In this document: positions 1-32,792 of the stretch, in pieces | Layout of the letters: the number at the start of each line of letters is the position of its first letter | How positions within the stretch are numbered: position 1 is the stretch's first letter | Source: Deltaproteobacteria bacterium | GTDB taxonomy: Bacteria; Desulfobacterota; Dissulfuribacteria; Dissulfuribacterales; QOAL01 | Length of the DNA: 32,792 nucleotides | Direction: 5' to 3' | Assembly: GCA_027025395.1 (NCBI GenBank) | Contig: JALVQQ010000191.1 | Location: 1-32,792 of the forward strand | Translations under genes and position numbers: made by a program | Notes under the pieces: model-generated | The model's input: only the letters and a program-made list of their open reading frames with translations | Told to the model about the DNA's origin: nothing | Databases searched by the model: none

Positions 1-453
1 CAGCAAACCGCTGAAAAACTGATAGTCAATGCCATTGACCTGATTATGCCGGAAGCAGAGGAGAAGGGCATTGAAATCAAGTTCCAGGCCGCCAAAGCGC
101 CTGTAATAATCGAAGCTAACGGATATCTGATAAAAATGGCGCTGATACACTGTCTCCGCAACGCCATAGAGGCATCATCCACAGGCCAGCAAATAGAGGT
201 GAGCACTGAAAGAACGGACGTGGGCGTAATCATACGCATCAAAGACAGGGGCCGCGGCATACCTGAAGATATTATGAAGGCCCTATTCGATTCCTCCTGC
301 GGCATCAAATCAAAACGCAGGGGGCTCGGCCTTGCTGTAGTAAAACAGATTGTGGAAGAACATGGAGGAAGCATCACCATTTCAAGTGCCATACATGCAG
401 GCACGGAGGTTGAAATATTCCTGCCTGCGCATCTGGGAGCCAGCAAGAACTGA
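1..453 (+). CDS. Sensor histidine kinase, C-terminal HATPase_c domain (5' partial)
   Basis: Frame 1 is open from base 1. N box (CLRNAIEA), G1 box (IKDRGRGI), G2 box (GLGLAVVKQIVEEHGG) and terminal GTEVEIFLP are present. Confidence 0.9.
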   Translation, partial: QQTAEKLIVNAIDLIMPEAEEKGIEIKFQAAKAPVIIEANGYLIKMALIHCLRNAIEASSTGQQIEVSTERTDVGVIIRIKDRGRGIPEDIMKALFDSSCGIKSKRRGLGLAVVKQIVEEHGGSITISSAIHAGTEVEIFLPAHLGASKN

Positions 454-464
454 AAAAAACAGCA

Positions 465-2222
465 GTGACCGCAAGAGGCCGATACAGCGCATTCCTTCCA
501 GCAACCAGGCAGGAAATATTGACCCTGGGCTGGGACAGGCCGGACATCATCCTGGTTACCGGTGATGCCTACGTGGATCATCCATCATTTGGGGTGGCAA
601 TAATTGCCCGTTGGCTTGAGGCGCATGGCTACAGAGTGGCGGTGCTGGCCCAGCCCCGGCATTCATCTCCGGACGATTTCATGCAATTCGGCCCGCCGCG
701 CCTCTTCTTTGGCATTACCGCCGGCAACATGGACTCGGTTGTCGCAAACTACACCGGCAATGCAAGGATAAGAAAACACGACCCTTTTTCACCTTATGGC
801 AACCCCTGGTCTGGCGGCCGGCAGGAACGCAAGGCACGCCGCCGCCCGGACCGGGCCTCGATAGTATATGCCAACCTTGCCCGCCAGGCCTACAGGCATG
901 TTCCTGTTGTACTGGGCGGCATCGAGGCATCACTGAGACGTTTTGTTCACTACGATTTCCAGCAGGAAAAGCTGCGCCAGTCCATTCTGGCGGACTCAAA
1001 GGCCGATCTTCTTGTTTATGGCATGGGAGAACGGGCAGTGCTGGAAACCGCGCGCAGGCTTGAGGCAGGCAAGGGCATTGACGGGATAGCAGGCACCTGC
1101 CGGAGGCTGACCGGAAAGCAAATGGCAGCCGCTGCCTCCGGAACCAGGGAGCTTCCGTCCTGGCGCGCCATCAAAGAGGATGTATCACTGTTTCTGAAGG
1201 CTGAAATTACCCTGGACAAGCACGCCAGGGCAGCATCGGACTCTATTCTCGTGCAGAAGCAGGCTGGCTGCACTATCCTTCAGAATCCCCCGGCCCGCCC
1301 GCTTGATACCGAAGAGATGGACCGGGTTTACAGCCTGCCCTTCACCCGCCTTCCGCATCCAGCCTCCGGGCATGTTCCGGCCTGGGAGATGATAAATGGC
1401 TCGGTGACGGCAGTACGGGGCTGTTATGGCAACTGTTCGTTCTGCGCCATTGCCAGGCACCAGGGCACCGTGGTTACAAGCAGGAGCCCGGATGCCATAA
1501 AGGCCGAAGTTCACGATCTTGCCAGGCAGACCTGGTTCACCGGGACAGTAACGGATATCGGTGGTCCCACTGCAAACATGTACGGCACTTACTGCGGCAA
1601 CCCTGCCCCGTGCAAACGGAGAGACTGCCTCTATCCCGCGGCATGCCGGCATCTGAAGAATTCCGGGGAAGAATTCAGACGGCTGCTCAGGGAGGCCGCT
1701 ACAATACCCGGAGTGCGGCACCTGTTCGTATCGTCAGGCCTTCGCATGGACATGCTGGTACATACCCCCGGGCTTCTTGAGGCATTACTGCTCCACCACA
1801 CGTCAGGCATGATGAAAATAGCACCTGAGCATACAGACCGGGAGGTGCTGGAGCTCATGCACAAACCCGGCAGCAGGGAGCTTGAAAAATTTCTTGAATC
1901 CGCAAGATCCATTTGCCGCAAAATCAACAGGCCCTGCGATTTTAATCCCTACCTTATATCAGCCCACCCCGGATGCACACTCTCCCACATGAAAACACTG
2001 GCCAGGGATATCCGAAGGCTCGGACTAAAAGTGCGCCAGTTTCAGGATTTCACCCCGACTCCCGGGACAATCTCAACCGCCATGTATGTGACAGGCCTTC
2101 ACCGGGACACGGGCCACCCCATACCCGTTGCCCGCAACCGCAAGGAGAGAATGGCACAGCGCCGTATCCTTGAAGCGGTTATGCACAGACCCGGCAGAAA
2201 CAGAAAGGGCAGGAAGGCCTGA
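465..2222 (+). CDS. YgiQ/UPF0313 family radical SAM protein
   Basis: N-terminal DIILVTGDAYVDHPSFG, RRPDRA, radical SAM CxxxCxxC (CYGNCSFC), DIGGPTANMYG and QDFTPTPGT motifs typical of YgiQ. Confidence 0.92.
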   Translation: MTARGRYSAFLPATRQEILTLGWDRPDIILVTGDAYVDHPSFGVAIIARWLEAHGYRVAVLAQPRHSSPDDFMQFGPPRLFFGITAGNMDSVVANYTGNARIRKHDPFSPYGNPWSGGRQERKARRRPDRASIVYANLARQAYRHVPVVLGGIEASLRRFVHYDFQQEKLRQSILADSKADLLVYGMGERAVLETARRLEAGKGIDGIAGTCRRLTGKQMAAAASGTRELPSWRAIKEDVSLFLKAEITLDKHARAASDSILVQKQAGCTILQNPPARPLDTEEMDRVYSLPFTRLPHPASGHVPAWEMINGSVTAVRGCYGNCSFCAIARHQGTVVTSRSPDAIKAEVHDLARQTWFTGTVTDIGGPTANMYGTYCGNPAPCKRRDCLYPAACRHLKNSGEEFRRLLREAATIPGVRHLFVSSGLRMDMLVHTPGLLEALLLHHTSGMMKIAPEHTDREVLELMHKPGSRELEKFLESARSICRKINRPCDFNPYLISAHPGCTLSHMKTLARDIRRLGLKVRQFQDFTPTPGTISTAMYVTGLHRDTGHPIPVARNRKERMAQRRILEAVMHRPGRNRKGRKA

Positions 2223-2415
2223 TGACCAATTCGGGCACGTTAAACAAATTGCTTGCTGAAAAGCCCGAAACGAGAATCAGTCCGTCAGGATTTTTTTATC
2301 AGGGAGGATTTCTTTGTGCAGCGCACTCCGGGCAGAAGAAATCAAGATCACCCAGGACACTTGTTTTCACAACAGAATAGAGTGGATGCATTGCTGGCCA
2401 TTTAATGGCCATAAA

Positions 2416-3189
2416 TCATGCGGCACTGAATTTATTGCACAGGGCGTCTGACAGCCTGGCTACCTTGCCGCTTTCATCACCTCCGCCGCCGGATGAAACC
2501 CACTGTCTGACCGCCTCCAGTTTCATCTGGACAACCGTCCTGGCGCCTGCGGCATTGGCGGCAAGCCAGAAGGAAAGATCCATAAAAAAACTGTTCGTGA
2601 ACTGCTGCCGCAGGGCATCATTCATGTCCGAGGAGATCTCATCCACCTTTACGCCAAGCTTCAACAGGGTCTTGCCCGAAGGTCTTTTATGGCCTTTCGC
2701 CACCCTTACCCGATTGCAGTAGGGCACGCTGAAATTCACAATCGCGTCAGGTATGGCAACCCCCGCTTCCGCCCATGCCATGCGGACTCTCTTCTTTGCC
2801 TCCCTGTTTGCGTCCGCCATCCTGGTATAATATTCCTCTGGCCAGAGGCCATAAGTGCGGCAACCCAGAAAACGATGATCATAAATAAGACATAACCCGT
2901 CCCGAAGGAATGGACACTTCATTATCCGGACAGGATTAAGCAGGAAATACTCCGCCATGTTGTGAAGCACCTGGCTTCTCAGCGCCCGGGGCATTTCAAG
3001 GATTGAATAAACAGCGGATACGGCCTCGACAAGGCTCATTTCCGGGAGAAGGGTGCAGCACCTGGCCCTGCCTCCGCAGCTTACAGGTGGAATCCTGTCA
3101 TACACCCTCCAAAGCCTTTCGGCATATTTGCCCCATTCAGCTGAAACATGCACGGGCAGTTCAGTTATTGGCGGTTCAGGCTTTGGCAC
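2416..3189 (-). CDS. YkgJ-like cysteine-cluster (Zn/Fe-S chelating) protein
   Basis: CGGRARCC (variant of CxxCxxCC) ... CPFL ... CLIYDHRFLGCRTYG pattern. Confidence 0.75.
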   Translation of the reverse strand: MPKPEPPITELPVHVSAEWGKYAERLWRVYDRIPPVSCGGRARCCTLLPEMSLVEAVSAVYSILEMPRALRSQVLHNMAEYFLLNPVRIMKCPFLRDGLCLIYDHRFLGCRTYGLWPEEYYTRMADANREAKKRVRMAWAEAGVAIPDAIVNFSVPYCNRVRVAKGHKRPSGKTLLKLGVKVDEISSDMNDALRQQFTNSFFMDLSFWLAANAAGARTVVQMKLEAVRQWVSSGGGGDESGKVARLSDALCNKFSAA

Positions 3190-4123
3190 GGTAGCGTTCC
3201 GGTTTTCGTCTGTCCACCATGAAGTTGCTGCCGTCCATGCTCTTTACCTTTTTCTTCAGCTGGGCCGCGGCAGCCGCTATCTCGCCAAAGTGTTCGTAGC
3301 GGCCGGGAACGCACGGGACTACCGCAATGGACAGGGTAGTCAGCGGGAAACGCATCTCATTGCCCTGCCTGTCCCTTGAGACAAACCCACCGGCATCAAT
3401 ATCTGACTGGTCGAAAAACAGGGGTATCAGGGCAGTAAAATTTCTGATTACTTCTTCACACACGGCCTCGGCCTTGTCCAGAGGAACCACAAAGACAAAA
3501 TCATCACCTCCAACATGCCCTACAAACCCGCCGGCCCCCGCATGCTCCCTCACGACATTTATAAGTATCCGCGAGACCATCCGGATCACCTCGTCACCCC
3601 TTGAAAAGCCGTAACGGTCATTAAATGGCTTGAAGCTGTCTATATCAACATATCCTACCGCAGCGCTTCTGCCTGAATCGATTATCTCCTGGATATTCTT
3701 CAGGATAGAAGTGTTTCCGGGAAGCTGCGTCAGGGGATTGTTGTCCCCGATACGCTTCTTTCTCGCAAGGGCAAGGTCAACCCGGGTTATCAGCTCCTCA
3801 ATGGTTGCCTGGCTGCTTATGAGGTCATCAACCGGATAGAGTTGCCAGTCAATGCCGGTCATGATATCACGCTCCGCAACGATAAGGATAATGGGAAGCA
3901 GGGCGAGCTGCAGGTTATTTTTGAGCGCCTGCACCACCTCGCTGTCAAGATGCATGTGAAGCCCTTTCTGCAGCACAAGAAGATCAGGCGGGTCGGACAG
4001 CACCGTATCAACCGCCCTGGAAACATCGTGCAAAAGGACGGTAACATGCCCCTTGGCCTCGAGGCACATGGCATAGTCCTTCCTATTGAAAAAATCCGGG
4101 GCGATGATAACTATCCTGGCCAT
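3176..4123 (-). CDS. Diguanylate cyclase with N-terminal degenerate receiver domain
   Basis: NPLTQLPGN, DIDSFKPFNDRYGFSRGD and GHVGGDDFV motifs; N-terminal REC-like fold. Start is ATG 4123 or TTG 4135. Confidence 0.88.
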   Translation of the reverse strand: MARIVIIAPDFFNRKDYAMCLEAKGHVTVLLHDVSRAVDTVLSDPPDLLVLQKGLHMHLDSEVVQALKNNLQLALLPIILIVAERDIMTGIDWQLYPVDDLISSQATIEELITRVDLALARKKRIGDNNPLTQLPGNTSILKNIQEIIDSGRSAAVGYVDIDSFKPFNDRYGFSRGDEVIRMVSRILINVVREHAGAGGFVGHVGGDDFVFVVPLDKAEAVCEEVIRNFTALIPLFFDQSDIDAGGFVSRDRQGNEMRFPLTTLSIAVVPCVPGRYEHFGEIAAAAAQLKKKVKSMDGSNFMVDRRKPERYRAKA

Positions 4124-4165
4124 TGGTTTCCGCAAGGCTCCTGCATGTGCAAGGTCATGACAGTA

Positions 4166-5056
4166 TCACGATATGTCAACGGTGAAATTCTGAAGTTCAG
4201 CCAGTTTTTCTTCAAGCTCCATGAGGATTTCCTCCGCTTCCCGCTTTCCGAATTTTATTCTCTCCCATGCCCCGTGATCAAGGGGCGGGACCCAAGGATC
4301 GCCGCCAGAGCCATAACCCACGGCCCGGACAAGAATGTCAGAAAAATGCACAATGGCGGCTATCTTTTTGTGGTCGCCGGCCCTTTCAGGTGTGTGATGG
4401 AACCTTACCGGCAATACCAGGGATTCAGGCAGGTTCCACCTGGAAGCAAGCAGGCCGCCAATTTCTCCATGCCCCATGCCGACAATCTCTTCCTCCACCT
4501 CCCTGACTGAAATCCGCCTTTCCCTGGCGGCGGCAAGGATCCTGTCATATTCTTCAGGGAATTCGGCCCTCATTACTATTTTGCCAAGATCATGTATAAG
4601 CCCGGCGGTGGATACCTCTTCCGGATTCTTTATCCCCCTCCTCCTGGCAATTATTCCTGCCGCCGCCGCGCAGCCAAGGCTGTGTTCAAACAGTTTCACA
4701 TCGGAAGCCTGCATGACCTCAAAGATGGACGAGGTGACTATAAGTGTCTTGATTACATTAAAGCCCAGAAGGACAAGGGCGTTGGGAATGGTGCTGATCC
4801 GCTGGGGAAAACCGAAGAAGGACGAGTTGACCATCTTAAGGAGCTTGGCTGTAAGAACCTGGTCTTTTTCAATTATCTTCCCCAGCCTGGATGCGGTAAC
4901 TTCCTGGTCGTTGACCATCTCATTGAGTTTGGACACAATGGGGGGCAGTGTCGGAAGAGACTGAACATCTTCCATTCTTTTAAGTATGTCTTCTCTTGTC
5001 ATGGGCAGTATAATGGCAGGCATCTTGCCAGTATCACGGCAAATTGCCTGGCGCAA
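4166..5056 (-). CDS. HDOD domain signalling protein
   Basis: LPTLP, IEKDQVLTAKLLKMVNSSFFG, AGLIHDLGK, WNLP and HH motifs. True start probably ATG 5023 or 5002. Confidence 0.9.
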   Translation of the reverse strand: MRQAICRDTGKMPAIILPMTREDILKRMEDVQSLPTLPPIVSKLNEMVNDQEVTASRLGKIIEKDQVLTAKLLKMVNSSFFGFPQRISTIPNALVLLGFNVIKTLIVTSSIFEVMQASDVKLFEHSLGCAAAAGIIARRRGIKNPEEVSTAGLIHDLGKIVMRAEFPEEYDRILAAARERRISVREVEEEIVGMGHGEIGGLLASRWNLPESLVLPVRFHHTPERAGDHKKIAAIVHFSDILVRAVGYGSGGDPWVPPLDHGAWERIKFGKREAEEILMELEEKLAELQNFTVDIS

Positions 5057-5073
5057 ATCGGCATGATCTTTTC

Positions 5074-5421
5074 TTAAAGCTTACCCTGCTTTTCAAGGGC
5101 CTGCAGGGCCTCCTCGCCGCGCTCCTGCAGAATCCACATCCTTGCTATCAATTTCTTGATTGCGCGCAGCACCGGATCTCCCTTCACCCTTGAAAACCGG
5201 CTGTCCAGCTCTTTCAGCCGTTCAGGCAGGCTCTTTTCGCCTGGCAGGGTAACAGGATGGCCCTGGACTGTGAGAACCGCCACACCCTGCTTTTCAAGGC
5301 GGAGAATGAGTTCGGCGGTCAGCTCTGTCCCTGCCCCGCAAAGCACCTGGCCCTCGGGCGTCATGGCCTCCTTTTCGAGTATCATTCCCGCTGCGGCAAA
5401 TTTTATGGGTATTCTCTGCAT
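5074..5421 (-). CDS. Small hypothetical protein resembling the N-terminal module found on many HD-GYP proteins
   Basis: Pattern GMILEKE...EGQVLCGAGTELTAELILRLEKQGV. Tightly packed between gatA and the HDOD gene. Start is ATG 5421, or GTG 5439 overlapping the gatA stop. Confidence 0.65.
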   Translation of the reverse strand: MQRIPIKFAAAGMILEKEAMTPEGQVLCGAGTELTAELILRLEKQGVAVLTVQGHPVTLPGEKSLPERLKELDSRFSRVKGDPVLRAIKKLIARMWILQERGEEALQALEKQGKL

Positions 5422-5435
5422 ACTGGCAAATCCTG

Positions 5436-6880
5436 TCACCCTTCGAGGTCGGGACTGATATTGGCAAAACCTGTTGCAAGCTCCAGGTTGTATGCTGCCC
5501 GCAGGAGTTTTTCTTCCTGAAAGTGATCAGCCATTAACTGCAATCCAACCGGAAGCCTGCCGCCAGCCAGGCCGCAGGGCACGGACATGGCCGGAATACC
5601 GGCAAGATTCACCGGTATTGTGAATATGTCAGACAGGTACATCTGGAGCGGATCATCCACCTTGTCCCCTATCCTGAATGCAGGGGTTGGGGCCACCGGG
5701 GCGGCAAGCACATCACATCCTTCTTCGATAAAGGCGTTCTTGAAATCTCTTGTTATAAGGGTTCGCACCTGGGATGCCTTTCGGTAAAAGGCGTCATAAT
5801 ATCCTGCGGAGAGGCAGTATGTGCCTATCATGATGCGGCGTTTGACCTCGTCGCCGAAACCTTCGGTGCGCGTGGCCTGGTACATCTCCATGAGGCTTGA
5901 ATAGTCGCTGGCCCTGAATCCGTACTTTACGCCATCATAACGGGAAAGATTGGAGGAGGCCTCGGCAGGGGCTATGATATAGTAGGTGGCCACTGCATAC
6001 TGGGTATGAGGAAGCGAGACTTCCCTTATCTCTGCGCCCTGGCCTGCAAGCGCCTCGATTCCGCCACGCACCAGTTTTTCAACCTCGGGATCAAGCCCTT
6101 CAATGAAATACTCGGACGGCACCCCCACGGTAAGGCCTTTCATGCCCTTGACCAGGCTTTCGGTGTACCTTGGCACCGGCACGTCAGCCGAGGTCGAATC
6201 CCTGGGATCATGGCCCGATATTGCTTCAAGCAGGATGGCGCAGTCCCTGACATCCCGGGTAAGGGGCCCTATCTGGTCAAGAGATGAGGCAAAAGCCACA
6301 AGACCGAAACGGGATACCCTGCCGTATGTGGGCTTCATTCCCACCACGCCGCAGTGAGACGCTGGCTGCCTGATGGAGCCGCCGGTGTCTGAACCAAGGG
6401 ATGCAACACATATCCTGGCTGCCACCGCCGCGGCTGAGCCGCCGCTGGAGCCGCCGGGAATACGATCAAGGTCCCAGGGATTTCTCGTCTTCATGAATGC
6501 GGAATTCTCGGTGGAAGAGCCCATTGCAAACTCGTCCATGTTCAGTTTGCCAAGCATGACCGCCCCCTGGCTGTAGAGGGGACAAAATTCTCAAGCATGC
6601 GTGAAGCACAGGTGGTGCGCACACCCCTTGTACAGATAAGGTCCTTGATTCCAAGGGGTATGCCGGAGAGCGCCGTGGCCCTGCCCTTGCCGATTTCCCG
6701 CTCAGCCTGCTCCGCCATGTTGAGCGCGGCATCCCCGGTAACGGTAATATATGAATTTACCTTCCTGTCAACCGTGCTGATTCTTTCAAGATAAGCTTTC
6801 ACAAGCTCCCGCACCGAGACATCGCCAGCATGCAGCGGCTCCTGAAGCTCATGAAGTGTCAGGCCGGTGAGATTATCCAT
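5436..6880 (-). pseudogene. gatA: Asp-tRNA(Asn)/Glu-tRNA(Gln) amidotransferase subunit A, frameshifted by an internal deletion near 6578
   Basis: ORF 6542..6880 gives the GatA N-terminus (GIPLGIKDLICT...[13 protein letters not shown]). ORF 5436..6557 gives [33 protein letters not shown] and [10 protein letters not shown]. The frames differ and the conserved PYDATV segment is absent. Could be an assembly artefact. Confidence 0.9.
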
Positions 6881-6973
6881 TGTTGATCACCTTTTTAACT
6901 GATTTTCGATATCGGTCTCCGGCACCTGAAATTACGTTAAATATGCGCATAAAACCGGATTAACCATGCCGTT

Positions 6974-7261
6974 TCATATAATCCTCGGAACAATAAAGGC
7001 GCCATCCTCTTCCTCCGGGGCATTGGATACCGCATCCTCTACCCGCAGTGACGGTTTTGCAATGTCCTGTCTGAAGACGTTTGTTACATGAAGCGCATGA
7101 GTCGTGGGCTCAACTCCCTCTGTATCAAGCTCTTCAAGCTTGGCCACATAACCAAGTATATCATTGAGCTGGTCCGCAAAGGCCTCCAGTTTTTCATCAG
7201 TAAAGCTGAGCCTGGCAAGCTGCGCCACATGTTTCAATTCTTCAATGGTTATCCTTGACAC
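6974..7261 (-). CDS. gatC: Asp-tRNA(Asn)/Glu-tRNA(Gln) amidotransferase subunit C
   Basis: ITIEELKHVAQLARL...ILGYVAKLEELDTEGVEPT...NAPEEEDGAFIVPRII. GTG start at 7261 is preceded by a GGGGAG SD (95 aa); directly upstream of gatA. Confidence 0.95.
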   Translation of the reverse strand: MSRITIEELKHVAQLARLSFTDEKLEAFADQLNDILGYVAKLEELDTEGVEPTTHALHVTNVFRQDIAKPSLRVEDAVSNAPEEEDGAFIVPRII

Positions 7262-7773
7262 TTGAAAATACTCCCCTATATTGCCTTGTACTGTCCGCTC
7301 CAGACGGTCTGTCAAACTCTGGCCAGAGAGTGCTCTGCCGGAGCAGTCCAGATCATTCGCCTCTCCTTTCACGGACAGGCTGAAGGCGTGAAGACAAAAA
7401 CTCCGCCTGCAAGCCTCTTAATAACATTAATACAACAAACAGGCATGCCCAACAACGAAAATAAGGCCTTTCGGGCATCAACACGGCCAAGCATGCCCGC
7501 AAGCATGTCAAACCGGCAGGCGCGCACTACACATTCCTGCTGAACCGGCATCTTGCACGGCTTCACCAGCCCTGCAGGCAGAAATTGTATATACATACAC
7601 CTCGCACGCCCTTTCTCTGCCGGAAGCTGCCTGCGGCTTTACAGGCGCCATCTCTTCCGAACCTATATACAATCAGCGCGCAAGGTATATCAACATATCG
7701 CCTTTTAAAGCCATCATGCCGCAACAGCCTGCTATGGAGTGCACAGCATCATTTTACGTTTGTTATTTATCTG

Positions 7774-7790
7774 TTTGACACAGGTCACAA
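7774..7790. promoter_or_regulatory. CRP/FNR-family (HcpR-like) operator candidate overlapping a TTGACA -35 hexamer
   Basis: TTTGA-CACAGG-TCACAA is one mismatch from TGTGA-N6-TCACA and lies in the AT-rich part of the divergent gatC/HTH intergenic region. Confidence 0.45.
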
Positions 7791-8089
7791 TATGGTTTAA
7801 TTATTATATATGATTGCGCATGATTGATAGAGTGGTTGACAACTTCCTGACAAATCATCGCCACTTCCCTGTATCTGCTTGCGGCATGCACGAAAATATG
7901 GCGCAGTATCACAATAGCACTTCGGTTGACCACCCTAAAGATACGGTACCTGCCGAGCTGACAAGCAGTTATGGCCAAGCACCCTGTTTGCCGAAACAAT
8001 TTGGCCACCCGGCCGCCCCGGGGAAGAATTTGTTTTATTCATACTTGCAACACCCATAAAGCCATTACACATCTACAAGGAGATATGTC

Positions 8090-8368
8090 ATGAGAAACAA
8101 GAGAAGCAGGCCCTATAATGAAGAGGATGTCGCCTTTGTACACCAGAACTATGCCGAAATGACTGCCGCACAGATTGCGGATGAGCTCGGCATCAGCAAA
8201 TTCCAGGTGGCAAAAATAGTTACCGAGCTGCGCAAGGCCGGGGTGGATTTGCCAAAGAAGACCGCAAAAAGGGCAAATCCGGTGGAGCTCTACATCAAGA
8301 AGAACAAGATACCCACAAAAAGCGCCCCTGCCGCAAGGAAGACGGGAGGAAGAAAAAAGAAGGCGTAA
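8090..8368 (+). CDS. Small HTH DNA-binding protein with Lys/Ala-rich tail
   Basis: Strong SD AAGGAGA, HTH MTAAQIADELGISKFQVAKIVTELRK and basic tail TKSAPAARKTGGRKKKA. Confidence 0.85.
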   Translation: MRNKRSRPYNEEDVAFVHQNYAEMTAAQIADELGISKFQVAKIVTELRKAGVDLPKKTAKRANPVELYIKKNKIPTKSAPAARKTGGRKKKA

Positions 8369-8380
8369 AAAGAGCAGCAG

Positions 8381-8422
8381 GGTTCAGGCAACAACAGAGG
8401 CAGGTTGCGTATTGCCTGAACC
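8381..8422. repeat. Inverted repeat/hairpin downstream of the HTH gene
   Basis: GGTTCAGGCAA...TTGCCTGAACC (11 bp perfect) with an inner CAAC/GTTG pair. No U-tract; lies between convergent genes. Confidence 0.5.
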
Positions 8423-8607
8423 GGCCAGATGCGGCAGGTGCTGACATCGCCTTCAGTGCTTAACGCACCTGCCGCGGCTCCCGGGCAGCCTTCCGCCAAA
8501 ACCTTCCTGGAAATTCCACGTTTTTATCACCCTGTGATACCCGCCTTTTGTCCATGTCAAAACGCAACGCCAAGGCAGAAAAGCCTGCCCGCTGCGGCAA
8601 AGCCGCA

Positions 8608-10374
8608 TCAGAACAGGCTCTTCTGGCGCTGTTTCATGGTGCTTTTACGCTGCCTTTTTTTTGCCACCGGGGTCATTTTGAGATCATCCGGAATCTTTTT
8701 AATGAATATTGAGGGCCGTCTTGACCGAACAGCACCGTTTACCCTGCATTTCCTGGGATATGTCAGGTAAAGCCTCTCGGAGGCCCGCGTAAGCCCCACA
8801 TAGAAGAGTCTTGCCTCCTCATCAACAGGGCTGCCCTTCCACGGAATCACCTCATCGTCACAGCCTGCTATAAACACCACCGGAAACTCGAGCCCCTTTG
8901 AGGCATGGAGGGACAGCAGGGACACCGCCTCGGTCCTGCTCCGAATGACATCGACCTCGTCCCTTAACAGCACCGCCAGGCTGTCAACCTCCGGATGGTG
9001 ACGGGCAGCCTCGATAAGCCCTGCAACTTCGGGCTGATCAATCTCAATATCCAGTGCTGACGCTATGCTTTTCAGAAGTTCCGGCAGCTCAAGCCCTGGA
9101 GCGGCAGCCTTCAGGTTGTTTCCTATGCGCACCCACCTGTCCCTGCGGCCTGGAAGACGGGACAGGTGATATTCCGCGCTCCGTCCTCTTACGGCTTCAT
9201 ACAGCCGCCATATATTCCTTAAGCTCTCCTGCTCCATAGGGTCCCGCTTGGCAGAAAGCTGATAAGGCACCCCCTCCTCAAAGAGCGCCCTGGCCACTTC
9301 CTCGCCAACGCGCCTGGTCCTGAAAAGCACGGCCACATCCGCAAGGCTCCTCATGATGTTCCCCTGTGCTGTTCCCGCATTCATGGAGTCAAAGCTGAGG
9401 CTCCCCACATTCCTTTCTATCTCATGGGCTATCCACCTCGCCTCGGCAACGGTATCCCTGTGGGGCTTGAATATGATCCGCCGTCCCGTCCCCCTGGCGG
9501 ACTTGAGCTCCGGAGCGCATTCCTGGCCGATCACTCTCCGGGCGGCATCAAGGAAAATCTGGGGGCACCTGTAGGCGCGGGAAAGGGTAACGGATTTTAC
9601 CTGGACGAAATCCTCTGCAAAACGGTTCATGAAAGCGGGACTTGCCCCCCTGAATCCATAAATGGCCTGATTGACGTCACCAATTACCGTCACCTGTCCG
9701 TCAGGAGGCATCATGGCCCTCAGCAACCGGTACTGCACGGGACTCACATCCTGGAACTCATCAACCAGCACAGCTGAAAAGGCCCTCCGGAATTCCTTGC
9801 GGCATTCCGCCCTTTCAAGGGCATGCACAGCCTCCACCATGAGATCATCAAAGTCCCATACGCCGTACTCCTTCTTGGCCGCCTGGTATGCCTGGAAAAC
9901 CGCCCTGAACTCCGGCATGTTTTCAGGCGCCCTGACAGGCCAGTACTGCCTGGCACGGGAAACCGCCTGAAAAACCGCACGGGGCTGGCCACGCAGACCG
10001 GATTTTTTCATTACTTCAGCCATAATGCCCACGGCATCGGCCTGACTTACGACATGTCTTTCCGCATTACATTCTTTCAGAAAGGATAGGGCCCAGCTGT
10101 GGAATGTTGCAACCTTGACCCTGTTTTCCGCATCCGGCCCGGCAAGTGCCCTTACGCGCCCTGATATTTCAGTGGCCGCCTGGTTGGTAAAGGTTATGGC
10201 AAGAAACCTTCCGTGAGCTTCCTTTTCAAGGAGCCAGGCAATGCGGCAGGTCAGCACCCGTGTTTTTCCCGTGCCGGGCCCGGCCTGCACAAGAAGCGGC
10301 CCCTTTCCGCTGGTAACGGCCTCCCGCTGGGCAGGGTTCAGGGCATCAAGAATGGAATTTTCAGAATTTGACAT
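8608..10374 (-). CDS. UvrD/Rep family ATP-dependent DNA helicase
   Basis: LNPAQREAV, Walker A AGPGTGKT, ITFTNQAA, VDEFQD, GDVNQAIYGFRGA, HASKGLEF and EEARLFYVGLTRA. Start likely ATG 10374. Confidence 0.93.
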   Translation of the reverse strand: MSNSENSILDALNPAQREAVTSGKGPLLVQAGPGTGKTRVLTCRIAWLLEKEAHGRFLAITFTNQAATEISGRVRALAGPDAENRVKVATFHSWALSFLKECNAERHVVSQADAVGIMAEVMKKSGLRGQPRAVFQAVSRARQYWPVRAPENMPEFRAVFQAYQAAKKEYGVWDFDDLMVEAVHALERAECRKEFRRAFSAVLVDEFQDVSPVQYRLLRAMMPPDGQVTVIGDVNQAIYGFRGASPAFMNRFAEDFVQVKSVTLSRAYRCPQIFLDAARRVIGQECAPELKSARGTGRRIIFKPHRDTVAEARWIAHEIERNVGSLSFDSMNAGTAQGNIMRSLADVAVLFRTRRVGEEVARALFEEGVPYQLSAKRDPMEQESLRNIWRLYEAVRGRSAEYHLSRLPGRRDRWVRIGNNLKAAAPGLELPELLKSIASALDIEIDQPEVAGLIEAARHHPEVDSLAVLLRDEVDVIRSRTEAVSLLSLHASKGLEFPVVFIAGCDDEVIPWKGSPVDEEARLFYVGLTRASERLYLTYPRKCRVNGAVRSRRPSIFIKKIPDDLKMTPVAKKRQRKSTMKQRQKSLF

Positions 10375-10551
10375 GACTTGACGGAAAATTGCCTGACAGA
10401 CAGGGGCTTTCTGCATGAATTTCCCCGGCATATCAAAGAGGGCGTCCCGTTCGGGCTGCGGTCATGACGCCGCTCATACGGGGTATTCACAACTTCTATG
10501 CAAGACCGCAGCATTCAGGAGGGTATCCCCTCAAACCAGCCTCTTGCAATC

Positions 10552-12273
10552 TTATGGCGCCTTGATCAGATGGCGCTTGATCTTGCGCGTGGAGGTTTTG
10601 GGAAGCTCCTCATTTATCAGATGAAACTCTTTTATCCGCTTGTATGATGCAATGGTGTTATTAACCGTTTTGACCTCCTGGCTGATCAGCTCCTCCACTT
10701 CACTCTCTGCCAGGGTCCTTCCGGGATAATATTCACCTATTACTTCATAGTCCGGCACTATCACGGCGCAGACATCCTCTCCGGCAGTGCCGGAACGGGG
10801 CCGACCGTATATCATGGACTCGAGGATGAAGGGCCGACGGTTGAGTTCAGCCTCGATCTCCTCGGGATATACATTTTTACCAGCGGCGGTAACTATAAGG
10901 TTCTTTGAACGGCCGCATACATGGACGTACCCATCCTCATCCACAAACCCCAGATCGCCAGTGGCGAGCCACCCGTCATCTATCACCTGGCCGGTCGCCT
11001 CCTGATCGTTCAGGTAACCCTTCATTACCATAGGCCCCCTGAAACACAGTTCACCTATGCCCTGGGAATCAGGCTGAAGCACTTTTACCTGCACGCCGGG
11101 AAGCGGCTTGCCAATGGTTTCGTTTCTGGGCGCGTCAGGGGGATTGATGGTGAGCACCGGACTGGCCTCCGTGAGACCGTATCCCTGGAGTATCAACATG
11201 CCCAGACGGTTGAAATCCCGGGATACGAACAGCGGAAGGGCCGCGCCTCCGGAGATGAAAAATTTGATGCTCCCAAGACCGGCCTTTCCCCTGAGAGAAC
11301 GGAACAGCACCTTGCCCAGATCTTTTTTCCCGGCCTTTTCTCCCAGCCTGACCAGTTTCATCATTGCCCTGAAGGCATGACGCCTTACAGGCGGAGCCTT
11401 TTCAACCGCCCTGAAAATACCCTCCACCATTTTCTGGAACAGCAGGGGCACCCCAAGCATTATGGTCGTGCCCGAGGACCTGATATCCTCCATGAGGTAT
11501 TTTGAACGCAGGCTCCGGGCATAGGTAACATGGGCACCTGTATAGATAGGCAGCAGAAATCCTGCCGTGCATTCAAAGGTATGATTCATCGGCAGCACGG
11601 ACAAAAAACGCTCTTCACCAATAGCAAGATAACCCGCGATGGCCCTTTCGCATGCAAGGACATCGGACACAAGATTGGAATGGGTGAGCATGACCCCCTT
11701 TGGGCTGCCGGTTGTGCCTGAAGTAAAGATTATGGCGGCAAGATCAGAGGATTCCACGTGAGGCAACCCCGGGCCGGCGGCCCCTTCCCCAGCAGCCCTT
11801 ATATCGTCAACGGACATCACCCCTTCCCTGGCCTGCTCCCGCGCGGCGGCCGGAACAAGTGAAAACATGAAATCAGGAAGAGGAAATCCCCTGGGACAAT
11901 CCTGAAGAATATCAATAAAGCGCGGATCGGCAAAGGCGAACCGGGCGCCCGCGCCGGCAAAGAGCTGGCGTATCTCGTTTTCGCTGAGCAGTGAGTCAAC
12001 CGGAACATTTACCCCGCCCGCCATGCTGACGGCCAGATAGGCCCTGCCCCACTCGGGGCTGTTTTTGCCAAGGATCACCACCCGGTCACCCGGCCTGAGC
12101 CCCAGGGCCACAAGCCCCCGGGCCAGCAGTTTCACATCATCCGCCAGTTCCCTGAAGGTGACGCTTCTCGGGATATCAAGTGCTGAATGGGCAGGACGGT
12201 CGCCGTAGGCCGCCCCGGCCTGCATCAGCAGTTCCGGGATGGTATTTCTGGCAAGAGCAGGTGCCTTCAACAT
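10552..12273 (-). CDS. fadD: Long-chain fatty-acid--CoA ligase (AMP-binding, FadD-like)
   Basis: IIFTSGTTGSPKGVMLTH, QGYGLTEASP, GWLATGDLG, GRSKNLIV...GKNVYPEEIE and PKTSTRKIKR; follows fadL. Confidence 0.88.
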   Translation of the reverse strand: MLKAPALARNTIPELLMQAGAAYGDRPAHSALDIPRSVTFRELADDVKLLARGLVALGLRPGDRVVILGKNSPEWGRAYLAVSMAGGVNVPVDSLLSENEIRQLFAGAGARFAFADPRFIDILQDCPRGFPLPDFMFSLVPAAAREQAREGVMSVDDIRAAGEGAAGPGLPHVESSDLAAIIFTSGTTGSPKGVMLTHSNLVSDVLACERAIAGYLAIGEERFLSVLPMNHTFECTAGFLLPIYTGAHVTYARSLRSKYLMEDIRSSGTTIMLGVPLLFQKMVEGIFRAVEKAPPVRRHAFRAMMKLVRLGEKAGKKDLGKVLFRSLRGKAGLGSIKFFISGGAALPLFVSRDFNRLGMLILQGYGLTEASPVLTINPPDAPRNETIGKPLPGVQVKVLQPDSQGIGELCFRGPMVMKGYLNDQEATGQVIDDGWLATGDLGFVDEDGYVHVCGRSKNLIVTAAGKNVYPEEIEAELNRRPFILESMIYGRPRSGTAGEDVCAVIVPDYEVIGEYYPGRTLAESEVEELISQEVKTVNNTIASYKRIKEFHLINEELPKTSTRKIKRHLIKAP

Positions 12274-12307
12274 GAATCTGCCTTTTGCCTCCTGTGGCCC
12301 GGCATGA

Positions 12308-13564
12308 TCAGAATGTCCAGCTGAATGATACGTTTGCTATATGGGCATCTCCCTTGTATGTGCCCTTAAGGGTGGGGGTCGCCTTCTTGCCGACCTTGGC
12401 GTCCTCAACAGCCACGTAGGAGTATGCGGCATCAATGGTCAGCCGGTTCCAGCTCCAGCCCACGCCGAAACCGAAGATATTGCGGTCATTGGTGGAGAGT
12501 GACGGATCCCTGAAATCATCATCAATGGGTGACTCATCCCATGCGTATGAAAGCCGGAATGTCCACTGATCGTTCAGATAATACTCAGCGCCCAGACGGA
12601 TACACCACACGTCATCCCAATCCTTTTCCACTTCCACAATGCCCTCCTGGCCGGTTCCGGGTTGCTTGTCATAATTGAATTTGAGGTTTTCATATGCTGA
12701 CCACTGGGTCCACTGCAACTCTCCGGAAAACCGGAAATTTTTCAGCACGGTTGTGGATACGGCGAGAGAAAGCGTTGCCGGCAGATCCATGGGGAGGGTT
12801 AAATCACTTTCCGGGAACTTGCCGTTCATAACCGCATCGTAAGGCGGAGGCAGTGCCGGAAGCTCATATTTTGCGTCTCCGTCTATCCTGGTGCTTACAT
12901 GTGAATGATATGTAATTCCAAAACTCCAGTCATCAAACGGAACTGCCATTGCGGAAAGGACATAACCTGCTCCCCAGTCATCCCCTTCAACATCGGTATA
13001 GACATCTCCAAGAGGGGTAGGGATAAACTTTCTCATCTCTGCATCCACGTACACCACCTGCAGGCCAGCCGAAACCGAAAGCCAGTCAAACAGCTTTCCG
13101 GAAACGGCAGGCGTTATGTATATGGTGGAAAGCTCCGTGTACTGTGCATAATAGCGCCCTTCCCAGTGGTTATCCCACTCTGTTGTGAGACCGTAGGGCG
13201 CATTGATGGAAAGAGAGGCCCCGAACCTGTCCATAAATGGCATTGCGCCATACATATAGGGTACAAGATAGGCTATATGCTTGAGATTGTGATCATCCTT
13301 GTCATTATCAAGCTCCATGGACGGAAAAATCAGGGCGCCTCCGGCAGTAACGGCCGGCCGGTCCAGAAGGGCCGCGCCGGCAGGGTTGAACCACGCACAC
13401 TCGGCCACATCATGCCTGGCGGACATTGCCGCGCTGTTACCCATCGCCTTGGCGGAAAGCTCATTAAAAAGCTGAAACCCGGCCGCCTGAACGCTGTACG
13501 CCCTGGCGCAGAAAATAATTACAGCAGCAAGCAAGCAAAAACTCCCGGTTCTTTTAAACATCAT
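12308..13564 (-). CDS. fadL: FadL/OmpP1/TodX family outer-membrane long-chain fatty acid/hydrocarbon transporter
   Basis: Signal peptide, then mature N-terminus AGFQLFNELSAKAMG, WFNPAG, APYGLTTEW and C-terminal SFSWTF. SD GGGAGG precedes ATG 13564. Confidence 0.9.
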   Translation of the reverse strand: MMFKRTGSFCLLAAVIIFCARAYSVQAAGFQLFNELSAKAMGNSAAMSARHDVAECAWFNPAGAALLDRPAVTAGGALIFPSMELDNDKDDHNLKHIAYLVPYMYGAMPFMDRFGASLSINAPYGLTTEWDNHWEGRYYAQYTELSTIYITPAVSGKLFDWLSVSAGLQVVYVDAEMRKFIPTPLGDVYTDVEGDDWGAGYVLSAMAVPFDDWSFGITYHSHVSTRIDGDAKYELPALPPPYDAVMNGKFPESDLTLPMDLPATLSLAVSTTVLKNFRFSGELQWTQWSAYENLKFNYDKQPGTGQEGIVEVEKDWDDVWCIRLGAEYYLNDQWTFRLSYAWDESPIDDDFRDPSLSTNDRNIFGFGVGWSWNRLTIDAAYSYVAVEDAKVGKKATPTLKGTYKGDAHIANVSFSWTF

Positions 13565-14078
13565 ACCCTCCCTAAGATATAAAATTTCAGGCAAATCTGG
13601 CCCGGCGACCTGGCTTGAGACCATGCCCCGAGGGCAATCCCAGGCAGCCTGCCATCCCCAATGCAATAATCATGGCTGGCGCTGCCCCGTGCTGAACAAC
13701 CTGCCCTGGCTGCGCCGCGCCTCTCAACACGCACAAAAGGGCTTCTCAACAAATCCGGGCATTTTCTGAATGTATCTGCCTCAAAGGCGCAACAGATACA
13801 GGCAGAATGCGCTACAGACATTTTTTTTGGCCTGTCTGCCTGCAAACGCCCTGGACGCTGTGGTTGACGGCGCTCCGGACGGTGACTTTTACATGCCGCC
13901 TGACCGAATTCATCAAGGAGCCAAATCTTCATATTTATAACACAGATTCTCATCAATTACAAAATTACTGGCCGGGATGCGTGCCGGTACAACTGAATAT
14001 AAACCACCTGAAAATCAACCGGAGACAACCGTCATTACAACCCTTACGCCGCGGGCGCGGAAACCTGGACATCAAAAC

Positions 14079-14104
14079 AAAAAAGGGGGCGTCAAGCCCC
14101 CTTT
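14079..14104 (-). terminator. Rho-independent terminator of the cytochrome-porin operon
   Basis: AAAGGGGGC-GTCAA-GCCCCCTTT hairpin; on the minus strand it is followed by a T-run, about 40 nt after the porin stop. Confidence 0.85.
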
Positions 14105-14145
14105 GATCCGGGCAGGAATCCCTGCCATACTGTTCTTACACCTTC

Positions 14146-16554
14146 CTAGAATGCATAGGTAAGGTAGCCCATTACAAACTGGGCGGTATTGCCCTCGTCA
14201 CCATAGACGTATGGATCATCATCGTCAAAATGGGTGAAGTAGTAGTTGAGGCCGATACCAACCCCGCTGTCCAGCATGTATGAAGTCCCTATTGAGAAGT
14301 CAATCTGCTGGTAATCAAGATTTGAATATTTGTCTATGCCATTGATGTACGCCACATCGTAGAGATAGGGCTGAAGGGGATTCTGCCCGGCGCTTGTCAT
14401 GGTATAGGCGTCCAGCTTTGCATCTCCGGTGGGATACATGCTGTCAAAATCGAGCTTGTCTATATCTCCACGTCCTATGGTCCAGCTGAAGTCAGTGGTG
14501 ATATTCCAGTTGGGAAGAATCTGGTATGCAATGTTTGCAACAAATGAATGGGCCTCGGTGTAGTAATCCATATCGGTCTTTTCCGAACCAAACTGGTCCG
14601 TTGTTATGAAGTTACCTCAGCCGTCGTAGATGGCTATACAGTATTGCGAATCGTAACTGTCATACATGTATGTATAGCCACCGGATATTGTGAGATTGCG
14701 GATTGGATTGGCCATGATATTCAGACCTGTCATAAGGAGGTTGTTGCTCCAGTCCCTGCCGTCAAGCTCACCGTTCTTTGAGTAGCGGTACTTGACATGG
14801 AAGCTGGTATTGAGCATCGACATTGCGTTCCAGTAGGTCCTGAACTTGACCTCGTATATCTGGTCAGGCCTGTTGGAACGATCACCTGTGCGCTTGTCGT
14901 AGATTGCCGGCCCGTAGGCGCGGTCAAGGTCATAGAAATCAGCTGCATTCGGCTTGCTTGCATACCTGCCATAGGAGCCGTCAGGTGTGCATGAGGCATT
15001 GTTGAGCCTGTATGCATCATCTATGAAGGCCATCTTGTAATCAAGGGCGAATTTGAGTCCGTGCATCAGATGATAATCCGCACCGAACTTGAACAGATGC
15101 TCCTTGGTGCTCTCGGGGACACTGTGTACGTCGTAATGATCCCTGTTTTCCTCTGCGAATTCGTACTCTCCCTTGATCTTGAGGTTACGCAGCACCCTCC
15201 AGGCGGCGTTTACACCCACCTTGAAGTTATTGCTGTCATAACCGGAGAGCCGCTCATACTCCGGCTCAATGTACTCTTCAACCGCTGCCGGATCCGCGCC
15301 ATGAGCAATGTATCCCTCGGCGAGGGTCATGGTGTCGCCGGACTTGGTATTGTTCCTGTTCTGGACCTTTTCAACATATACATCCGAGTTGTCCAGGGCC
15401 TGATACTTGCCAAAGATATTAACGGTAAGGCCTGGCATGACCCTGGCGGTAATCCTTCCGCCAAACGTATTGTCCTTGAGCTTGAGAGAATCATCATAGT
15501 TGCCAGTGAGCACATCATAGGCCCCGCGCGTGGATGTGTTCTTGTTATTTGAGTAGAGATAGAACGCATTCAGCGTGGTGTGCCCGTTAATGTCCCAACG
15601 GAACTTCGCATTGTGCTTGTTCCTGCGGTTTTCAGGGACCTCCGCATAGGGCAGGGGGCCGCTGGCGCTGTTGTACTGGACCCTGTTAAGGAAATCCTCT
15701 CCCACCTTGCCCTTGGTGTTGTTATAGAGATTCTCCATCTCTTGATCATCAGTATTGAACTCCCTGTGCATGAAGGAATAGTTGAACGCCATTGTGCCGA
15801 TACGCAGGTTGAGTTCCGGACCGAACTCGTTGTTGGTCTCCTTGATCTCCTTTGTGTCGGACACAATGTGACATGCGCGGCACTTGCTGTTGGTCATGGC
15901 CTGCCTGTCGCCTTTTCTCTGTTCAAACCTGTGATGCAGGGTCAGGTCAAACTCCGGCACGTTCGGGATATGGAACGCCACGGAATGTTTGAGCAGCTCC
16001 CTGCTGATGGCATACTGGTTTGTGGGGTCACGGTCGGTGTGGTAAACCGAGGCTGTGCCGATTGTATTCGCCCCTCCGGTGTTATAGGTAATGCCGGTTT
16101 CAGGATCGGTTCCTGTCCTCGGTTTCTGGCCCTTCGGCTTGTTTGTGCTGAACACATGCGCCTCGAGATTGTCAAGGCTCACATGGCCCAGCCTGTGATA
16201 CAGGCGGTTGTAGTCGGCCTTGTAAACCATGACCCTTCCGAGCGAGAGCATTCCCTCATAGTCCTGATCGTTGAGATCACGGTACAGGCCGTCAAAACTC
16301 AGATCAAGGACACCGCTGTTTACCCGGAGATCTCCCCCGAACACTCCTGTCCATCTCTTTGCTGCCAGGGCATTGTACTCAAGGCCGCCCTTTGAACCGC
16401 CTTCATCCGCATGGAGCCTGCCCTGGGCATTCCAGGTGGCGCCTGCCTTGAGGCTGCCTTCAAATACCTTTTCATCTTCCGCGGCGCATACAGAGGCCCC
16501 GATAACCGCAAGGGCCAGAACCGCCACTGTAATGAGAACTGAAATTCGTTTCAT
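14146..16554 (-). CDS. MtrB/PioB-like outer-membrane beta-barrel selenoprotein with CxxCH (802 aa, predicted Sec646; resembles the GSU2204-type CXXCH (seleno)protein family)
   Basis: ORFs 14617..16554 and 14146..14571 are in the same frame, separated only by TGA plus 15 sense codons. Signal peptide, amphipathic beta-strands on both sides of the TGA, CRACH at aa 225-229, YCIAIYDG-U, OMP-type C-terminus YLTYAF and a SECIS-like hairpin. Adjacent to a decaheme cytochrome. Confidence 0.88.
14575..14616 (-). promoter_or_regulatory. Bacterial SECIS-like element directly 3' of the in-frame UGA
   Basis: mRNA reads UGA GGUAACUUCAUAACAA CGGACCA-GUU-UGGUUCG GAAAAGACC: 7-bp upper stem (14600-14584), apical loop starting with G at nt 24 after the UGA, and possible lower pairing GGU/ACC and UUC/GAA. 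Confidence 0.78.
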
Positions 16555-16572
16555 CCGGTTTCCCTCCTTAAA

Positions 16573-17595
16573 CTATCGGGTAAGCCCATGTCCGCTCGTT
16601 ACGGTCTGGGATGGCATGTCAGAGCCATGTACCTGCTGGTGGCACTGGGTGCATTTTGTCATGAATGATTTCTGGAAACCAAACTCGGTGGGCTGGATCT
16701 TTCTGCCAGCCGCCTGCACCCTGGGCTGCCCCTTTGCAGGAATCGGAGACGCATCAACATTGTTTGACGCCCTTCCCGCATGGAAGTGGGCCTCATGACA
16801 CTGCAGACAGAGAAACGGCTCCTGCTGCTGCAGCAGATTGTTGGCCACCGTACCGTGCGGATCATGACACATCAGACAGTTTTCCACCACCGGATCATGT
16901 TCAAAGACAAATGGACCCTGATAACGGGTATGGCATGTGAGACACAGATCATTGAGGCGCTCGTCGGTACGGAGCATTCCCTCATCCATGCACTGGCTGC
17001 CGTGGGCATTGTGGCAGTCGGAACATGTCATCTTGCCCTCTTTTACCGGATGATGAGACATCAGATACATCTGCGCCATCACATCCTGGTGACACTGGGC
17101 GCAGAGTTTTGGCTCCTTCTCTTCGGCAAGCAGGTTCCTGTTTTTATTGCCGTGTATTTTATGGCACCTGGTGCAGGATACATCGTATTCCGCATGGGTG
17201 GAGCCAGGCCAGTTCATCTGGCCGCCAACGGTATGACACTGGGTGCATACACCTGCTATCTCCTCGGCCTCCATCTCATGGGAGCCGGGATTCAGTATCT
17301 TCTCTGTGTCTCCGTCATTATCCACATGAACCGAGCCAGGTCCGTGGCAACCCTCGCAGCCTGCATGATAACCGCCAGCCACTTCAAATGAAGCTATCTT
17401 CATATGGATATTATACTTGTCGTTAGCCATATCCTCATGGCAGTCCAGACATGTTTCACTCCCGACATAGGTAGCGCCAGGTGCTGCTTCCGGGGCCCTG
17501 ATAACGCTTGCCCTGTGCTCAAGAGGGTTATCCACCACCTGACAACCTGCAGCGAGAAACAGGCCCGCCGCCAGCATAATTAATTTTTTCAGCAT
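16573..17595 (-). CDS. DmsE/MtrA-family decaheme c-type cytochrome, lipoprotein
   Basis: Ten CxxCH motifs (CLDCH, CEGCH, CTQCH, CTRCH, CAQCH, CSDCH, CLTCH, CLMCH, CLQCH, CTQCH), MtrA-like GPFVFEHDPVVENC and HQQVHGSDMPS, lipobox LAAG-C and SD GGAGGG. Confidence 0.95.
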   Translation of the reverse strand: MLKKLIMLAAGLFLAAGCQVVDNPLEHRASVIRAPEAAPGATYVGSETCLDCHEDMANDKYNIHMKIASFEVAGGYHAGCEGCHGPGSVHVDNDGDTEKILNPGSHEMEAEEIAGVCTQCHTVGGQMNWPGSTHAEYDVSCTRCHKIHGNKNRNLLAEEKEPKLCAQCHQDVMAQMYLMSHHPVKEGKMTCSDCHNAHGSQCMDEGMLRTDERLNDLCLTCHTRYQGPFVFEHDPVVENCLMCHDPHGTVANNLLQQQEPFLCLQCHEAHFHAGRASNNVDASPIPAKGQPRVQAAGRKIQPTEFGFQKSFMTKCTQCHQQVHGSDMPSQTVTSGHGLTR

Positions 17596-18475
17596 TACAT
17601 CCCTCCGATTTCCCTAACCTTGAATTTACGTTGAGCATTTGTTCTTGACTTCAGCGTGCAGGGACAACTCCCTATTTTCAGTCATGAGGAGTCATGATCC
17701 CGTGCGGTTACTCCCTACAAAAGTCACTTTCGTTTCAGATAATCAGTCACCCCCTTTCACCCTGCCGGCCCGCAAGGCATGACCCGTCCTTCGGGAACAA
17801 GTACAAAGCGGTTACGGACCGGACACAAGTGCTGACAATTCTTGATTTCAGATTCCAGATGCCTATTGCGCCTGCCTGCCCCGCGCCCCGTTGCGGTATG
17901 CGTGGCAGCCGGCAAAGTGTTTCAAAATGAAATGCAAAAAATGAACCCGTTTTCATCATTTTTAAAAAAAATTATTCAAGAAAAACGTGCCGCGTTTCCG
18001 TATCGCAGTCATTAATCCCCAGGCAGCCTCCACGCCGAAATCAAGTTGTACATAAATATAATCAGTTATCACCATTAGTTACGACCCTGCACTGGCAACA
18101 ACATGATTTAAAAAATATTTTTTTATCAAATACAATAGGGCCCCATTATCATTACGGCGGATTTCGAGGGAAAAAGTGCCGCCATACACAACAACAAAAT
18201 GCCAATCCACCATTTTGCCGGCTTGGTTCTAAATTTTTTTTATGCCCTTGTGGCATGTCCCCCACCCTCAGCCATGACTGCCTGCCTTGACAGTTTGTGC
18301 GGTTGAAGCACAAGAACGACAAAAAAAATACACCGAATCGTCAAATTTCAGACGCATGCCCGATTGTGTTGCGGGACTCCGCTCCATTCATGCCCCGCCG
18401 GCACAACTGCATTCCGGCACCGTGCATGAGAGGCTTCAGGCTGCACATACACCCGCAACACCAGGGATTTTGATA

Positions 18476-18529
18476 TTGACTTGACCAGGACAGTTGGTAA
18501 TATTCTGAATGAATGTGCATTCATTTCAG
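18476..18529 (+). promoter_or_regulatory. Sigma70-type promoter with palindromic TetR/FadR operator
   Basis: TTGACT (18476)-16 nt-TAATAT with a TGn extension, followed by the perfect palindrome AATGAATG-TG-CATTCATT (18508-18525), similar to the Bacillus FadR box. Confidence 0.75.
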
Positions 18530-18537
18530 GCCAGCCA

Positions 18538-19161
18538 ATGATGAAAGTAGCAGACAAACACGATAAAATCGTACGCGCCGCAATACGGGTTTTTGCAAGA
18601 AACGGTTTCTTCAACTCGAGAATTTCAGAAATCGCCAAGGAAGCCAATGTGGCTGACGGCACCATCTACTTATATTTCAACAACAAATACGATATCCTCA
18701 TCACCATCTTTGAAGAGGAGATGGGCAAAATCATTGCCAATGTCAAGCGAGAAATGGCTTCACTTTCAGACCCGTGCGAAAAACTGCACTGTTTCGCCCG
18801 GATGCACCTGGCATTAATGGAAGAAAAAAGGGAGCTGGCGGAAGTAATTCAGGTGGAGCTGCGCCAGAGCTCCAAGTTCATAAAGGACTACCACAACAAG
18901 AAATTTGTGGAGTACACCAATATTATTGAGTCCATACTGAAAGATGGCCAGGAACGGGGGATTTTCCGCAAAGAAATAATTCCGGAAATTTTCAAGCGGG
19001 CATTTTTCGGAGCGCTTGATGAAATGTCACGCTTCTGGGTGCTGTCCTCCCAGAAAAAATTCGGCGTAAAGACGGCGGCGCGCCAGATTACAAACCTTTT
19101 CCTCCAGGGCAGCCTTACGGACAAGGGCCGCCAGCACCGGTCCTGCTGCCATATCACCTGA
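18538..19161 (+). CDS. TetR family transcriptional regulator, Bacillus FadR (YsiA)-like
   Basis: HTH ISEIAKEANVADGTIYLYFNNK; C-terminal domain VIQVELRQS and FFGALDE as in YsiA/FadR. Start ATG 18538 or 18541 (TTG 18481 lies within the promoter). Confidence 0.9.
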   Translation: MMKVADKHDKIVRAAIRVFARNGFFNSRISEIAKEANVADGTIYLYFNNKYDILITIFEEEMGKIIANVKREMASLSDPCEKLHCFARMHLALMEEKRELAEVIQVELRQSSKFIKDYHNKKFVEYTNIIESILKDGQERGIFRKEIIPEIFKRAFFGALDEMSRFWVLSSQKKFGVKTAARQITNLFLQGSLTDKGRQHRSCCHIT

Positions 19162-19178
19162 CATAATCACATCTTGCC

Positions 19179-20081
19179 GTGCAACTGCCTGAACCACTGA
19201 ACCGCTACCAGGATATTATTCCAGGGCTGCAGGAATTCGCGGATTCACTTGCCTCTCCCCTCAAACCCTTTGTAAGGCTGAATACTCTGAAGGCACCGGA
19301 GGCCGCCATATTGCACCGGCTGCGGGGTGAAGGTTCCCGGCTAAAGAAAACAGCGATCCGCTGGCTATACAGCATTGAACAAGAGCAACGGCTTCGCTCT
19401 GGCACATGCTACCAGCTTGGCTACACCTATCCCCAGGCCATCACCTCTGCACTGCCGGTGCTAGCGCTTGACATCAGGCCAGGACAGTCCGTGCTGGATT
19501 TATGCGCTGCCCCGGGAGGAAAGACCACGCACATGGCTCAGATCATGGGCGACACAGGCATAGTGGTTGCCAATGACAGAAAACATGGCAGGATTACAGC
19601 CCTTATGGCCAACCTCAAGCGTCTTGGCATCACCAATACAGTAGTGACCAACTGCCGCGGAGAATTCCTGGCAACAGGCATGCTGTTCAACCGCGTCCTG
19701 GTGGATGCCCCGTGCTCGGGCGAAGGCCGCTACAGACTTGACAAAAACGGCCGGCTCACCCACATGAAAGCCGGAGCCACCGACCTTCCCGCAATACAGA
19801 AGGGCCTTGTGCAAAAGGGCTACGACCTGCTGGCGCCAGGTGGAATCATGGTGTATTCAACCTGCACCATCAACCCGGACGAAAACGAGGCCGTGATCAA
19901 CCACCTGCTCAGGAAAAGAGGGGCTGTGCTTGAGCCGTGGCAGCCTCCCCTGGCATGGCACAGGGGCGTTACAGACTGGAATGGAGTGGAATATGACAAA
20001 AACCTCCGCTTTTGCAGAAGGTTCTACGCGCACGAAACAGGATCAGTGGGATTCTTCCTGGCCCGCATTCGCAAGCTCTGA
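19179..20081 (+). CDS. RsmB/RsmF/NOP2-family RNA m5C methyltransferase
   Basis: VLDLCAAPGGKT, VLVDAPCSGEG, VYSTCTINPDENEAV and GFFLARIRK motifs. Confidence 0.93.
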   Translation: MQLPEPLNRYQDIIPGLQEFADSLASPLKPFVRLNTLKAPEAAILHRLRGEGSRLKKTAIRWLYSIEQEQRLRSGTCYQLGYTYPQAITSALPVLALDIRPGQSVLDLCAAPGGKTTHMAQIMGDTGIVVANDRKHGRITALMANLKRLGITNTVVTNCRGEFLATGMLFNRVLVDAPCSGEGRYRLDKNGRLTHMKAGATDLPAIQKGLVQKGYDLLAPGGIMVYSTCTINPDENEAVINHLLRKRGAVLEPWQPPLAWHRGVTDWNGVEYDKNLRFCRRFYAHETGSVGFFLARIRKL

Positions 20082-20553
20082 TTCCAGGGCGTCTGTACTT
20101 GAATTCTGGGAAAGGCGTTTCGGTGTGCCACCAGCCGTTTTTGCCCCCTATGAGCTGGCATCTTCCTCACGGGTCACATACCTTGTAAGAAGGAGCCCGT
20201 TTCTTTCCGGCCTGGCCTCAATGCGCATCACCCGCGCTGGCCTGCCGTTCATGAGAAACGCGGGGATTCACAGGAAACCGACCACCGAGGCCGCGCAGCG
20301 TTTCGGCCATCTTGCCACGCGCAACGTTGTCAGGCTTGCCCTGCCTGACCTGTTTCAACTCTGCCTGCAAAACGAAATAGCACTTGAAATTGACACCGAT
20401 CCGGGTTTTGTTTTCCTTATGGACATGAACCGTTCCGTCTGGGGATGCGGCCTCTATCTGCAGCCTGGCAGGCTTCTGAACAGGCTCCCCAAACGCATGG
20501 TGCAGGAGCTTGCCCAAAACAGGCGCAACCCTGACATTGCATCGCAACCCTAA
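19993..20553 (+). CDS. RsmF C-terminal/PUA-like partner protein
   Basis: EFWERRFG...GLPFMR...KPTTEAAQRFGHLATRNVV...WGCGLY...LLNRLPK pattern of the small proteins that follow NOL1/NOP2 genes. Start uncertain: nearest ATG is 19993, with GGAG 6 nt upstream. Confidence 0.65.
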   Translation: MTKTSAFAEGSTRTKQDQWDSSWPAFASSDSRASVLEFWERRFGVPPAVFAPYELASSSRVTYLVRRSPFLSGLASMRITRAGLPFMRNAGIHRKPTTEAAQRFGHLATRNVVRLALPDLFQLCLQNEIALEIDTDPGFVFLMDMNRSVWGCGLYLQPGRLLNRLPKRMVQELAQNRRNPDIASQP

Positions 20554-20763
20554 TGTTGCATTTTTACCCTCAAGGGCAGCATCCCGGCTCACTGGCGCGC
20601 GGTTTCCAGCAGATCCGGGATGATGGGCCGAAAAGCTTCACATGCCGGCCTGGACGGGAGACGACATGACTGCTTCCCTCAACAGGCGATTTTCCATCGC
20701 CATCCGGGCAGCGGTTGTTACGGTTGTTAATGAACAGGCAAATTCGTGTCAAACAGGGACTCA

Positions 20764-21801
20764 ATGCAGACACTTTTCAAGAATCTTTCGGCGCTCATTG
20801 CCACCGCCGTCGTCTCTGTCTCCGCGCCCGGTTTTGCCCTGGACGTAATCCTGCTCAAAAACGGCGACCGGCTTTCAGGCAGCATTAAATCAATGGACCC
20901 CCACTCCGTTATCATCAATCTCAAATATGCAGGGGAAGTAAACATTGCGCGGGACGCAATAGACCAGCTGAAAACCGGACAGCCTCACAGGGTAATGCTC
21001 AGGGACAAGACCTTGACCTTTGGCGATATCGAAAAACAGTCCGATGACACAACCATAGTTCATGACTCTGTCACCGGAACAGAAAAGATTTGCTCCTTTA
21101 CTGAAATGGCCTATATCAACCCCCCTCCTCACATTTCCGGCGAAGGAAGTATTTTCACAGGAGAGATAAACCTGGGAGGGGAATGGAAGGAGGGCAATAC
21201 CGTTTCCACCAAGCTCAGGCTGGACTTCAATACACAGTATGACAGGGGCATCAGGCGCTGGCTTTTCAACGGCAATACCCAGTGGGAAAGCAAAAACCGT
21301 GACAAGACAGAAGACAACTGGTTCATCCAGGGCAGGTATAACAGGCTGTTTGCGGAAAAATGGTATGTGCTCGGGAACATGTCCCTTGAGTACGACGAAT
21401 TCAAGGGGCTCAACCTCAGGTCAGTAACCGGCGGCGGGGCAGGATACAGGTTTTTTGATGACCCGCACGACAAACTGTCCATTGAGGCAGGCCCCAACTT
21501 TGTATATGAAGACTATCAGGATGAACCAAGGCATATCAACATCTCCTTCCGGGAGAGTTTGACTTTCGAGTACCCCCTGTTTCGCAGCCGCATCCTTTTT
21601 TATCATCATCACTCCCTGCTCCAGGGGCTGAACGACACCGACACCCTGTCTGTAAAAACCAGCACGGGCATCAAGATCCCGCTTGGATTGCTGGGCATAA
21701 GCACATCCCTGCAACTTGACTGGGACTGGGACAAAAAACCCACTTCCGGACGCAAGAACTCCGACACCACGTTCACCCTCAAGGGAGGCTACGACTGGTA
21801 A
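20764..21801 (+). CDS. DUF481/YdiY-family outer-membrane beta-barrel protein
   Basis: Signal peptide (GFA-LD), DVILLKNGDRLSG N-domain, beta-strand repeats, GGGAGYRF and C-terminal GGYDW. Confidence 0.82.
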   Translation: MQTLFKNLSALIATAVVSVSAPGFALDVILLKNGDRLSGSIKSMDPHSVIINLKYAGEVNIARDAIDQLKTGQPHRVMLRDKTLTFGDIEKQSDDTTIVHDSVTGTEKICSFTEMAYINPPPHISGEGSIFTGEINLGGEWKEGNTVSTKLRLDFNTQYDRGIRRWLFNGNTQWESKNRDKTEDNWFIQGRYNRLFAEKWYVLGNMSLEYDEFKGLNLRSVTGGGAGYRFFDDPHDKLSIEAGPNFVYEDYQDEPRHINISFRESLTFEYPLFRSRILFYHHHSLLQGLNDTDTLSVKTSTGIKIPLGLLGISTSLQLDWDWDKKPTSGRKNSDTTFTLKGGYDW

Positions 21802-21823
21802 CTATATGAATGGTAACTATTAT

Positions 21824-21839
21824 TGGCACGTAAAATGCA
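21824..21839 (+). promoter_or_regulatory. Sigma54 (-24/-12) promoter
   Basis: TGGCACG-TAAA-ATGCA matches TGGCACG-N4-TTGCW with correct GG-N10-GC spacing, upstream of the porin gene. Confidence 0.82.
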
Positions 21840-21976
21840 GTTTTTCTCACGCTACCCATAATCAAGCTAAGGAGGTGATGCCTTAGAACCATAATGCTGT
21901 GTTTAACCAGGGCGTTCATGCGATTTATGATGCCCAGAGGGGATTAATATTTTTCATTTTCAATCAAGGAGGGTAT

Positions 21977-23584
21977 ATGAACCATTCAAAGAGAAACATT
22001 TTGGTTGCTGCCTTTTTTATTATGGCTGCTTTCACCCTGCCTGCATTTGCCGGAGGAGTCGCTCCTGACCAGGAACTTGCCGATCTCAAGGCACAGATGA
22101 AGGTAATGATGGAACGCATCAGGCAGCTTGAGGCACAGCAGGGGCAGAGCTCCTCCGCCGAGGTGCAGGAGCTTCAGAAGAAAGTCGACGAGCTCGAGGC
22201 ATACAAAAAGGAAGCAAGCCAGACCAAGGCGTACTGGAAAAACGGGTTCCGTATAGAATACAAGCCCAACGACAGTGAAAACGAGTACAAGATGCGCATC
22301 CGCGCCGGCATCCAGTTCCGTTACACTTATGTCAACACGGACAACGATGTGCGCGCCAACAGGGAAAATTACAGCTCTCTCATAGCAAGGAGGCTGCGCC
22401 TCTTTGTTGACGGCACGGCCCCCAACAAGGACTGGAAGTATTTCATGCACATTCAGCTTGAGCCGAAATCAAAGGTTAATACCCATGACGCGTTCATACA
22501 GTGGCAGAAGTACAAATATGCCAGGGTACAGTTTGGCCGCATGAAAATCCCCTACAGCATGGAATACTGGCAGAGCGGATTCGGGCAGAATGGCGCTGAC
22601 CGTACCATCTTTACCGGAGACTCGGAAGCCGACAAGGATGTATTCGGCACCAAGGTTTATGACATTCCCGGCGGCAACGCCCGCCTGCGTGTTGGTGGAC
22701 ATCGCAACAAAAACGGCTTCCCGACCGGCGGCATGTTGCTCTACCGCTCCCAGGGCGTCAATGTAAACGGCGTTGTTGACATGTTCGGCATGAAGCAGTT
22801 CCTTGCATACTGGGTCGGCATCTATAATGGACGTGACACCCAGGGCGCCACCAACGCCAATTCCGACATGCTCTATGTGGGAAGGCTGGGTATCAATTTC
22901 CTGCCAGGCTCTGATCCTAAAGGGCCGCTGGGCCCCAAGGGGCTGAAAAACTACTTTGCCCAGGGTGACTATGGTTACAACACAAAGCCACTGGCTTCTT
23001 TTGTAACCGCCACCTTTTATAACAGGGGCACGGTAGATGCAGCCTACAGCAGCTTGGGCAAACTCACCAAAAACAGGGAACATGATACGGACAACTACGG
23101 TTTCAACGGCTGTTTCCTCTTCAGGTACATGGGTTTCTCCGCGGACCTGGAGGCTGGCTGGGAAGAGTTTGAACAGAAGAGCGCCACTAACGTCAACAAG
23201 GCCTACTGGGACCGCTGGGGAGCCCGCGCAAACCTCGGCTACTTTATTGTACCGAGAAAGTGGGAAGTCACCTTCAAGTTTGCACACATGAATCGTCTTG
23301 ATAACGCAAACCTGGAGAACTCTCTGGCAAGTGGACTGGGGCTGGTAGAGCTTGATGACGGATATGCGGTTGAAAAAGACATGCAGCAGTACAGACTAGG
23401 GATCAACTGGTATCTTCATGGTTTCAACCAGTACATCAGTGCTGAAGTTGGCCTGTTCCACAGGAACTTTGACAAAATCAGCGCCTCTGAAGCAGCAGCC
23501 GTTGGATTCACCGGCGCCCTCTCCGATGCCAAGGACAGCCAGGATGATGTCCGCTTCAGGATTCAGTACCAGCACTTCTTCTAA
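21977..23584 (+). CDS. OprO/OprP-like (anion-selective) outer-membrane porin with N-terminal coiled coil
   Basis: SD AAGGAGG; signal peptide (PAFA), coiled coil, AYWKNGFRI, RRLRLFVDG, QFGRMKIPYSME, LGINWYL and C-terminal QYQHFF. Confidence 0.82.
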   Translation: MNHSKRNILVAAFFIMAAFTLPAFAGGVAPDQELADLKAQMKVMMERIRQLEAQQGQSSSAEVQELQKKVDELEAYKKEASQTKAYWKNGFRIEYKPNDSENEYKMRIRAGIQFRYTYVNTDNDVRANRENYSSLIARRLRLFVDGTAPNKDWKYFMHIQLEPKSKVNTHDAFIQWQKYKYARVQFGRMKIPYSMEYWQSGFGQNGADRTIFTGDSEADKDVFGTKVYDIPGGNARLRVGGHRNKNGFPTGGMLLYRSQGVNVNGVVDMFGMKQFLAYWVGIYNGRDTQGATNANSDMLYVGRLGINFLPGSDPKGPLGPKGLKNYFAQGDYGYNTKPLASFVTATFYNRGTVDAAYSSLGKLTKNREHDTDNYGFNGCFLFRYMGFSADLEAGWEEFEQKSATNVNKAYWDRWGARANLGYFIVPRKWEVTFKFAHMNRLDNANLENSLASGLGLVELDDGYAVEKDMQQYRLGINWYLHGFNQYISAEVGLFHRNFDKISASEAAAVGFTGALSDAKDSQDDVRFRIQYQHFF

Positions 23585-23622
23585 GGCATAACACCGCAGA
23601 TTATGGCGGATTTATCAAACCA

Positions 23623-23648
23623 GGGGGGCCTTGAAAGGCCCCCTTTTT
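23623..23648 (+). terminator. Rho-independent terminator after the porin
   Basis: GGGGGCCT-TGAA-AGGCCCCC followed by TTTTT. Confidence 0.88.
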
Positions 23649-23677
23649 CATGACGGCCAGTAAGGCGGGCAAATAGT

Positions 23678-24463
23678 CTATTCCTGCCCGCACGCCTTTT
23701 CCGTCATGCGCTCTGCTGCAAAAATGAGAGATTCAATGTCGAGAAATTCCAGGGCATTCCTGTCAAAAAGCACCTTTACACCGGCAGGAAACCCGTCATC
23801 TTCATCAGCATCCCAGAAATGGACCTGCACAGGCACCCTGGGCAGCACCGGAACCACGGCACAGAAATCGGCATGGCACTCATCCACCTTTCTTGCCCCC
23901 ATTCGGACCAGCACCCTTTCAAGCTCCCTTCCACGCCCCTGAAACTCACGTGCAAGCCTGTCCTCCGTGTACCTTTTGAGAGTTACAACCTTTGATATGG
24001 AGTTCGGGAAGGATTCGAGGCCTACCCAGTCTCCAGCGAGCCGCCCCGCTCCGCCAAAAAACAGGTAGTTATAGAGAAGAATCTGGTCTCTCGGGTCAAG
24101 CTCCCCCCCTGCTGAAGAGACCACGCTTTCGGATGAAATAAACACTGTCTCCCCAAGATACAACAGCCTTAGCATCTGTCTGCCATTCTCCTCCACAACC
24201 GTTCCGCCAAGCCCGGGGCCGCATTCCGCAAGGTCAACCGTGCTCACCTTTTTTTTAAGCGTTCTCAACAGCACAGTGTCAGGATCATGCACACGCTGGA
24301 TATCTCCCCCGCCTTCATTATCACCATCACGCTGAAGATATGGACAGGCGGACGGATCCGCACCGGCCGAAACCACGGCAACCGCAAAGGCCATGCAGGC
24401 AGGATAGCCACACTCACCGCAGTTGCTCCTCGGTGTCTTCTTAACTATGTCAAGCGCATTCAT
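23678..24463 (-). CDS. DUF3786 domain protein with N-terminal 4Fe-4S (CdhE/RnfB-type FeS) domain
   Basis: PRSNCGECGYPACMAFA...CPY at the N-terminus; QILLYNYL, VLPRVPVQVHFWDADEDDGFPA and LFDRNALEFLDIE typical of DUF3786. Start overlaps the upstream stop (ATGA). Confidence 0.82.
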   Translation of the reverse strand: MNALDIVKKTPRSNCGECGYPACMAFAVAVVSAGADPSACPYLQRDGDNEGGGDIQRVHDPDTVLLRTLKKKVSTVDLAECGPGLGGTVVEENGRQMLRLLYLGETVFISSESVVSSAGGELDPRDQILLYNYLFFGGAGRLAGDWVGLESFPNSISKVVTLKRYTEDRLAREFQGRGRELERVLVRMGARKVDECHADFCAVVPVLPRVPVQVHFWDADEDDGFPAGVKVLFDRNALEFLDIESLIFAAERMTEKACGQE

Positions 24464-26406
24464 GGATCAACTCTCCAGGCAGGCCGGTTATCACCCGCCT
24501 CCTCACCACAAAACATTACTCTCCCCTGCCCTGGCCCGACAAGCCGCCTCAGGGCCGACCGGAACCTTTCATACTCATCACCATGCCGCAACATGCCGCG
24601 TCTCAAAGAAAGCTCTCTAATGTAATAGACACCGCGTCCGTCCCTTGCGGCCATTACCTTCCAGGCAAAAGGGCCAGCATGCCCGCTGAGGCCAGCAGGC
24701 ATATACTCCACTCTTGCACCGGCGGGAAGCAGGAGCCTGAACACCAGCATCTCCCTGGCATATCCGGGAAACCAGACGGGATTTTTCCTGTCAGCCCCAA
24801 GCCGCCCCAATGTCTGCAGCATTGACGCCTCGGGCACAGGGAAGAAAGAACATCCCCCCGAGGCTGGCAACGGATCAGGTATCCTGAAATCCACCCGAAT
24901 GGTAACCGGCTGCATCAAATCATCGAGATTCATGAACTCGACCTGACCCTGGGCCAAGGGATCAACCGAATGCATCACCATGGACCTTGCCACATCCAGT
25001 TCAGGGCCGGAAAGATACCTGAACCCCCGGCGGGCATCAGCGGCCTTATAACCGGAGCTCAGTGATACTATCCGTCCGGACGTAACGCCGTCGGCATCAT
25101 AGGACACATCCACGGTGGTTATATCCATCTCCTGCCAGACATCATGAACGGGCTCCAGGGAGGCATCATCAAGGAATAAGGCCGTGTGTCCCTCAAGCCC
25201 GGTGACACCAGGTGAAAGCTCCTTGCGGTTGAAACGGTACCATTTGCCACCCGCCTTGACGGCGACCGCGCTGAAAAAATCCGGCATGAACGGCAAGGGC
25301 ACCTCTGATATGCTTACGTTGCCTGTAACCACCGCGATACGCGAATCTGTCCCGCCAACCCTTAGCAGCTCGTGAAACAGCCATGCCAGGTGAAAGGGCG
25401 TTCCATAACCACGGGAAAGCGTGGCCTCCGGACCCTGGGGCCGGAGATCGGTATCGAGAATATCAATGACATAAGGCGCAAAGAGTGACATCAACTCTGT
25501 ATAAAGAGAATCAGCATCACTGGCCGAACGAAAAATTGCGGGGAGCGCATCAAGCTCATATCCCGGTTCACGCCAAGGAACTATTGCGTTAAAAAAACCG
25601 GCCACCCGGGAATATGAAGAAAGCGTTGTGACCAGCAGCACAGGGCTCATGTGAATTGCTGGAGGGGAATACGGCTCGTCAACCGCCCTTGGCAGTTTCC
25701 CGGCGCGCCATACATACTCCTTCCACTCCCGGCCAGCACCCTGGTGAACTGTAATTCTTCTGTCATTTGCAACCCAGAAGAGGGGCATGGCCTTCGGCGC
25801 CCTTATACTGACGACCTTCTCCCTGGTGGGATTGGTAAGCGCGAAAAACTCCCTTGTCCAGAAGGCACTCATGCCGGGGCGTTGTGAATGCAGCGTGAAA
25901 CTCAACTCCACGGTGGCTCCAGGCTCCACCGACGGAAAACTGACCACCCGCAACCGTGCGGCCGAATATATGGAGGCCCCGGAAGTTGACGGGTCCTGTA
26001 TGTCGTTTATCTCGTCTTCACGCACGGCCACATGCGTGCCGTCCGCAAGGATTGTGCGAGTATGACGGAGATCTATGTCCAGACTCTCCCATGCGCTGTT
26101 GTAGGGAATCCGCACATCGCCATTACGTTTCTTGCCCCTGTATGTGAGTATCCTGGTCCGCATCAGGAGATGATAATCGTACGACCCGTCAGCATATAAC
26201 CGGTACTCTTTTTTAACCAGCAGGTTTACCGCATCAGCATCCGCATCATAGGAGTCGGCGTGGCAAGGCTCCAGCCTGGCGGCCGCGCCCGGCGCAACCG
26301 CGGCTCCCGAAACCAGGAAGGCAAGCAGGAATATCAAGGGCAGCCAGGCACGCCCCGGTTCATGCGCCCTGGAACTGTCCGTATCGCCACGGAATATTAC
26401 GCTCAT
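24460..26406 (-). CDS. Secreted DUF3857 protein with degenerate transglutaminase-like domain
   Basis: Signal peptide; DUF3857-like N-terminus (FPSVEPGATVE). The catalytic region reads GYGTPFHLA, without Cys. ATGA overlap with the upstream paralogue. Confidence 0.75.
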   Translation of the reverse strand: MSVIFRGDTDSSRAHEPGRAWLPLIFLLAFLVSGAAVAPGAAARLEPCHADSYDADADAVNLLVKKEYRLYADGSYDYHLLMRTRILTYRGKKRNGDVRIPYNSAWESLDIDLRHTRTILADGTHVAVREDEINDIQDPSTSGASIYSAARLRVVSFPSVEPGATVELSFTLHSQRPGMSAFWTREFFALTNPTREKVVSIRAPKAMPLFWVANDRRITVHQGAGREWKEYVWRAGKLPRAVDEPYSPPAIHMSPVLLVTTLSSYSRVAGFFNAIVPWREPGYELDALPAIFRSASDADSLYTELMSLFAPYVIDILDTDLRPQGPEATLSRGYGTPFHLAWLFHELLRVGGTDSRIAVVTGNVSISEVPLPFMPDFFSAVAVKAGGKWYRFNRKELSPGVTGLEGHTALFLDDASLEPVHDVWQEMDITTVDVSYDADGVTSGRIVSLSSGYKAADARRGFRYLSGPELDVARSMVMHSVDPLAQGQVEFMNLDDLMQPVTIRVDFRIPDPLPASGGCSFFPVPEASMLQTLGRLGADRKNPVWFPGYAREMLVFRLLLPAGARVEYMPAGLSGHAGPFAWKVMAARDGRGVYYIRELSLRRGMLRHGDEYERFRSALRRLVGPGQGRVMFCGEEAGDNRPAWRVDP

Positions 26407-28520
26407 AACCCCTGCCTTTCCGCATCAGTAAAGCGCGCGTCCGCGCCTTCCGCCATGCATCGGCCGTTTATAACAACCGGAACTGCCGGCCATTGGGCAA
26501 GGCGTCTCTGTGCCCTCAGCACCTCCGGGTAATCTGGAACCGGCACCTCCAGGGCCTTTATCTCAAACTCCCTGACAAAAACCAGTCTCTGTTCAGCATC
26601 ATCCTGTCCATTCCCGGTCCCTGTCCTTTTGACCCGAAAGGATGCCTCCACGGCGTTGCCGGAAAATTCCATATCCGCGGGAAGAATCATCCCGCCGTCC
26701 GCCCCCTGAGGCAGCACTGTCTCCTCGACCATGCGGCTTCTGACTACATAGTTGAAACGCAACGGAAATTCTCTCCTGGTCAGCGAGGCCCTGGACATGA
26801 GATAACTGTCCATGATCCCGACATAACCCGTATTTGAGACCGGGAAGAAGAGCGCCTGCCCTGCCTCTGTCCGGCTCACCCTGTCAGGCGCCTGGAAGTC
26901 ACAGGAAAATCCAATGGGCTTTGCCCGGTCTTCAGGATCGGTCCACTCAATATTCTCCAACCTTGCCCCTGGGATCCGGGCAAGGACTATCTGTTCCACG
27001 GTCTGCCTGCGCTTTTCAGGCGAACTGCCCATCATACGCCCCCTCAGAGCAGTATCACAGAAGCCGGTAAATGTCGCCTCCAGCCTGCCGCTGAGAATGC
27101 CGCGGAGATCAAGCCTGTCCCTTACAACCAGCAGGCTCGTGTTGGCAGCCGCATCAGGCTCCGGTGTCAGGCGCAGCCTGGCGTCAGGCCCTGATGCGGC
27201 AAGACAGCTTGAATCCCTTTCATAATCCGGCAGAAACTGGCGGCTGGTTTCCGAAGTGGGATCAAGATAGACCCCTGGCCTGCCCTGGGCATCAAGTATC
27301 GCCACAATGGCATGGTTAAACCAGGGCACCACAATCTCCTGATCCAGCCTGTTGCCCGCGCTTATTATCACCGGCACCGCATTGAATCCGGCATCCCTGA
27401 GCATTGTAACCAGCAGGGCTGCCTTGTCCCGGCAGACTCCATAGCGCCGGTCAAAGGTAAGGGACACGTCGTGAGGTTCATAACCCGGCCTGTCCCTTTC
27501 GGCTGTTATCCCCATGTAGCGGATCTTCTGTGCTACAAAGTAGAACAGGGCCGCGATCTTTTCCTGTTCGTTGCCGGCCCTGCCTACCAGTTCCCGCACC
27601 TTTTCCCTGATGGCAGGCGTGGAGGCAAGATGAGGCTCCACAAGCCCTCTGTACCACTCGGCGACATATCCCCATGCGGGAATGGTTGAATACAGCAGCC
27701 GCATTGCGACCCGGTGCAGGGGGGGCATGGCAGGCTCCGGCACGAGAGCCGGAACATCATTAAACGAGAAACGGCAGATTGTATTCCGGGACTCGTCCTT
27801 GCCAATCCAGGAGGAATAACGGCCCGGTTTTGCATCCTTCACAAGGGTATGGAGCTTCATGTCCCCTGGGCCTTTAAGCTCAAAACTATACTCCCTTACC
27901 GGAAACGTGTACTCAGCGGTGACCCTGCCAAAAAATTCCCCTGGTATCATGAATTTGAAGTTATTTCTGACCACTATGTAGTGTATGGTATCACCGGGAC
28001 GCAGCTCTGGCACAAACACCCTGAGTTCGCGCTGGGAGGGATCATATATGTTCATGCGGCTGGAAGAAGCTGAATTGTCCTCGCGCGCGTTTTTTTCCAG
28101 GTCAACCACACGAACAGAGCCGTCGGGAGATATTACCTCAAACAGCGGCATTTTGAGGTCCATGTAGTGACCATTGATATAAAACACCTGTACGCTGTTT
28201 TCCCGCACTCCATCACTGTCAAGCATTGTCAGAAAGACTTCGTCCCTATCCACGCTGCTTCCGTCCCGCCTGAACTCAATCCTCTCCACCTCCCTGGCAA
28301 GCACGGCATGATCGTGGGGATACCGCTCAGGGGTGACATCGCTCAAAAATGAATAGCCGGATGAGGCGCAAAAGGACTCTCCGGCGCACATGACTGAAAC
28401 AACGAACATGAGCAGGCACATGGCGGGGAAGCCGGGCCTGCTGCCGCTGCAAACCGGCATTGCCCCAAGCCCCCTGCCTGCCCTGCTGTCAATGCATTCC
28501 ATAAAGAGGTTTCTCCGCAT
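26403..28520 (-). CDS. Secreted DUF3857 and transglutaminase-like domain protein
   Basis: VPELRPGDTIHY, FVAQKIRY and a Cys-His-Asp triad (YGVCRDKA, WFNHAI, YLDPT). True start may lie downstream of 28520. Confidence 0.85.
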   Translation of the reverse strand: MRRNLFMECIDSRAGRGLGAMPVCSGSRPGFPAMCLLMFVVSVMCAGESFCASSGYSFLSDVTPERYPHDHAVLAREVERIEFRRDGSSVDRDEVFLTMLDSDGVRENSVQVFYINGHYMDLKMPLFEVISPDGSVRVVDLEKNAREDNSASSSRMNIYDPSQRELRVFVPELRPGDTIHYIVVRNNFKFMIPGEFFGRVTAEYTFPVREYSFELKGPGDMKLHTLVKDAKPGRYSSWIGKDESRNTICRFSFNDVPALVPEPAMPPLHRVAMRLLYSTIPAWGYVAEWYRGLVEPHLASTPAIREKVRELVGRAGNEQEKIAALFYFVAQKIRYMGITAERDRPGYEPHDVSLTFDRRYGVCRDKAALLVTMLRDAGFNAVPVIISAGNRLDQEIVVPWFNHAIVAILDAQGRPGVYLDPTSETSRQFLPDYERDSSCLAASGPDARLRLTPEPDAAANTSLLVVRDRLDLRGILSGRLEATFTGFCDTALRGRMMGSSPEKRRQTVEQIVLARIPGARLENIEWTDPEDRAKPIGFSCDFQAPDRVSRTEAGQALFFPVSNTGYVGIMDSYLMSRASLTRREFPLRFNYVVRSRMVEETVLPQGADGGMILPADMEFSGNAVEASFRVKRTGTGNGQDDAEQRLVFVREFEIKALEVPVPDYPEVLRAQRRLAQWPAVPVVINGRCMAEGADARFTDAERQGL

Positions 28521-28816
28521 GGTCGATCAATATTTTCCCCTGCCCAAACACCTGCAAGAACCACCATACCACAAAACTCCTGTCCGGGCAGGGCTCTGTG
28601 TTTGCATAAAAACAACCCCGCAAACCAGCATCAGGATCAATCTGTTAAAGGCCCGGACTGTTTTTTCAAAACATGTCTCAAGGATTTGGACAAAAAACAC
28701 GATAGGTAATATACGGCAACTTCCCAAACATAACATGCCTGGCTTTGGGAAGGCAGTTATGGAGCCCTGACTATTTTTCATACAAGACAACTTAACCATA
28801 AAAGAGGACAACTGCA

Positions 28817-30739
28817 GTGAAGGAAAAATTCAAAACCATCAATTTTGTATTCGGGGTTGTAATAGGCGGCATATTCCTTGCCAATGTTATAACGATAATA
28901 GCTACCATGAGCACACTTTCTGGCCAGGAAAAAGACGCGACCGCCATCAACATTGCAGGAAGGCAGCGCATGCTGAGCCAGAAAATGACCAAGGAGGCGG
29001 CATTCTTCGTCCAGAGCCGGGATGAGGAGTGGGCCCGCAACCTCAAAAACACCGCGGACCTGTTTGACAAGAGTCTTTATTCCCTAGAATTCGGCGACAG
29101 TGAAATGCACCTGAAAAGGGCCGAGGATCCGGAAGTCATGGATGAGATCCAGAAGCTCAAAAAAATATGGCAACCCTTCAGGGAGAAGATCCAGGAAATT
29201 ATATCGGCGCCTCCAGGCTCCGCCGTGTCCGTCCAGGCCCTGGAGTATGTAAAGCAGAACAACATACCGCTCCTCAAACAGGCGAACGCCCTTACAAAGG
29301 CCTTTGAAAACTTTGCGCGGGGCAAAATCAAATACCTTGAAATGATCATGGCCATCATGCTTGGCATATCGTTTGCGCTGCTGGTTGCCTCGCGTTTCAT
29401 AATAACCAGACTCGTAATCAAACCCCTTTCCCAGGCGGTCACCGCCATATCTGACTGTGGAAACGGACGTCTTGATCATGCGATTCCGCCTGAAGGCCTT
29501 TCAATGATCAGGCAGCTTCTTGTCTCTTTCAACAGCCTCGTGTGCGGGGTGGGAGGCCAGTTCCTGACCATGATCACCCAGAACAGATCCCTGGAAGCCG
29601 CGTCAGACCAGGTGGCCAGAGCCAGCAGTGACATCAGGCAAAGGGCATCGGAACTGGAAGAGATGGCAAAGGACGTTTCCTCATCGGCAAGCACCGCGGC
29701 AGGCAGCCTTGCATCAGTGGCAGCCGCCTCGCAGGAGATGACCGCAGCCACCACGGAGATCGCCCAGAGCGTTGCAACAACGGCCCAGAAAACCAATGAA
29801 GCCCAGGACCAGGCCCAGAGCACGGCCGCTGTTATTGCCAGGCTTGGCGACAGCTCGGATTCAATCGGCAATATAATACAGGTCATCAACTCAATCGCCG
29901 AGCAGACAAACCTGCTTGCCCTTAACGCGACCATTGAGGCCGCAAGGGCGGGCGAGGCGGGCAAGGGTTTTGCCGTGGTGGCAAACGAGGTCAAGGAGCT
30001 CGCCAAGCAGACAGCCGAGGCCACAAATGAAATCACTGACATGATCCAGACCATCCAGGCTGACAGCCGGGAGGCCATTGATTCAGTTGAGGCCATCACA
30101 GGGGTAATCGGCGAGGTTAATGACCTTGCAAACGCCATTGCCAGCGCTACCGAGGAGCAGACTGCCACGGTATCCGAAATAAGCTACAGCGTTGAAGAGG
30201 GCTCACAGGGCGCCACCCTTGTCCAGGAAAAGGCGGAGCACCTGCTGCAGGAGGCACAGCGCTTTGCCCGCCAGAGTGATACGCTGGAGATGGCAAGCAA
30301 TGCGGTAAGGGCCATAACAGGAGAGGCCGAGACCCTCATGAAGCAGATTTCAGTCAATTCGGCTGTTGTGAACCAGGCTGTTGAATACACGCCCATGACA
30401 ACCAAGATTAAGCACCTTCTGCTTCAGCACTTCCAGTGGAGAAACAGGGTCATGGCGTCGATCTTGAAAAATGAAAACATAACGGTTGAGACAGATCCCA
30501 CTCAGTGCGCGCTTGGCAGGTTCATTGCGAACTATTCAACTTCAAACAGCATGGAAAATGACATTTTACACAGGCTGAGGCCCATTCACAAGGAGCTCCA
30601 CGAGACAGTACACGAGATACAGGATCTTATCAGCAAGGGAGTTGAGCCGCCACAGGTCGAGGAAACCAGGCGGAACAAGCTGGACCCTGTCTTTGCAAAG
30701 GTAGAAGAACTTATGGAGCAGTGGGCCAGGGTTGTTTGA
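28817..30739 (+). CDS. Methyl-accepting chemotaxis protein with PilJ/NarX-like sensor and C-terminal CZB domain
   Basis: TM1, [16 protein letters not shown]2, [41 protein letters not shown] and a C-terminal HFQW...QCALGRF...HKELH. Confidence 0.93.
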
Positions 30740-30781
30740 CCCGGGCTTGCCCCTGCCGCAGACCAGGATCAATATCGAACC

Positions 30782-30815
30782 GAAGAGGCCGGCGTTCAAG
30801 CCGGCCTCTTCTATT
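30782..30815. terminator. Terminator-like hairpin between the convergent MCP and lspA genes
   Basis: GAAGAGGCCGGC-GTTCAA-GCCGGCCTCTTC, a 12-bp perfect stem followed by TATTT. Confidence 0.78.
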
Positions 30816-30997
30816 TGCAGCGACTGCCCAGGCGCTTCAGCGGAGACCACTTGCGGCATGGGCCTCTCCCAACCGCCCCCCCCGGCAACTTCACTGTCTG
30901 CATCTCTTTTTCCAGTCTCCACGCCTGGAACGGCCGGCCAGAGTGCGGTTTGACAGCAGCATTATTACCCGTCCAGCCTCATGCCTTTCAGTCGGCC

Positions 30998-31486
30998 CTA
31001 TTCACAAGAGAGGAAAAAATGCAGGGCAAGCAGCCCTCCCCCGATGGTAATTGCGGCGTCAGCCACATTAAAGGCGGGCCAGTGACAGGTCCCCAGGTAA
31101 AAATCCAGGAAATCAACCACATGACCAAAACGAATCCTGTCAACCAGATTTCCGCATGCCCCGCCGAATACCAGGGAGCAGCCCCAGAAGAGCATGGGGC
31201 CCCTGTTGCTTGCGGTCATGTAGAGGTGAAAGAGCCCTCCAAGCGCAAGCACGCTGACGATCTGGAAAAATACGTGCCGCCACCGCTCATCTCCAGCCAG
31301 CAGCCCGAAAGCCGCACCGGTATTGGTTATATGGGTCAGATTGAAAAATGACGGGATCACCGTAATATGCTGATAAAGGGGAAGGTTACGCAATACCCAT
31401 GTCTTGGTAAGCTGATCAAGAAGGATAACCGCCGCGGCAACCAGCATAAACATGAAGGCCCGCATCAGGACGCTCTTATCCGGCAT
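30998..31486 (-). CDS. lspA: Lipoprotein signal peptidase II
   Basis: LDQLTK, NTGAAFG, GNLVDR, GHVVDFLD and WPAFNVAD motifs; SD GGGAGGAG. Confidence 0.96.
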   Translation of the reverse strand: MPDKSVLMRAFMFMLVAAAVILLDQLTKTWVLRNLPLYQHITVIPSFFNLTHITNTGAAFGLLAGDERWRHVFFQIVSVLALGGLFHLYMTASNRGPMLFWGCSLVFGGACGNLVDRIRFGHVVDFLDFYLGTCHWPAFNVADAAITIGGGLLALHFFLSCE

Positions 31487-31510
31487 ATTCTCCTCCCGCC
31501 CGGCGCCATA

Positions 31511-32791
31511 TCAGCCTGAGCTCCTGGCCCGTTGGCAAAAACTCACCCATTTACTGCCTCCTTTTCTGCTTTTTCCATTCACATCATGCCCGGCCTCTCC
31601 CTTGCCCTCCGGTTCCCTGAGCATGCGGTAATACCTGCTGTCATGGGGAAGGTTTTCAAGAGCCATGAGCCTGTGGTAGCCGGCGCTCTGCATATCTCCC
31701 AGCCTTTTGTAGTACATGTACAGATAATAGTGGGCCATCCCCTTGTTTTTTGCCCTGGAGTATGCCCGGCCCATCTCAAGATAGAGATTCATGTAATCAG
31801 GCCACACAGGCTCGATTGCCCTGAATGTTGCAAGCGCCTCCTGAACCATGCCGTTATCAAGCAGCGCGCGCCCCAGATAGTAACGGGCCGCATGGTTGCG
31901 GGGATAAAGCCTGCAGTAGTCCTGGAGCAGCGGCAGTGCCTGCCTGTAACGGCCCGCCTCCAGATATGCCCGTCCGAGATCTATCTTGAATACATTCCTG
32001 TCCGGGGCGAGGGCCATCACCCTTTCAAACTCCTTGAAGGACTGTTCGTATTGCCGCATGCCGAGCAGTGACAGGGCAAGGCCGTAGTGCATGAACAGGT
32101 CATCTGGCCTGTCGGCAAGTTCACGCCGGTAATATACACACATGCGGGCAGGATCATGGGTCATGAGCTTGACCTTCACCTTTATCCGTTTGAGCCTGCA
32201 GGGATTCTCCTTTTGCCTCTCCGGGCATGGATGTTCCTTCACCAGGTCTTCAATATAGGTGATACGCTGGCTGGCCCCGGGGTGCGTGGACAGATAGCCG
32301 GGGATGGCATCGCTGCCCAGAAACCTGTTGCGGTTCATCTTCTCAAGGGTGGTCACAAGGCCCATTGGATCGTAACCGGCCCGGCATATCCACTGGTAGC
32401 CCCTGCGGTCCGCCTCCTCCTCGTCGGCCCGGCTGTACTTGAGCGACAGGCTCTGCCCAAGCGCCATTGACGATGTGAGAAGGGCGGAGGAACTCTGCCC
32501 CCCTCCCAAAAACAGACTTGCAATGGCCATGACAGCGGTACCGATATTGACCACCTTCATTTTGTCCATGCGCTTGGCGATATGACGTCCCTGTACATGG
32601 CCGCATTCGTGGGCGAGGATACAGGCCAGCTCATTGTCACTGTCTATTGCCTCAAGCAGGCCGGTATGGACGAAAATCAGGCCGCCCGGCGTGGCAAAGG
32701 CGTTTAGGGCATCGTCCTTTATAACAAAGAACCGGTAGTCAAAATATTTCCCGTGTATCACCGCCAGGATATTATGGCCTATATCCGAGAC
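31511..32791 (-). CDS. M48 family Zn metalloprotease with TPR repeats (BepA/YfgC-like), 5' partial
   Basis: LNAFATPGG, LAHECGH (HExxH), YSRADEEEADRRG, YLSTHP and TPR-like helices; the frame stays open to the window end. Confidence 0.9.
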   Translation of the reverse strand, partial: VSDIGHNILAVIHGKYFDYRFFVIKDDALNAFATPGGLIFVHTGLLEAIDSDNELACILAHECGHVQGRHIAKRMDKMKVVNIGTAVMAIASLFLGGGQSSSALLTSSMALGQSLSLKYSRADEEEADRRGYQWICRAGYDPMGLVTTLEKMNRNRFLGSDAIPGYLSTHPGASQRITYIEDLVKEHPCPERQKENPCRLKRIKVKVKLMTHDPARMCVYYRRELADRPDDLFMHYGLALSLLGMRQYEQSFKEFERVMALAPDRNVFKIDLGRAYLEAGRYRQALPLLQDYCRLYPRNHAARYYLGRALLDNGMVQEALATFRAIEPVWPDYMNLYLEMGRAYSRAKNKGMAHYYLYMYYKRLGDMQSAGYHRLMALENLPHDSRYYRMLREPEGKGEAGHDVNGKSRKGGSKWVSFCQRARSSG

Positions 32792-32792
32792 A

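Follow-up and report, generated by a model that had tools for sequence, protein, structure and literature searches.

In the outer-membrane conduits MtrAB, DmsEF, and PioAB, the porin is generally regarded as passive insulation. MtrA is a soluble periplasmic protein that is not known to carry a lipid anchor, and PioAB and MtoAB are two-component conduits. In iron oxidisers, the fused cytochrome-porin Cyc2 has been described as a barrel that itself carries one c-type haem; its haem motif is N-terminal, its barrel is smaller, and it is not known to have a threaded multihaem wire or selenocysteine (Sec), so that the likeness to the protein discussed below is one of architecture. In the Mtr complex of S. 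baltica (6R2Q), the N-terminus of MtrA is periplasmic, haem A10 lies at the surface, and MtrB has 26 strands (PMC7198977). MccSep (ExtKL, GSU2937-2936) is a precedent for a c-type haem and Sec that act together: this pentahaem selenoprotein reduces polysulfide and selenite and, as described in PMC13510729, forms a soluble tetramer in the periplasm, with His/Cys ligation of its haem and no barrel.

The system nearest to the locus described here is GSU2203/GSU2204, named OmcK/OmcL in papers on Geobacter and on ANME partners and termed the OmcKL conduit in ANME-partner sulfate reducers. The papers on extracellular electron transfer (EET) consulted here take OmcL as a plain porin and leave its haem motif and Sec unmentioned, the string 'selen' occurring zero times in PMC12133095. 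Among selenoprotein listings, the GSU2204 family was found in only two reviews, as one row of a table in each, and the GOS paper, to which a 2026 review refers for this family, leaves it unnamed in its main text. Among the papers available to our literature search, none was found connecting the haem and Sec of OmcL with conduit function; the family itself is already catalogued.

A two-gene locus of the OmcK/OmcL family

We analysed a 32,792-nt stretch of DNA (hereafter the window; contig JALVQQ010000191.1 of assembly GCA_027025395.1) whose source, a Desulfobacterota genome of hydrothermal type, contains dsrA. All of the features described in an earlier sequence-only reading were present, including the succession of decahaem gene, barrel gene, and strong terminator, with both genes on the minus strand (Table 1). 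The barrel gene begins with an ATG at 16554 and its frame is open to the TAG at 14146..14148, interrupted by a single in-frame TGA at residue 646; the read-through product has an aromatic C-terminus (...YLTYAF, ending at residue 802), and its inventory of Cys and Sec comprises one signal-peptide residue (23) together with 225, 228, 522, 639, and U646. An Rfam scan of the whole window at gathering thresholds returned no match.

Table 1. Features of the locus, in window coordinates
Feature	Position	Strand	Basis or remark
Lipoprotein of OmcK/GSU2203 type (decahaem c-type cytochrome), 340 aa, ten CxxCH	16573..17595 (incl. stop codon)	-	
Codon of lipobox Cys18 (L-A-A-G-C), decahaem gene	17542..17544	-	Invariance among partners
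Intergenic spacer, 18 nt, with AGGAGG ribosome-binding site	16555..16572	-	Direct sequence reading
OmcL/GSU2204-type outer-membrane barrel gene, 802 aa with UGA646 read as Sec	14146..16554 (incl. TAG)	-	
His motif H120-x3-H124, predicted extracellular loop 3	16183..16197	-	Conservation
Haem c attachment motif C225-R-A-C228-H229, predicted extracellular loop 4	15868..15882	-	Conservation
C522 codon, predicted extracellular loop 9	14989..14991	-	Cys in 34/56 only
C639 codon, predicted extracellular loop 11	14638..14640	-	Cys in 43/56
UGA codon for Sec646, within D-G-U-G-N	14617..14619	-	U/C column in homologues
SECIS-like hairpin CGGACC/AGUUU/GGUUCG	14584..14600	-	Starts 16 nt 3' of UGA; covariation
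Intrinsic terminator closing the operon	14082..14104	-	9-bp stem with 6 G-C pairs, then T run

The GSU2203/GSU2204-like family named in that reading proved to be the right one, as both proteins passed curated NCBIfam cut-offs: the decahaem protein scored 441.5 bits against NF041028 (GSU2203 decahaem; cut-off 325), and the barrel scored 422.9 bits against NF041027 (GSU2204 CXXCH-containing (seleno)protein; cut-off 350) over residues 12-645. The barrel has the single CxxCH of this family, Sec at the conserved Sec/Cys column, and a reading frame that continues past this column to residue 802. The locus is another member of the already catalogued OmcK/OmcL (GSU2203/GSU2204) family, and shares with the OmcKL conduit its NCBIfam families, its two-gene order, and, in the account given in PMC10553843, the lack of an adjacent third cytochrome; it differs in the hydrothermal-type, dsrA-bearing genome from which it comes. 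A search of 1.84 billion representative proteins returned 298 barrel-family clusters, in genomes labelled as Desulfobacterota, Nitrospirae, Aminicenantes, and Acidobacteriota.

The decahaem protein also passed the cut-off of TIGR03508 (DmsE family; 245.7 bits, cut-off 192.2); it departs from MtrA in bearing an LAAGC lipobox. Its family profile matched the MtrA chain 6r2q_A (E 3.6e-64) with all ten haem motifs and both ends aligned. The lipobox Cys18 was invariant in the 24 of 24 aligned decahaem partners of Sec-form barrels, and the partners of Cys-form barrels have no lipobox and carry an ordinary signal peptide, as does MtrA.

Homology of the barrel to MtrB was seen through its relatives. 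The suggested HMM search of the 802-aa product recovered NF041027 and failed to recover Pfam MtrB_PioB (PF11854), which the window's barrel did not match at E ≤ 0.1; 27 of 36 aligned relatives did match it (best E 1e-33). A profile of natural members centred on Cys forms matched residues 227-661 of the MtrB chain 6r2q_B (E 2.9e-15), a profile built from the Sec-form alignment retrieved no PDB chain at E ≤ 10, and the Atlas model of a Cys-form homologue gave TM scores of 0.76-0.89 against models of MtrB/PioB clusters. MtrB differs from the barrel in having an 11-residue gap and no Cys at the position of the Sec loop, and its N-terminal 226 residues are unaligned with the part of the barrel that bears the CxxCH and the His motif. 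The locus is further set apart from MtrAB by its lipoprotein decahaem and by the absence of MtrC.

The pairing of the two genes is obligate: the decahaem gene adjoins the barrel gene in 57 of 60 loci, and in 57 of 57 where there is room for it, the three exceptions having <330 bp upstream of the barrel. No conserved third partner was found across the 60 loci, the next most common cluster not overlapping the two genes being present in only 14, which agrees with the expected lack of a conserved neighbour that could act as a separate extracellular or catalytic subunit. The sequence-only reading had noted an operon free of MtrC/OmcA-type cytochromes and DmsAB-type reductases; none was found even in the whole window, and the 90.8%-complete genome gave no match over cut-off to the OmcA/MtrC family. 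Neighbouring genes in the window encode FadL, an acyl-CoA ligase, a TetR/FadR regulator, and housekeeping proteins. Relatives have lineage-specific neighbours of housekeeping type that are absent from the window (a serA-like gene, an aminotransferase, subunits of an oxoacid:ferredoxin oxidoreductase, and ScpB), and a lipoprotein of no Pfam family, likewise absent from the window, lies near 12 of the 60 loci.

The in-frame UGA codon

The reading of UGA646 as selenocysteine is well supported by comparison of sequences. Among 56 homologues from named genomes, counted after leaving out two truncated sequences and two with many stops, position 646 is encoded by UGA in 43, by a Cys codon in 12, and by a Gly codon in one. 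In 41 related genomes, residue 646 is spanned by 31 matches, and 30 of these contain one in-frame TGA and no more; the read-through is therefore no chance open frame. Of 150 database rows of the family, 101 break off at the residue immediately preceding the Sec column and 15 have Cys there. The hairpin 3' of the UGA is paired in 91.3% of cells, with compensatory changes at four of its six pairs; none of 500 shuffles reached the observed value, slid controls gave 14-61%, and RNAalifold predicted the same helix. In a tree of 89 sequences (reduced from 106 by dropping identical rows and rows <600 aa), read for grouping only, the 12 Cys forms fall together, nested among Sec forms. The genome encodes selA (592.2 bits), selB (344.2 bits), and selD (363.3 bits), all above cut-off. 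No tRNA-Sec was among the 42 tRNAs that aragorn called in the 90.8%-complete genome at default settings; the best match to RF01852 (47.4 bits) is a tRNA-Trp as called by aragorn, and a relaxed aragorn match on contig C312 was judged unlike a tRNA-Sec.

Were the TGA instead a true stop or the mark of a broken gene, the locus would hold a 645-aa truncated barrel followed by an unrelated 141-aa ORF, as the output of gene callers would suggest, given that the database entries of all 18 close relatives give product lengths of 624-658 aa. We rejected the stop codon, a reading of negligible probability, on the homology that extends in frame as far as residue 802 in 30 of 31 spanning matches, on the Cys that stands opposite the TGA in 12 natural proteins, and on the covariation of the hairpin; a barrel without its last five strands would, in addition, be unable to close.

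Topology and conserved redox residues of the barrel

A manual parse of the sequence by hydrophobic alternation predicts a barrel of 26 strands, the same count as in MtrB, with 12 periplasmic turns of ≤6 aa each. The same number is predicted in both of the two barrel subgroups, which share only ~22% identity, and the Cys/Sec residues and the His motif all parse to extracellular loops in both. Under this parse, the extracellular loops contain 48 of 53 gap-rich alignment positions, the periplasmic turns not one. Five predicted strands separate U646 from the C-terminal Phe and 14, an even number, separate the CxxCH from U646, so both motifs would be on the outer, loop side, in keeping with the outward-facing haem motif and Sec that had been proposed.

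The CxxCH was invariant in two alignments (46/46 and 56/56 homologues) and occurs in 140 of 145 database rows extending across the motif, and H120 is His in 54 of 54 sequences covering the position, with H124 retained in 51. The forecast conservation of the CxxCH and of the Sec/Cys was thus borne out, residue 646 being U or C in 55 of 56 homologues; the other proposed redox residues, C522 and C639 (frequencies in Table 1), were not universal and are dispensable across whole clades. The idea of an obligatory C639-x6-U646 redox centre fell on the same alignment, because all 12 Cys646 forms carry Ala639, and an obligatory pair is excluded. Distant paralogues keep the His motif in five of five cases, and three of the five have a CxxCH with no Cys or Sec at position 646; the haem therefore does not need Sec, and Sec as a required haem ligand was rejected.

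A candidate surface redox site

These data are consistent with a predicted haem-Sec site on the cell surface. An MtrA/DmsE-type decahaem wire, lipid-anchored at its N-terminus, would thread a 26-strand, MtrB/PioB-like barrel that, unlike MtrB, would be more than a bare sheath, having a c-type haem site in loop 4, the His motif in loop 3, and Sec in loop 11. The barrel haem would be attached at the CxxCH, with the His motif as its likely distal ligand, and would make contact with haem 10 of the wire. Together, the haem, His, and Sec loops would form an eleventh, outward-facing redox site at which electrons may be given to or taken from an external substrate. That the locus encodes a two-protein outer-membrane conduit in which this surface site replaces an MtrC-type surface cytochrome is a proposal to which we give about an even chance. 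Tentatively, by analogy with MccSep, the Sec, next to the haem, may attack extracellular polysulfide or S0 as a nucleophile and split their S-S or Se bonds. The motif D-G-U is common to MccSep and the barrel, and the resemblance would be one of mechanism only. In an NCBIfam scan the barrel matched only NF041027, and the genome had no match over cut-off to NF040886 (MccSep); the barrel family shows no clear co-occurrence with MccSep, both being found in 8 of 401 genomes versus ~5.4 expected, in a set whose relatives are not independent. The fullest version of the proposal, in which the barrel would be the first outer-membrane selenoenzyme, with a haem-Sec site on its surface loops that is fed by the threaded decahaem protein and that acts outside the cell on insoluble sulfur or polysulfide, breaking S-S (or Se/Te) bonds reductively, we consider doubtful.

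Possible, though rather unlikely in our estimation, is that the locus serves as an ordinary conduit to minerals, electrodes, or a syntrophic partner (DIET), in which the barrel haem is an extra stepping stone and the Sec or Cys at 646 ligates or tunes it and performs no substrate chemistry. Sec ligates metals in other enzymes, namely formate dehydrogenase and NiFeSe hydrogenase, the genome has 21 ORFs with ≥3 CxxCH, and a conduit role of this kind has already been proposed for OmcKL. Published expression data likewise indicate minerals and syntrophic partners rather than sulfur: GSU2203 and GSU2204 are reported as 2.68-fold and 2.36-fold up with haematite (PMC4070692), and the HotSeep-1 homologues as expressed ~4-fold above OetABI in ANME consortia (PMC10553843). 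Against a pure relay, Sec-type rows outnumber Cys rows by 101 to 15 among the 150 database rows, a ratio more typical of a reactive residue, and a ligand at 646 is not required, since paralogues keep the haem and His motifs without it and the invariant His120 could serve as distal ligand. It is much less probable that the haem and Sec loops face inward, in the lumen or periplasm, where they would be fed by periplasmic carriers, with the lipoprotein decahaem as the extracellular part. Surface cytochromes of Geobacter are often lipoproteins, which favours such an orientation, and Murali et al. assume the decahaem to be extracellular, OmcK being so called in PMC10553843, which notes the lack of a periplasmic cytochrome gene beside it. 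The predicted strand counts nevertheless place the CxxCH and U646 outside, the alignment of the decahaem protein runs the full length of MtrA, which has a periplasmic N-terminus (PMC7198977), and the decahaem of the Cys-form group has an ordinary signal peptide, like MtrA.

If the proposed haem-Sec site is real, the family would be an exception to the rule of passive porins, with a cofactor and the rarest amino acid built into a surface barrel, in a protein that is usually mis-called as truncated and that EET papers class, under the names OmcL or MtrB, among plain porins. According to the MccSep paper (PMC13510729), it is still unclear how polysulfide enters the periplasm, and a haem-Sec site at the surface would offer an answer that is directly testable in Geobacter, a genus with GSU2203/GSU2204 and established genetics. 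A surface selenoenzyme would allow respiration or disproportionation of solid S0 without the substrate entering the periplasm, and even if the barrel is only a relay, surveys of Mtr-like conduits must read through codons of the UGA646 type.

The two-gene operon and its neighbourhood

The operon encodes a decahaem cytochrome of the GSU2203/OmcK type and a barrel of the GSU2204/OmcL type, and every detail that the sequence-only reading had reported for it (the gene pair, the 18-nt gap, the barrel's CxxCH, cysteines and TGA codon, and the terminator) was confirmed from the sequence. The cysteines of the mature barrel are limited to residues 225, 228, 522 and 639, accompanied by selenocysteine (Sec, U) 646, and its C-terminus (YLTYAF) is aromatic, as is typical for outer-membrane barrels.

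Features of the two-gene operon in the window
Feature	Position	Strand	Details
Decahaem lipoprotein gene	16573..17595	minus	340 aa; LAAGC lipobox (Cys18); ten CxxCH
Spacer between the two genes		minus	18 nt; holds AGGAGG
Barrel gene	ATG 16554; in-frame TGA 14617..14619 (codon 646); TAG 14146..14148	minus	802 aa
SECIS-like hairpin	14584..14600	minus	CGGACC/AGUUU/GGUUCG; begins 16 nt past UGA
Terminator hairpin	14104..14082	minus	9-bp G+C-rich stem, then T run

The locus belongs to an already catalogued family, and the suggested GSU2203/GSU2204 kinship was borne out by NCBIfam models. With 441.5 bits, the decahaem protein exceeds the cut-off of 325 for the GSU2203 family (NF041028), and with 245.7 bits that of 192.2 for the DmsE family; the barrel reaches 422.9 bits, against a cut-off of 350, on NF041027, the model named 'GSU2204 family CXXCH-containing (seleno)protein'. 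A single table row in each of two reviews enters the GSU2204 family as a selenoprotein (PMC9312934, PMC13188914). Both GSU2203 (OmcK) and GSU2204 were reported as upregulated about 2.5-fold on haematite (Kato 2013, PMC4070692), and Murali 2023 (PMC10553843) describes an 'OmcKL' conduit in the partners of ANME, with OmcL as porin and OmcK as extracellular, deeming the absence of an adjacent periplasmic cytochrome gene odd. Clustered mtrAB pairs of Desulfobacterota have been assigned to the Mtr pathway in a paper that nowhere mentions selenium (ISME J 2025, PMC12133095), and our literature search found no paper tying the haem or Sec character of the barrel to conduit function.

The analysis compared 60 loci with flanks of up to 10 kb. 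In 57 of them the decahaem gene lay directly upstream of the barrel; in the remaining three, the sequence available upstream was shorter than 330 bp. Other widely shared clusters (up to 41/60) comprised only barrel pieces and antisense shadows of both genes, and the next commonest, a housekeeping cluster, reached 14 loci; no third gene exceeded that number, in keeping with the earlier proposal of a conduit lacking a separate extracellular subunit. Further multi-CxxCH ORFs fell within 10 kb in 11/60 loci, one likely an antisense shadow, and no gene in the genome (90.8% complete) passed the OmcA/MtrC family cut-off. A lipoprotein gene of no Pfam family follows the barrel at a distance of 100–640 bp in 12/60 loci, from sister genera (L059-L066, L068, L073, L074, L087), and has no counterpart in the window. 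Its product is mostly 340–380 aa long, one copy being truncated at the edge of its contig.

Elsewhere in the genome, contig C76 (L121:1953-6372) carries a run of three multihaem ORFs (12, 20 and 12 CxxCH) next to a 378-aa ORF with no family match, and could hold a second porin-cytochrome cluster; contig C85 (L122) carries a QrcA-like 12-haem ORF and an ORF of >948 aa with seven CxxCH. The operon is flanked downstream by a FadL transporter and acyl-CoA ligase (10552..13666, minus) and upstream by a divergent FadR-like TetR regulator (18481..19161, plus), for which no connection with the conduit was seen. The window also encodes a BepA-like M48 protease of the beta-barrel assembly-enhancing family (31511..32761, minus; 156.8 bits, below the cut-off of 570) and a gatA (5436..6880, minus) that is divided, through a frameshift or an assembly error, between two ORFs that overlap and differ in reading frame: 6542..6880 covers TIGR00132 positions 2–89, and 5436..6557 covers positions 105–463.

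Selenocysteine at codon 646 and conservation of the barrel

The UGA at codon 646 is a selenocysteine codon, and its read-through is well founded. Of the 31 matches in 41 related genomes that extend across residue 646, 30 have exactly one TGA in frame and stay homologous as far as residue 802; so do all of the 30 best loci from a sample of 401 genomes of the phylum, with identities down to 22%. The alignment of 56 sequences, made up of the window and 55 entries from named MAG records after four truncated or garbled rows were left out, has U in 43, Cys in 12 and Gly in one at column 646. Among 150 natural family rows (nine from loci, 141 database representatives), 15 have Cys at this column and 101 stop exactly one residue short of it, being gene calls truncated at the UGA. 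The SECIS-like hairpin pairs in 91.3% of cells across the 43 Sec-form sequences, with compensatory changes at four of six pairs; 0/500 shuffles attained these values, slid controls paired 14–61%, and RNAalifold recovered the same helix independently. No hairpin common to 11 Cys- or Gly-form sequences (ten Cys plus the Gly form, L088), each folded singly, occurred at that place.

The genome carries selA, selB and selD, each above its own cut-off and selD itself with one TGA; tRNA-Sec was not found in its 314 contigs. In L088 (9127-9186), GGA replaces the TGA of the 43 others and the downstream hairpin is nonetheless kept, reflecting either recent Sec loss or a base-call error. The bin holding the Sec codon (14576..14694) had the top summed depth in two of four metagenome contig sets (X2 and X3), a weak signal that fits many relatives with near-identical DNA there.

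The claim of a conserved CxxCH and C-x6-U/C stood for the haem motif (46/46 and 56/56 aligned sequences; 140/145 database rows covering the site) and for U or Cys at 646 (55/56), but failed for the pair, Cys being present at 639 in 43/56; at 522 it is present in 34/56. Because C639 is not universal and all 12 Cys646 forms have Ala639, the Cys-x6-Sec pair is, on conservation, not essential. Predicted loops of the Cys646 forms hold no Cys beyond CxxCH and C646, and three of these forms have one extra Cys closer to the C-terminus. His120 occurs in 54/54 covering sequences and His124 in 51/54; five more distant paralogues all retain the CxxCH and His motif, two having Sec or Cys at 646. This pattern suggests that the haem and His motifs are the older core and Sec/Cys646 an addition retained by most of the family. 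The Cys-form loci L091-L112 come from Aminicenantes- and Acidobacteriota-labelled MAGs.

Topology, relation to MtrAB and possible function

Hydrophobic alternation in the alignment parsed into 26 strands and 12 periplasmic turns of 2–6 residues, and the Cys-form group, at about 22% identity, yielded the same plan when parsed independently. U646 is followed by five strands and separated from CxxCH by 14. Counted back from the periplasmic C-terminus, this predicts an extracellular position for loop 3 (His motif), loop 4 (CxxCH), loop 9 (C522) and loop 11 (C639/U646). Gap-rich positions fell within predicted extracellular loops in 48 of 53 cases and never within periplasmic turns.

Against the S. 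baltica Mtr complex (6R2Q), the decahaem profile aligned all ten haem motifs with 6r2q_A (E 3.6e-64), and the profile of natural family barrels matched residues 227–661 of MtrB (6r2q_B, E 2.9e-15). MtrB differs in having an 11-residue gap, without Cys, at the place of the Sec loop, and no alignment was obtained between its first 226 residues and the stretch of the barrel that bears CxxCH and the His motif. Pfam MtrB_PioB was matched by 27/36 relatives, with the window's own barrel unmatched, and one homologue of the Cys form has an Atlas model with TM 0.76–0.89 against models of MtrB/PioB clusters.

In the Mtr structure, MtrA extends its N-terminus into the periplasm and exposes haem A10 at the surface, beneath MtrC (PMC7198977). 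By homology with MtrA, the decahaem protein would keep its lipid-anchored N-terminus at the inner leaflet and, with haem 10, reach the outer rim, where the barrel's loop haem, probably ligated by His229/His120, and Sec646 would occupy the place of MtrC. Insertion from the periplasm is suggested by the Cys-form decahaem proteins (L091-L112), which resemble MtrA in having an ordinary signal peptide without a lipobox.

Sec646 might act as a nucleophile that cleaves S-S/Se bonds of polysulfide or S0 outside the cell, next to the haem, which would make the barrel itself a cell-surface enzyme. This is a tentative assignment by analogy with MccSep, a periplasmic pentahaem selenoenzyme that reduces polysulfide and selenite (PMC13510729), carries haem c and, like the barrel, has Sec in a D-G-U motif. 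The dsrA of this genome and the labels of its relatives (Desulfobulbaceae, Thermosulfurimonas, Dissulfuribacterales, Desulfuromonadales) fit such a role. Nearly as likely is a conduit serving only as a relay to minerals, electrodes or a syntrophic partner, in which Sec/Cys646 does no substrate chemistry; expression data in the literature relate to minerals and syntrophy, and no clear co-occurrence with MccSep emerged in the 401-genome sample, both of which speak against sulfur cleavage.

Beyond the family catalogue, the analysis adds the covarying SECIS hairpin with the Sec/Cys/Gly census, the apparent dispensability of C522 and C639, the strict two-gene pairing, the sequence homology with solved MtrA and MtrB, and a predicted 26-strand topology with haem motif and Sec outside.

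Follow-up and report, generated by a model that had tools for sequence, protein, structure and literature searches.

On the minus strand of the window analysed here (the whole stretch of 32,792 nt of contig JALVQQ010000191.1, assembly GCA_027025395.1, from a Deltaproteobacteria bacterium), two apparent ORFs lie in the same frame and are separated by a TGA: one of 645 aa (14617..16554), with the C-terminus IYDG, and one of 141 aa (14146..14571 in the open reading frame list). The question is whether they represent a protein followed by an orphan ORF or two parts of one gene. An earlier note, made from the sequence alone, had proposed that the TGA is recoded as selenocysteine (Sec) and joins both. 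We consider this very probable (around 93%): judging by its sequence and that of its relatives, 14146..16554 of the minus strand would be one complete gene of 802 codons plus a TAG stop, encoding a selenoprotein of the GSU2204 family of CXXCH-containing, MtrB-like outer-membrane barrels, with UGA codon 646 (14617..14619, minus strand) decoded as Sec.

The string TAC GAC GGC TGA GGT AAC TTC is found on the minus strand, with the TGA at 14619-14617. Past this codon, the frame stays open for 156 further codons until the TAG at 14146-14148, which terminates the 802-codon frame, and no other in-frame stop occurs. The truncated product would end in YDG and the 802-residue one ends in MGYLTYAF, just as had been noticed before. 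Three features are recognizable in the translated product: a signal peptide, a single haem motif (CRACH) and YLTYAF at the C-terminus. The signal peptide spans approximately residues 1-24 (16483..16554, minus strand; MKRISVLITVAVLALAVIGASVCA/AE, with the cleavage site placed by eye) and overlaps a helix at residues 2-23 of the structure model. The CRACH haem c binding motif corresponds to residues 225-229 (15868..15882, minus strand); C225, C228 and H229 are invariant columns and each of 30 homologues has exactly one CxxCH. YLTYAF (14149..14166, minus strand) lies in the last barrel strand (789-801 in the model) and resembles a beta-signal with its terminal aromatic residue, F being the C-terminal residue in 26 of the 30 homologues.

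The protein matches the NCBIfam model NF041027, "GSU2204 family CXXCH-containing (seleno)protein", with 422.9 bits against a curated cut-off of 350, and this locus is the only one in the genome. The match extends from residue 12 to 645 and from position 2 to 580 of the 580 model positions, so the last model position falls on the residue preceding the TGA. All traits of the family are present, namely one CXXCH, a Sec followed by a conserved C-terminal part, and a neighbouring decahaem cytochrome of the GSU2203 family; the window protein is essentially the same thing, in a member of an uncultured "Deltaproteobacteria" MAG lineage. The family is listed among selenoproteins in the tables of PMC13188914 and PMC9312934. 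It is therefore already catalogued as a selenoprotein family and the present case is correct and ordinary, with low novelty since the family is both curated (NF041027) and included in review tables. A primary description was not found in the literature searched: in the main text of PMC2398784, apparently the source cited by the review table, the terms "outer membrane", "cytochrome", "MtrB" and "heme" are absent. As far as our literature searches reached, the family is uncharacterised.

In 401 genomes of the phylum, 36 places with this family were found, 34 of them containing exactly one in-frame TGA. The earlier note had suggested looking for Cys/TGA pairs in homologues. Among 35 full-length homologues, with identities down to approximately 20%, 32 have a TGA in the same column (all 30 aligned loci plus 2 further loci), while the remaining ones are two paralogues with Cys and a divergent paralogue with Ser; Trp, Arg and Gly are absent from this column. 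Both Cys paralogues contain one more in-frame TGA elsewhere and may therefore be pseudogenes. The codon is also TGA in two MAG loci with 78-79% identity, and G645 and U646 are invariant columns. Identity between homologues and the window protein is 32.6% past the Sec column and 28.1% ahead of it. Comparison with the homologue L064 over the 156 downstream codons gives 57 differences that are synonymous only and 18 that change the amino acid, a pattern by which the frame downstream of the UGA is, from sequence comparison, under purifying selection.

These results bear on the idea that the TGA is a true stop, leaving a pseudogene or split gene in which the 141-aa ORF is separate or untranslated. 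Public gene callers do end the protein there, the 11 of 11 database relatives having 627-652 aa and spanning only the part before the TGA, and tRNA-Sec was not found in the assembly. However, a nonsense mutation is unlikely to occur in one and the same column across 32 homologues with 20-79% identity, and the open downstream frame with its excess of synonymous changes would not be expected past a true stop. Besides, the 141-aa ORF alone gave no family match in profile searches, and the 645-aa product retains 21 of the 26 strands of the modelled barrel and lacks five, the last one included, which would render it non-functional. We regard a true stop as extremely unlikely, and the annotation should then give one 802-residue selenoprotein instead of a 645-aa protein and an orphan ORF.

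A sequencing or assembly error was another concern, since the source MAG is fragmented and gatA, in the same window, is broken by a frame change. Nevertheless, independent assemblies contain this TGA as well. In metagenome contigs from four runs of two studies, compared over a 601-nt stretch (none of the pieces listed covers it entirely), positions 14617-14619 show no variant among the best-supported differences listed, while the neighbouring third-codon positions 14605 and 14623 vary at high depth. The TGA, which the earlier note had asked to see confirmed, seems to be real, and an error is extremely unlikely.

A codon decoded as Sec is expected to be followed by a SECIS-type structure, and a 7-bp hairpin with a GUU loop had been pointed out 24 nt after the UGA. 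We located it at 14584..14600 on the minus strand (14600-14584 in reading direction; CGGACCA-GUU-UGGUUCG), with the stem starting 17 nt past the UGA and the loop G being the 24th nucleotide. Taken alone, its folding-energy signal is modest: the 71-nt stretch folds with -18.1 kcal/mol (z = -2.46), a value equalled in 3 of 200 shuffles. Rfam, searched with the whole window at gathering thresholds, yielded no match, and RNAalifold found no consensus pairs in an ungapped 48-nt alignment. We then counted the pairs of a defined structure and, separately, scanned each sequence for hairpins with a control. A hairpin of 5-9 bp with a GU-containing loop, approximately 22-23 nt past the UGA, occurs in all 30 homologous loci analysed, far above chance given that only 1565 of 21707 other codon positions of the same genes (7.2%) have one. 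Its position is somewhat variable, as the loop of the best hairpin starts at least 1 nt before +23 in 10 of the 30 sequences. Paired cells reach 76.2%, compared with 66.2 +/- 1.4 for shuffles and 17-50% for slid controls, and the covariation score of 0.276 (vs 0.132) was attained by none of 500 shuffles. Compensatory changes are evident at pair 23-33, which is GC in 13 sequences, AU in 8 and CG in 8. These comparisons bear out the SECIS-type geometry previously suggested. The E. coli fdhF SECIS is likewise an intracoding hairpin shortly past the UGA whose apical loop has G and U, although its sequence is unlike that of the window hairpin and its loop G lies at about 20 nt, rather than 24 nt, past the UGA.

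Regarding the decoding machinery, for which the presence of selA, selB, selC and selD had been proposed as a check, the first two and selD are present in the genome with 592, 344 and 363 bits, respectively, each above the cut-off, and selD itself has an in-frame TGA in its GUxxK site (ASGUASKIGP). The part of the check that did not hold was selC, as three approaches found no tRNA-Sec in the assembly. The best match to RF01852 was a tRNA-Trp(cca); Aragorn reported 41 tRNAs, none with the anticodon tca and with a normal tRNA-Trp(cca); and blastn with the tRNA-Sec of a relative gave no match exceeding 18 nt. As evidence of absence this is weak, because the assembly is fragmented and incomplete (314 contigs, 90.8% complete) and also lacks tRNA-Asp and tRNA-Ile. 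The miss is probably an assembly gap, and a tRNA-SeC(tca) was found in four of five searched relatives having the same gene.

Alternatively, Trp or Cys might be inserted at the UGA, either through near-cognate or suppressor decoding or under a changed code. The unrecovered tRNA-Sec and the Cys of two paralogues at the Sec column would fit such decoding; on the other hand, TGA is the commonest ordinary stop of the genome, found at the end of 586 of the 1094 open frames with 300 codons or more, so a genome-wide reassignment was ruled out. The earlier note had listed TGA as an ordinary stop elsewhere in the window, and indeed it terminates 15 of the 22 larger ORFs, including fadL (12308..13666), and also gatC (6974..7372). 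In five homologues, the same gene itself terminates with TGA. The absence of tca-anticodon tRNAs from the Aragorn results, where the only candidate is the normal tRNA-Trp(cca), argues against a suppressor, and the tRNA-SeC(tca) of the four relatives carrying this gene points in the same direction. A conserved, covarying hairpin at SECIS distance, together with complete selA, selB and selD genes, agrees better with SelB-dependent decoding. Read-through with another amino acid is thus very unlikely, and the proposed recoding as Sec is supported by column conservation, the hairpin and the three sel genes.

The Sec-containing product was also considered at the level of its fold, which is predicted to be a 26-strand, MtrB-like barrel. 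In the AF2 model there are 26 long strands, mostly with pLDDT above 90 (mean of 72 for the whole model). By far the best Foldseek match is MtrB of Shewanella MtrCAB (6r2q_B; E 3.7e-24, TM 0.60/0.72), the following ones having E of 3.5e-11 or weaker and TM of 0.2-0.5. The similarity does not extend to the sequence, where no match with any solved structure is detectable (no hit at E <= 1 in a profile search against PDB sequences). In a Pfam scan, the read-through protein matched no family at E <= 0.1, MtrB_PioB (PF11854) included, while 2 of the 11 database relatives have a precomputed PF11854 match. The loop joining strands 7 and 8 contains the single c-haem motif and the one joining strands 21 and 22 contains Sec646, with pLDDT below 50 in each. 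Both loops are on the face of the modelled barrel that bears all long loops, which presumably is the cell-surface side. Near in sequence are His120, which is invariant, and a Cys seven residues before Sec that is shared by 23 of the 30 homologues.

The genomic context also resembles that of MtrB, as the barrel gene is next to a decahaem cytochrome gene of the DmsE/MtrA type. This gene (16573..17595, minus strand) is directly upstream, ends 18 nt before the barrel gene and encodes 10 CxxCH motifs; it matches the GSU2203 family (NF041028, 441.5 bits, cut-off 325) and the DmsE family (TIGR03508, 245.7, cut-off 192.2). A decahaem homologue occupies the same place and strand in 30 of 30 loci. In contrast with MtrCAB, the operon shows no third gene of the MtrC type, and the window barrel has its own CXXCH and Sec whereas MtrB is not known to contain haem or Sec. 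The same broad group has another selenoprotein encoded in a gene cluster for extracellular electron transfer, ExtKL, as mentioned in PMC5877670 and in a table of PMC13188914. This Sec-containing multihaem cytochrome of Geobacter (NF040886) differs in being soluble or periplasmic, with no barrel. Downstream, an intrinsic-terminator-like hairpin with a T run is found at 14082..14104 (minus strand), 42 nt past the TAG stop, and no terminator-like site occurs in the interval from the TGA to the TAG. The genome also has genes for cytochrome c assembly. Elsewhere in the window, gatA is disrupted by a frame change.

From these data we infer Sec insertion, haem attachment, a barrel-cytochrome complex and a role for Sec. 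Decoding of UGA 646 would be carried out by SelB and Sec-tRNA(Sec), brought in by the hairpin lying 17-33 nt past the codon; the precursor would be exported through its signal peptide and receive one c-type haem at CRACH. Insertion into the outer membrane, as an MtrB-like barrel of 26 strands, would come next and would make use of the C-terminal strands encoded past the UGA. The barrel may be physically complexed with the decahaem cytochrome, the product of the gene directly upstream (suggested by gene adjacency only), and the two could form a two-gene porin-cytochrome conduit carrying electrons across the outer membrane.

Sec, haem motif and decahaem partner are all strongly conserved in the phylum sample, which indicates that the Sec residue is functionally important. 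In the literature searched, we found no demonstration of a role for Sec in an outer-membrane porin-cytochrome conduit. A rather speculative and, in our opinion, unlikely extension is that the barrel is itself active: its haem, Sec646, His120 and the nearby Cys might together make up a selenium-haem redox site. Such a site would take the place of an MtrC-type surface cytochrome and serve as the end point of electron transfer, or the catalytic site, of a two-gene conduit. If this were true, a selenoprotein would have its active site on the outside of the cell, a rare situation.

The barrel gene lies on the minus strand (14146..16554, 802 codons) with an in-frame UGA at codon 646. Its upstream ORF (14617..16554, minus, 645 aa) ends in TAC GAC GGC TGA and is followed by a 141-aa ORF (14146..14571, minus) in the same frame. 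Since the first in-frame stop beyond the TGA is the TAG at 14146-14148, the shorter ORF is the tail of the 645-aa frame. An earlier note had proposed, from this DNA alone, that a UGA recoded as selenocysteine (Sec) joins two apparent ORFs; the junction details it quoted were all found on the minus strand, and the frame is open from TGA to TAG. Read through, the TGA gives an 802-residue product with a signal-peptide-like N-terminus (MKRISVLITVAVLALAVIGASVCA/AE), a single CRACH motif (residues 225-229) and the C-terminus ...MGYLTYAF. We consider it very probable, at about 0.93, that UGA 646 is the Sec codon of one 802-residue barrel protein.

The read-through protein scores 422.9 bits against NCBIfam NF041027 (GSU2204_Se_pt_1, 'GSU2204 family CXXCH-containing (seleno)protein'; curated cut-off 350), while no Pfam profile matched it. 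As this name says, the family was already catalogued as a selenoprotein before our analysis, and it appears as such in tables of PMC13188914 and PMC9312934. Residues 12-645 align to positions 2-580 of the 580-position model, which therefore ends at the residue just before the TGA. Public gene calls of close relatives end at the TGA as well (11 of 11 matches, 627-652 aa), which bears out the remark that standard annotation breaks the gene there. GSU2204 is named in an expression table as up-regulated with iron oxides (PMC4070692). No experimental study of Sec in the family was found in literature searches on GSU2204, NF041027 and Sec in MtrB-like outer-membrane beta-barrels.

In 401 genomes sampled from the phylum, the read-through protein matched 36 places in 33 genomes (E <= 1e-20). 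Exactly one in-frame TGA is present in 34 of them and none in 2, one of which is a fragment of 70 residues that lies at the end of a contig. Genes were rebuilt and aligned for 30 loci, with identities to the window protein from 51% down to 20%; the TGA occupies one column in all 30, in the context G-U-[GA], and the invariant columns include G645, U646, C225, C228 and H229. Five further full-length places include two with TGA at the U646 column, two paralogues with Cys ('GCFSES') and one divergent paralogue with neither. The TGA is also kept in two 'Deltaproteobacteria bacterium' MAG loci of 78-79% identity. Conservation of the frame is similar past the TGA and ahead of it (32.6% vs 28.1% identity to the window protein), and the 156 downstream codons differ from those of the 78%-identical locus by 57 synonymous-only and 18 amino-acid-changing differences. 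This conserved frame excludes both a pseudogene and a sequencing error as the origin of the TGA.

Some loci show other irregularities. The two paralogues with Cys at the Sec column, L060 (G089:C41) and L062 (G139:C19), have one other in-frame TGA each, at residue 569 in the relatives' Arg column and at residue 228 in their Trp column (GUKQ vs GWKQ), respectively; they may be pseudogenes or cases of further recoding. The orthologue L030 (G106:C1:464848-466974), from a single-contig genome, has the conserved TGA and an in-frame TAG near the N-terminus, lies 370 nt from the decahaem gene, and may be a broken copy. Counting from the alignment, Cys639 (14638-14640, minus), seven residues ahead of Sec (C-x6-U), is found in 23 of 30 homologues and could be a selenenyl-sulfide partner.

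A genome-wide code change is ruled out: of 1094 open frames with 300 codons or more in the source genome (2.53 Mb over 314 contigs, MAG completeness 90.8%), 586 stop at TGA, and, in agreement with the earlier note, so do gatC and 15 of 22 larger ORFs listed for the window. TGA is also the terminal stop of the barrel gene itself in five homologues. The gatA gene (5436-6880, minus) is broken, not by an in-frame TGA but by a frameshift or an assembly indel, into two ORFs that differ in frame and share 16 nt: 6542..6880 covers profile positions 2-89 and 5436..6557 positions 105-463.

Concerning the Sec machinery, selA (592 bits), selB (344 bits) and selD (363 bits) are all above the cut-offs, and a single in-frame TGA lies within selD, in ...ASGUASKIGP, the known Sec/Cys site of SelD. 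The fourth gene proposed for checking, selC, was not found in the MAG: the best RF01852 match (47.4 bits) is tRNA-Trp(cca), none of 41 Aragorn tRNAs has the anticodon tca, and blastn with a relative's tRNA-Sec gave no match above 18 nt. Aragorn also reported no tRNA for Asp or Ile, and a 98-nt tRNA-SeC(tca) is present in four of five relatives carrying the barrel gene, the fifth being another fragmented MAG. We read the missing selC as an assembly gap and as the weak point of the Sec case.

Contigs of four metagenome runs from two studies cover the site, the best run being labelled hydrothermal vent metagenome and perhaps the source sample itself. They vary at high depth at 14605 and 14623, and the best-supported differences listed include none at 14617-14619; as the list holds the best-supported differences and comes from contigs, it is no more than supportive of the TGA. 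In these runs contig depth peaks over 14549-14679, around the TGA and hairpin, with far less coverage of the flanks; this stretch is common to many related organisms in the samples at >= 85%.

The 7-bp hairpin with a G-first GUU loop described previously (CGGACCA GUU UGGUUCG; 14600-14584, minus) begins 17 nt past the UGA, its loop G being the 24th nucleotide. All 30 loci have a contiguous stem of 5-9 bp with a loop of 3-6 nt containing or abutting GU, against a background of 7.2% (1565/21707) for the same scan on all other codons of these genes. The loop starts 22-23 nt past the UGA in 29 of 30; in the exception, L031, the longest stem of the scan starts at 20 and the MFE fold has the usual GUU loop. 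On an ungapped alignment with the named 7-pair structure, 76.2% of cells are paired, compared with 66.2 +/- 1.4 in 500 shuffles (none as high) and with slid controls at 17-50%, and the covariation score is 0.276 vs 0.132 (0/500). Since the sequences are related, both comparisons with shuffles look more significant than they are. At pair 23-33, 13 sequences have GC, 8 have AU and another 8 have CG. RNAalifold gave no consensus structure on this alignment, probably because the hairpin lies one nucleotide further 5' in several sequences, and Rfam had no match in the window.

Directly upstream of the barrel gene is a decahaem cytochrome gene (16573..17595, minus, 10 CxxCH), matching NF041028 (GSU2203 family decahaem cytochrome; 441.5 bits, cut-off 325) and the DmsE family (245.7 bits, cut-off 192.2). 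Its N-terminus, MLKKLIMLAAGLFLAAGC, resembles a lipoprotein-type signal ending in Cys. The decahaem gene immediately precedes the barrel gene, on the same strand, in 30/30 loci; in L027 there is a 31-nt overlap between the barrel start as chosen and the decahaem match. Beyond the TAG lies a terminator-like hairpin (14104-14082, minus), with none between TGA and TAG. Cytochrome c assembly genes are present. Elsewhere, three consecutive genes (23678-28520, minus; 261, 648 and 705 aa) are almost without family match, the only one being in the 261-aa protein, whose first 46 residues resemble the N-terminal end of the acetyl-CoA decarbonylase/synthase gamma subunit.

An AlphaFold2 model of the 802-residue protein from the 30-sequence alignment (mean pLDDT 72.2, pTM 0.69) has 26 long strands, mostly with pLDDT >90, of which the 645-residue product would hold only 21. 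Among PDB structures the model matches MtrB of the Mtr complex best (6r2q_B, E 3.7e-24, TM 0.60/0.72), with TonB-dependent receptors far behind (from E 3.5e-11). Connections past even-numbered strands are all of 2-6 residues and most past odd-numbered strands are long, the loops with CXXCH (219-233) and Sec (643-655) among them. In the usual outer-membrane barrel topology, long loops face the cell surface, where the model would place both; with pLDDT <50 in each, a contact between them is beyond its reach.

We suggest that SelB, with GTP and Sec-tRNA(Sec), would bind the hairpin and bring Sec to UGA646. The barrel precursor would be exported, haem attached at CRACH, and the barrel inserted with the aid of its C-terminal strand. 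By analogy with MtrB, which sheathes MtrA, this GSU2204-family barrel may sheathe the decahaem cytochrome, and our best guess is that Sec has a redox or ligand role beside the barrel's own haem.
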